DNA of 64,000 bases from Lepidodermella squamata. Lineage: Eukaryota > Animalia > Gastrotricha. Below, in pieces: positions 1-64,000 of the stretch. Every line of letters begins with the position of its first letter. The first letter of the stretch is position 1. The notes below the pieces were generated by a model. It saw only the letters and a list, made by a program, of their open reading frames with translations, was not told where the DNA came from and made no database searches. The stretch covers positions 3,968,001 to 4,032,000 of the forward strand of contig JBLDXI010000003.1 in NCBI GenBank assembly GCA_047495785.1, in the 5' to 3' direction. A program made the translations under genes and the position numbers.

Positions 1-1670
1 TCGGCAGCTTGATGGAGGGCTGATACTCCAAATTCGGTTTGCCGGTTAACAAATTTCCGCAACTCGCTCGCAGCTAATGCTGCATTTTTCTGCTGCTCCA
101 GTCTCAATTTGGTCGAGAGGACCAACTTCAGAATTTCAACATGGCCACCGTCACAAATCGGTCGCAAACAGCTATCCCCGTTGCAGACTTGGAAACCGCC
201 AATTTTCTTCCCATGAACGTTTTTGCTATACGAAGTATCGATTAATTCGAGAGGATTTGATCCTGAAGATAGGTACGACTCGACAACATCATAGGATCCT
301 CTTACACAGGCTTCGAAAAATTCCTGTCAATTTCGAGGTTCACAAGACATTTCTTCATTTAAAAAAAATGAGACCTTTTCCTGGCGAATTGATGTTTCAT
401 CGTTTTCGGAATGACGAGTCGTGGGATTGGTTGCAGTTCGATGGTCTCTCCGATTAGTGGGTTCGTGTCTTGGAACAATTTTGATACCTCCGAAATTCGA
501 TGTAGGCGTCTTATTCTGGTCTATATTAAGAGCGATCTTGCTGTAAAGATCTACGACAGCGCCAACGAAATATTCATGGCCCAGAACCTGCGCCATGGTT
601 GGCCTCTCAGCTGGATCTCGGTTGAGAAGATCGTAGGTGATTAGATTTCGCAGCTCTTTGCTCAGTGAATTTGGCAACAAAATTGATTTGATATGCAATC
701 TAGAAATATAACGCAAAAATAACATTTTGAAATTATTTTATATGGAGGTACGTACCGTTTTATCGAAATCATGTAGGCATATCGATCGGATTCGTAAAAC
801 TGGCAAAATAACATTTTCAGGGAATTTTGTATGGTGAAAATATTACCGGAAGCACAAGGCTCGCAATTTCGAACAAGGTGACCCCGAAAGCCCAAACTTC
901 TGACTTAAAATCGTACTGCTTGTTAGATACTGGTAGGCCGCTTGCTTCAGGAATAAGCAGCTCAGGGGCAACGTGACTGAACGCTTTAACAAGCAACTTC
1001 TTCGGACAACTCTCGGAATTATGAATAAGCGGATTGAACATCTTTTCAGCTCCGAAGTCACCAAGTCTCACTATGCAATCGCCACTAAAAAAGATATTCT
1101 TAACGGGAAAAAGCGTATAATTTCCAGCGGAATCAAAGTAGGAAAATCATTACCTGGGTGGTGACATCCCTGTGGAGAATATTTTTGCTATGCAAATACT
1201 GAAGAGCTAAAGCGACCTGAGCGGCAATTTTGAGTACCGATTCTTCGCTGATCAAGTATCCTTTCTGTTTCACTTGCAAGATGGCTACTTTGAGTGTTAC
1301 CGGGTCGTTTGACGGAAAATGCTGTGCCACCAAATTGAAGCAATGTTTCTCTGTATGTAAATAATTAGGGAAGATTTGCAGTTTAATTGAATTCTCTCTT
1401 ACCGACAAAACAGCAGTAAATTTTTGTTAAATTAGGATGTGAAATTCCGGACAGTATTTCAGCTTCTTCGACGGCCGTAGCAATGAGCTGATCACGCCTC
1501 TCAGCAGGAATCCAACTTTCCAAGCCGAAGTCAATCTTCTTCAGAGCGTAGATTTCTCCATTAGAGATGCCACGAACGATGAACGTTGAGCTAAAACCTT
1601 TCTTTTTGCCAATTCGTTGAAGGACATCGAGCTGGTCTGATGCGGTGAAAATTGCTGCACCAGCTGACAT
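1..1670 (-). CDS. NEK-like Ser/Thr kinase with C-terminal ankyrin repeats (multi-exon, 3' end outside window)
   Basis: Spliced exons give YALKKI, AVEEAEIL, LQYLHSKNILHRDVTTQ|NIFFSGDCIVRLGDFG, HVAPEL, KSEVWAFG and LLNRDPAERPT. The last visible exon (~324-1) reads EFFEACVRGSYDVVESYL...GGHVEILKLVL...VNRQTEFGVSALHQAA, which is ankyrin-like. GT-AG introns join the exons. Confidence 0.8.
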
Positions 1671-1782
1671 GCCGTTCCCTTCCCTAGTGGTTCTGTTTTT
1701 AACTTGGTCAGAATTATTTAAGGTAGATTGATTCCTCTTCGAATAAACAACGAATTGTTATATTGCTAATGCATTGAACAAA

Positions 1783-1944
1783 GGGGGTGGCTAGTTCAAC
1801 TGAAATGATCGGATAAATAGCATGTTAAATGTTGTCGAAAAATCAAGGAAATGGTCAATTAATGATCGAACAATCTGAAAAAAAATTGGACAGAAATTGG
1901 ACAGTTTAAAGTCATCTTGAGATATTTTCGAAATAGCCGCCCCC
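1783..1944. mobile_element. Small MITE with 15-bp TIRs, Spy-like insertion signature
   Basis: AAA|GGGGGTGGCTAGTTC ... GAAATAGCCGCCCCC|TTT: TIRs match at 13/15 positions, flanked by AAA and TTT with no duplication. Confidence 0.55.
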
Positions 1945-2603
1945 TTTCTTACTTAATTATAGATGACAAACAGGGGCTTCAATGCCTCTTCGTCTTCACA
2001 ACACCGCAACATCTAATGCAGTATGACTGGTCTAATTCTCGCTCGAGTTAGAGGCAAACTAACTAAACTACAACTGAAGCCAACTAATGTAATAGAACCC
2101 AGGCCAGGAAAGCTACAACATTTCAAGCAACAGTTAGTAGATAGGTATTCATGAGGTGATAGCGGGTATAAAAATAGTAATGTAGATAATGGCAAACATA
2201 TGTGTTTTTTGCTCTCAAAGCCGATAATGTTTTATCAGATAAAGTGTCTTCCCATGAATTCTTGTGGAGATCAAACTCACGGACTAGACGAACTTTATGT
2301 CATTATTGAGACGCCTTTTTACGCCTTTTTTCCTCAGCATCAAGGCTTTTCACAGAAGGATTACCTATAAGCTGCCATTTTTTCATTTCAATGACTTGTT
2401 AAATGTATCGGTGACTTCAAATGATTTCTTAGTGGAGCCAGTGAATCCACAATTATCTGATTGGTCGGGTGGTTTCAAGCCTGTGATTTGTTGGTTCAAA
2501 GAGCACGCGATACGCACCATTTAATTTTTTCTGCGATTGCTTTTAATCCAGAAGTATTACCATTAAGGACATCTAAAATGTAGCAGTACACTACTCTGTC
2601 TCA

Positions 2604-2676
2604 GCCCGGTTAGCTCAGTCGGTAGAGCATGGGACTCTTAATCCCAGGGTCGTGGGTTCGAGCCCCACATCGGGCG
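2604..2676 (+). tRNA. tRNA-Lys (CTT)
   Basis: GCCCGGTTAGCTCAGTCGGTAGAGCATGGGACTCTTAATCCCAGGGTCGTGGGTTCGAGCCCCACATCGGGCG; complete cloverleaf, T-run terminator downstream. Confidence 0.97.
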
Positions 2677-2724
2677 GTTGTACATTTTTAAGCAATACGC
2701 ATAGTACAGCTTTAAAAAGCTAGA

Positions 2725-2762
2725 TCCTTGGCAGGGAATCGAACCTTGGTCTCCCGTGAGCA
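2725..2762 (-). pseudogene. Degenerate 3' half of a tRNA (Asp-like)
   Basis: TCCTTGGCAGGGAATCGAACCTTGGTCTCCCGTG resembles the reverse complement of the tRNA-Asp T arm and acceptor strand; the 5' half is missing. Confidence 0.55.
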
Positions 2763-2805
2763 GTTAATCGCAGTTTCTGGGGTTCGAGTCTCCCGAAGGG
2801 CGCCA
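2761..2805 (+). pseudogene. Degenerate 3' half of a tRNA (Asn-like)
   Basis: CAGTTAATCG...GGGGTTCGAGTCTCCCGAAGGGCGCCA: GTT anticodon-loop-like start, B box, then a T run. Confidence 0.45.
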
Positions 2806-2880
2806 GCTTTTCAAAAACTTACTGCTAGTTTTACGTTATTGTTTAGAATGCCTTTGTTATAAATATTGGCTCAAATACAT

Positions 2881-2950
2881 GGGGCATTAGCTCAAATGGT
2901 AGAGCGGTCGCTTAACATACGAGAGGCAACGGGATCGGCACCCGTATCCA
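2881..2950 (+). pseudogene. tRNA-Ala-derived pseudogene with AAC anticodon
   Basis: GGGGCATTAGCTCAAATGGTAGAGCG...CTTAACAT...GAGAGGCAACGGGATCG follows the tRNA-Ala(AGC) body, but the anticodon stem has mismatches and the 3' acceptor strand is shortened. Confidence 0.75.
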
Positions 2951-3024
2951 ACAAGAGATTTTTTGCCACGAATCTTCTGCTTTGGCAGCTTAAATTTGGG
3001 ACTGAATGGCCATCTAAGCCAAAA

Positions 3025-3094
3025 GGCAAAGTAGCTTAGTGATACAGTGTCTGCCCAGTTAGCAGAAGATTGAAGGTTCGATCCCCCTGAGCCT
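3025..3094 (+). pseudogene. Degenerate tRNA (Thr AGT-like)
   Basis: GTAGCTTAGT A-box, perfect TCTGC/GCAGA stem around CCAGTTA, GGTTCGATCC B-box; acceptor stem mismatched. Confidence 0.55.
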
Positions 3095-3154
3095 TGCTCG
3101 ATTTTTTGCGATAAGCAGTGTGATTTTTTCAAAAATTCATTTCAAAGCAAAACT

Positions 3155-3191
3155 TTCCCTGACCGGGAATCGAACCCGGGCCGCCGCGGTG
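3155..3191 (-). pseudogene. 3' half of tRNA-Glu
   Basis: TTCCCTGACCGGGAATCGAACCCGGGCCGCCGCGGTG is the reverse complement of a tRNA-Glu 3' half and stops at the anticodon loop. Confidence 0.8.
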
Positions 3192-3227
3192 GCAATTAGG
3201 ATAGGCCAAAGGCAGCGCAAAAAAGTA

Positions 3228-3300
3228 CGCCGAGACCCGGGATCGAACCAGGGACCTTTAGATCTTCAGTCTAACGCTCTCCCAACTGAGCTATCTCGGC
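3228..3300 (-). tRNA. tRNA-Phe (GAA)
   Basis: Reverse complement GCCGAGATAGCTCAGTTGGGAGAGCGTTAGACTGAAGATCTAAAGGTCCCTGGTTCGATCCCGGGTCTCGGC; full cloverleaf with a T-run downstream. Confidence 0.96.
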
Positions 3301-5005
3301 TAGATGGCAGAAGGGTGGTCACTTTCCGCTACATTTCATATTTCATGATCGCAGAAAAAAATTAAACCAACCCCTCGAACTATGCGTGTCGCGTGCTCTT
3401 TGAACCAACCAATCACAGACTTGAAACAAAGTGAATTATTGTGGATTCACTGGTTCCACTAAGTTTATTACAGATTAGCCTGGGTCGTTCTCATATGTTC
3501 TCATGGGCCAAGTCGTCCCGACTGCTGATGTTAGATCATCGGAATAGTCATCAGTCATCAACTCTCCAAAATGAAGAGACAGGTTTCAATCGCTGAAATA
3601 GCTTGCTTTCACGCATGGCACTGCTTTCTAAATCTTTCGGATTTTAGTTCGAATGTTAGAGCTGGAATGAAAAAAAGCAATAAGACAACCGATGCTTCAT
3701 CCATTTTCAACGAATTTACTTCTTTAACATTCTCAGTTGCGATACCACATATTTTTCGTATTCTTATCATTATTTTGCCGAATTAGTCGTACATTCATTT
3801 TCTTAGTACAATATAATATAGCATATAACGGATTTCATCAACAACAAAGATATTGACATTAATAGACTCTTTGAAACAGACACGAAGCTATTCTAAATAT
3901 AAGTAGAAATATACCAAGAAATCGTAAATAAAAATCTGTCTTCATTTTCTGCGGCTATAGCTATTTGTACATCACCAACATAAGAAGCCTGTAAAAGCCG
4001 ACGGAATTTCGACAAGCGCGGACAAGGCGAGGTGATAAGATGGCGACGGCGGGTGATAGCGGGGTATAAACGTGTTTTCAATGCCCTACAGCATTTCAGC
4101 GTAACAGGTTCGACAAATCAACGAGACAATCTAATCACTGTGCGCGCGTATGAAAAATAATCAGCTAATTAAAGGCTTCTTCGCTTGGAACCATCATCTT
4201 ATATAACGGCTATTTACAAATTTGTTATTTTTCCTATAATTTAGAGATTTGATATCGTACAGTCAGCCGCGGGAAAGCAACGTCGCGCTCAATAGTACCG
4301 GTCAATGGTAACAACAATCAAAGTTTTTACAGAGAATTTCTTCTAACAAATAACAAAGTGAGCGCGCTTAACACGGACGCAGCTGCTTTTCCGACTCCTA
4401 TGTATATATCATCAGTAGTTTCAGTAGCAAAAAAGCTATTCACCAGAGAGAGAGTAAGTCAACGTACAGTACCCTTCAAAGCTGTTCCTAGAGGAGTTGC
4501 GCAAGACCAACAAAGATAAAACGATCAATGAATTTTTCGAGGGCGTAAATTAAACATGGAGAAAACAAAGATAAATCGAAGCTTAAACACGGGTTCGATG
4601 CTTTCAGTAAAATAGTTATTGTAATTTGGTATTGATATTATGATTATTCGCATAAAAATATAAAATATCTGGGCATGCTCCTCCCTATCATAACTGATTA
4701 GCTCATTTAATCGACACTAGTTGGTAGGTGTTATACAGGTAACTTCATCGTAATTTTGACATCTTACAACACTTCGGACTGACTGGAGGAGTGTTTGTAT
4801 GTTTAAATGGGCGAGATGTTTTAGTTTCATGTAGCGAGAGAGATAGAGAGAGCGAGCGTTGTGTTGAGCATAGGGGCGCGTAACAAGTTGTCGCCGCAAC
4901 GAACGGACACGAAGAGAAATACAGAGAGAGAAAACAAACGAACAAATATCGGCTCAATCGTTAGAAAAATAAACTATATTATATCCTCATCCTCGCCATT
5001 AACCT

Positions 5006-5031
5006 TTCTTCTTCTTCTTCTTCTTCTTCTT
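5006..5031. repeat. (CTT)n microsatellite
   Basis: Direct trinucleotide run. Confidence 0.9.
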
Positions 5032-6369
5032 TGAAAAGAGACGAACAGAGCAAATTTGTTCATTGTAAGATAAATTTCTATGTTATTTCAGGTAAATATA
5101 TAATGAGGAAGCATTATCAATGAAATAATTCGTCTTCCAACTCTGCATATATTCTTCATCTTAATTCGAACAGCCCATTTTTTCTAATACAGGTAGTACA
5201 ATTTTATATAGGAATTTCTTTAAAATCTTCAGTATTATTAGTATATTTATGGCTTTTATATAGAAGAAAAATTTGTAAATAATAATAGTTATAATAATTT
5301 CTATGAATATAGGTATCTGATACAGAATGCACAAGCAGAATGTGGAAACACATCAAGGTAACAATTTTTCCAAAGTGGTTAGAAATAGACATCATCATAT
5401 TTATTATATTCTCACATCCGAGTAAACGAACAGGAGGAGAAAAATAAGGAAAAAAACCAAAACAACAAAATAAATCGTTTCTTTCGAATAATCATAAGCA
5501 CGGTGTATATGCGTAATCATAGCAAAGAAATGGAGGTTTATGTCATCGAGAGGATATTTACAATCAAAATCTGAACGATCGAACTTTCAGCATCGTTTTT
5601 TACGGTGATTAACACGTGTTTAAGTGTGCATTAGCTAATTACGTATGTATTGGTTTCTGACTCGAATACCACAACAACAAGCGATGGCCACGATGCAATA
5701 ATAGCATCGCGTTTCATTCTTCGACACCGGTAACATTCTTTTTATGCAGTAGTAGAAATAATTCGATGATCATGTGTACATAAAACCGATTTTTCAATGC
5801 ACAACGATTTTCGCTAGTATAGCTATTATGTAACTCGGATCAGTTCACTCAATAATTGAAGTCCGTCCCTCAGTCACTTTTAAACGTTTGGTTAGAGTCA
5901 GATATTTGGAACTAGTTATAAGCGGTATTTGTGAAGCAGAGTACCAGACGGTTCGTTAAAACGTAACAAATAAAAAATTTATCCAACAGCGAAAATGCAG
6001 AAAAGGCAAACCGGAATAAACTCGGACTGCTACATCGGTTCATACAAGGTATTTACGTAAATTCAGCTATGAATAGGTCCAGACGCGGGTCACTCACGCC
6101 GTTAAAAGAGAATAAACAGAAGCAACCACGCCACAGTCGATCTCGCGGCTGCACATATCCAGCAGGACCTGATGGCCGGGCGATTCAAGAGGGCACATGA
6201 CAATTAATTATCTTCAAGAATTAGAAACTAGTACACCGGCAGCAATAGGACAACACCTACAGAAAAATCGAAACGTTCAAAAAATCCGCCTTAAAATGTT
6301 GAGTGATTAAACTCACCTTTAAATGAATTTGTTAGAGCTAGTAATGAAGAGGTTTGGCAATCGCGATCG

Positions 6370-9061
6370 CTAGACCTTCCCTTCGCTGACGTTGCTCGAC
6401 GCGAGCAGCAAATTCGGCTTGCACTTAGCCGTCTTTTCATCGGCAACTTCGGCGCCGGACGGAGCCGTTGTCTGGTTGACGACGAAGGGCTCGTCACCGC
6501 TGTTACTGCTCGATACCGATAGATTTGGCTGGCCGTTGCCGCTTCCGCCACTGCCCGAGCCGATTTGAGGCGTTTCGACGCCGCTGTTATTCCACATCGC
6601 GTCGAAATTGCCGTTCGGACGAGGCTGGGTCGGCGTCAGATCGTCAGTCGTGTTGCTGTTCGAATTGTTATTATTATTGTTGTTGTTGTTGGCATTGTTA
6701 TTGCCAACCGTGGTCTGAAGCGATTCTGACACAAGGATCTCACGAGTTGGCGATCGCTGTGTCAGTGGAGTCGCGTTACCGGATTGGGCGCCAGACATTA
6801 GGGCGGAACCGAGCCCGCTAGCCAGGCCCCCTAATCCGCTGAAACCGGGACTTCGGAAAAGGCTCGAACTATTGTTGCCAGATCCACTGACGGCGCCTAG
6901 CAAACCGAATACGCGAAGGTTCTGTTCGAACAGGCCGGCGGCTAGTTGCAACTGCCGGTCGCGATCCGCAGATTCAGTCGGGTCGGAACCGAACTGAGCA
7001 GCGGCTGCAGCAACCGCCGCGGCGATTGTCGACTGAGCATTTGGGACCGGTGTAGACCGCGGCGTCGTTCTCGGCGTGATTGCCGGCGATGAAAACAAAG
7101 AAAATGGATTCGGGCTGTACAACAACGGGTGGGTTGGTGGCGGCGGCGGCCCGCTGGGTCCGTTTGACCCGGCCGCGGCAGCAGCCGCTTGCATGCCATT
7201 TATCATCATCATACCTGCATGCATCATCAAGGAGGGACTGCTGATTCCACTCAGCAGCGGTTGCGATTGAAAAGGCTGGGGGGCTGAAGAATGCCCGTTC
7301 GAAGCTCCCAGATCATAATCGCCGCTACTTGAAACCATAGCTTCAAGTGACATCCTCGCCTGTTTCCGAACCGGGGAGTTGCTCCTGCTGGCTGCTTCAA
7401 CCACGTAGTTGGCAAAGTCTTCCAAGCGATCTGATCCAACTTCAACAGCTTTCTGTTGGTGGTTATGCCGCGGTTGGTTACCTGAAAAACCAGCTGGGAA
7501 ATTGTTTTGCGGCCGGTTATTCCTCCACTGGTCATTTTTATCGCTTTCATCCGGGATTTCTTGCTTGATAAAATTCGCGACAGATGACGTAGAAATCGGA
7601 GGCGAGGACCGGATAGGTTGAAACGAACTGGAGCCCGCTGGTAAACCATGAGTTGGCACGACAACTACGCGATTTGTATTCGCCGTGTTGTTGTTGAACG
7701 ATGAAGGCGGAGGGTAGCAATTGGGTTGTTGTCGGTTTGAGGTATTCGCTTGTTGCTGCTGTTGTTGCTGTTGCTGAGGGGGAGGTTGGCGTACGGGTCC
7801 GACCGGCGGGGCGTTGAATTGACCGGGGGGTCCGATGAGCGACGCCACTTCTTCGTCACTGGCGCCGTCGTCCTTATCACAATCGATATGGTCCAAATCG
7901 GTTGCATTTTTTATCCGAACGCCAACAGGAGGCACCAAAGGTTTGAATGCCGAGTTTAGTTTGTTACTGCTTTTCGCCATGTTATTATTACCGGCTGCTG
8001 AGTTCGCAGATGCCGTACCCGAATAAGACCGCCCATCAGTATTGATAGGCATTTGGGACAGTTCCAGCAACTCGCGAGCTCCAAAAACGCATCTCGAGTA
8101 TACTCCATCTGTCACCGCAACAAACTGAGCTTGGTTCGCTTTTGGCGCGTTGAGAAAAGATACCGGGATTTCTAAAATAAACGAACAGCGTAAAAAGGCA
8201 CCATTCAAAGGTATCAACTCACCGAAATTAAACAGATAGTTTGAGAGGAACATGTCCAATTCACGGACTCCAACATTCAAATGATATGGGTTCACGCAGA
8301 GAAGAGGTTGCCGACAACTGAGCGACTTTTCAACCCTCTCGCCATCGGTAGATTCCAATGGAACAGCTCTAAAAAGAACGGCCAGAACAATATCGAGCCG
8401 CCACACTTTGTCAGCTTGTCGAAGGCAATCGATTCGACGCATTTTTCCTTTCAAATCTGCTATAGAGAGAACACACGGTAGTGTGCGACCTTCAGTCTGT
8501 GAGCCGGAACTAGAAAGTCGAGCAGACTCCGCTAAACAATGTGCCAATTTCTCTCTATCAGCCTACCAATAATAGAAGTAACAGGTGAAATGTTAAATCG
8601 TGTTGACGCAAAACTTACGGCGTCAATATCCTTCCGAAGTTTGGCAAGTAACCTTGTCGCCCAGCGCTGTTTTGTCTCTTGAAGTTCACCCTGAAGTTTG
8701 TTTTTAAGCTTCAGTTCTTCCTCAAGTGGCATTTTCCTTTCGCATTTTTTGAAATACTGACGCTTCGCAGCTTGAAGATGGAACCAAACATAACTGAATG
8801 CTTTTACATGGGGAAGGCAGCTGTCAACAAAGGGGAAGTGATCATCCGCCTGAAATAATAAAGAAGGTTATTATGAAATACAAATAGCTAGGCTAATACT
8901 CAGCAAACCTGATTCATTGGCTCAGATTTTGAAATGATCATGTCTGACTCGCTTCCTGAGCGGCCGATAAAATGAGCATTTTCAGGCTTCTCGAAAGGAT
9001 ATAAGTTATTGTTGACAGGACGAGGGGGGTGGGGGTTAGCTTCTATGCCAGCCTTCATCAT
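6370..9061 (-). CDS. NFI: Nuclear factor I (CTF/NFI) transcription factor
   Basis: [34 protein letters not shown]...[16 protein letters not shown] and [20 protein letters not shown]...PLESTDGER...CVNPYH form the NFI DNA-binding domain. Introns at ~8908-8851, ~8618-8563 and 8222-8172; Q/P/N/S-rich C-terminus. Start and stop are uncertain. Confidence 0.95.
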
Positions 9062-10934
9062 TTCAGCACTCAAATGAAGGAGCTATCTCATTAAAACCAC
9101 ATCGAAAATCTCTATAAGACTAATGTGAAAAATGTTAGATGTATAATCGCAAGAAAAAATAACTAATAAATCAGAGCTGATGAAGATTGTAACAGCTCAT
9201 TCAACCAGTTATCATATAAAACGAAGCAGTCAAACTTCAATAAATTCGCAACGGAGAAGAGCGCATAGCGCATCTGGATGAATGGATTTATAAGCCCAAT
9301 CGCCAGTTGCCCGGGAATATGCTTGGGCTTCAGTTGAAGCATTTAGAACCAAATTCACCGCTGTGGCGATGTTTTACACGGGCAAAATGACACAAAGAAG
9401 TATACAAATAAATTAGAAAAACAGATTACGGATCTAATAAAATAATTTCTTCGAGTCTCAAAGTTGAAATATATCCAATAAAATCAGATATAGTTAGCTG
9501 ACCATCCAAGCTAATGATAAAATATTTTTGAATCTATCCTTCAAATCAAGGTTCAAAACATCACATTAATTAAATTCGATCAATGTACAGAAGCGAAAAC
9601 TAAAAACTCAAATGGTGGTAATCTTGGGGCATTGGGAAAGAATTTATACTTGGGAAATGTGAATGTTGACCACAAGCTGCTGGAGCCACTTGATTATAGT
9701 TCTTTTTGTAAGTTTTGTAAGTTACATGAGATTGAATAAGAAGGTTCATGTGGCAAATTCCAAATGAGCGGCACAACGAACATGCGATGGATACCCAACG
9801 TTTGCCCTGGACGAGTACTTCGAACCTTTAAAGTCTAAAATCAACGTTGCCAAGAGGTGATTTGACCCACGTTGCAAACCGCGAAACTTGGCTTCGACAA
9901 CCGTACCAGCGAGCCAGGGTTCTCGCTTTTTTATTGCATGTTTTTTGTCTTTTCGGCATTTTTTTGTCTGGAATGTGCACCTTGCCTTCATTTCATTTTG
10001 ACCTTTAAATCCCAAAAATGCGTTATTTGTATTTTAACTTATTTAAAACATTATACAGTGAAATTATGAAAAAGTCGACCTTGACATCTTTGCGCGGGTT
10101 AAAATTTTGCGAAGTATTCACGTTTGGCGCACTAAGGGCAAGGGATTAGCAAGGCGCAGTACCGTGTACCTACAGTCGTTAGTCGTTATGCCCGCCTCAT
10201 GTTTCTTCTCCCGTTATCTCTGAGAGTGCCTCTTTTATCTCCACGAATCGACGGTAGTGGGCGTTGATATTGTTAAGTGATGGAAGTGTTCATCTCTAGT
10301 TTGATTTGAAGCCAAGTTTGCTCCAAAATCAAATCGCGTTTTTTATTCAAAGCTTCATCTCCACTCTCCACGTTGTTCAGCTGATATTTCGGGCCTCGAT
10401 TATATCTGTTCTCATTGCTGTTGTCTTCACATAACAAGCATACCCTAGATGACTTCGCTTTCAGTCGATTTTCAATCATTAACAGGTGGATTAATCTTCT
10501 TAATCATATTTTCATATATCAATAGTGCCCATTCAAATCAAACGCCTGTCTCTGTGATCGAGCCTATCGCTTATCAACTATCAAGTTTTCTGTAAGTAGA
10601 TTTGTGGTTTTAAAGGGGATTTGTTCATGCTTGATGCTCATCATGCATACTGTTCTATTTTTTGCGTTCTCTAGACTTTGGACTTGCTAGACGCATTTAA
10701 TATCCTACTAGCTGTATAATCCTTTTAAACGAACCTCCGAAGTGTTCGTTTCTAGAACATGCTCAGAAATTGAGTGATCACCATACCAGGAGAATAGTTA
10801 ATATATCAATGAGAATCTACATAGTGTTTACCTTCCGCTGTTATCTGTTCTTTCAGAAATGATTCAATCTTAATCGTTTTCCTAATCAGTATTTAATTAG
10901 ATTCTGTTTTACTTAGAGCTCTGAAGTCTTATTT

Positions 10935-13237
10935 ATGGCAGATGCCTCAACGAAAAGTTGGTCCAAGAAATTGCGTCGAAAACCAGCCGCTGGTGTCTCC
11001 CAGAACGGAGCAGCAGTGTCTTCTTCGCTGACTGTAGAAAATGGTGGCAATGAAAACGCTCCTCCATCTTCATCTCAAGGTTTGATATTATATGAAAAAA
11101 TGGGAAAGATAAATACATTGTCTCGATGCTTCGAATTATTTTCAGGTAGTAATGGATGGTCTTCTTCCAATAGAGGGAGAACTTCTTCAACTGCGTCCGC
11201 CCCAAGCACTCGCACTTTGGAATCGAACCCCAAGTCGTCTGTTGTTCAGTTTTTAATGAAGATTTTCTCGTGGAAAAAGCGTTCCACTTCTGTATCGGGA
11301 GGACTTGACGAAGCTGGTCATAATAATCGATTGGGCTCGACAGCTGGAGCTTTGCGTCAATCGAATGTGCCGGCACCGGAAGTTATAGTAACAGCTCCTC
11401 ATAACAGTACGTCGCCAAAACCAATCAATGGTGTTGATCATCAGACTAATCAACCTAACCCTACCCAGCCCGCGCCTATCCTCGCTCCTTCCGTTTCACA
11501 CTCTGAAAATGATTACGAAAATATTAACCGTTCGCTTTCAGAGTCCTCCTCTACTCCTCGCCACCATCCTCAGGAGGACACCTCCGTTACGAGTGTAGGA
11601 ACCACTTCAACATCTTCACTCACCAGACCTTTACAGGCTTCTCACGGTCCCACGGGCCCTATGGTTTTGACCAAGCCGTCGGAACCTATGACAACTATCA
11701 GTATTTCACGTCAACCTAAAGTAGGCTGGTCTACTGACGATGCCTCTGCTCATAACCAGGTTGATGCTAATGGATCTGTGCCAAAAGGAGATTCCTTGCT
11801 TCCTCAGCGTGATGGCGCAGGAACGCCGGTGCCTTCTAGCCCCGTTCCGCTTCGAACCGGCGTGTTTGAAGAAGTACCTGCTCATGAACCACGGTATGAT
11901 AGCCGACCGAAAAAACCGGCAATAAAAGGCGGCAGCCAAGAGTACCCTGTCGCAATTAATAGGCAGCAAGCTATGCGCCAAGTGACCAGGCCTCACATGG
12001 GCCAATCAGGTGATTTAACAGAAGTGTCGTCATGGTCGCCGAACATCTCAACAATAGGCATGCAAAATGGCGCTTCGCCTTCCAAGCAGCCTGCCTTGGG
12101 AACGACACCGCCTGCGTCGGGCATGACGGTATCAACTTCACTGACCTCGTTTACGCATCACAACGTAGAGAATCACGCAGCACCTTCGACGCCACCTGTT
12201 ACATCAGGCCGTACACCGATGGTGAAATTGATTCGATCACCGAGATTATTGGTCACGCCTTCCTCGACCGGTGAAAATTCCGAGAAGACCCCGCCAGCCT
12301 TGGCTACTACTTCTAATAATAATAATAGCGTTGTTATTGCTCCTGTTGTGCAAGCTGAACCTGCGCCGGGTCAAACTCCGACCAAAGTCGGGGCTGGACA
12401 GGACGATGATTCTGATGAGGATGATCAAACTGTCAATAATAGATGGGCGAATAAAGTGTGTCGTAATGACAGTGTCGCTCGGTTGTTAGCGAATGATAAC
12501 GGGACCAATCCTACCGCAGCTGCGGGTTCGCAGCAAAGAGTTAGACCCTTCGTGAAAGTGAGGCAGCCAGCGCCGATTGCTGAACAGGCAAGCGGCGAAA
12601 CTGGAGAGCCGAGACACAAGTTTGGCTCGAACTTGGAGCGCAAAATCAGTCTACGTCCGACTGCGGCTGAGCTGGAACAGCGCAATATTTTGCACACCCA
12701 GTCGGCGGAGGCTAGGCGCGCTGAAATGGAAGAGCGCAAACGTGTCCTGATCCGTAAATTGAGGTAATTTTTCAATGATTTAAAGCATCAATATTTCCGA
12801 ATTAGATGGAACTTTTTTTGTAAAAAAAAACTCTAACACTAAACAATAATAGTTCTATTGATAATCACACAATTAGTGGTAGCGTGGTAAGATATTTTGT
12901 TCCGTAGTATTGAGAGTGCTTGTTAGGGTGGATTGTTTACTTCGTTGTCCAATTATTTTGAAAGCTTTTTGCGTCTTTGAACCTCATTTAATTATGTTTT
13001 TATCACAGCTTTCGGCCAACCATAGACGATTTGGTGAACCGGAGAATTATCAAGTATTCAGACCTTGTCGAGGTAACACTCGCTCCAGAGTATGACCGGA
13101 CGCCAGAGCACCGCCCCTGGGCGAATTTGACGTCAGACGACAAGGCGCGCATCAGACAAGAGCTGAACGAATTTAAGGCTACTGAAATGGAGGTTCACCA
13201 GGATAGCCGACATCTTGTACGCTTTCATCGACCCTAG
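10935..13237 (+). CDS. PHACTR: Phosphatase and actin regulator (RPEL-repeat PP1 cofactor)
   Basis: KIFSWKKR N-terminal motif; RPELs [20 protein letters not shown] and [20 protein letters not shown]; C-terminus YDR...PW..LT..DKA.IR.ELNEFK.TEMEVH..SRHL.RFHRP. Introns 11080-11145 and ~12764-13008. Confidence 0.93.
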
Positions 13238-14803
13238 ACTGCTACCTGCCTATCTTCAATTTTATATATTATTATAAACACACAAACTTCCTTGAATTGC
13301 CTACGATCCTGATATTTTTTTCTATATAATAATATTGTCCAAACTACAATTGAAGCCAAACCTTCTACCTACTAGCTAATTCACTGTTCATTTTTTTTAT
13401 TCTAAAAACCTACACTACATTTGCTCGCAATGGTTTATATTTAAAACGGCCTTTATTCAGTTGTTAACAACAAGTACTCGGACCATCATTATTTCGACTT
13501 GCATGCGGTAATATTTTAAAAAGGTGCGCAATGTTTTCTGCTGTCTGTTTATCGCCCGGTCCCACGTGGTGGTAGTTCATCAAAAAACGAACTGCCTTCA
13601 TGATAGCTCTTGTACTTGTGGCATCAATCTGCTTGTGAAAAAAAACCGAAATCAGCCTTCAATATATATACGTCGAGAACATGTGAATAAAATGGGGTAC
13701 TTACTTCTTAAAATCGAAAGCTTTCTCTCCGATTAAAATATCGATAGTTAAATTTATTGACAAGCCTTTTATTTTTATTCCGGTTGCAGTATCGCTATTA
13801 TTACCTTGAAACCGGTCACGTGCCCTTTTCGATCACCAAAATTAATCTAATATTACTTTCGTGAATATCGCCAAAAAAAGGATTATTGCTGCTGCACGGC
13901 ACAATCATGTCTATATTATATCATCCGTATAATGTGCATTTCTTTGGTGTCTGGAAGAAGAGCATTTATTAAATGAGTTGTAACCTTTGATAACTACTTA
14001 TATTAAATAATGATTATTATTATTAAAGCTGAAATTATTATTAATCATTATTAATATCACCCTAGCCCGTGAAACAAGAAAAATTTACTGTTGTTATGAA
14101 CATCAAATGAATTGAAACACGAAGTCTTCCTTCGGCTCTTTGTTTTAAGGTGGGCATGAACTGCTTCACGCAATTTTTCACTTGTTCTGCGCCGCGTGCC
14201 CGTTTTAGTTTTCATTCAACGATGGACGAAAGAAAAATAATAAATTGCCAAAGTTGTTTTATCGACCTCGTCGTTCGATGTTTTTTTCATTTCAATCCGG
14301 GGGCGGGTATTTTTCCTCTGTAAACGCAATGACAAGAGGCAAATCCCCAGAAACCGCCCTTGAAAAATCGATACTGGTGTAAAGAGCTGCCGCTGCTGCT
14401 GCCGTTTGTCCAGAAAGCAATTTAACGCAAAACAATTCAATTTTGCAAGAGAATTCCGGAGCCAGCTGTAGTGATTTTATTCATCGTTAATATTATCAGC
14501 CATTTCATACGTACTCAACGGTGCACACGTGATAAGCACAATAACATTTTGCTTAATTTTGATTTAACGTTTTCCACCGAAAACAAGAAAAAAACGCCAC
14601 CGAGTGGAAAGCGCGTTCCCGGAATAATAATTGTCATAAAGCTGAGAATGCATCACCTGGGCCTAGAGAAAATTATATCTTTAACGTCATCAGAATCTGA
14701 CACCTCGCACCCTGTTTCGACAAAATAAATATACTACGAGCCATCCGTAACCACAGTGCAACAAGTTTTTCTACGTTCATCTCAAAAATGTCTCAGCATT
14801 GTT

Positions 14804-17800
14804 TTATTTCGAGCAGCCGTTTGCGCCCAGGTCGATGAGCCCGTCGACCTTCTTGGCGGCCTCGCGCGCGCACTTGATCACATCTTCCAGTTTGCTTGCC
14901 GACGAAGCAGAACCGTTGGCCTGAGCGGTGACGGGGCGACCTGAAAATGACGTCAGTTATATGATAGCATGAGACTAGCGGCGACCGAGTAACTCACCTC
15001 CACTGCGCGCGTTTTCCAGAGCGGCCGATGCAGCCTTGACCCACTCTGCGGCTGAGAAGGTGCCTGATAGCGCCTGTGGCACGGCTGAGACGATGAATAC
15101 CTTGGAAGGGAATACACCGGTCTCGCTATCAGTCGCAACTAGGAAAACAGCCAAGTTTGGCAATGCAGCCGTGATTTCCTGCAATATATAAAAACATAGT
15201 ATGCAATTATAGAAGTGACTATATTGGGTCGATTGGGTGCTACGCGGAATTTTCCTTAGCTCTCGCCATTTTCGAATCAAAAAATTAAGAAGGTAATAAA
15301 TCGCTCATTCAGACATTGAGACCTGGGGATTTTCCATCGGATAAAGGTTTTAGATTTTAGATACCTAATGTAACATTGTAGATATTGGCAACTGTAATAA
15401 GAAAGGGACATTTAAAGACGATTTTTTGTTTTTTTCTCCAAGTATACTTATATTTAGCGAGAAATAGCGGAAGTTTGCAAAAGTACAGCTCGAAAAAGTG
15501 AGCACTTGGCATAAAATCAATATCGGAACGCTTGTGTGCGAGAATTCTTTTAACAACTTAGCAATAAAATATACTAATACCATGTCTTTCTTCATTCCGT
15601 GGACAATAGACCTTTAATTCTTCAAGCCATCTGTGAATACTCTAGCCCCAACACAAAACGAAAGGGGTCGAAAAAATACGTTAATAAACTAGTCTCATCT
15701 TGACTTTGATAATATCGAAGTATGCTGAATGACCGAAATGGATGGTGAAAGGATGGTTTACTAATTAGGTGTTTGAATCAGTAAGAAAAATATGGCCAAG
15801 TTCCCTGACCACGGAAGGACGATCAGCGGAAATTTCTTTCCTTCAAGAATGAGTTGAAACAAAATTTAATTGCAGAATTCAATTACTTCTACCTATCAGC
15901 ATATTACCATCAAAGAAATAAAAATACCTTGAGCAGACCATCCAAAGATTTGCTGTCCAGGCCACCAGTCGAGAGTGTCTTGACTGAATGCACGTAAAAC
16001 GCCTTCGCATCCTTGTGTCCGCTAGCCTTGCTGATGAAGTCACGAACTTCGGCCTGGGCACTTGCAACAGCCTGGTGCCGACGTTCCTTATCAGCAGCGT
16101 CAAGTTTCTGACGAACCGCCTGCATCCGCTCGCGGGTCTCATCACGTGACCAGGCCGGGATCAATGGTGTTTTCGCGGTCTGTTCAACAATTTCAGCAGC
16201 CTTTTTGTTCAACAACTGCTGGGTTCGAACATCCTTGGCATCAAGAGCAGCTTTGGCTTGATTTTCAATATCTTTCAAGGTCGCTTCCACCGAGTGCCAA
16301 TTGGCACGAGCGGCTTCGGCATCAGCACCGGTTACGGCCATGATGCGCCGAACACCACGCTGGATAGCCTCCTCGGTCACAATCGCAAATTCACCGATGT
16401 GCCCAGATTTCAGGAGGTGGGTACCACCGCAGAATTCAACGGAATGATTGGCGGCCTGGGGGCTAGCCGGGTCATTGAGCAGGACTGGAATGTCAACGCC
16501 GATTGAAATGACTCGAACGGGGTCGGGGTAGGTTTCATCGAAAACAGCGCGAAGACCCTGAATAGCCTTGCCCTTGGTCAGTGCGACCTCCTGCGCGTAA
16601 ACTGAATGGTTGGACGATACGCTTTTACGCACGTTTTCCTCGACTTCGTACAGCTCCTTCTTCGACATGGCGTTTTTGCATGAAAAGTCGAAGCGGAGAC
16701 GGTCAGGGGCGACCAATGAGCCCTTCTGCTCGGGCGACTCGCCACCGTTGTTTTCAGTCAACACGCTTCGAAGACCGAAATTCAACAGATGAGTGGCGGT
16801 GTGGTTGGACATGATCAGCCTACGACGACCAACGTCGACCAACACGCGAACTTTGTCGCCAACAGCGATTTTTCCGGAAATCACACCACCGACGTGGGCA
16901 ATGAAGCCAGCGCGCGATTGGACCTGTTTTACTTCAAACTCGAGCTCGCCACCGGCTGATGAAACGATGAGACCAGTGTCGGCAATTTGGCCACCCGCCT
17001 CGGCGTACATGCTAGTGCGGTCGAGAACAATGGAGCAAATACCACCGGTTTCAACACCGTCGACTAGCCCGCGGGTTGTGCCGCCCTGGTATAACGCCAA
17101 GACCGTTGCCTCGCAATCTTTCAGCTCGTAATTGCCATTTTCGTCAGCAGTGTATTCATACTTGTGCCTGTAATTGAAACAAGCATTATAAATGCAGGTT
17201 AAGTATTTCATTTCGGAAATGAAGAGGATGAGCCATAGGTTGGCTTATGGCGCATCAAATTTACAAATTACAGCGAAAAAAGGTGTAAATAGGATGAATT
17301 TGTATAACTAGGATAGCAAATCGGGTACCACAGGACACTGCGAAAACTGAAAACCATCCGTCATCCGTAGAAATATGCGGCTAACCACTTTCATTCCAGT
17401 TTTCTGTACGAAGTTTTCTGCATAAAAGTACGAATTATACCTATGCACTTATTTGATCATCAATTCATAATAAATTCTCAGAAGCCTACTTCCTTTATGT
17501 TCAATCTGATTTATTAACGTAATGCGATAATTGCAAGCTAGATTCAGAATTTTGCTTTATCAGCTTTATCGTCCCGGTTCAAGCAATATAAAACATGAAT
17601 AGCGAAATGAAGTATAGAAATATATTTCCCTGTATTTTGAACAAATTGATCGTCAAGAGACCTGATTCAACATCCAGCAAGCCCTTTACTAAATGTTTTC
17701 GTGTTTAAGATAATTACCGATAAAACTTACGAATCATTAGTGTGAGCAGTTTTGCGAGCTTGCAACTCGGTGACGGTGTTAACGTCAATCAAAGCATCGG

Positions 17801-19283
17801 CTAAGGCAGCAGCTTCCTCAGCTCCAACTCCAAAAGCGCCGGTGTTGTTGGCAGCGGATGCCTCTTGCGCCTTCCGCTTAGCCTCCTCGTAGGCAGGCAT
17901 GTCGACCGAGCAGCCGCGTTCGGCAGCGATAAGAGACGACAGATCAGGGGGGAAGCCGTATGTATCATACATGCGCCACATGATTGCACCGCTGAGGAGG
18001 GGCTTGCCAGAGTCCAGCACTTTGTTAATTTCACGCTCCAGCAGACGACGTCCGCGAGCTAAAGTGCGCAAAAACAGCGTTTCTTCGGCATTGATGATAG
18101 ATTTAGTCGCAGCGGGGTTGCGTTTCAGCTCGGGGAAAGCGTCACCCAAGGTTTCGACGACTACATCCACCAAAGAGGCGAGGCGAGTTGGTTGGAAGTG
18201 CAGGATTTCGGTAGAATAACGAACAGCGCGGCGCAGAATACGGCGAAGAACGTAGCCGCGACCAGTGTTGGATGGATGGCCGCCATCAGCAATAGCGACT
18301 GATAGTGTGCGGATGTGATCAGCGATAACACGGTAAGCCATGTCAATGTAGCCAGTGTCTTCTTTCGGGCCCACTTTACCGGTATAAGGATGGACGCCGG
18401 CTGCAACAGCCTCAGCTTCGATAGCATTCAGCAGCGGGCGGAAAACGTCAGTATCATAATTGGAGCGCTTGTTTTGAAGGACCTGTTTTGAAAATGTAAT
18501 TAAAATGCAAAAATAAAAACAGCGAAAACTAACTGAGACGAGGCGTTCAAAGCCCATACCGCAGTCGATATGCTTTTTGGCGAGTGGAGTCAAGGAAGTA
18601 TCAGCCTCGCGGTTGAATTGAATAAACACAAGATTCCAGATCTCAAGAACGTCAGGGTCATCTTGGTTAACCATAGCGCTGGCATCGCGACCGCCGATGC
18701 GATCAAAATGGATTTCAGAACAAGGCCCACAAGGTCCAGTCTCTCCCATCTCCCAGAAATTTTCTTTCATGCTGAAAGGCAGGACACGGTTTTCGGCCAA
18801 GCCCAGTTTCAGCCAAATGTCGCGGCACTCAAGATCAGGTTCAAGACCAGTCTTAGCGTCGCCGCCGAAATACGTGACATAAAGTCGATCACGATCCAGA
18901 CCACAGACTTGGGTCAAATATTCCCAAGCCCAAGCGCATACTTCCTTCTTGAAGTAATCGCCAAACGACCAGTTACCCAACATTTCGAAGAAAGTGTGGT
19001 GGTATACGTCTTTGCCCACGTCGTCCAAGTCGTTGTGCTTTCCTCCGGCACGAATGCATTTTTGAGTGTTGGCAACGCGAACCCACTTGGACATCTCCGA
19101 GTTGGGATCAGCTTTACCAAGAAAGAGTGGCTTGAACTGATTCATGCCAGCATTAGCAAACAGCAAAGTTGGGTCGTCATGGGGAATAACAGGTGATGAA
19201 TGCACATAAATGTGATCCTTGGTTTTGAAGAAGTCAATAAATGACTTCCGAACTTCGCTAGCGGTTGACAGCTTCTCAATCAT
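14804..19283 (-). CDS. AARS1: Alanyl-tRNA synthetase, cytoplasmic
   Basis: [70 protein letters not shown], editing domain NHTATHLL...EFCGGTH and a C-terminal GGR.VTAQ motif. About five coding exons. Confidence 0.97.
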
Positions 19284-20469
19284 GGCAATGAGACAATTTA
19301 AACGTTCTACTCTGCAATAATTTTAAAGGATAATTATATGTTTTCAAGAATATTAGTCCACCTTGAAAAGTTAAAGAATTAAGTATAAGTCCTCATTCTG
19401 GAATCCCCCATTCCCCATTTAAACATTCAACGCTAAGAACTTTCGGATTAGGTTAGCATTTTCATCCATTCAAAGAGTCAGCACTTTCAGCAGACAAAAC
19501 AACGCATATAAGAAGCATCGGAAGGGATGAATAAAAGACATAATTCATTGTGGTCAACCCGAATATATCCAGCAGCAGACAACAGAGCCGTTAATAAAAC
19601 CACGAAAAAAGAGATTGCCTCATATTTCGACATGAAACAACAAAATAGCCAACTATGAACAAAAGTACATCATGCCCTAAGTAAGATGATGTAAGGTGAT
19701 GAAGGGGAAAAGGGGGACAGTTCTACCTTTAAAAAACATAGCACGAGAGGCTGTCACCGAGTCACGTGGTGAGGCACAACCAAGGAAGTTGTGATTCGTC
19801 GAAGGTCAGCTGACATTTTCAAATTACTATGTAAATCTTTAAAATTATATTCGACAAAAAAATTTTAACTACTTGGAAAGATCTGTGAAAATAAAACTTT
19901 TGAAATTTTTCGCGAGGCGGTTCTTTTTTTTACGTTGCGCTGAAGGTCTCTCGTCATTTTTTGTTGCAAGATTTCCGCATAGATAGATCATCGATTCTGG
20001 GTCCCAGAAAGAGACAAATCTCGACAAAGCCCAGTGCACAGGAATCGTGACTTTTTTATTGAATCCGGGAGCTTTTTCCAGACTTAAAATACTGATGCTT
20101 ACTGCAGGAAAGTCCTCACTCTCTAACACAAACAACGCTTGTAAGAAAATTCCACTTCCATGATGTCCTCCTACAGAAGAAAGCGATGAACTTGAGAAGC
20201 AAGTTGTCATTTGTTATTTAATGATGGATTCTAGAATGGACATACGAAAGTACATATTACAATTAATTGATTTATGTGCTAGTTTATGCCATCAGGGTCT
20301 TGTAAAAATATCGTTACCGCTGCTTGCTGGATCTTAACTTCAATCTGAAACTGGGGCACATCATGTAGACCTTTCTCATTAACCATGCCCGTCGGCTGAT
20401 CAAGCCGAACTTGGCTAAATTTATTTATATATCTTGCATTAGTAGATTTATTATTACCGCCGACTTGAA

Positions 20470-21252
20470 ATGGCTAAGAAACCTTACGATCATTTGTTTA
20501 AATTACTGCTGATCGGAGACTCGGGCGTCGGGAAAACGTGCCTTATCTTCAGATTCTGCGATGATTCTTTTCAACAGTCATTCATCTCAACGATCGGTAT
20601 CGACTTCAAAATTAAAACAGTGGAAATTGAGGGAAAGAAAATCAAGTTGCAAATATGGTAAGATTATTTTTACTCGGTTGAAAGCTGTGTATTCACGAGT
20701 AAGTTTATAGGGATACCGCTGGTCAAGAACGTTTTCACACCATCACTGTATCATATTATCGAAACGCTCAAGCAATCTTTCTCGTTTACGATATAACCCG
20801 GCGAGAGTCATTTGAAAACGTGACCAACTGGGTAAGACAAGTTCAACAGAATGCTAAGGAGGATGTGGAGCGGATGGTAATTTCAAATGCTGGAGCCATA
20901 ATACTTGAACAGCCTATTTCTTTTAGCTCGTTGGTAACAAAAGCGACATGGAAGACCAGCGCCAAGTTGCGAAAGAGCGAGGGAAGCAGTTGGCGATGGA
21001 GTTCGGCATGCCTTTCCTCGAAACCAGTGCAAAAGTGAGCTACTTGAACTAGAGTGTATCTAAATATCAATGATTTTTTGTCTACAGACCGGGGAAAATG
21101 TCGAAAAGGCATTTATCGATATGACGCTTGCTGTATTAAAACGCAACCCGAGCGCTGCTTCTGCGCGAGCTCAAACCAACGTAGTAGTCACCTCTTCGTC
21201 GGATAATTCGAGTGGCGCTGGACAGGGCGGAGCACTTTCTAAATGCTGTTGA
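20470..21252 (+). CDS. RAB10: Rab10-like small GTPase (Rab8/10 family)
   Basis: [37 protein letters not shown]|[23 protein letters not shown]-terminal CC; three introns. Confidence 0.85.
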
Positions 21253-23316
21253 TATTTGCTGAGAGCTGTTTTAGTACGACAGTTCGAGTTGAAATATTAT
21301 ATTGCGTCAAAGTCAAAGTCGTTAGTCTGTTCTCGTTCGACTTTCCTAGTTTTTTAATAACGCCCAAGGCTGCAAGCTTGATGTACTAATTTTCAATGGA
21401 TTAACACGTTCGCAGTCTTGTGGACCAATAAATGTCTTGCTCCACGGTGATAGCATTCCAATGGCCACTTTAAAGTGCGACATGAATGGATATTTTCGTA
21501 AAAAGCCTTCAGAACTTGATTGTCCTGTACGCGTTCTGTAGTTGCCCGAATGAAAATTAAGTAGCCGATTCGCTTTTCCTTGTCTCACCTAAATCATGGT
21601 GCACCGTTTCGAAAAATTCTGAATTGCAATATTTGGCGGAAAGCTGAAAATAAAAGATCTGTGTGTACAATTTTTGTCAGCTCTAAAATATTCTACTTGT
21701 GTTTGTGTGATTCAAATGTCCGCCATCCTGGAATTTAAATGGTGATTATTTCACAATTTGTAGTTTTACGACCTTTACCGTTATTATAATCATTTCTGTA
21801 ATGCAAAAAGTATCATTTTTGTAAATGACTTATATACATATATAATATGTTTATGGAGACTAACAGTACATTTGCTTTTTGCATCTTAAGTTGCGGCCTG
21901 AAATAATTTTTGTGATGGGTCAGCCGATGGAAGACTGGCGCAATCGAACAAGTCATAAAAGAGGGTTTATGAATACTGCCTTGTTTACAATCAAAATAAT
22001 CATTGAAGTTGGGTTATTCATTCTGCAAGACAGCAGGCGGCTGATGATAGTGTTTCGCATGACCACTCATTTGGAGAAAACGAGAAGAAATCGCAATTTG
22101 CGAAAAAGAATATAATTTGAGCTGAATTCAAACCGAAGGTTTATATTGAAGGTTCTCCCTCTAAACATCATTACGTTGCTCACCTGATGCCTGACATTAA
22201 CAGGTATTTGCATTGATTACAAATTCATTCGTGGTAAGTGCAGAAAAAATCGCGAGCGGCCGCAGATTGCTTGCACCTAACGAAAGAAAATGCACAGATA
22301 CGGAACAGTGGTTTGCTCGATATCATATTCGCTTCCTTTTCGACCATAAACTGACCACGTTATGAGACCGCAAGTTTTGTAAAATCAATCGATTGGCCAG
22401 CGTCTAATGCTTTTGGACAACATTATTCATCGTAATGGTTTATTCATTCTCGTTTTTTTCATCAGATGATTCATGTTGGCGCGATGAATAGTCATGCAAG
22501 CTTTATTATTATTTGATCAACGTGTGTGCGCTAGATTTTTACTTACAAACAACCTTTTTATATGAATGCACATTTTAAGAGTGTTATTTTAGAATTATTC
22601 TCAGTGAATCATCTTTTAAATGTCAATGATTGTGTCTCGGAACAGAGGAATTAAGGAGATAATACGTAGTGTAAATATTTTTAAATACGCATTTTACCAA
22701 GTCATGTACTTAAAACGGCGTTCCATTTCAAAAGATAAATTTCTGAAATATATAGCACTACAGGGGCAAATACTGTGTGCCTGGAAGTATTGCGAAATAG
22801 TTGACTGATGTTTCACACTGATACAACGTGGCTACGCTCGCATAGTTCCCCGCAATTTATACTAGTGAAACAAAGCGGAAAATATTAGTTATTATTTGAT
22901 ATTCAGTTGTAGTACTTATTACTCGCCTTATCTTCATTCTTATTCATGTCAGATTATACTTACAGGTACTGTGTTAACAATGTTATAACAACCCCCGAGG
23001 TTGTTCTATATGCTTTTTATCACCCTCTACGACACATTTTTATACGCTGTCCATTACCAGAGAGGCTTAGTCACTTGGAATGCACGCTAATTATTTTTTG
23101 CCGATGAAACGACTGCGTTGAGGGAAAGACCATTTTTTGCCTCTTGGATAAATATTATACGACGCATTATTCTTAAGCCAAAAATTCGAGAAAGCCAACT
23201 TTATTTCACTGCTGCCTAACAATCATGTGTAATTTCATTTAAAATACTGATGTATTTCTCGGAAATCATAGATTCTATATTCAACATTTATTTATCGAAT
23301 CATCCTTTCATGCAGA

Positions 23317-24036
23317 ATGTCTAAGACTACTTACTGCGACTATATTTTTAAGCTGTTGTTTGTGGGCGACTCATCTGTCGGCAAGAGCTGTCTCATCATC
23401 AAATACTGCGATAACGTTTTTCAAGAGTCTTTCATTTCAACAGTAGGTAAGTCATTGGCAGCCCAGAAAACTGGAAACTTTGCTGATATTAATAAGGTTC
23501 AATTTTTGTTTGAAGGTATTGATTTCAAGATTAAGACCATTGATGTCGCGGGAAAGCGAGTGAAACTTCAAATTTGGGATACAGCCGGTCAGGAGCGATT
23601 TCAGACCATCACATCTTCTTATTTCCGCTCAGCGAATGCCATTTTCTTGACTTACGACGTCACAAATCCGCAGAGTTTCCAACACGTTGCGAATTGGCTG
23701 CGGCAGATTCAAGCGAATGCGCCGGATGATGTCGTAAAAATGCTAGTCGGAAACAAATGTGATAAAACCGAACATCGTCAAATTCCAACGGAACGAGGCC
23801 GCCGGTTGGCTGCTGATTTTAACATGCTTTTCATTGAAACTAGCGCCAAGACAGGCGAAAACGTCGAGCGAGCTTTTCTCGATATTGCTTCGGTTTTGTT
23901 GCAACGCCAAGTTTCAAGTGGTGTCGATGCCAGTCAATCTTCCAGGTCTGCGGCCGGCAGCCAATCCACCGTTGCTATTCGCCGTCAAAATGACAGCAAA
24001 CGGAGCAGTCGGAAAGCTTCATCTAAGTGCTGCTAA
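23317..24036 (+). CDS. Rab8/10-family GTPase paralog
   Basis: [39 protein letters not shown]-terminal SKCC; one 69-nt intron at 23447-23515. Confidence 0.9.
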   Translation: MSKTTYCDYIFKLLFVGDSSVGKSCLIIKYCDNVFQESFISTVGKSLAAQKTGNFADINKVQFLFEGIDFKIKTIDVAGKRVKLQIWDTAGQERFQTITSSYFRSANAIFLTYDVTNPQSFQHVANWLRQIQANAPDDVVKMLVGNKCDKTEHRQIPTERGRRLAADFNMLFIETSAKTGENVERAFLDIASVLLQRQVSSGVDASQSSRSAAGSQSTVAIRRQNDSKRSSRKASSKCC

Positions 24037-24609
24037 TTTTGTCTCTCCCGTTTTCAAGCGGGACTTGATACCCTGTGTCTATTGAATGAATCGAAAAACA
24101 TGAAGTTTTATTTGACGAATCTAGTTGTAAACTTTTGCCGTCTCTGATCGAATTATTAACATACTTATATTTTTATATTTTGATGACTCAATAAGTAAAG
24201 GTGATTTTAGAATATTCCCTTGTTAATTTGAAGCAAACATACTCAGCTTTACCAGCCCGGTTGACGAATTATCTGCAAGAAGAAGCTATACTTTAAATCA
24301 GAATGAAGTAACATAGGCCTTATACGATTCGCGATACCCGAGTCGCAATAATCATGGGGCCTTCCTCGCTATGATGTACCATTTTATTTGCGACACAAGG
24401 TTGTCAGCAATTCAACAAAAATGGTGGTAATTTTCGAATGAAACAAAATAACTGATTAGGTAGCTCTGAGGTTATAACTCTAAAATACCGCAATCAAGCA
24501 AGATTAATAAATATCAGCAAATTCAACGATCGAGAGAAATGAGCAGTCTTGGTCCAGGCCTATCGCATTGGTTCCATTGACTTAGAACTTGAAGAAAAAA
24601 AAATAAGAA

Positions 24610-25473
24610 TTATGCGACCGCCGCTCGGCCAACCAGCAGGCAGACACTGGTCAGAATCAAGGCGATGTAGGCTAACAAAGATCCCATGCAGAAGCTCGTT
24701 AGACTGTAATCGGGCGAGTCGGAAAACAGCACGATCACTCGGGATACCACCGCCAGAATCCCAGCGATTAGAAACGCTAATGCTCCCAGAACCATGAAAG
24801 GATTCTCATGAATTAGCATTCGACAGGAAGGACCCCTGAAGATGCGAGGGCATACAATGCTTTAAAAAATACTCTAATAACGAAAACTGGAACTGACCCT
24901 CCGAATCCTTTTTTGCACTGTCCCAGAAGGAATAAAATGAAGCCAGCTATCCATGAAATGGCGAAAAGCACACATATCCAGTGATCCAAAGCTCCTGTGA
25001 AACATAATTCCAAGTGTTGCCGCAACTGTTATAGTTAACACACCACTAACCTAAATATCCTCCGCGGCTTCGTATCCAATAAAGCGAAGTCAAACCACCC
25101 CATAACAGACTCTGTGGAAAAACGTATCCGTTGGCGATGAGAATAAACAAATATCGAGAAATTTACTTGAATTAAAGATGTCAATGTTAACAAGCCGAGA
25201 TCTCCGCGCTGCTGAATAACTGCGACCAGCATGATTTTGGAATCGATAACGAATAAGATGGATTTTCGAAGAAAATTGCTTCCGCTCTCGAGATGTTATT
25301 CCGATGTTTATTCGCACGGTTTTATCTGCCCACCAAACATCATTATAGTATTTCGCTGGTGGGGCGCTGATATTACCATTATTACCAACGATCGCCGTTC
25401 CATAGGCTTCCCCCGCCCCGCTGTTGTTATTTATTGGCGAGGGTGGGTCGGTTGCTGACGGCCTAGAGTGCAC
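24610..25473 (-). CDS. Putative multi-pass membrane protein (exon structure unresolved, possibly a pseudogene)
   Basis: Several hydrophobic helices in adjacent ORF pieces (HWICVLFAISWIAGFILFLLG; VLGALAFLIAGILAVV; FCMGSLLAYIALILTSVCLLVG). I could not build a clean start or frame. Confidence 0.35.
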
Positions 25474-25770
25474 TCAACGTTACTGCCGCGTATGTTTTCA
25501 TTTATATTATTTGTAAAATCGGCAATATCTGAACTGGCAGCAGTAGCGCGATATAATAAATGATACACCCGCTATAACTCATGGACCACAAGGCGTTGGA
25601 TAAAACCGGATTGTTTATTTCCGTTTCGACAACAGTAGGTTCATAGAAAAAATAATTGACGAAAAAATCAACACAACAATTTTTCAAACGTAAACTATAA
25701 TATAGAAAGGCAATTCGCAACCAGATTTGTTGAAGAATAAAATAACCGGGCGATAATCATTCAACAAATG

Positions 25771-27340
25771 TCATTTAGAGGCAGGAGCTGGTGACACGGG
25801 TTCGGGCTTTTTACGCAACCTAGCGCCGTAGCTTTGAATCAAGTCGCTCCGGAGTTTACGTGTATTATCATAGTCTGGAGGCAGTGGCTTGGACAACGAG
25901 GTTTTATCACAGCGGCCTTCGTTAGCAGCAGCTTCCGTTCCACCACTTCGGACGACTTCTCGCATTGTGGCGTACCGTTCGGCCGAGGAGGGATGGGTAG
26001 AAAAATAGTCAATTTCAACAGGCAATTTCTCTGTCTTTTTCGGCAGTGACATCTCGCTCTCAGTCTCAGCTGGCTTCCCCACAGCAACATTAGCTACAAA
26101 ATAATCAAATCAACTTGTGAATATTAACATGAATTTGAGTTCTATTTACTTTCAGCAGCAAGATAAGCGACTCCGAAATTAGGATTCGCATGCAGCTTTG
26201 CTTGGGTAGCTGCCGCCTTGGTATTCCCATCCCCAACAACGAGTTCGTAATCCTCAAAAATATCCGCCAGTAGTTCCATTTTGTGCCAAACTATCACAGC
26301 TTGACGTGGGTCGAAACAAGCTCGAGAAAGCAGGTCCAAGCCCACAGCATCAGCCTCGCGTTCTAAATTTCGGCTGAAAGGTAGTTGAAATAACAAAGCA
26401 GCTACTTTGTGGCAAAACCACGACGCTATGGTCGCAGAGCCGTCTCCAGGCATGATGCACCACAACGAGGCAAGAACTAGAGTCATGAAAAAATCGACAA
26501 TCGCCGCACGGGTTATATTTTCGCAACCATGGCCGCAAATAACATGACTAAGTTCGTGAGCCATGACCATTGCGAGTTCGTGCTCATTAGCAACAATGTC
26601 AAATAATCCAGTGTAGACGTAAATGCTACCGCTTGGCACGGCGAATGCGTTTGCATCGGCATCGTTGATGATATAAACGCGCCATTTTCTATCGCCAAAA
26701 TTGGGTATGAGGTGAGCGTTTGATCTCAGAAGTCGAGTTGCTATATTCGCTACTATCCTATACATTCGATCGGCATCTTTTTCATTCAAAATAGTATCCT
26801 CGTGCAATTTTGCTATCTAAAATTCAGCATTATTATTTGTGCATAAAAGTAACACCGGCAACTTACCATCTCCTCCTCAGCAGCAGCAATTTTTCGATAT
26901 TGATAGGGAGTGAGTGGCACAAATCGAACCCGTTTGGTTATCGGGACTTCTTCCAAGTGAAGAATGTAGAAAATTATCCACGATGTTGCGATAAGACCAG
27001 AGCCGACCGTAACTCCAGCACGATTACGAGCGAACCATAGCCGTAAAAGCCTCATCCGCTCCTTGAAAGGTACTGATTTCCACCAATTGCGAAGTGAACG
27101 ACCAAAAATTATAGCAAATAATTTAGCAGCTGGCCGAGCCAGAAGAACACCCACAATCCCTCCTAATCCTAGCTCGCCTAAGCCATATTTTGGTTTCGAG
27201 CTGTGAAAGGTTCTTATTGTTATCACATTATTTTTCGCGTGATTTAATAAGAACGATGTGGAACTGCCAACTTTGGTCTTGATCGAAGCCGAGCGAATAG
27301 TGCATCTGGTTGTTGCACGAATCAGCTGAGATAGCATCAT
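25771..27340 (-). CDS. OMA1: OMA1 mitochondrial M48 metalloprotease
   Basis: Basic mitochondrial-type presequence, HLEEVPITKRVRF, NAFAVPSGSIYVYTGL, HELSHV (HExxH), PFSRNLEREADAVG, YFSTHPS; introns ~26865-26817 and ~26148-26094. Confidence 0.92.
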
Positions 27341-27979
27341 ACTCAGCTAGATGTTAAATACCTAGAATAAAGACGAATCACAGACGGTAATCATACTGGA
27401 ACAAATAATTTTGTGGAGTCAAACAGAATTGTTCGTAATTCTTCACGTTTGAATTCGCAAGAACTCTAAGACTCAAGCGAACCAATAAGCAAATGTTCAC
27501 TAGTAAAAGGAGATACTTCAATATGCTTTAGATACTTCAAGTACATCAATATGCTTTTAGTTGAAAATTACAGAGCTGCAGACAATTTTTGCTAGCCGGA
27601 CTTGAGCAGGATTATCCACTAATCACTAAAGCTCTTAATGCCTAAGGCGCCATTTTCCCAAGCTGGCTGTTCTCCTCGCCCGATGCATCAATCGTAGTAT
27701 AAAGGTCAACATTCGATATGGTGTTTTGGTAAAGCACGACGCAGGACTTCGTCGGTGATCATCTGGGATATATCGATTAAATGTGGTTAATAACGTACAT
27801 TATTCTATTGCCTATTGACAGGATTACAATACGAGGACATATATGCTGCCAAGGACTCAAATGTAGAATTCAATGTTTTTCCCAGTGTCACTTGTGAACC
27901 CAAACAGCCTGCCCCTGCCTGCAATGTCTAAGGCTTGCACCAAGTAAACACTACCAGATCGAACTGCCGAGTCTGGTAT

Positions 27980-28310
27980 CTGACCCTGACTGTGGAAGTT
28001 TCCTCTACACTGACGACACCGCAATCTATGCCACTGGTGACTCAATTTCCTCAGTCAAAGCGAAACCCGAAATGCAACTAACCTCAGTAGCAACTTGGCT
28101 CCGGCCAAACAACATGAAGTTGAACGAGAAGAAAACTCAAATAATGTTTTGGTACCGAAATTGCTTAAAATTGACAACGAACTGCCTGAAGTGAACGTCA
28201 ACTGTATTCTCGTCGCTCCACAACCTACAATGACACTCATCGGGCTCTAAATCTACTATCGCATCACGTTTGAAAACCATGTCGAAAACGCGAAATGACG
28301 CAGTGGAGCT
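27980..28310 (+). mobile_element. Decayed non-LTR retrotransposon (LINE) reverse transcriptase fragment
   Basis: Translates in shifting frames to LYTDDTAIYA (YxDD), W..PNNMKLNEKKTQIM and TLIGL*I...ITFENHVE, in the order expected of the LINE RT C-terminal region; contains stops and frameshifts. Confidence 0.7.
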
Positions 28311-29052
28311 TATGCTCTCCGCCTAGCTGGTCGAAATGGCAGGTGAACTCGTGATCCATGATCTATCTTTCTAATTTATTTTTCTACTCCTTTGTCGTGC
28401 CACGTGGCCCGTGTTATACATCGCCAAAGCGGTGACTCGGGTTCTAAAATCTAAAACTGAAGCCCAAGCATGTCGTCGGGCGACTGGCGATTGGGCTTAT
28501 TAATCCATCCATCCCAAATCGATCGAATAACAGGTCACCGACTTTTTTGTTCGGCTCGGTTCGTTGTTTGCTAACAAAATGCCAACAACAACGGCATACG
28601 CTTCTCTGGTCTCCCGAGAGCCAAAACCGCATCTTCAGATACAGAATTTTTATTGTGATTCTCAGATACAATTTGTCGAAATGATCACGGGGTAACGAAG
28701 AAAGAACAGATAAAGCACAGATTATATGATTGATTTTCATAGATCGACTATGAGTCTTACCGACTCGGTCGAGCCCATGTCAACGGATCTTAAACGTCTT
28801 TTTGATTCGAGGCAAGTCCGAAGGGTGCAAAACGCATAGGATAAAGTCAGGCTCAGAAGTCAGAAGGGCTTTGGGAGTGTTGTCCCGACAATACAGAAAA
28901 CTGAACGAAACTCACTGTCCTCCTTGTTCCTTGTAACCAAACAACGGTCAACATTATCGAACTAACTTGAGCAAACGGTTTTCTGCTTGGGACTGCAATC
29001 ATAATCGATCTATGAAAATCAGAACCGCATCTTCGCGTCTCCAAACAAAGAT

Positions 29053-30170
29053 GGGTGTGATCGAAAAATAACTAGCAGTTAAACTCAAGTTAACTAAAAG
29101 TTTACGATAAGTTAACCAAATGCCATGTGATCGAACGTTAACTACTAGTTAACTACTAGTTAGCTTGAGTTTAGGATTAGATTAAACGCCTATTTCTAAA
29201 CCAACGAAGTAGTTGGTTTAACTTCTAGTTAACTATTTTTAGCTGCAAATCAGCCTCCTCAGACTAAATTCAGCTAGGAATCCGGCTGAATTATAATAAA
29301 ATCAGCCTAATATGACTAAAATGGCTATAAAATCAGCCATGAGGAAAAATTTGTGAAATCAGCCTGGCTGATAAGTGTTCAAATGGGAACTAATATATCA
29401 CTCTGTCATTGAAAATTGAGCATCTAATCAAATTATGCGAAATTGAATGATTGGCATTGTCTCCTTGTGCAAATCTTTCATAGTGATGGCGATCTAATTG
29501 ATGCTTTTAGAAAGACACCAAAGTAAAGACCACCACTAAACAGTGAAATTTAAACACCGCTCTTCAATTAAAAGTTTCAGCAATAACAATAGGGTCTTGA
29601 GACATTCAGGAAGCATTTCCGAAACAGCCTGGTCATACTCTTTGGAGATCAATGCATGTGATGACTTATGCCTCATAGTTATCGATCTATCGTGCATTTT
29701 CAATTTCCAAGTCATCATTGAATTTTAAATGTGCCATGTTGCCATTATTGGCCGCTAGATAGCAAGGCTTTGAGTTCCAATTTCAGTCAGGGTTGATTTT
29801 CGTAACTTGCAAGTTGGACATCTTCTTTAAAAGTACCCACTTGCATTGAAACCGGTGTAAAACGGGGAAGTCACAACTTTTGAATTTTGAAATTGCCGCG
29901 AGCATAATTAAAACAATCAATTTAATTAGGAAGCTAGTAAATGGAAAGATTTCTACCTTCCAATAAAACTGATGTCATTCACGAAGCGTGAGGCAGAACG
30001 TGACATGTTGGTAGTTAAACCTAAACTTATATTAACTAGTAGTTAACGTAACTAAATTGTCGATCACAGGTTATCGGTTAAACTTATGGTTAAGTTGCGA
30101 TTAGGTTAGGTTTAACTAGTAGTTAACTTATAGTTAAACCGTTGCTTAACTGCTTGCTTCGATCACACCC
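29053..30170. mobile_element. Non-autonomous TIR DNA transposon with AT target duplication (ISL2EU/PHIS-like)
   Basis: AT|GGGTGTGATCGAA ... TTCGATCACACCC|AT: perfect 13-bp TIR. Both ends carry a second TGTGATCGA copy and many TTAACTA(C/G)TAGTTAA subterminal motifs; AAATCAGCC is repeated at 29247-29363. Confidence 0.8.
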
Positions 30171-31120
30171 ATCAAAAAGGCCGTTTTGACTCGATTCCCC
30201 GCGCATTCGTTGGTTTTTTAATTTTGGCCTCTAAAACAAGCAATTATTAAAATCGCAATTAAAATTAAAATTTATACATGGTACATTAATTATGTTTTAG
30301 CTTAGCAAAATTTTCAAAATCTTGGGGTTTTTGGTTTTGGAGCCGCATCGGCCGTTTTCGGTTTCGTTTGGGTTCGGTTTCGTGAGGGATTGATATGTCT
30401 TTGTTGCGCTAAACGATTAAGGATCATCGACTCGCATTTTTTCTAGAAATTTGAACGGTTTAAGTTAGGTCAGAGCATTTCGAGGATTCTCATGCAGGTG
30501 GAAGATTAGGAATGTTGTAACCCGCTCCTTTTGTGGCAATTGCCATGGCTGATCAAATGTGCTGATTGCTGATTGCTGATTACTAATAGCTCAATAAGTA
30601 TTCAATTTTAGTGTTTCATGGTGAAATTAGTTGTACAGAAGCATAATAAGCCAGTATAAGCTGTAAATACGAATGCCGCCTATTACCTATTAGTATAGCA
30701 AAAATGTCTTCCATATTCCAGACATCTTATGCTTGCCGTTGGCGCTTTTTACTGGTCAGACCTTGAAAGTTAGTGTGGTATTAGTGTGTTAGTAACCATT
30801 CAATCTTGTAGTAGTCATCGAGCATCGTATTTCTGGGGCGTCTGTCTTGATTGGATTGGGTTAGGATTAAATCGATTAAATCCCTGAATGCGCGTTAGAC
30901 TCCAAAAACCGAATGTTATTGATGGTTTATGCTACATCTGATTGAATTTTATATGCATTTTTCGTACATTTACTGGCGATAGACAAGGTATACCTTCGAT
31001 GCGCTTTCTGATGAGTTTGTGGCTTGAAGTGAATCTCCGCGCGTCTATGCTGATTACTGATTAATATATATACTATAGTATCATGATGTCTACTCTTGAA
31101 TTATAGAATGGATTACTAAG

Positions 31121-33281
<2,161 letters not shown>

Positions 33282-33305
33282 TTTATTCATCCCATTTTCG
33301 CTCAG

Positions 33306-33328
33306 TTCTCTCTCTCTCTCTCTCTCTA
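33306..33328. repeat. (CT)n microsatellite
   Basis: Direct dinucleotide run in the CDC14 3' region. Confidence 0.9.
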
Positions 33329-34812
33329 CTTGAATCCATAACCTAGAAAAAGGCTTGTTATTTTTTCACTCGCGGTTATTTTTTGGTTATTCTTTTTCGA
33401 TCCCTGTGATGATAAAGAATACAGAATAATGATAAGACCTCTCGTTCGATTTGACGGCTTTTGACTGATTCTCTCTCTCGCTCTACCTTGTTTGTTCCTA
33501 CATTCCCTGATCCATCAATGTAATAGGGAAATTTGTTACATCGCTGCTTCTGGTTCCATATTTTCCACGATACCATTTGCTGTAAGAAAGAATGAATGCT
33601 TTACTTGTCGTGATCTCCGCTGCTTTGATTTCACGCGCCGTGTTAATTGTTAGCTTTAAGCGTTGTCTCGCGACCGCTGGCTTATACGTTATGAAAAATC
33701 TGTGACTCTTGCCTAGGGCGTCTCGTGTGTCTTGTTGATCACAAGTCTGTTAATTCTTTTTGACTGTATCATCGTTTTCCAATGTAATTGGTCGATTGTT
33801 TGATTGATTGAATGATCCGTAATTGAAACTTTCCATTTATTGATTGATCAACCTAGTTTTTAACGCTATTTTTCCTACTAATTACAATTTTTGTTGAGTT
33901 TTTACTCGGCTTGATCACCAGTTATATTGAGAAGCCGGCGTTGTTTCGAGTTGTTTTGTTGTCGCTTTGATTGATTGATGTTTCACCGCTGTGACTTGAT
34001 TCATTCCCACACCCGCCCTCTAGACAAACATCCTGTGTGAAGGCTTTATTGTTGCCTCCCAACTGGAAAAACCTTTGTTATGTTTGTACTCCTATTTTTG
34101 TTTATCCGTACTATTACTATTATTATTACTGTCGTGTTTTGTTTTGTTCATGTCGCAGCGCACATACAACATCAAACATGCCATCATCATATTATTTTAC
34201 CTTTACTACCTACCTATTTTCAAGTACATGCGGAACAAGCTGCTTCAGTGCGTGTATCGATGCGCTTATCGATGCAGAAAAAACGCACAAATTCCCATGT
34301 TTCCTATAATATTATCTTGAAATAATATGCTAACACGCCGAGAGCTGCTTTTCTTCAACAATAATTTTACGATGTTATTTCACTGTGAATTCTCTTTTGA
34401 CGTTCAATTTCATGTATATCGTTGTTGAAAAAAACGATTGTCGACGGTTGATTCTTTCGATAGCATATTGCAAAATGGTGAAGCGAGAGCGTTGTACCAG
34501 AACAATTGTATAATATTTGATGATGATGATGATGAAAGATGTGTAATTTATCATATTTATATAATATAATACAACAGCAACATCATCATTTATTAATAAT
34601 ATTATTGTTATACTATCCATTTGCAGAAGAAAAAAACGAATATATTCTGAACTGATAATAAAACAATATTGCATCGTAGCGATTTCACAACGACGCGGCT
34701 AATTTCCCGCGATTTTTTCTCCTCCATTATAAATTTAGGCTGCATAAAACGATCGATACAAAATTTACTATATTGATCGTAGGAGAGCAGCAGCTGCTTG
34801 CAATTCCTCGTC

Positions 34813-37800
34813 ATGAGCAATAATGTAATTTTTGATTGAAAAACGAAAGAATGAAAAATATCAACACCTTGATGTTTTTAAGGAAAGCCAGCAATCAAAT
34901 TCATTGACCAGCCGCGGCTTGTTTATTTGGACGCCGAGTTACTTTGACAAAAATTTCCAGGCGCGATTTTTCACTAATCGCCTAATTGACGGCTTGGTCG
35001 ACGCTGGCCTGCCGCTAAATGATTTTTTCTACGATGCAAAGGAACGGCTGTACGAAAATGCCATGCGATGTTCATCACGAATGCGCGTATGTTATTATTA
35101 CAATATACGCCAATAAAATTGCCGCCAACAATATTTGACTCGAGAAAAAAATTGCCGAACAATTAAAAATTCCGCCTTATTTTTTTGCGCGCGTTATTTT
35201 CTTCTCAGGGTGTTTACTCATTAGATAATCTGGGGGTTGGAGTTGTTACATTGGCGAGCAAAATAACAAGATGCATCATGGAGGTTGTGTTTTATATACA
35301 TTTATGCACGTAGGCTGTGGAGCGGTGCCAAGCGGCCATTGTGTTTTTGCTATGGCCTGCTGGAGAGCCAGCGAGCCCTGCGCTGCTATCGGTGAATGAA
35401 CTCGCTGAATTAGGCGTGCTGTGCCAGCGCTCGATGCCACCGCAGCAGCAGCCGCAACAACACTCGAGCGATGCGAGGCTGATTAAGCTCTTTGTTGTGT
35501 GCTGCCACGAGCCGATGCAAACGTCGCTCCTGCCGCCCAGTCTCAACTACGCACTGACACTGGCGGGGCGCTACTCGGTCGTGCGAGTGCCGTGGGCGCC
35601 TAGCGAGCCAACGTTGACAACCAGCCAGCTGCGCGAGATGGCCGGCGCGGTCTCTGGCGAGCTGCTCACTCTCGGCTTGTCCGAGTGGTGCCGGGTAATG
35701 CCCATGCATAAGATGATAATGTGATTATAATGGTAGAGTTATTACCAGGCACCGTCCAGCACGGCGAGTCGAGCGGCTTGGCTAACAAGCGGCAGCCGCT
35801 CTTCGAACCATCAGCGCGACGCTCTTGAGTTTAAAGTGCCGAGCTCTGGTGCCGAGTCGCGCGAGAATAACACGACGGCGACGGGCGATGGCGAAAGTGG
35901 CGACGCGGAAACGTCGGAGGAAAAGCCGCGTAGTGAAGAGCCGCCCGACTGGAAGTCGACCCCGGTTGCTGAATGGACCCCGGCCATGGTTCTGCAGTAT
36001 CTCGCCAGTGCCCGCGTTCCTGAGTTCATTTCCATGAGGTTGATAATTTTGCTTTACATTACAAAACTACTTAATTCCTATGGTCTTCAAGATCTTCAAG
36101 CTTGCATTAGAAGTGAAAAATACGCTGAAAATTTCACTGTCACTAGGATAAAAAAGCGACAGAAATTTAAAAAAAACTGGAAAAAAACGAAAAAAATGAA
36201 ATTTGAAGTAAAGAGTAGCCGATATTATAGTTCTTCATTTCATATGAATTTGAGGTATTTGAAAAAATTGAAAAAATTCATCAGAAATCAGCAGCTCAGA
36301 TTCTCTGCATATAATGAATTTTCTGCATAGAAGAATTAATTTTTGCCTCAACCGATTGAATTTTTATTATTTCAATATTATTCGATTCAGGATTGAAGAG
36401 CTTGCACTCGATGGTTCGGAGATTTCAGTGATGGAAGTGGCTGATTTCAGCTCTCACGTGCTCATCGACAACATGGAACTGTGCCGCATTCTGCACAAGA
36501 AAATACGCCAGCACATACAGTCGGCTCAATTGCTGAGTGCTTTCTCGTACAACGCAAATAAACGACAATTACCGCTTGTTTACGTTATTTTCGACCCTCG
36601 CGACGCCAAGTTGGCTCACAAGTTGCGCCGGCAGCTCGAGAAATTACAATTTGAAGTATGTAAACGAGAGAGATATAAACCCAAGTGACGGGAAAAAACC
36701 GCGAATATTTTGTTTTATTACATTAAGGTGCATCACCATGGTCAACTAGGCCGGTCGCGCACCGAATTCGCGCTCACGCAACTGCCGATAATGGCAAAGT
36801 GCGCTTATTTTCTCGTCTTGTTGACCGAGACCGCTCTTTCGTCGCCGTTTATTTGGGAAGAAGTGTGTATTTTGCGCTCGGTTATTCAACCACCAGCCTC
36901 GGCCGTCATTGCCCTGTCGTGGAACATCGGGGCTAGTTTTTTCCCGAGACATCTTTTCCTACCGCAAGGCTTCAATAACATCCAAATCAATCGCCGCGGG
37001 GCTGTGGAGTCGGATATTGTGATTCCTGTCTCGCCATTGTAAGTGTTTTTGCTACTAAGTAGCTATAATAATATGTATCGCGCACTTCACGGTCGATTTA
37101 ATCCCAATTTTTGAACATTAAATCGATAAGAAGCATACCACTTACGTGCGTGGGCGTAAATTAAAACTTACATTAAAAACGTAAAAAAAATGAAAATAAT
37201 ACATTTAATATGAAGCGGCTATTAGCGCTAAACCATCCAATTTAGGATCAGACGTCTACAAAATAATTTGATTTTTTTAATACTATATATAGATCAATAA
37301 ATTCTGAAGAATAAATTGATCAAAATCACGGTTAGATGAAAAAAAGATTTTTTCCAAATTAAACGAACAATTTGAGTTTCATGAATTTACAGAACAAAAT
37401 TTACAAACTGATTGGACTTGAATTATTTTTCAATTAAATTCTAAATTGTAAATTTTGGCTTGAGAATAATTAGCCAAATAAATGAAAATAACTGAAATAA
37501 TATTTTCAAATTTTCTTCTGATACTAAGACAACGTCAATCGAGACCATTTGTTCCAGATTACCAAGTTCAAGTGCGATATCAAGGCTAGGTTCCTGAGTT
37601 CCATCCAATATTAGACTAAGTATTTGCATTCTTTTCGGCTTCGTTCATAATATTTCCAATTTTAATGATTTTATCTCAACTGCATTGACATTTGAAAAAA
37701 ATTAGTTTATACTAGTTTAGACTAGAATATCATTTTTCAATATAATTTTCAGAAATACAATGCTAGAAATAGTCGTCCGGACTCGAAAAATAATATCGTG

Positions 37801-38705
37801 AATTTCTTTGCAGAATTTTGATGTTGGCTGACGTTCAAAACATTCCGCTGCTTGTTCAAGTTGAACTTTCAACAGCTGTTTACAAGATCTGCCGTCTCGT
37901 TGAATCTGCTATTCGATCACCGCCGCCTGGCATCGTGCTCGACCGCCCTGTCACCGGCGAGTACAACGACGTGCTTGCTCCAAACGCTGCCAACTGTGAT
38001 TCACTCATCTTTCAGCCAGTGCTATCGAGCATTGGAATCGGTGGAAGCTCACTTATGGCTAATTCGCCGAAAACTACGGGCCGATTCGGTTATTTGATCT
38101 CAAATTTCCTGCAACCGTTGCCGAGTGAAAACGGCTCGACCCCGGCATTTTCTGACCCGAGGATGCAGCTGTTGAATTCAGTTTACATATCACCCCCGAT
38201 TGATATTGTCATTTTATGCGACTGGGCCGATGCTAAAACCGCGGCTGTCCCGCTGCTGACGTCGCTTCGAAACGCCGGTCTGCGGTGTTTTGCCGACTTT
38301 GAAAATCCGATCGGCTCGCAGACCGCGAATGCCGCCATAGTTCCGAAATCTCGTCTTCGCCTGTTACTAGTAACAGCGTCATCCGGCCATCTGAGACCGT
38401 CCCATCCTCTGCTTTCGGTCGCTATTCTCGAATCACCCATGTCGCCCCTTTTATTTGTCCTGTGCTCTCGATCGCCTATTGCTAACCCAGATGAGCTTCC
38501 CCCTTCGAAAAATATCGCCGTCTCTTCTTCCTCCCAGCATCAAAACCAGCAACAGTTTCCGTACGAGTACTTCAACGGGCCGTTGAATAGCAGCAGCTCT
38601 GTTCCAGCCTACCCGTCAGCCCTTATGCTGGACATGTCGAGCTCGCGGGGAATAACGCGTTTTGTCAACGCGATTTGCCGCTATCTCGGCCACCAAAAAG
38701 ACTGA
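34813..38705 (+). CDS. TIR-SAM-TIR-(TIR) domain protein
   Basis: TIR1: LFIWTPSY...RLIDGLVDAGL...FFYD...MR|AVERCQAAIVFL...NELAEL. SAM: EWTPAMVLQYL...IEELALDGSEI...RILHKKI. TIR2: LVYVIFDPRDAKLAHKLRRQLEKLQFE|V...CAYFLVLLTETALSSPFIWEEV. TIR3-like: IDIVILCDWAD...LLTSLRNAGLRCFAD. In-phase GT-AG joins were checked for the early exons. Confidence 0.7.
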
Positions 38706-39042
38706 AAACAATAATTTAACAGCAGAATTGTGTGATAATCCCAACCTGTGATAGATCTCAATATTTTTCGAATAAATTGAAGAATTTTTTTAATATTGCG
38801 GCCTTTTTTCGGGTAAAATGATACAGAAATTTATATAGCAGCGGAGCAGCTTCGATAGCACTTATCTAACAAGATAAGCCAGGCGTTGAGTCCTTAGGAT
38901 AACAATATGAGCACCCACGCTATCAAAATGCAGGAAGCATGCGAGTAGATAATCCCGACATCGCACGAAATTTTTGTCACAGTAGTAGTTTTTAGTGTAC
39001 TCTGCTTTTAGCAGCCTTAACATCAAATAATCGGCTGGAAAA

Positions 39043-41691
39043 ATGTCGTCCGATGACGATGAGAAAATGTAACGTCGCTATTGATGCTCGTTCGCTTGTA
39101 TTCTACCTTAATTTATTAACAGTCACGATGTTTCGGCTAAGCCCAAGACAGGATTCTTAGATAGGTTTGGGAAAAAACAAGGTGAGTCGTACAAAAATTA
39201 ACATTCTCTTGAACAAATATGGGTAAAAGGGTTCAACGCGGGACCAGGTCTGCGAACTTGACGCTTGAATGATTGCTTAGTTGCTGCATATAATATGCGT
39301 AAAACCGGATGAGAGTCGAACACGCGAGTTATTAAAGCAGCTCGAAATATTTACAATTACTAGTATAGAGTAGGGCCAGGTGCGATGAGCGAAAACAAAC
39401 GCTGATGAGCCATGAATTGCCCAATTTCAACTTACGGTTTATACTTAGTAGCTATTTTACTCACTGAAAAATGCCGCGTTATTGGCACTGACAAGTCACA
39501 TTTGTGACAAAGCTTTTTACTGATCTTAATATTGCCACGAAATATAGGTAGCGTAAATTGTAGGGAACATGGAGCGATACTAGGTGCCTGCTGCTAGTTT
39601 AAAATAATGCTTACAAAAGAAGCGGTTGCTTCTTGGATCAAAGAGAAGGGCCACAACCTTTCCTCGTTGCCCATCAGCGCGCCTAGTTTGCACAGCCTCG
39701 GGCCAGCTAGACCGTTCAAATTCCGATTCTCTTCCAAACACGCTTCGGACGATGGCGTCGAAATGAGCATTCCTGCCGTCCCTCGTTCTAGCAGTGGCAT
39801 CAATTTGAGCTCTTTAACTCGTACGTGCCCACGAAAAGTCGCTCCCATTTAGAATCCAACTAGCTAATGATTAAAAGATATAGAAAATTCCTAATTTTAT
39901 TTAAAATATTTCAGAGCCTGCCGCCGATACAGGATTCGGTCTGCCAAGTATGCCAAATGAGATCATTCGCAAGTACCAGCGAGGAGTTGAATTTCGGGCT
40001 AAGCTTATCGGCTCTGACACGGTGCCATCGGCAAAGGGCGACAACATGTGCCACACAGCTCTCGCCAAGTTGAAAGCTGCGGTTCAGGTGGCGAAGCAGC
40101 ACAAGCCCAAGCTGATTATTAAAATCACCGACAAGGAACTGCGATTGCTGGACCAAGATACCAGGGTCAGTTCTTGACAATTTTTGCTCAAATGAGTGTT
40201 CATTTTCATCATCCCCGTCCTACAGACCGATTTACACATCCACAAACTGTACAAAATTTCCTACATTGTCTCGGATCCCAACGATCGAAGGGCATTCGGT
40301 GAGCTGAGTCCTGAATTCAGCTTTCATTTCAAGTTACTCCCGAATTTTTTAGGTTATGTATATGGCGAAAAAGAAGGTCCATGGACCTTTTACGGAATTA
40401 AAACTGAAGGAGCGGTAAGGAATCTTGCTGACAAAGTTAAAATAGATTTATTCTTTACGTTATGTAGGCGATAGCTACTATCATGGCTATAAAGGAGCTG
40501 TTTGAAGCTCTGGCTTCTAGGAAGAACGACGAGGATGAATCGAAAGCCGAGAAGAAGCTGGACGAGACCGATGCGAAGCCAGCAGCCAAAGAGGAAAAAT
40601 CAGAGAAAACAGAGAAAACAGAGGCTGCGGAAGAGAAGAAAGATGAACCTCCGAGCAGGCCTGCTCCGAAAGCGGAGGCCCCAGCAGCAGCCGCGGCTTT
40701 ATCTGAGAACAAGCGACCTAGCGTTGAAGACATGTTGCTGGCTATCGATTCCGGTACCAGCTCAGACCAGCCTTCGTTACAGCCGCGATCATCGGCGGAT
40801 TTCAGCTCACTTGAAGCTCCCGCAGCAGAGCAGCCGAAATCGGTTCAAGATGTGTTGAGCGACCTGTTCGCCGTAATTATTTTTAAGTTTAGTTGAATTC
40901 CACTAAGTTATATGTTTAGACGGCATCGCTTAACAACCAAGCTCAAAGCGCTCAACCGATTCCTTTCTCGTCGTCTCCGATGCCTGGAGGAGTGACACCA
41001 TTTCCATCGCCGGCGCCTGGTTTCTTCCCAGCTAACCCTCAATGTGAGTCGGGAATTATTTGCTAAACTAACTATAATTGGATTTTTAGATGGAAACCCG
41101 ATGTATGGCAACGTTCCATTCGGTGCTTACCCGACTCAACCTACGCAGTTCTATGGACAACCTGGCATTCCAGCGACCTATGGCAACATGGTTCAAGGAT
41201 TCGGATTCGCCAATCCTATGCAACCGGCTAGTCCGTTCGGGGTCAACCGCTTCCCAGCACCTACCCTGCAACAGCGTAAGAGTTTGAAACCAAATTGAGA
41301 GAAATGTTGACCTTTTTGAATTATTGCCAGCTTTTGGTGGATTCGGCCAGCCTTTCCCTGCCGCCGCCGATAATAGCCTTGACGCGACGAATGCGTTGAC
41401 GCCTCAGCTGGCTGCTAACGCCCCTGTCCCAACGGCGCCGGCTCCTCGAGCTGCGGCACCTACGAACACTGGTGCGAGCAACACTTGGTCATTTGTAGGC
41501 ACTGGACTGCCGCCGAAACAAGACCCAGGGCTATTCAGCGAATTTCTACCTGGGGACCTTGAAGCCGCGGCGGCGAGCAAGCCTCAAACAGGAAGTTATG
41601 TTCCGATGGGTGAAATGCTGAACAACGGTAATATTTCAGTTTCAAAATGTTCAATAATTAAGTTAATTTTATAGGTGGAAACAATAACTGA
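39043..41691 (+). CDS. DAB: Disabled (Dab) PTB-domain adaptor
   Basis: GVEFRAKLIGSDTVPSAKGDNMC...LKAA...HKPK...KISYI..D..DRRAFG|YVYG...GIKT...IKELF matches the Dab PTB domain; Pro/Ala/Phe-rich tail; many short introns. Confidence 0.9.
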
Positions 41692-43066
41692 AACATTTTT
41701 GCGCTTGCCGAAGGTAAACATGTGATTCATCGAGCTTGAAATTAAATCCTGCTGCAATAGACCATACTTATAAAAGTTTGTTGTGATTTTGGTTGTTTTA
41801 ACAAAGTATCTGCTGATATGATTGTGCGCAAATTTCAGTCCTCTATTCGTCGACTCGATTATTATCTAATGAGTCGCCAAAAGCATTGAACCTGAGTGGG
41901 ATATAATAAAACGGAGAACTTATACGACAATCAGGTCGATGTTATTTATTTTTTGTACAATTGGGAAGTTACTACGGATGACGAGTAGGGCCGCCTACGC
42001 TTGACAATTATTCTTCAGAGGGATATTAATTGTTACGATCACGTTTCAATAATTTCATGCATTATTCACGCGTATTTCTACCTGGGAGATCATGTGTTTA
42101 AGCAGCTGCATTCTTTTGGCTTATGCATATCGGCGGTATAATAATATAATAATTAGCCAAGCTTGCTGATGGCGTAAAAAAATGTGGCACCGATAAGTGT
42201 TTACCCATACAGCACAAATGAGAGCCGGAATATGCTTGTAGGTATTATGTTCCATCAAAAAACCGGTATCACCCCAACGCTCGCTCGCTTTTGTTCGACG
42301 GGCCAGCGAGTCGCAGCCGTGCGAGAACACAATACATCGCCCCACCCAGCCTCTTGGCTTGATCAAAAGCGTTCCAGCTCAATATCATCGCAGGTGACGT
42401 GGCGTGTGTTCTTCTTCGATACACAATCATGTCAAAAGCTATTTCCTATTTCCGCTTTGAACAGCAGATGAGCCTCGTCAAGCTATACCTATATGTTCGT
42501 TCGTTTTCCACCTCCGGTTTTGTTTACGGCTGACACATGAATTTGGAATCGGCCAACGATAAGTCTCCGATTAGTGCCCAAGGCGAGGCTAGACATTCGC
42601 ATTTATTATCGTGATTATGGTATTTCGCGCCGTGTGCTGCTAATGTTTCACACGCCAAAACAAAAATAAGGCATTGCAGCTACCTTGTGTTTTCGCGTAG
42701 GTAATGGCGTATTACTATTATTATCAGCTTTATCAATCCCGCATGTATAGCGCGTTGAAACGATGAGCTAGCGAACATCTTTAACAGCAGTGCCTGCTTG
42801 GCCGTCGATCAATCTACCGATCTATCGCGGCGTGTATTTTTGCATAACATAAAAATATATCACTCGCTTTTAATGCCACGCGCAAGTATTGTTGTTTCGG
42901 ATTATTCCGCCGTGTATTAACCGAAAATAAGCGCCAGCCTTACAGCCTAGCGTGTCACGGGAGAAACGCATCGTGCCAGGTGGGTGTCTGTAAAGCCTGT
43001 ACAGGCACCATCAGAACAACATATTGCAGTAGGCTCATCCTCATCTACTCCGCCTTCACAGCGCCT

Positions 43067-43087
43067 ATTATTATTATTATTATTATT
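43067..43087. repeat. (TTA)n microsatellite
   Basis: Direct trinucleotide run. Confidence 0.85.
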
Positions 43088-44727
43088 GTATAAATCCCGA
43101 AACGGCGGCTGCTTTCAGCATTCAGCCTGCTCATCCCGCGCTCGGTGTTTTGAAAGAATGGGAAAAACGCTTGCGCGCGCGCAACCTGGCTGCTGTAGCC
43201 GATATAAGCAGAGTGAACTGTTGTGTAGCTATTGTTATATGAAAAATCACAACAGCTTTTAAGGAGGCTAATACCTTTACACGTTATGCTATACCGACCC
43301 CACCACTTCCGCAGCGAGTATAGTTGCCGATGTACCCCTAACACGCAAAAAACATGGATAAAAAAATATAGCGACGCTCAATTTTCCATATCCGCGCGCC
43401 TACGAGCGATACAATAATAATATTTTACATCTTTTCGAACGATTTTTCCTCGAAAAAAAACCGGGATAACGATATACTGTTTCAGCACGCGAACTCGGTA
43501 CTCGGGTATTTATTTTGATCGCTTCAAATTTTATAACCGCTGACGTGTATCGAATAACACCAGCCGTTGCGAGACACGCAAATAATGTTGTCGCTTAATT
43601 ATTTGGCACTTGATCCATTTTCTCATTTTGACATATCAACTTTCCAGAAAAACGTCTCCGGGGCCTGATCGGAGTCTGACGACAACGTTGCGTGACTAAT
43701 TTTTACGCGAGTTATTTTGCATGCTATCGAGCCATCTATCGTTGCCAACTTCTACAACTCAAGTTTCTACCCTAAATTTCATATAATATAATTTGGATAG
43801 CATGAGACGATGGGGCTTAATTTTTTAATTCGTTGAAATTCCATGGAGAACGTTCATTTGGGGGCTCGGTGCAAATTGGTAATTTTCGATGTCGCCGCAT
43901 CGAATTTTCGGCGGCGCACTATCCTGCCACACTTATTGACTAACCTGGGCCTCAGTAATTATTTTAAAATAAATAGCCATGTTGTTTTAGTTAATAACCA
44001 TGTACACACAATAATCAGAATTATTTCGCGACATAGGTATAGAACTAGTCAAACACACTCGCAGAGAACGAGCGAAAATCGATGGCCATAGGCGTATTTT
44101 TGGTATTTTTAATCGGTATAAACCGAATATTTACGTACAGGGCTTGTTCTATGATGTTTTTTGGTGCTGAGGGACCGTGCGCTTTTAAATCGATCATAGA
44201 TGCCGCCATTTCTAGCACATACACGTGATTTTTCTCGTCATAGCTATCCTCGAGAGGTGTCACAGCTCTTTGTTTCCATGTCAGAGAATGCCGATTATTC
44301 CTTTTACTTTAATTACTTTCCGAGCCATGGACGTCAATAATAAGGCACAGTTTTCATAATATCACAGTCAATGGACTTGCATGTGGGCAGAACTGCCCGG
44401 TATTTTTTGCCGTCTCAGATGACGCGGAAGTAAAAAACTACGCTTAATACTTGCTATAATCCCTACAACCGCATTATATATTGAGCTGAGGTCGCGCGGA
44501 TGTGATAATTTGCATCGCCCAAATAGAGACTATGCCTTCGCGTATCACATACAGGTATACAGGTACATGACATCAGCGAAAAAACTGCTCATGCACTGCA
44601 AACATATGCTAGAGTAGAAAAAAGTTGACATGTGCTGCTCGCTGATCCTAAAATTTAATTCATAGTTTCTCCCACTACATTTTATAGGTGATTTTTCAGA
44701 TTTAATTATTTGCGCAACCTCTGAGAG

Positions 44728-45515
44728 ATGGGAAACAAGCGCAGTAAGCTGGCGCCGGAGGAGCTGAAGGACCTGTCAAAAGAGACCATGTTCACGGAGG
44801 AGGAAATCCGAGAGTGGTACAAAGGCTTCTCGAAGGATTGCCCCACTGGCAACCTTTCGATCGAAGAGTTCAAGAAAATCTACAGCAACTTCTTCCCGTA
44901 TGGAGATGCATCAAAATTCGCCGAGCACGTCTTTCGCACCTTCGACAAGAATGGCGACGGTACGATCGATTTCCGCGAATTCATCTCCGCCCTATCAGTC
45001 ACTTCAAGGGGCAATGTCGATCAGAAATTAAGATGGTAAGCTTAATCTCAGAATAATTTTTCAGCTCAAGTTGGAAACATCGATTACACAATGAAAGCTG
45101 AATGCTGATTTTTTTTGTTCCAGGGCTTTTGCGATGTATGACTTGGACAAGAATGGTTACATTTCAAGGCAAGAAATGCTCGAAATTATTAGCGTAAGTA
45201 TTTCATGTGATTGACGCATTTATTTTGTAATTTCCTATTTTATTTTGCAGAGTATTTACCGAATGGTAGGCTCGATGATGCATTTACCAGAGGATGAAGC
45301 GACTCCAGAATTGAGGACGGAAAAAATCTTCAGGCAGATGGATCTCAACCTCGACGACAAGCTTTCCCTCGACGGTAAGGACGTTTAAATTCTGCCAAAT
45401 TCTGTCAAATATTTACCCCGTATTTTATATAGAATTCATCGCCGGCGCGAAAGCCGATCCATCTATCGTAAAACTCCTAACGTGTGATCCCTCTGCTTTG
45501 CCCGCGTCTGAATAA
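44728..45515 (+). CDS. Neurocalcin/hippocalcin-like neuronal calcium sensor
   Basis: MGNKRSKL myristoylation motif, [55 protein letters not shown] hands; four exons. Confidence 0.95.
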
Positions 45516-46374
45516 ACGTATCAAACTCTATACATACTAATTATAAAATGAACAATATATTATCAGTAATTTAATTTATTAAGAGAATTATACGTCGAGT
45601 TGTTTGTAATATGTTGCGCCTTATATTAATAACTCTGTAGAATTGCGATCTTCTGATATATGAATAATGATGATTAATACGTTCGAATATTATGATTTTA
45701 GCGCATCTTGTGCCAGGCCAGGCCACTTTAGAATATGAAATTAATAAGTTCAACCGTTGAAGTTTCATGAGCTAGTATATATAACGTACCTTTCAGCGCG
45801 CTGGTTCATGTGGATAACGCGCTTCTTCCTTGTCAATCAATCTTGTCAGTAGTGTCTTTTAACCAAAAAATACTGAGATATCAAATCAGGGAATATATGC
45901 AAACCGGCTATCAATTCAGATGTTAGATATCGCTTTAAGACTGGCTCGATCTTATTACCTTAATTTTACCTCGAACGTCACAGCTTCACGCTCTGTAATT
46001 TGTGTCGTCGTTCGTATATATATAGGCTTTTCGTATCCTCCGCCTTGTCATATAACAGCTAAAAAATCATCAACGCAGCATCAAAAATTACTACTGTATA
46101 TGTATTTGCGCAGACAATATCTGAACGTTTCAATTGAATCCATCAATTTTATGTGTATTTGCTAATATTTGAAAAAAATTGGTTAAATTATTGCAAAATT
46201 TATTAGCGATGAAATCTATGCCTTGAAAAATTGTTGAAAATTTCAATAAAAGCGTTTGTAAAAAAATTCAACTTGAACTGATAACGTTTAATTTTATCTT
46301 ATCAATTGAGATAAAACATATTTTAGCAATTTCAACGGTTAGATAGCTGGGGTAAGATTCAAGTGCTCGCATTA

Positions 46375-47091
46375 ATGTCTCGATTGATTCCTGTCACTGT
46401 TTTGAAACGTCCCGTTTTAGAGCTTCTGCGCAAGCGGCCGGAAAAACATCCATTTTACCTATGCCCGGAGCCATTCGGATCGCACAAATTATTAACTCAC
46501 AAAGACTTCACATTAACGGGGCTGAATGCTGACGACCTGAAAGTCGCTCTGGATCGGGCTAAAACACAGAGTAAAAGTATTGGTCAACTTGCCGATCTAT
46601 ATCGCGAACCAAAGTCGTGGCCTAGTCGATTTCAGACTAGATTTATCACAACTAACGACCTTGGGACTTATGTCAGCCGTATTAACGTAGATCTGCTTGT
46701 TGCGAGAAGCTACTGCAAAAAATGTGGCGATGAGAGTTGCAACCACAGCAGCCATCAAATGCTAACAGATTTCATGTTTGCAAGCTCCACCTTTCGAACA
46801 GACTATGCGATGTATATTGAAAGTACCGTGGCGCTAATTGGTTTCATTGATATTGGCTTTGTAACTTCAGCGGTGGTCAAGTATGGATTGGATTTATTTT
46901 ACACCTCAGCGGCATTTTTGGCCAGTAGCTGTTTAGCCGCCAGTGGTGCAATAGTTGCAAGGAGGCTGTTAAGGAGGAACAGAATTCCTAATCTCTCGGA
47001 TAGAGTTGCAGCTGAATTTTTCAGAAATTTGGTTAACAACAGGAAAGCTGAGGTGAACGAAGATGGACAAGTTTTCGTGAAATTTCAATGA
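46375..47091 (+). CDS. Unknown intronless protein with a C-terminal hydrophobic hairpin
   Basis: Uninterrupted ORF of ~238 codons from ATG; basic N-terminus; hydrophobic segments VALIGFIDIGFVTSAVV and LFYTSAAFLASSCLAASGAIVA; AATAAA follows the stop. Confidence 0.6.
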   Translation: MSRLIPVTVLKRPVLELLRKRPEKHPFYLCPEPFGSHKLLTHKDFTLTGLNADDLKVALDRAKTQSKSIGQLADLYREPKSWPSRFQTRFITTNDLGTYVSRINVDLLVARSYCKKCGDESCNHSSHQMLTDFMFASSTFRTDYAMYIESTVALIGFIDIGFVTSAVVKYGLDLFYTSAAFLASSCLAASGAIVARRLLRRNRIPNLSDRVAAEFFRNLVNNRKAEVNEDGQVFVKFQ

Positions 47092-47636
47092 AGTTGAATT
47101 TTTCCTCTCTGCTACAAAATAAATCAAGCAGCCAATCGTAAAAACAATTCATGTATTTTGGCCGTTAAAAATCATCGAGTAAATATAGATGTTGTAGATC
47201 ACGCGCATATTTTTTAATTTTCGAATAATTGTGTCGCGCTCTATAATATTCCATGTCAACTTTTTGTGACAATACATTGACAAACACGGCAGCGGCGGCG
47301 CTGCTGGCCAAACATTTTTCATCGCCGTTGTTGTCTCTGTCGATTAACAAAAACAGCGGGAGTGACTGCCTCGTAAATTTAGCGCCTGTGCCGCGCCTGC
47401 CACATCGTCAAATTTGATTACTACAACAGCAGCGCACATATCGCAAAATCGAAGCGTCTGTGCTGCGGTTGCGGCTCAGCGTCGCGCTAGACGCTCTCTA
47501 TCATTTTTCAATGACCATTCATTAATCTCAGTGGTGCGCCGATTTTCTGACTTCATACGATGATGGGCTGATTGACTATCAATTCACATTTTTCATCCCC
47601 ATCTCTCATCAATATTTCAGTGTTTGGCCTACAAAA

Positions 47637-48699
47637 ATGGACGACGATAGCCTAGCCAACACTGTTACGTTGAGCAGTGGCAGCCGCACGCTGTTTATCG
47701 GCGGAATCCCGCTCGATGAGTCACCTGCATGCAGCTGTGACGACCCATCATCAGTCTCCTACCTCCAGCAGGCCTCTATTGTCACTTCGAGCCAATCAAC
47801 AGCCGCCTCGCCACAGTACTTTGATACAATTGTCACTCAACAGGGTGAGTTGTAAAATCGGAAACACTTAACGTTTTAAAATGGATATTTTTTTAGAGGT
47901 AGAGACTACAAAGATTTTATACCTGGTTCTAGCCGCGGCGGTAGCTCTTACAGCTTTAACTGCCGTTGCCGTAGCGGCAGTTGCTGCTTTTTTGATAAGC
48001 AAGAGCCGGAAAACGACACCTTGCCCACATTGCAACTGCAAAGCCGATGCTGCTGGAAAAGTTTCCCAACAGCCGAACTACCAGCTCCAGAGACCAGACT
48101 ACCTGCAACTACTTCGTTTCACCGATATTTCGCAGACTCGAAATGTTCGTAGTCCTAATAATGGAGAGGACGGCGATGATGAAGACAGCGGGCCGACTGC
48201 GTTGGAAAGTTACTGCTGGGACTCGGCGGCTGAAAACGGCGAGTTGGTAATTAAGACCACGCCAAACTCGAACCGAAACCAGGTTTTCCTGTGCGGGGCA
48301 ACGCCGACGTTGATCAGCCAAATGAATAGCAAAAAAGCCCCTGTTACAGAGCCACCGAGACGGCGAATGACCGAGAATGCAGGGAGTTCCTCTCTAGCAG
48401 CCGCTAGTAGTACTTTGAAGCGGCAGTCGGTCCGGGGTCTACCGCGACGGGCGTCCAGTGTAGCTGCAGCGGCGTCGTCTACTATGATTTCGATACATAA
48501 CACTGCCGTTGAGGAGACGGCAGGTGCAACCTATTCTGCGGCCACTTTGAGCCGTTTCCAGTCGATGCCACGAGCAGGCGGGGCGGCAACTGACAGCTCG
48601 ATCTACTCGGCTATACACACGCGAACTGGAACTTCAACGTTCAAGCCTGCAATTTCTACAACAATGTACACTAACACTGTGCCGTCAGTTATGCTTTAA
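47637..48699 (+). CDS. Single-pass membrane protein with disordered Tyr-motif tail
   Basis: Exon 47637-47844 spliced to ~47898-48699; TM ILYLVLAAAVALTALTAVAVAAVAAFLI followed by SKSRK and CPHCNC. Confidence 0.65.
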
Positions 48700-48805
48700 A
48701 ATTCGTATAAAATCGTCCTGGTAAAATAAAATCCATAGTTTAAAAGAATCCAACTTAACATTTTATTCCGCGCACATTTTGCCCTACTGAAAAAAAACAA
48801 AAAAA

Positions 48806-51800
48806 ATGATGCAATTGGTTGTACTTTTAACAGTAGTCTTCCTGTGCGAAGGGAACTCCAATTTTTCCTACGAAGGACCGGCTTTTGACGATTTAGTTGC
48901 ATATTGGCCGCTCGACAAGCTGTCCTTGAATATGACTGTTTACAGCAATGATACTAGGCCTTACAAGGGGGTAGTAAACTCTCGAATAAGCTTAAGCCCA
49001 AGCGTTGGACCTTACGGTTCGCCGAATTCTAGTTACGAAAATTATGGCCCTCGCGGGGCACTATTCATTTCAGGAGTTCATTTTCTTAAGCCATTGGAAG
49101 AAGTGACGATATCTTTCTTTCTATACCGAAATTCGAAAAACAGAAACACCGGAAACTGCGGATTTTTGTATTACATTTATGCGAATAATGGCAGTACGAA
49201 TGCGGGCTATTGTTATAAAAGAGAACGTTCTAATGACGCTTATGGTAGCTACGACAAATGGATCTTTTATGTTGACACTTACCGCATAGGCGAGAATTTT
49301 CGCCCATTTTCAGTGTCTGGCTTATTAGCATCCCCTGTTGGCTGGCGAGGTTACAAGTAGGTCAACCTAGTATGTTAATTGATCCTAGATTTCAACTTTG
49401 ATTTCGCAGTATCTCCACGATGAACAGTTCAAAGAAAATGACTCAACTGAGATTTGGAAATTTGAATCCAGGTAAGTAATTTTAGTACAGCTGATTGCTG
49501 ATTTTATTACCCACTTCCCGCTTTATCCTAAAGGTGATCGAATGGCTTGCGTTATGCTGTTCAGAAGAGTTCTAGAACCAGTTGAAATCTCGAGGCTTGC
49601 ATGCGTTTGCCGAGGAAGAGGCTTGTGCCAAGAAGAACGCATTTCCTATCAGGGCCCAATGCCAGAAAATTTAATCGGATTTTGGCCTCTCGTTGAGCTC
49701 TCACAGCGCTATCCGTGCTGCAATGAAATTAGCAAAGGCCAAGTTCCATTGAACATTACCGGTAAAAGGTTACTATTACCTCAGAGTGCACCAGGTCCCT
49801 TCTCTCGGCAAAACATATGGCTGGTAGTGCCGTCTTCCCCTGAAACATATCCGATTGAAACCCATATGATGAAATTCTCGACTGAAAACGGCTTCTCTGT
49901 TACTTTCTATTGCTACCGACACGAGAAGGCCGCATTCAAATCGGAGATGACTGTATTAGATTTACGTGAAGTCGGTCGAGTGGTTATTTCAGGTGACGCT
50001 GTCATCTATATTCGCAGCAACAAATCGGTCCAATTCCAAATGCCCTATTCCGTGAAGGAAAGTTGGATCTTCGTCGCCCTCGTGTACGATGCAGCTGCAA
50101 AGACTTTGAACTACCACACTGAATCGAAGCTAGTCAGTAGCAAGTCATTCGAGATAAAGTTTTCTGGAACTTTCAGCCTTGGTCTGGGAAGTAAAGCAAT
50201 CAAGGATAAGCTTTTTCCTTATAACCAAACTGCAGTCGCTTGCGTAACCTTACACCAAGCCATGTTGGACTCGGATGAGATTGCTACTCTTCGATATGTC
50301 TGCAATTACGCTGGATCTCGAGGCCTCAGACGACCGTATTTTGGCCCTCGTCCAGCAGAGCTTTTCGGCTATATTGGGCTTGATCAGCCCGGCTTTGATA
50401 ACTACATAACCGGTAGTGAATCTTTGGCAAAGATTGGGAATAGCAAGTTCAAATCAAATAAGACTGGCGTAGATCCTTTCGGAGAAACGAACATCATTTT
50501 CAAACAAGTTGATAAAACTGCTTTCCTAACGACGAACAATCTGTCAGTTCCTGATATGCTTGAATCCACGGAAATCATTACAGGTTTCACCTTATCTTGC
50601 TATATTTTTCGAAGCAAGCAAACCCCAGCGCCATTCGTGTATGTTACTGTATCTCAGCCGATGTTGAATATGAGCTTCCTCCTGCAATTGACCAGCGAGA
50701 ACAAGTTCCAGTTTTCGATTGCAGACAAGAATACTGGTAAAACCATTGATAAGCCAATGGTTTGGCTAGAATCGCTTGTTGAGGATGAGGATTGGAATTT
50801 CTTTGCCATTTCGGTTTCTTTCGATAGTGAGATCGCTACCGTAACCATGGTATCCGAGAGCGGTTTCATCTTGCAGACTGAGAAACTTCGAATTGCTAAT
50901 TTTCTCCCAACCAATCGGGCTGGCAGTAACAGGTTTCTACAATTAGGTCCATTGACGCCGCCTGACGCAATATCCTGTCTGTTACTCTACCAAGCAGCAT
51001 TGACAAGCAAAGAAATCGGACGAATACATTGTACTTGCAAAAATCGTGGTCTATGTCCCGATACGAATCCACTCAATGGAGAACCTGCGAATATCCAGCT
51101 ACCGTGTGTTAAGAATAACACTGTAGCTCTCAGTGGTGGGTTTTGCGAGTGCCGTCAGGCGTACAGCGGTCGGATATGCCTCAAGCAAATCGCCTTCGAT
51201 TGTGAGCGAGACAACCCGTGTGTTACAGGAACGTGCGAATCACTTGGGCCGCGTAGCTACTCATGCTTCTGCCCTGCTGGTTGGACTGGGCGTCACTGCG
51301 AGGTTTGATATAGTCTTAATATCGAATATTTTATATAATAAGATATTTATGGAATTTACTAAGGAAATCAACGAAAGACGCGGTCCTTTCTCTGATAAAT
51401 TATTGGCGATGTGGCCTCTCGACGGGAAATATCTTCTAAATCCGAAATTCACAAACGGAATAACTCCAGTTTCAATGTCTAAACGCGTAAAAGTTAGCAG
51501 TAGATTAGGCCCATTTGGCGAGCCTAATTCAAGCCTCGAGTACGATGGCACATCATTGTTGCCAGTTGACGAATATGTCGCTACATATGAACTGCCCAAC
51601 ATAAAAGACAAAGAAATATCATTGACCTTTTACTTCTTTGTGGATCCTCAAATTGCTGAAAACCGATGCGTCTTCTTTAGCCTTTCGGGGGTCAAGTCCA
51701 ATAGTACTAAGAGCGGAAGTAACGATGGCTACAAATTGAGATCGTGTGCGAAAATTTACTCAAAATGGGCACTAGAAGCTATTGTGTTCAGCAAGAGATC

Positions 51801-54208
51801 TAACACATGGCATTTGTACTCTTCATCTGGCGCCTCTAAAGAATCTGTTCCAGAGCAAAAACACGAGTAAGACTTGAAAATGTTGGCACTTTGTTGTCAT
51901 GCATTGCTTATGTTCAACAGTTCTTTACACGGCTTAGTAAGGCGAACTTTTCTACTCCTTCCTCTTCCAAAAGGTTTAACCATGCAACATATTCAGTAAG
52001 GAATTTATATTGGATGTTGTTTTTACAGGAGTGATCATGTCTTGCATGCTTCTATTCGATGGCAAATTGGAACCTGTTGAAATCTCGACTGTTCCTTGCA
52101 TTTGCGAATTCGGTGGTAGATGCTTAGCGAAACATGCCTTTCCCTTCACTGGACCTCAACGAGAAAACCTTATCGGCTTCTGGCCAATGGTTGAGTTGGA
52201 CCAAGTTTACGCTTGGTTTAATGAGCGCGTCTCTGGAATCCCTGCACATAGCATTTTCGGAGCAAGAATAAATTCGGTGACTAGGGGACCTTTTTTGGAT
52301 ATAGATTCTTTATTATTGGCCCGTGATGCTACTGGGAGAGGATATCCTATGACAACGACAAGGTCGATTCGATTCTCATCTGTTTTCTTTTTGTCTTTCT
52401 ATGTCTACCGCGAATATATTCTTGACTCATCGCCGATAGTAGAAACCTTTCCTCGGGGATTCATGGTTTCAATTTCTGGTAATTATGTATATTTGATGGC
52501 TAAAAACAGCAATGCAACTGTTCAAGTCGAGCTGCCAAATTATGGTACTCCGCGATGGGACTTCGTAGCATTTTCATGGAGCAATGAATCGAACCAAATA
52601 ATGTTTTACAACGAAACTGGTCACGTCACGTTGGAATCTACTTTGAAACTTGATTTCGATCACAAGCCTGTAAATTTGTCACTTGGTTTTCGAGCTTTAT
52701 CGGTCGAAGCTGCAGTCGCCTGTTTTACCCTCTACAACAAATCCTTAACATCAGAAGAAGTAGGTCTTATGCGATGCGTTTGTCAAACTTTCGGGAATTG
52801 CACCCTTCCCAAGCCTTATTTCGGTCCTAGAATTACTTCCTTAGCTTACTTCGCGACGCTAGATGACGAAACAGGTGAAGCAATGAGAATTCCCGGACCA
52901 TTTGGCGAAATGGGAAGCTATCCCATTTCGAACGAATCTCGGTCGCTTTTAATGATGAGAAGATTAGAACATTGGAGAGAGCTTACCATCGCATTTTATT
53001 TCTATAACGGTTTGGAGCGGAATACAGGCCACTTCAAAGTGATCACGGTTGAAGATGGGGATGAAAGCTACGCCTTCAACTACAACGCGAGTGAAAATGA
53101 TAAAGTTATTGGAGAACTTCAGGTGCTCTCGGAAACAATCAGTTATCCGTCAGATTTGGTGGAAGAAGATTGGAACTTTGTCGCATTTTCGATTGCTAAA
53201 AAAGATGGAAGTTTAAGGGTTTCTTTCATATCTGAGAATGGTTCCGTGTTATTGGAGAAAGAAATTAATCATTCTCCCCAGAATGGTAGCGACTGGTCAG
53301 CAAGTTACGGACCGCTCCAGTCAACCGATACACTTGCTTGCTTACTAATATATACCGCTGCGCTGAGCCCCGAAGAGATAGCTATGCTGAAATGTGTTTG
53401 CGAACGTAAGGGTCTCTGCTTAGAATCTTACCCACTCAATGGTCTCTCAGCCCAGACTGGGCCGAATTGCGATCCGGAAGGAACTCTAAATACCCTCTAT
53501 GGCACCTGTATGTGCAAAGATTGTTATAAGCACCGTCGATGCCAGACGAGGGATCCGATAAAATGCCTCCACAAAAGCCCGTGTTCGAAGAGTGGAACCG
53601 AATCAACGTATTACGACTTCGAAAACGAGCGCTTCGCATGTAATTGCTACCCCGGCTACGAGGGATCACTTTGTGACGTTGATGTAAAAGAATGCGACCT
53701 CAATGTTTGCAGCTCCGTTGGAACTCGGCTCTGTGAGAACCTTAACGGGTCTTTTATTTGTCACTGCCGGGATGGTTATTCTGGAATAAAGTGCGACATT
53801 GTCACCAGATTCGACTGCGAACTGGAGAAACCCTGCTTGAACAACGGTGTTTGTTGGCCGATTGATGCCAATTCGTATTATTGCGACTGTGAAGACGAAA
53901 GATATTGGGGGGGAAATTGTGAGATCGATCTTTACTCAGAGCTATGCCAACCCAAATTTGGATATATCACGACTAGTTACTGCGACACGACTCACGAATG
54001 TTCAATTGTTTGTGACGACGATGACGAAAAGGATCATAAAATGGTGCCCCTGTGTACATGCCGGGATAACTGTTTATCCTCAAACGCAGCCATGGAAAAT
54101 CTTAATAGCTCATCTGGCAACAGCATAACGATCCCAATAGGCTATCTTTTTATATTACTTTTGACTTGCCTCTCTAGAATAATGACGGATTTAATATTTT
54201 ATCGCTAA
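48806..54208 (+). CDS. Large secreted or surface protein: 6 LamG/pentraxin-like modules plus EGF repeats (copy 1)
   Basis: Signal peptide MMQLVVLLTVVFLCEG; six modules starting GP....L...WPL and ending L...EI..L.C.C...G.C; EGF repeats including Ca-binding type (DVKECD...C.N..GSF.C.C); hydrophobic C-terminus; short introns. Confidence 0.8.
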
Positions 54209-54284
54209 AAAATATGTAAAAAATCCAGCTTAAATTTCAGAATCTTTACTAATGGGAAACCAGTTGCATTTGAGTGTTTTTAAG

Positions 54285-57200
54285 ATGACTTACCTGTTGG
54301 TGGTCCCATTTTTTCTCTTCTACGGGAAATTGTATGCTGAATTCGTGTATCAAGGGCCGAGGTTTGAGGATCTCGTCGCCTTTTGGCCTCTAGACGAGCA
54401 ATCTCTCGATAACCCCATCTACTACAACGATTCAAGACTTGTAAAAACCGGCTCGCAAAAGTCTCGGTTAAGCTCATTGCCGGGCCCGTACGGAAAGCCG
54501 AACTCGAGCTACGAGAATAATAACACTTCTCCTACACAGTTTATCGGAAAGTTGAACTTGACCGATCCGAAAGAGGAATGGACAGTCTCTTATTTCCTAT
54601 ATCAGAATTATATGAAAACTGTTAAGAAAAAATGCGCGACATTGTATTTTCTAACTGGCAGAAAATACAGTGTTCAATCGAAATATTGTCATGAGCCTAA
54701 CGGTTCAAATTACCGTTTGGGGCTGAACCGCTTCAACAATTGGATATTTCACGCCGATACACATCGCAATGGTGAATTTCTACAATCATTATCAGTGTCT
54801 GGACTGGCGATTCCATCGGAATTCAGCGTTTCCAGGTGAGTTGAAGATGAAGCAGGCCAAGACTGGCTGATGCTTGGTTCTCAAAAATAACAGTCTTCGT
54901 TTTTCATAGCGCAGCCGATGTTGGTACGACAACGCCGCAGTTTGCATTCGGAGGTTTGCATCCAGGTAAATTAAAATTCAAGGTTGTCCATCAGCTGTTT
55001 TATAACTATTTTCATCGTTATAGGTGACCGAATGGCATGTGTCATGCTATTCAAAGCGATTCTTAGTCCTGCTGAAATCTCCAAACTGGCATGTGTTTGC
55101 CGTGGTAGAGGCACATGTCAAGACTTAACAGTTCCATATCGCGGCCCAAAGCCGGACAGTTTGCTTGGATTTTGGCCGCTAATTGAACTCTCACAACGGT
55201 ATCCCTGCTGCAATGAAATCAGCACAGGACAGCCCTCCAACATCTCAGCTGAACGATGGGTAGTAAAGGATGCCCAAGGTCCTTTCTTGACTCCGAACGT
55301 CTTGCTGCCTGTGCCGTATTCTGTCGAAATTTCTCCAGTCATAACGCATCCCGTGAATTTTACGTCGAAACAAAACTTCACGATCTCATTTTACCTGTAT
55401 CGAGGCACGTTGGAAGCGCGAAGAATAAATTCAACAGTTATTGCTATGTCCGATGTTGGATCTATAAGTGTTGCGAACCAGACAATCGAATTTCGCTTCA
55501 AAAAGCGGCGCGCCACATTTAAACATCTACCGAATGCACCATGGAGCTTTCAAGCATTCTGCTACGACGCACAGAGAAAGCGGCTAAGTTTATTCAACGA
55601 AACACACCTCGTGAGTAGCAAGAGTCTTGAATTAGGATTCGAAGGACTATTGAGTTTCGGATTGGGAAGTATTTTGAAAGAAAAGTCTCATCCGAGGGAC
55701 ATTGCTGTGGCTTGTTTTAGCATTCACCAGGCGATGCTGAATCTATCAGAAATAGCCACGCTTCGATGGGCTTGCCAATTTGCTGGTACTCGAGGATTGA
55801 GACAACCTTATTTTGGCCCTCGTCCTGACGCACTTACTGGCTACCTTGGATTCGATGAGAATGGCCCTGAAAATCTGCTGGCAGGCGACTCTTCAATGAA
55901 TCTTGTCGGCGGTGGCGAAAACGTTAAATATGATACCGAGGTAGGACCTTTCGGTGATTATGAAGTGTCTCTCAAGCAGAAAACGACGCTTGATTATCAT
56001 TTGAATGAATCCTTGGCGGAACACTTGGAATACAAAACCGATAAAAATGACGCCACGCTATCGTTTTACTTTTTTCGCCCGCTCAAAGACTTGATATTGC
56101 CTAGAAATACCCTCGCTTCGTACAATGGTCCGCAATTTACCATCATTATTGAGTGCGACAATAACTACCGGTTGCATCTCATTATTACCGATAGGATTGA
56201 AAATGAGTCTATTGCCAACTTGACATGGCCTACTAAACCCATTCAGAAGGACTGGAACTTCATTGCTGCAACGATTTCTTTCAACCAAACCAATTCAGTT
56301 GCTACCTTGGTATCGGAGGTTGGTAAAGTTATTAAAGCTGTACAGTTCGATTCATCATCAGCTGCAAATACCGCGCGATCTGAGGATTCGACGTTGAGCA
56401 TCAGGCCAACAGTTCAGTTCAGATGTCTTTTTCTTTATCAAGCCGCTTTAAAGCCTGAGGAGATCGGTCACTTGCATTGTGTTTGCAGACGCAAAGGCAT
56501 GTGCTACAACGCAAGTCCACTTAACGGCATTCCTCAAGTAACGAATATTCCATGTTTAAAGAATAATACGAAGGTAATCGGACCTAACTTTTGTACGTGT
56601 CGCCTGCCCTATCTGGGGCGAATATGTGCGAAACAAATTTTATTCGATTGCGAGCGCGAAGCACCGTGTTATCGAGGCTATTGCGAGGGCAGAGGAGTAA
56701 CTGGTTACGATTGTCAGTGTGATGCCGGTTTCACTGGTGAAAACTGTACCGTAAGAGTATCCTTTCAGGATTCATCACAGTTTAGTGTAGCCCAATCTCT
56801 TTTATTATTTAGGAAGCTGTGACAAGGGTAGGCCCTTTCGCTGATAAATTGTTAGCGATGCTGCCGTTGGACAAAGAATATGAGCTGCAGCCTAAATTTT
56901 CGAATGGGGTGAAAATTGCTTCCATCAACAAATATGCCGTGATCAGCAGTCAGCCAGGACCATTCGGCGCTCCTTTCTCCAGTTATGAACTCATCGCCAA
57001 CAATGATACAATCGACAACAACTTCATAGCAGATTACCACATACCAAATATCGGCGATAATGAGGCTACCTTTGCCGTCTTCTTGGCAGGCTCCACCGGA
57101 CAGAACCTGTCGCAGTGTACAGGCCTCTTCTTCAAATATCAGTATTCAAACGGTTCGATTGTTCAGGGTAAAGGCATGGGATACTGCATTTCAAAGGCAT

Positions 57201-59637
57201 TTTGGAGGTTCCGAGCTATGGTGTATGATAAAGAGACCAATTATTGGAATGTCTATTCCCCATCGGGAGTCAACGTCGCCAACCCCGATTTGTAAGAAAT
57301 AATAATTCCTAGTGACGTTAACATTTCAAAAATTATTTTTCAGCCCATTGCAAAACAATCTGTCTGCGATGAACCTTAAGATTTTTCGATTAGGAGACCA
57401 TTCAATGCTTCCAGCCGAAATGCTTCAAGTTAAAACGATCCGAGGTAAAAATATTTTATACCTTGCAATCGCCTGCTCATTTTAATCTAAAAGGCATTCG
57501 AATCGCATGCGTCACAATATTCGAAGGTAAACTTAGTCCAGCTGAAATATCGAAAGTCCCGTGTTTCTGCAAGTACGCCAGTAGTGAATGTCCTATCACC
57601 AGCACTTTCCCTTATCTGGGACCAAGTGCGCGGCATCTTAGCGGCTTCTGGCCTTTGATTGAGCTAGATGGTATCAGCAATTGGCTCAATGAGCGAATTT
57701 ACGGAATTATAGAAACAAGCAGCATTTACGCCCAAAGGTTTAGAGCAGCGACAATGGGGCCTTTATATAGGTTAGGCATGGAATTGATTTCTCCTTATGC
57801 TGCTACAGATGAGTATCCTATAACGACAAGTAGAAGCGTCTGGTTTTCGCCAGCATTCACGGTCTCATTTTACTACCACCAAGCCGCTTATCTACCAGAT
57901 TCAAGCATCGCTGAAACTCACCCTGTTGGATTTGTTATCAAACTTATATCGGGATGCATTTACTTGAGGAGCAAGCTTACCGGACAAAGTGTTCAACTTA
58001 CTACTATGCCTAATGAATACCCATTCTGGTACTTTGTGGCATTCTCCTACTCAGATCAGCAACTGACTGTTTACAACGAGACAGGCTTTGCAACAAACGT
58101 GGTGCCGTCTAGCTCGTTCAGTCTTTATTTTGACCACGGTTATCCAGTGAATTTGTCACTAGGTTATCGCGCCACCAACGGTGAGGCCGCACTGACTTGT
58201 TTCACTTTATACAACACAACGCTAAGCCCAAAAGATATCGCTCTCCAGCGATGTGTTTGTCAAACAATCGGCAACTGCAAGTTACCTTATCCCTATTTTG
58301 GCCCGAGAGCTTCAGCCCTCGTCTACTTTTCAACGCTTGAAGACCAAACGAATGACACTTTGACAATTGTCGGGCCTTTCGGTCAAGTCGCAAATTATCC
58401 TGTACTGAGCTCAGCCCAGCCAATATTTGCTAACTTGAGCAAAATGCTTTCTCTGACTGTGGCCTTGTACTTTTTCGTCAGCAAAGAGGCGCAATTCGGG
58501 TCTTTCAACTTGCTAACAGTCAACGGCTCTAACGGAAGTTATAGCTTGAACTACAAGGGTGGGTCTAATTCGATTGGAGTTGAAGTGAAGGATACGGCCA
58601 GCGTTGAGTACCCAGCCGACTACCATGTCGAAGGCGATTGGAATTTTCTCTCATTTTCAGTGGCGATGGATAAGCGCGGGTCGACGATTTCTTTGTCATC
58701 TGAAAATGGGACAGTTATGGTGACGAAACGTGTGTCACATCGAACGGCTGGCTCCAGCAATTGGTCAATAACTTACGGCCCTTTGAGTCAGAATGACACC
58801 ATGACATGTCTTTTAATCTTCTCTGCAACTCTGACTCCCGAAGAAATTGCGGTTATGCAATGCGTTTGCGAACGTAAGGGTCTCTGTTATGATGCTTCTC
58901 CATTGAATGGTCCACCAACTTCACCTGGCCGGTATTGCGATCCTGTAGGTACTTTAACCAGCCTTAATGGATATTGTCAGTGTCGGCCGTGTTACCAAGG
59001 CCATCGATGTGCTTTGAAAGATCCGGAGAAGTGCCTAGAGAAGAGCCCTTGTTCACAGCAAGGGACCAAATCCCAGGATTACGACTATGAGACTGAAAGA
59101 TATGTGTGCGAGTGCTATCCTGGTTATGAAGGATCGCTTTGTGAAAAGGATGTCAATGAATGCGAGATTTTCAATGCTTGCAACCAGGTTGGCACAAGAT
59201 TCTGTGAGAATTTAATCGGATCCTACACCTGCCACTGTCGACCAGGCTACTCCGGGGGCAATTGTGAAATCAAGGAAATTTACGATTGCGATCTTGAGAA
59301 ACCCTGTTTGAACAACGGTACTTGTTGGCCAATGGGTACTGATTCGTACTACTGCGACTGTGAGGACGAGCGATTTTGGGGTGAAAATTGCGAAATTGAT
59401 CTCTATTCAAAGTTATGTTACCCGAAATTCGGGCACCTTACGGGCCATTACTGCGAGGTGCAAGATGAATGCTCAATCACGTGTGACGATGACTCTGAAG
59501 AGGACCACAAGATGATTGCCCTTTGCGAATGCCGCGGAGCTTGCTTTGCTGTTATGGAAACCGCCCATGGACATCATCTGCGGATAAATAACCTCGACAT
59601 TCTAATAGCCACATTAAGCGTTGCTGTTTTTATTTGA
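54285..59637 (+). CDS. Large secreted or surface protein: 6 LamG/pentraxin-like modules plus EGF repeats (copy 2)
   Basis: Colinear paralog of 48806-54208 (shared ELSQRYPCCNEIS, CVCERKGLC, DCELEKPCLNNG, YYCDCEDER.WG) with matching intron positions; signal peptide MTYLLVVPFFLFYGKLYA; hydrophobic tail. Confidence 0.8.
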
Positions 59638-59877
59638 TGGAGAATAAAAATAAAGAGTCGCCTTAAGTATATTTCTCGGTATTGTTATTCATTTAAATGT
59701 GTCCTCGTAATATTTCTAATGAATGTGTCTGCACGCGATACCTGAATTAGCTTAATTCCTCCGCAGCGATTTCCAATCGATTTTTCAGCAATCTCTGCAG
59801 CCGTGATTTCTTGCTCGTTTCAGTATCAAAACATTCGGAGCGTATAAACTATTTACAGACAGAGATCACACGAGATA

Positions 59878-60041
59878 CAGGGTGGCCAAAAAAAGCCGCA
59901 GAAAGCAAATGTGATGCGCATCATTTTAATGAGGAGTTTCATTGGCAAAAGAATGTTTGAAATTCTTCAACTTCTGAAATTCCTCATTACCTAAATTGAT
60001 GTGCATCAAATTCGCCTGCTACGGCTTTTTTGGCCACCCTG
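59878..60041. mobile_element. Tc1/mariner-type MITE (fold-back)
   Basis: TA|CAGGGTGGCCAAAAAA...TTTTTTGGCCACCCTG|TA; internal arms are also complementary (GATGCGCATCA/TGATGTGCATC, TAATGAGGA/TCCTCATTA). Confidence 0.9.
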
Positions 60042-60130
60042 TATACATCGAACCTTGAAATTATTGTTTTTAGACGGTTAGAAAGTAAATTTTGGTAACC
60101 GCATGCCCTGAAATATTCGAAAAATATGTA

Positions 60131-60936
60131 CCGTAAGGCGGTCTTACTTCGGACAAAAACGTGTTTTTGGGGCTTAGTTTTTCGAGGTGAACGAATTTTT
60201 TGACGGGCTTTATGTCAAAAGATGCGCCTTGAAAAACTGCATATTCTAGAATCAACTCCGGTAAGCAAATAATTTTTCCCGTACAGGTATTAAAGGAAAA
60301 CTGGTCCGGCTAACTTCGGACACAACTGGGGTAACTTCGGACAGCTCAATGTGAATATTTAGATTGGGGTCAAAGTTCACATTAAAGCGAGATAAATTTT
60401 GTGAGCAGATTTAAGAAAAAAAACTTAAAAAAAAAAAACCAAAATGCATGATGAGGGATTCGAACCCTCAACATTGAATTGTGCTCCCAACGCAGCTTAG
60501 TGCTGTTCTCAATGAAATATGGAGTTTAACAAATGTCAAGGTCAATTGACATCTTTTTGAATTTCCCGTAGTTTGAAGCTGCCCGAACTTACCCGGGACA
60601 AAATTTATTTTCTAAAGTATTTCCTGATCAAAATTTTCGTTAAAAATTGGTTTGAACATGACAGCATTACTAAATCGATGGTGCTCTATCTTTTCCGCTT
60701 CTCTCCAGCAAAAAATACCTACCTGGTGAAAAGTTAGCAATTTTGGGTCGCGGAACATGACTGCCAAGAAGTTGGACTATTCTTCACATACTTATCTGTT
60801 TTCAATGTTTCTGGTGTCATTTGAAAGCCAAGACTCAGGGCTATCTTTTGCAATTTGAACGGTCTCTATATTCACCGGGGTTGAGGAGAAATTCCAGTTC
60901 AAAGTCAAAAGTGTCCGAAGTTAGACCGCCTTACGG
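60131..60936. mobile_element. pogo/Tigger-like non-autonomous element
   Basis: TA|CCGTAAGGCGGTCTTACTTCGGACA ... TGTCCGAAGTTAGACCGCCTTACGG|TA (24/25 match); internal AACTTCGGACA repeats at 60312-60342. Confidence 0.9.
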
Positions 60937-62092
60937 TACGTTGAAATTGTGTGATCGACCAATTCTGGAAAAAATAAGGCTTTAAACTGTAGGTAATCTC
61001 TCATTTTTCCTTCATCTCCGCTAATAGCTCACGTTCTCGTTCTGTCATCTCTCTAGCGTCTTGGTATATTATTTTTTTCGTCATACATTTCATCGTACAT
61101 AAACAAATTTGAATAGCACCAGGTGCAACCAGTGTAATTGCTTTTGTATATATACTGTATCAACTTAATAACATGGGTTGAGAGAAATATTTTACTCACG
61201 TTCCGGAGCCCAAGTTTTCGTTTTTTTTATCATCAAATTCCTTGCCAAAAACAGCTGATAGGTATTACGTGGAGCGAATTTCATTAATTTTATGCCCTTG
61301 TCTCAGCGAGAAGTTGAGATTATTAAACGGCGGGCCCATTTTCTCGGTCTCATTCATAAAACGATTGAATCGCGGAAACTTCGGGTTCGACTTATTGTGC
61401 GGAGAAGTCGAGCATGTCGGCATATATTGGTCTCTCTTAGCTGATTTAATGGCTGATAGCTGAATCAATCGCGCTACCAATAACGAAGATGCGTTGGCGA
61501 CAAAAGTAGACGACGCGATAGTCGTGTCACTGCGGTTTTGCGCTTCTGCGATATAATGTAGGCGATAGGCGGCAATGAGAGAGATATGACAATGAAAGGA
61601 TTCGGCGCACTCGCGAGCTGCGCATTTTCACACCCTGAGCCGCACAGCGTTTTTACGTGCAATAAAATTCTGCGCCATGCGTGTCGGCCGGGCGGCTGGC
61701 TACTTATGAAAATTTCCGCGCGCCTTTTACAATAATAATATACTTGCGGCGCCGCGCATCGCCATTTCGAGTCTTCATTTGTCAAACTAAACTATCTATA
61801 AATATCAATATAATATATTTTTATATTATATGTAGCCGTGAAAAGGCAGCGGCAAAAGCGGCCCGCGATAATATTATTATTGCGAAACACAAGAAAACGC
61901 TGTCGTTGTTCGCTGTAATATAGCGGTTTTCGGTACTATATTTTTATAATGTGGTTGTATTACGGCTTTATAGCCAGTAGAAGAAGCAGCTATTACGGCT
62001 ATTATAAATCGCAATAAAACATTATATAACAGTAAACATCAGCTTTTCGACTCGCCGCACCCGCGCTCAGCGTGCTCATCTTCTCTGTGCCA

Positions 62093-62146
62093 TCGTCGTC
62101 GTCGTCGTCGTCGTCGTCGTCTTCGCTGCCGCTGCCGCCGCCGCCA
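62093..62146. repeat. (GTC)n/(GCC)n microsatellite
   Basis: Direct trinucleotide runs. Confidence 0.85.
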
Positions 62147-64000
62147 CTGCTGTGCTTCTGCTCGCTCGTCTTAAGTCGCGCAGCGCCGGTCGCCGAATAA
62201 TAATACAGCGTGCGCGCGCAGTTCCGCTATCTGCTCGGCCCCTGCTTTCCGCCCGCGTTGTCTCTGCGCTCGCCGTTGTTCGCGGCTGCGCTTGATCAGC
62301 GGCCGATATACAGCTGCGGCTACGACGAAGGAAGACTACGGCGACGTCGGCAAAATAGCCTCTCCAATCATGTATATTATAATATTATTCGATTCGGCTC
62401 ATAGTTTAAGCTGCACGGCGATGCGCAACACACGTCGCGCAGGCATTTTCGATTACGATTAGTATAAAAATAATAATTTGGCCAAGTAGCTTCGCGGAAA
62501 CAGCTAACCGGCCCCGGCCAGCTAAATCGATCAGCTACAAAGTCGGCAGCAATTTAGCTTTTATATCTTTAATTACCTGCCTCGATTTTGACCAGTTATT
62601 TCAACCCGATAGCGACACGCGCGCATACTTTCACGGCGCCTGGATGTCAAATAACTTGATTTTTTTCGATGCACTAGCACTTACGTTAATCATGTACCGG
62701 CGCGCTATTTCTCGCATCATCCTCATCATCATCAAGTTTTGCGCGCAGCTAGTCGCGGATGACTTATTTCGCGCGCGAGTAAATCGTAGCCTATATCGAT
62801 AAATGCGCGCCGCGTTATTATTGTCATGGGTAGACCGAGCAGATAAATACTCACACTCATTAGGTATAAATTAATGTCAACCTGTCGCCTGCTCGATGGC
62901 GGCGCTTTGCTTTGCGGAAAAGGAATGCCGCGAAAACTGCACTAAAGCAACTTATCATAACGATATCGATTTTTAATTTCACTTTACTCTTCGCCATGTT
63001 CCTGTAAAAAAATTCAATTTTACCATATACATTTTGCAGTAAACAGATTGAATATTTACCCAGCTTTACGTTAATACGTTATATATTTCCCCTACCCAAT
63101 TCGTCATATCCATTTTGTCGTTCCCATTCGAGTTTACGTCGCACCGATGACTTTTCTTCTTATTATTGATATACAGAATAGTTGCATTCCTTATGGTGGT
63201 TATACATATGCGCACTGGCTCCATTGTCTCTACTGGGAATTTCGAACATAATTTTTAAAACTTGTCCCTACGCTGGCGAAGAACTGCTTCTTTTATACTG
63301 ATGAGCGCTTCCGCATCCAGGCGTGCATATCGGCGGATTACACAGTATATGGTCGCAATATTAATACAATATTATAATGATGCGAGCCATCACTTTGGCA
63401 GCGGGGATGCGCTCTAGTAGCGCCCGCTGTTCTCGAAATGGCTCTGATTTATATGCCAGTCGTGGGACGGGCGGCGGACGATGAGCTAGTGACGCGCGTT
63501 TTTACATTTCTGCGCGCATGCGACTCGATAAAAATTTGGAGCTGTGGTGACATTTTTCGGCCGTTTTGTCTATGAGCGCGCGCACTTTTTACTGCTGTCT
63601 TTGATTTTTCCTCTTCTTCTCTTCTCTGGTTTATTATCATTTAAGCGGCGGAATTTGCGCGCCAAACAGCGGGCGGCGCCCATCGCCGAATTTCACGGGC
63701 CGAAATTTCGTATGCTGGCGATGCGCTTGAGTAATAAAGTTTACTCGCGCGACACTGAGTGTTGTTGTAAAGATAATTATTATTAAGCTATTTGTTTGCG
63801 CTTTTCATGTCGAGCCGCAAGTGAAGAACAGCCGCGCGCAGATCTCAGGAGTTGAATTTCGCCGGTACTTGGCTGCTGGCGAGGACTAGTGGCTGATACT
63901 CTATTACAGTAATAGAATGCGCCGCAGAGAGGGAGGAGTGACGCACACGCGTGCCTAAAATATATCTCTCAAATTTTATGCACGCGCCTTGTATTGCGAT

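Follow-up and report, generated by a model that had tools for sequence, protein, structure and literature searches.

A predicted TIR-SAM-TIR-TIR gene of Lepidodermella squamata as a very divergent orthologue of an old metazoan family

The window, by which we mean the whole stretch of 64 000 nucleotides analysed here, carries on its plus strand, at 34813-38705, a seven-exon gene of 788 codons (CDS 2367 nt), which encodes in order TIR1, a linker, a SAM domain, TIR2, another linker and a third alpha/beta unit (Table 1). All of the introns are GT-AG and 42-775 nt long, and every phase fits. The first-pass annotation of this DNA had given exactly the same gene ends, and the sole change to its model was the start of exon 4, now at 35737, which leaves a preceding intron of 42 nt and is backed by an SRAAWL motif in common with the syntenic orthologue described below; the SPFIWEEV and NELAEL strings that it had reported for TIR2 and TIR1, respectively, were both found at the positions listed in Table 1. 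Exon 1, separated by an intron of 58 nt from the acceptor just before 34883, is the part of the predicted gene with the least certainty, having no conservation behind its proposed start. The distal helix of exon 3 carries an SxxREM..V.G.L motif. No TM-like segment was found in the predicted protein, in which the maximum 19-residue Kyte-Doolittle value (1.87) falls in a strand/helix core with Glu and Pro.

Table 1. Exons and sequence elements of the TIR-SAM-TIR-TIR gene (positions in the window).
Feature	Position	Strand	Description
Exon 1	34813..34824	+	Proposed start codon and three codons (MSNN); ATG, then GTAATT donor; phase 0
Exon 2	34883..35086	+	Start of TIR1: betaA LFIWTPSY (34919-34942), alphaA, betaB
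Exon 3	35314..35694	+	Remainder of TIR1; betaC AVERCQAAIVFL (35314-35349)
Exon 3, candidate-Glu motif	35389-35412	+	SVNELAEL, in TIR1
Exon 3, poly-Q insert	35437-35460	+	Lineage-specific, in TIR1
Exon 4	35737..36038	+	Ser/acidic linker and first SAM half (WTPAMV, 35974-35991); ends in phase 2
Exon 5	36391..36655	+	Second SAM half, long connecting helix, TIR2 betaA-alphaA (VYVIFDPRD, 36578-36604)
Exon 6	36728..37038	+	TIR2 core; BB-loop motif QLGRSRTEF (36743-36769); ends in phase 2
Exon 6, alphaC	36842-36865	+	SPFIWEEV; candidate catalytic Glu of TIR2
Exon 7	37814..38705	+	Two parts, split at 38162/38163; ends with stop codon
Exon 7, first part	37814..38162	+	Probable last TIR2 helix and inter-TIR linker
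Linker motif	37923-37943	+	PPGIVLD, resembling VPGVVLEQ of the family
Exon 7, second part	38163..38705	+	Third alpha/beta unit, putative degenerate TIR3, then stop codon
TIR3 elements	38199-38225; 38283-38300; 38448-38465; 38658-38690	+	betaA IDIVILCDW; RCFADF; betaD; last helix
GHLRPSHP	38385-38408	+	In TIR3; stands where the family has its NCxKD motif

A syntenic contig (L001) was found to contain the same gene, its neighbours there being a CDC14-type phosphatase gene and an EF-hand gene, with each of the exons conserved and with exons 4, 5 and 6 as a single ORF. The neighbour genes are 85-92% identical between the window and L001, compared with about 55% for the TIR-SAM-TIR-TIR gene; exon 2 is 61-71% and the first part of exon 7 is 47-48% identical, and both TIR1 Glu residues in exon 3 are kept. 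Within TIR3 the structural elements are 73-83% and the loops 7-19% identical, dN/dS between the window and L001 is about 0.14 with dS near saturation, and the TIR3 core is under purifying selection within its own lineage. A search of the animal's own genome with the L001 ORF matched exon 5 (4.6e-22) and exon 6 (6.3e-29), the gene being single-copy in the 121-Mb assembly. A further contig, from relative P0003, contained only SAM and TIR2 within 6 kb either side, without a TIR3 that could serve as a bridge. Because all of the exons are kept in L001 and follow the order seen in full-length proteins from other phyla, we assign them to one transcript, and the locus is read from its sequence as one intact gene for a predicted cytosolic protein of 788 residues. 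The fused L001 ORF and the colinearity with the family thus argue against the exons belonging to separate transcripts, an outcome that the first-pass annotation had named as speaking against its proposal.

The colinear TIR-SAM-TIR-TIR layout was found in more than 100 database proteins from Cnidaria, molluscs, annelids, brachiopods, nemerteans, bryozoans, hemichordates, echinoderms, amphioxus, tunicates and basal fishes, a range from Nematostella to bichir, with examples in Mya arenaria (XP_052774240, P0009), Nematostella vectensis (XP_001620303, P0011/P0021), Diadema (XP_071510154, P0005), Branchiostoma lanceolatum (Hypp1518, P0057) and Erpetoichthys (LOC127528469, P0085). The family members are named 'uncharacterized' or 'Bf-TIR-SAM-like' in the databases, some of them bearing SARM1-derived names in UniRef. 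A phmmer search from the L001 orthologue gave 16 relatives (1e-16 to 2e-6), with the SAM+TIR2 stretch lying inside proteins of 675-756 aa in which Pfam recognizes TIR_2, SAM_1/2, a weak middle TIR_2 and a strong C-terminal TIR_2. The family HMM gave colinear matches in the window with E-values of 2e-12 (exon 6), 3e-9 (exon 5), 0.011 (exon 2), 0.09 (exon 4) and 0.4, its coordinates rising monotonically from exon 2 to exon 6, and exon 7 aligned to the family linker and TIR3 using MAFFT. A word search with exon 7 found one relative (P0001), full-length kin falling outside the length range covered.

The order of TIR1, SAM, TIR2, helical linker and TIR3 is the same in the family (675-820 aa) and in the window protein (788 residues), both are devoid of TM segment and signal peptide, and they have in common the motifs AVE(K/R)C(R/Q)AAI and SV(Y/N)E in TIR1 as well as YDPxD, LGxSxxEF and SPFxxxE in TIR2. 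Identity between the two is about 30% in SAM+TIR2 and lower elsewhere. The window protein differs from the family by its poly-Q insert in TIR1 and, in TIR3, by the loss of the FISYQWD and TPKYxQSDNCxKD motifs, including the invariant Asp, and of most of the long BB-loop region, together with the gain of a 45-residue Ser/Gln-rich insert. We conclude from these alignments that the window gene is a fast-evolving, very divergent orthologue of an old, uncharacterised metazoan TIR-SAM-TIR-TIR family. The layout is not new, contrary to what the first-pass annotation had claimed, because the same colinear order is found throughout this conserved family, and an amphioxus TIR-SAM cDNA was reported already in 2008 (PMC2575513). 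Its description of a cytosolic protein with three TIR-like units around one SAM domain, with no TM, LRR or ARM region, was borne out by the gene model, the family colinearity and the orthologue folds, and its remark that such a layout was not recognised among characterised animal proteins held, in that literature searches for a functional study of any family member turned up a passing mention only. As a separate observation, the SAM, the pocket motifs of TIR2 and the Glu of TIR1 are what stays fixed in the highly diverged window copy.

Pfam and NCBIfam, searched exon by exon, a splitting that lowers power, gave no match to any model (none at E <= 1 for Pfam). In the contiguous SAM+TIR2 ORF of L001, Pfam gave only SAM_PNT, at 2.5e-4 and below its cut-off, with no TIR match at E <= 10 and nothing reaching the gathering thresholds of PF01582 or PF13676. 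Genome-wide scans with TIR_2 and TIR matched at least 85 other places, the present locus not being among them. A sequence search of solved structures with the same L001 ORF gave no match, and a TIR2-only profile found no solved TIR, its sole match among solved structures being luffaculin, which was rejected as chance.

The AF2 model of the L001 SAM+TIR2 ORF had a mean pLDDT of 79, with values above 90 over the SAM and over TIR2 from betaA to alphaC. Its SAM matched a SAM domain in VIA (Z 11.7, rmsd 1.8 A), and SARM1 SAM1 was the best match of the family SAM profile (E about 1e-11). For TIR2, VIA gave Z-scores of 10.4 to the B. cereus TIR 8fz9, 9.8 to ThsB 6lhy, 9.6 to the MyD88 TIR (7beq) and 8.2 to the SARM1 TIR; with these scores enzymatic and scaffold TIRs could not be told apart, the scaffold TIRs of MyD88, TIRAP, TRAM and TRIF being matched as well as the enzymatic ones. 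TIR2 is thus predicted to be a TIR fold, as modelled in the orthologue rather than in the split exons of the window, and with its last third poorly modelled. In Foldseek, C. elegans TIR-1 and human SARM1 ranked first with the SAM+TIR2 model, in alignments with an rmsd of 12-20 A where separate domains alone match.

For TIR1, exon 2 gave 0.016 to family columns 116-158 in hhalign and a family HMM match at positions 85-161, and exon 3 aligned to the family TIR1 with an hhalign E-value of 3.8e-5. Scores of 7.4 bits for exon 2 and 7.1 bits for exon 3 were obtained with the TIR1 HMM, in neither case reached by any of 1000 shuffles. In the window and in L001 alike, TIR1 is interrupted by introns. 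The window protein has AVERCQAAI and SVNE where the family has AVEKCRAAI and SVYE, and its TIR1 is judged to be homologous to the family TIR1, on evidence weaker than that for SAM+TIR2 but significant. The family TIR1 is in turn nearest to the TIRs of MyD88 and IL-1RAcP, with an E-value of about 4e-4 against MyD88.

TIR3 is the weakest unit, standing at the place of the family TIR3 with a remodelled sequence of marginal similarity to it. Its HMM score was reached by 3 of 1000 shuffles, hhalign of exon 7 to the family TIR3 gave 0.06 (0.059, no better, with a two-species exon-7 profile), and the full family HMM had no match on exon 7. The AF2 model of this exon (pLDDT 47) has the order beta-alpha-beta-beta-alpha-beta...alpha, with the linker part disordered; this poor model, when used as the query, gave no match of note in Foldseek or VIA, the best Z being 3.9 and that of a TIR 2.9. 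Structure prediction, suggested as a check in the first-pass annotation, gave a TIR fold for TIR2 through the L001 orthologue. The language-model (Atlas) neighbours of TIR3 were all TIR_2 clusters (0.93), and its motif region has a 3-residue deletion and no Asp in the MAFFT alignment. The family linker HMM gave a score on exon 7 that 17 of 1000 shuffles reached. MAFFT set the N-terminal 100 residues encoded by exon 7 against TIR1 and TIR2 columns, and the seemingly 'invariant' columns there were treated as spurious.

With regard to candidate catalytic residues, the Glu of TIR1 (SVYE) is invariant in the family (23 of 23 members) and that of TIR2 is found in 22 of the 23, including all invertebrate ones, with Gln at this position in the bichir, lungfish and paddlefish members. 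An Asp is invariant at the equivalent place in the family TIR3; the window TIR3 has no acidic residue there, in agreement with the first-pass annotation, which had noted the lack of Glu. Columns that are invariant across the family are concentrated in YDPxD, LGxSxxEFL and SxFxxxE. In SPFIWEEV of the window TIR2, a Phe occupies position -4 relative to the second Glu, inside helix 161-173 of the orthologue model, whereas SVNE of TIR1 has the Glu but Leu, and not an aromatic residue, at position -4. The TIR2 Glu is thereby a candidate equivalent of E642 in SARM1, by motif and helix position in the model rather than by residue-level superposition, and NADase activity of TIR2 is plausible. A Glu at the alphaC position is also found in non-enzymatic TIR domains of TLRs.

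Compared with known systems, the window protein is similar to SARM1 and C. elegans TIR-1 in that a SAM resembling SAM1 of SARM1 in type adjoins a TIR fold that bears a Glu where alphaC starts, in that both are cytosolic, and in that clustering of the TIRs by SAM oligomers is plausible. It differs in lacking the ARM auto-inhibitory domain (no Pfam ARM match), in having one SAM instead of two in tandem, and in having three TIR-type units instead of one, its TIR not being specifically SARM1-like. Hence the earlier label 'SARM1-like' is apt for the SAM alone; the missing ARM region, the single SAM and the affinity of TIR1 to MyD88 and IL-1RAcP speak against it for the rest. MyD88 and IL-1RAcP gave the best sequence match of the family TIR1, and the family consensus has a FISYS-type betaA; however, the window protein has no death domain or receptor part, and MyD88 has Gln where TIR1 keeps its Glu (alignment by eye). 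Bacterial TIRs (B. cereus 8fz9 and Thoeris ThsB 6lhy) were the best structural matches of TIR2, with about 98 residues aligned, but at 11-13% identity and with Z within 1 unit of the animal scaffold TIRs, and because of this tie no functional assignment of TIR2 was made from them.

The explanation that we find best, and hold to be probable, is that the gene is an intact orthologue of the family in which the SAM oligomerises, TIR2 is likely the NAD+-acting core, and TIR1 and TIR3 have docking or regulatory roles. The SAM, being the closest link of the family to SARM1, would oligomerise the protein and thereby gather its TIR units. TIR2, which has stayed conserved in spite of the divergence of this copy, would be the functional core, and its three kept segments, i.e. 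the betaA end (YDPxD), the BB loop (LGxSxxEF) and the alphaC start (SPFxxxE), would correspond to those lining the NAD+ pocket of enzymatic TIRs. Once assembled, TIR2 would most likely bind, and probably cleave, NAD+ or a related nucleotide, with the MyD88-like TIR1 and a TIR3 here lacking the acidic residue possibly serving as docking or regulatory TIRs. It is rather unlikely, in our estimate, that the family, this divergent copy included, constitutes a second animal TIR enzyme acting on nucleotides, oligomerised by its SAM and independent of SARM1, with a catalytic TIR2 and with TIR1 and TIR3 as regulatory pseudo-enzymes replacing the ARM, TIR3 having been remodelled in this lineage while the TIR2 pocket was kept. 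Until the 'Raw' report, according to PMC13455253, no animal TIR protein other than SARM1 was known to have enzymatic activity.

The same gene and family could instead act purely as a scaffold, in which SAM-clustered TIRs recruit TLR/MyD88-type partners by cooperative TIR-TIR assembly with no unit being enzymatic, a doubtful but serious possibility. The nearness of the family TIR1 to MyD88 and IL-1RAcP, the equally good matches of TIR2 to MyD88, TIRAP, TRAM and TRIF, the Gln of the fish members and the acidic position of TIR3, Asp in the family and lost in the window, all fit such a role, and surveys have proposed that conserved invertebrate TIR proteins are adaptors or regulators (PMC6321704). 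It is harder to reconcile with a TIR1 Glu that is invariant from Cnidaria to chordates, a TIR2 Glu present in all invertebrate members, conservation that is strongest in the loops lining the nucleotide pocket of enzymatic TIRs, and a SAM of SARM1 type. That the gene would be this animal's own SARM1/TIR-1 orthologue, or a domain-permuted SARM1, is hardly credible: TIR-1 and SARM1 chains do top the Foldseek list, SARM1 SAM1 is the best match of the SAM profile and some family members carry SARM1-derived UniRef names, but this reading is contradicted by the architecture, with a TIR at the N-terminus, no ARM region (the upstream gene being the CDC14-type phosphatase), one SAM rather than two and three TIR-type units. 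Furthermore, the SARM1 TIR scored below the bacterial and MyD88 TIRs (Z 8.2 compared with 10.4), the Foldseek matches concern separate domains at 12-20 A, and bichir carries the family too although it is a vertebrate, and vertebrates have SARM1. We also consider it very improbable that the exons lie in different transcripts or that the locus is a decaying pseudogene with N- and C-terminal units that are no longer domains. The escape of TIR1 and TIR3 from Pfam and the poor AF2 model of exon 7 would agree with this, but all frames are open and every splice phase fits, exons 4-6 are joined in a single ORF in the orthologue, full-length family proteins have the same colinear order, and the TIR3 structural elements remain 73-83% identical between two species with saturated synonymous sites.

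The window gene itself is an ordinary though very divergent orthologue, and its architecture is no discovery. The family to which it is assigned is as old as SARM1, with a SAM of SARM1 type, three TIR units and deeply conserved Glu residues. The window copy provides a natural 'minimal constraint' experiment, in which the parts that were kept point to where the function lies.

By chaining the open segments along the + strand between 34.8 and 38.7 kb, the gene under study was resolved as seven exons, with introns of 58, 227, 42, 352, 72 and 775 nt that are all canonical GT-AG. This model matched exactly the gene ends of 34813 and 38705 proposed in the first-pass annotation. Each of the two phase-2 donors is paired with a phase-2 acceptor, and the predicted coding sequence comprises 2367 nt (788 codons). 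The start of exon 4 was moved to 35737 because the motif SRAAWL, directly behind that acceptor, is kept in the orthologue described below. Single exons or contiguous open reading frames served as queries for all searches and folds. The window is eukaryotic DNA, located at C3:3968001-4032000 within an assembly of 121 Mb and 151 contigs, in which the TIR-SAM gene is single-copy.

Features of the TIR-SAM locus, with matches of the exons to an HMM of 23 full-length family members (A1)
Feature	Position	Strand	E-value and unit (A1)	Remarks
CDC14-type dual-specificity phosphatase gene	31121-32720	+		upstream of the TIR gene; DSPn and DSPc domains
Exon 1	34813-34824	+		four codons; sole part of the predicted model without independent support
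Exon 2	34883-35086	+	0.011, TIR1	GT-AG sites
Exon 3	35314-35694	+	0.4, TIR1	GT-AG sites
Exon 4	35737-36038	+	0.09, SAM	GT-AG sites; start set by conserved SRAAWL
Exon 5	36391-36655	+	3e-9, SAM / TIR2	GT-AG sites
Exon 6	36728-37038	+	2e-12, TIR2	GT-AG sites
Exon 7	37814-38705	+	no match	GT-AG sites
Unnamed gene	39920-41574	+		downstream; conserved on L001; no Pfam match for the exon tested
Calmodulin-like EF-hand gene	44723-45506	+		downstream; 92-100% identical to L001

A word search with exon 7 returned one relative, the protein P0001 (52% identical), which was located on the metagenome contigs L001-L004. On L001 the phosphatase, the TIR-SAM gene, the unnamed gene and the EF-hand gene follow in the same order as in the window, and the upstream match of the phosphatase, 85-92% identical to its counterpart, thus showed that gene order around the TIR gene is conserved. 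At the protein level the neighbours were 85-92% identical between window and L001 whereas the TIR-SAM gene reached about 55%, and the latter therefore evolves fast. On L001 the counterparts of exons 4 to 6 form a single open reading frame of 310 codons, so that an assignment of the exons to separate transcripts, which had been named as a refutation at first pass, is ruled out for these three.

Pfam and NCBIfam recognised no domain in the window's exons, and in the L001 frame nothing beyond a sub-threshold SAM_PNT match. A full HMMER search using the SAM and TIR2 part of that frame matched 16 proteins (from Diadema, Mya arenaria, Nematostella, Dimorphilus, lungfish and paddlefish), several being full-length at 675-756 aa and having, in Pfam order, an N-terminal TIR_2, SAM_1/SAM_2 and two more TIR_2 matches, weak in the middle and strong at the C-terminus. 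With the Mya protein as query, a word search then gave 108 family members, ranging over bivalves, gastropods, Lingula, annelids, a nemertean, a bryozoan, hemichordates, echinoderms, amphioxus, tunicates and bichir, of which nearly all are named 'uncharacterized' and two 'Bf-TIR-SAM-like'. Contrary to the first reading, the architecture is thus not new: the window's gene belongs, as a divergent orthologue, to a family that is known but unstudied. The name 'Bf-TIR-SAM' appears to trace to amphioxus, for which a TIR-SAM hybrid gene was listed and its cDNA recovered in 2008 (PMC2575513), and later surveys have described families termed 'evolutionarily conserved TIR-domain-containing', to which no function is assigned (PMC6321704; PMC8662601). 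Our literature search on the TIR-SAM-TIR-TIR family found no functional description. Those conserved TIR families were reportedly catalogued by Gerdol et al. 2017.

NCBI gene models place the family in basal ray-finned and lobe-finned fishes (bichir P0085, lungfish P0015, paddlefish P0010). A 205-kb ENA metagenome contig from an environmental eukaryote carries a SAM and TIR2 frame (L007:5920-6600; E 1e-57 to the family HMM), flanked for 6 kb in each direction by nothing recognisable as TIR1 or TIR3; this may be a shortened SAM-TIR2 variant or one with flanks diverged past detection. In the annotation of two further relatives, P0007 and P0008 (Biomphalaria and a MetaClust entry), a reverse-transcriptase/RNase H tail is attached or a TIR3-type unit comes first, and such layouts look more like chimeric gene models than true architectures. 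Genome-wide scans with TIR_2 and TIR did not find the TIR-SAM locus among their matches; elsewhere in the assembly, six-frame translation gave at least 85 hits for Pfam TIR_2, many tandemly clustered (for example C19:1.08-1.14 Mb, C32:1.88-2.00 Mb, C33:1.14 Mb and C25:1.60 Mb) and some on C32 inside open frames of 2,400-2,600 codons. These represent a large TIR-gene expansion distinct from the gene studied here.

When the family HMM was run against all stop-to-stop segments at 33-40 kb of the window, it matched + strand exons only, in rising order. Using hhalign against family TIR1, exon 2 gave 0.016 and exon 3 gave 3.8e-5, with AVERCQAAIVFL opposite AVEKCRAAIMFL, and none of 1000 shuffles of either exon reached the real score with a TIR1-only HMM. 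For the third unit, the TIR3 HMM score was reached by 3 of 1000 shuffles (20 of 1000 for L001) and hhalign gave 0.06; the unit was colinear with family TIR3 in MAFFT, keeping several invariant residues, and the protein-language-model neighbours of exon 7 residues 117-296 were all TIR_2 clusters (0.93), which we take as a lead only. Sequence support for its membership in family TIR3 is marginal.

AF2 modelling of the L001 SAM and TIR2 frame, with the family as alignment, gave a mean pLDDT of 79, exceeding 90 for the five helices of the SAM, the long helix that connects it to the next unit, and betaA-alphaA-betaB-alphaB-betaC-alphaC of that unit. Foldseek placed C. elegans TIR-1 and human SARM1 on top, followed by isolated SAM domains (rmsd 1.4-2.3 A). 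An exhaustive VIA search divided the model into residues 1-83, matching SAM domains (Z 11.7) and the SARM1 tandem SAM (10.8), and residues 91-216, matching B. cereus TIR (Z 10.4), ThsB (9.8), MyD88 (9.6), TIRAP (9.5), IL-1RAcPb (9.2), Hydra TRR-2 (9.1) and SARM1 TIR (8.2), and the middle unit of this orthologue is thus predicted to be a TIR fold missed by sequence models. The exon 7 model was poor (pLDDT 47); its residues 129-290 followed strand-helix-strand-strand-helix-strand...helix, the TIR order minus alphaB, and neither Foldseek nor VIA found a structural match to it above Z 3.9. By structure, a TIR fold is supported for TIR2, in the orthologue, and stays putative for the third unit. Between window and L001, predicted structural elements of the third unit were 73-83% identical and its loops 7-19%, with dN/dS about 0.14 at saturated synonymous sites; judged from this conservation, the unit forms in this lineage a folded domain under constraint, with a predicted fold lacking any match above that Z.

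The closest match of the family SAM was SAM1 of SARM1 (E about 1e-11); family TIR1 came closest to the TIRs of MyD88 and IL-1RAcP (about 4e-4). Three TIR-type units, one SAM and no ARM region had been read correctly from the sequence, and because of this composition the protein is not a SARM1 orthologue, contrary to what the label 'SARM1-like' might imply.

Among the 23 members, the candidate catalytic position holds an invariant Glu in TIR1 (SVYE; SVNE in the window), Glu in 22 of 23 for TIR2 (SPFVFHE; SPFIWEE in the window) and an invariant Asp in TIR3 (NCxKD), where the window has a 3-residue deletion and no acidic residue, in agreement with the first reading. In the L001 model the first turns of alphaC hold the TIR2 Glu, and the family's invariant TIR2 columns group in YDPxD, LGxSxxEFL and SxFxxxE, almost all of which the window retains. 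In SARM1 and other TIR NADases the equivalent segments line the NAD+ pocket. A pure scaffold is almost as likely as an enzyme: Glu at the alphaC position is insufficient by itself for activity, Gln replaces it in TIR2 of the bichir protein and of the lungfish and paddlefish fragments, and fold scores fail to discriminate between the two models. Most likely, we believe, is SAM-driven oligomerisation that would bring the TIR units together, with TIR2 as the putative conserved, pocket-bearing core, probably cleaving or binding nucleotides, and TIR1 and TIR3 possibly having docking or regulatory roles.
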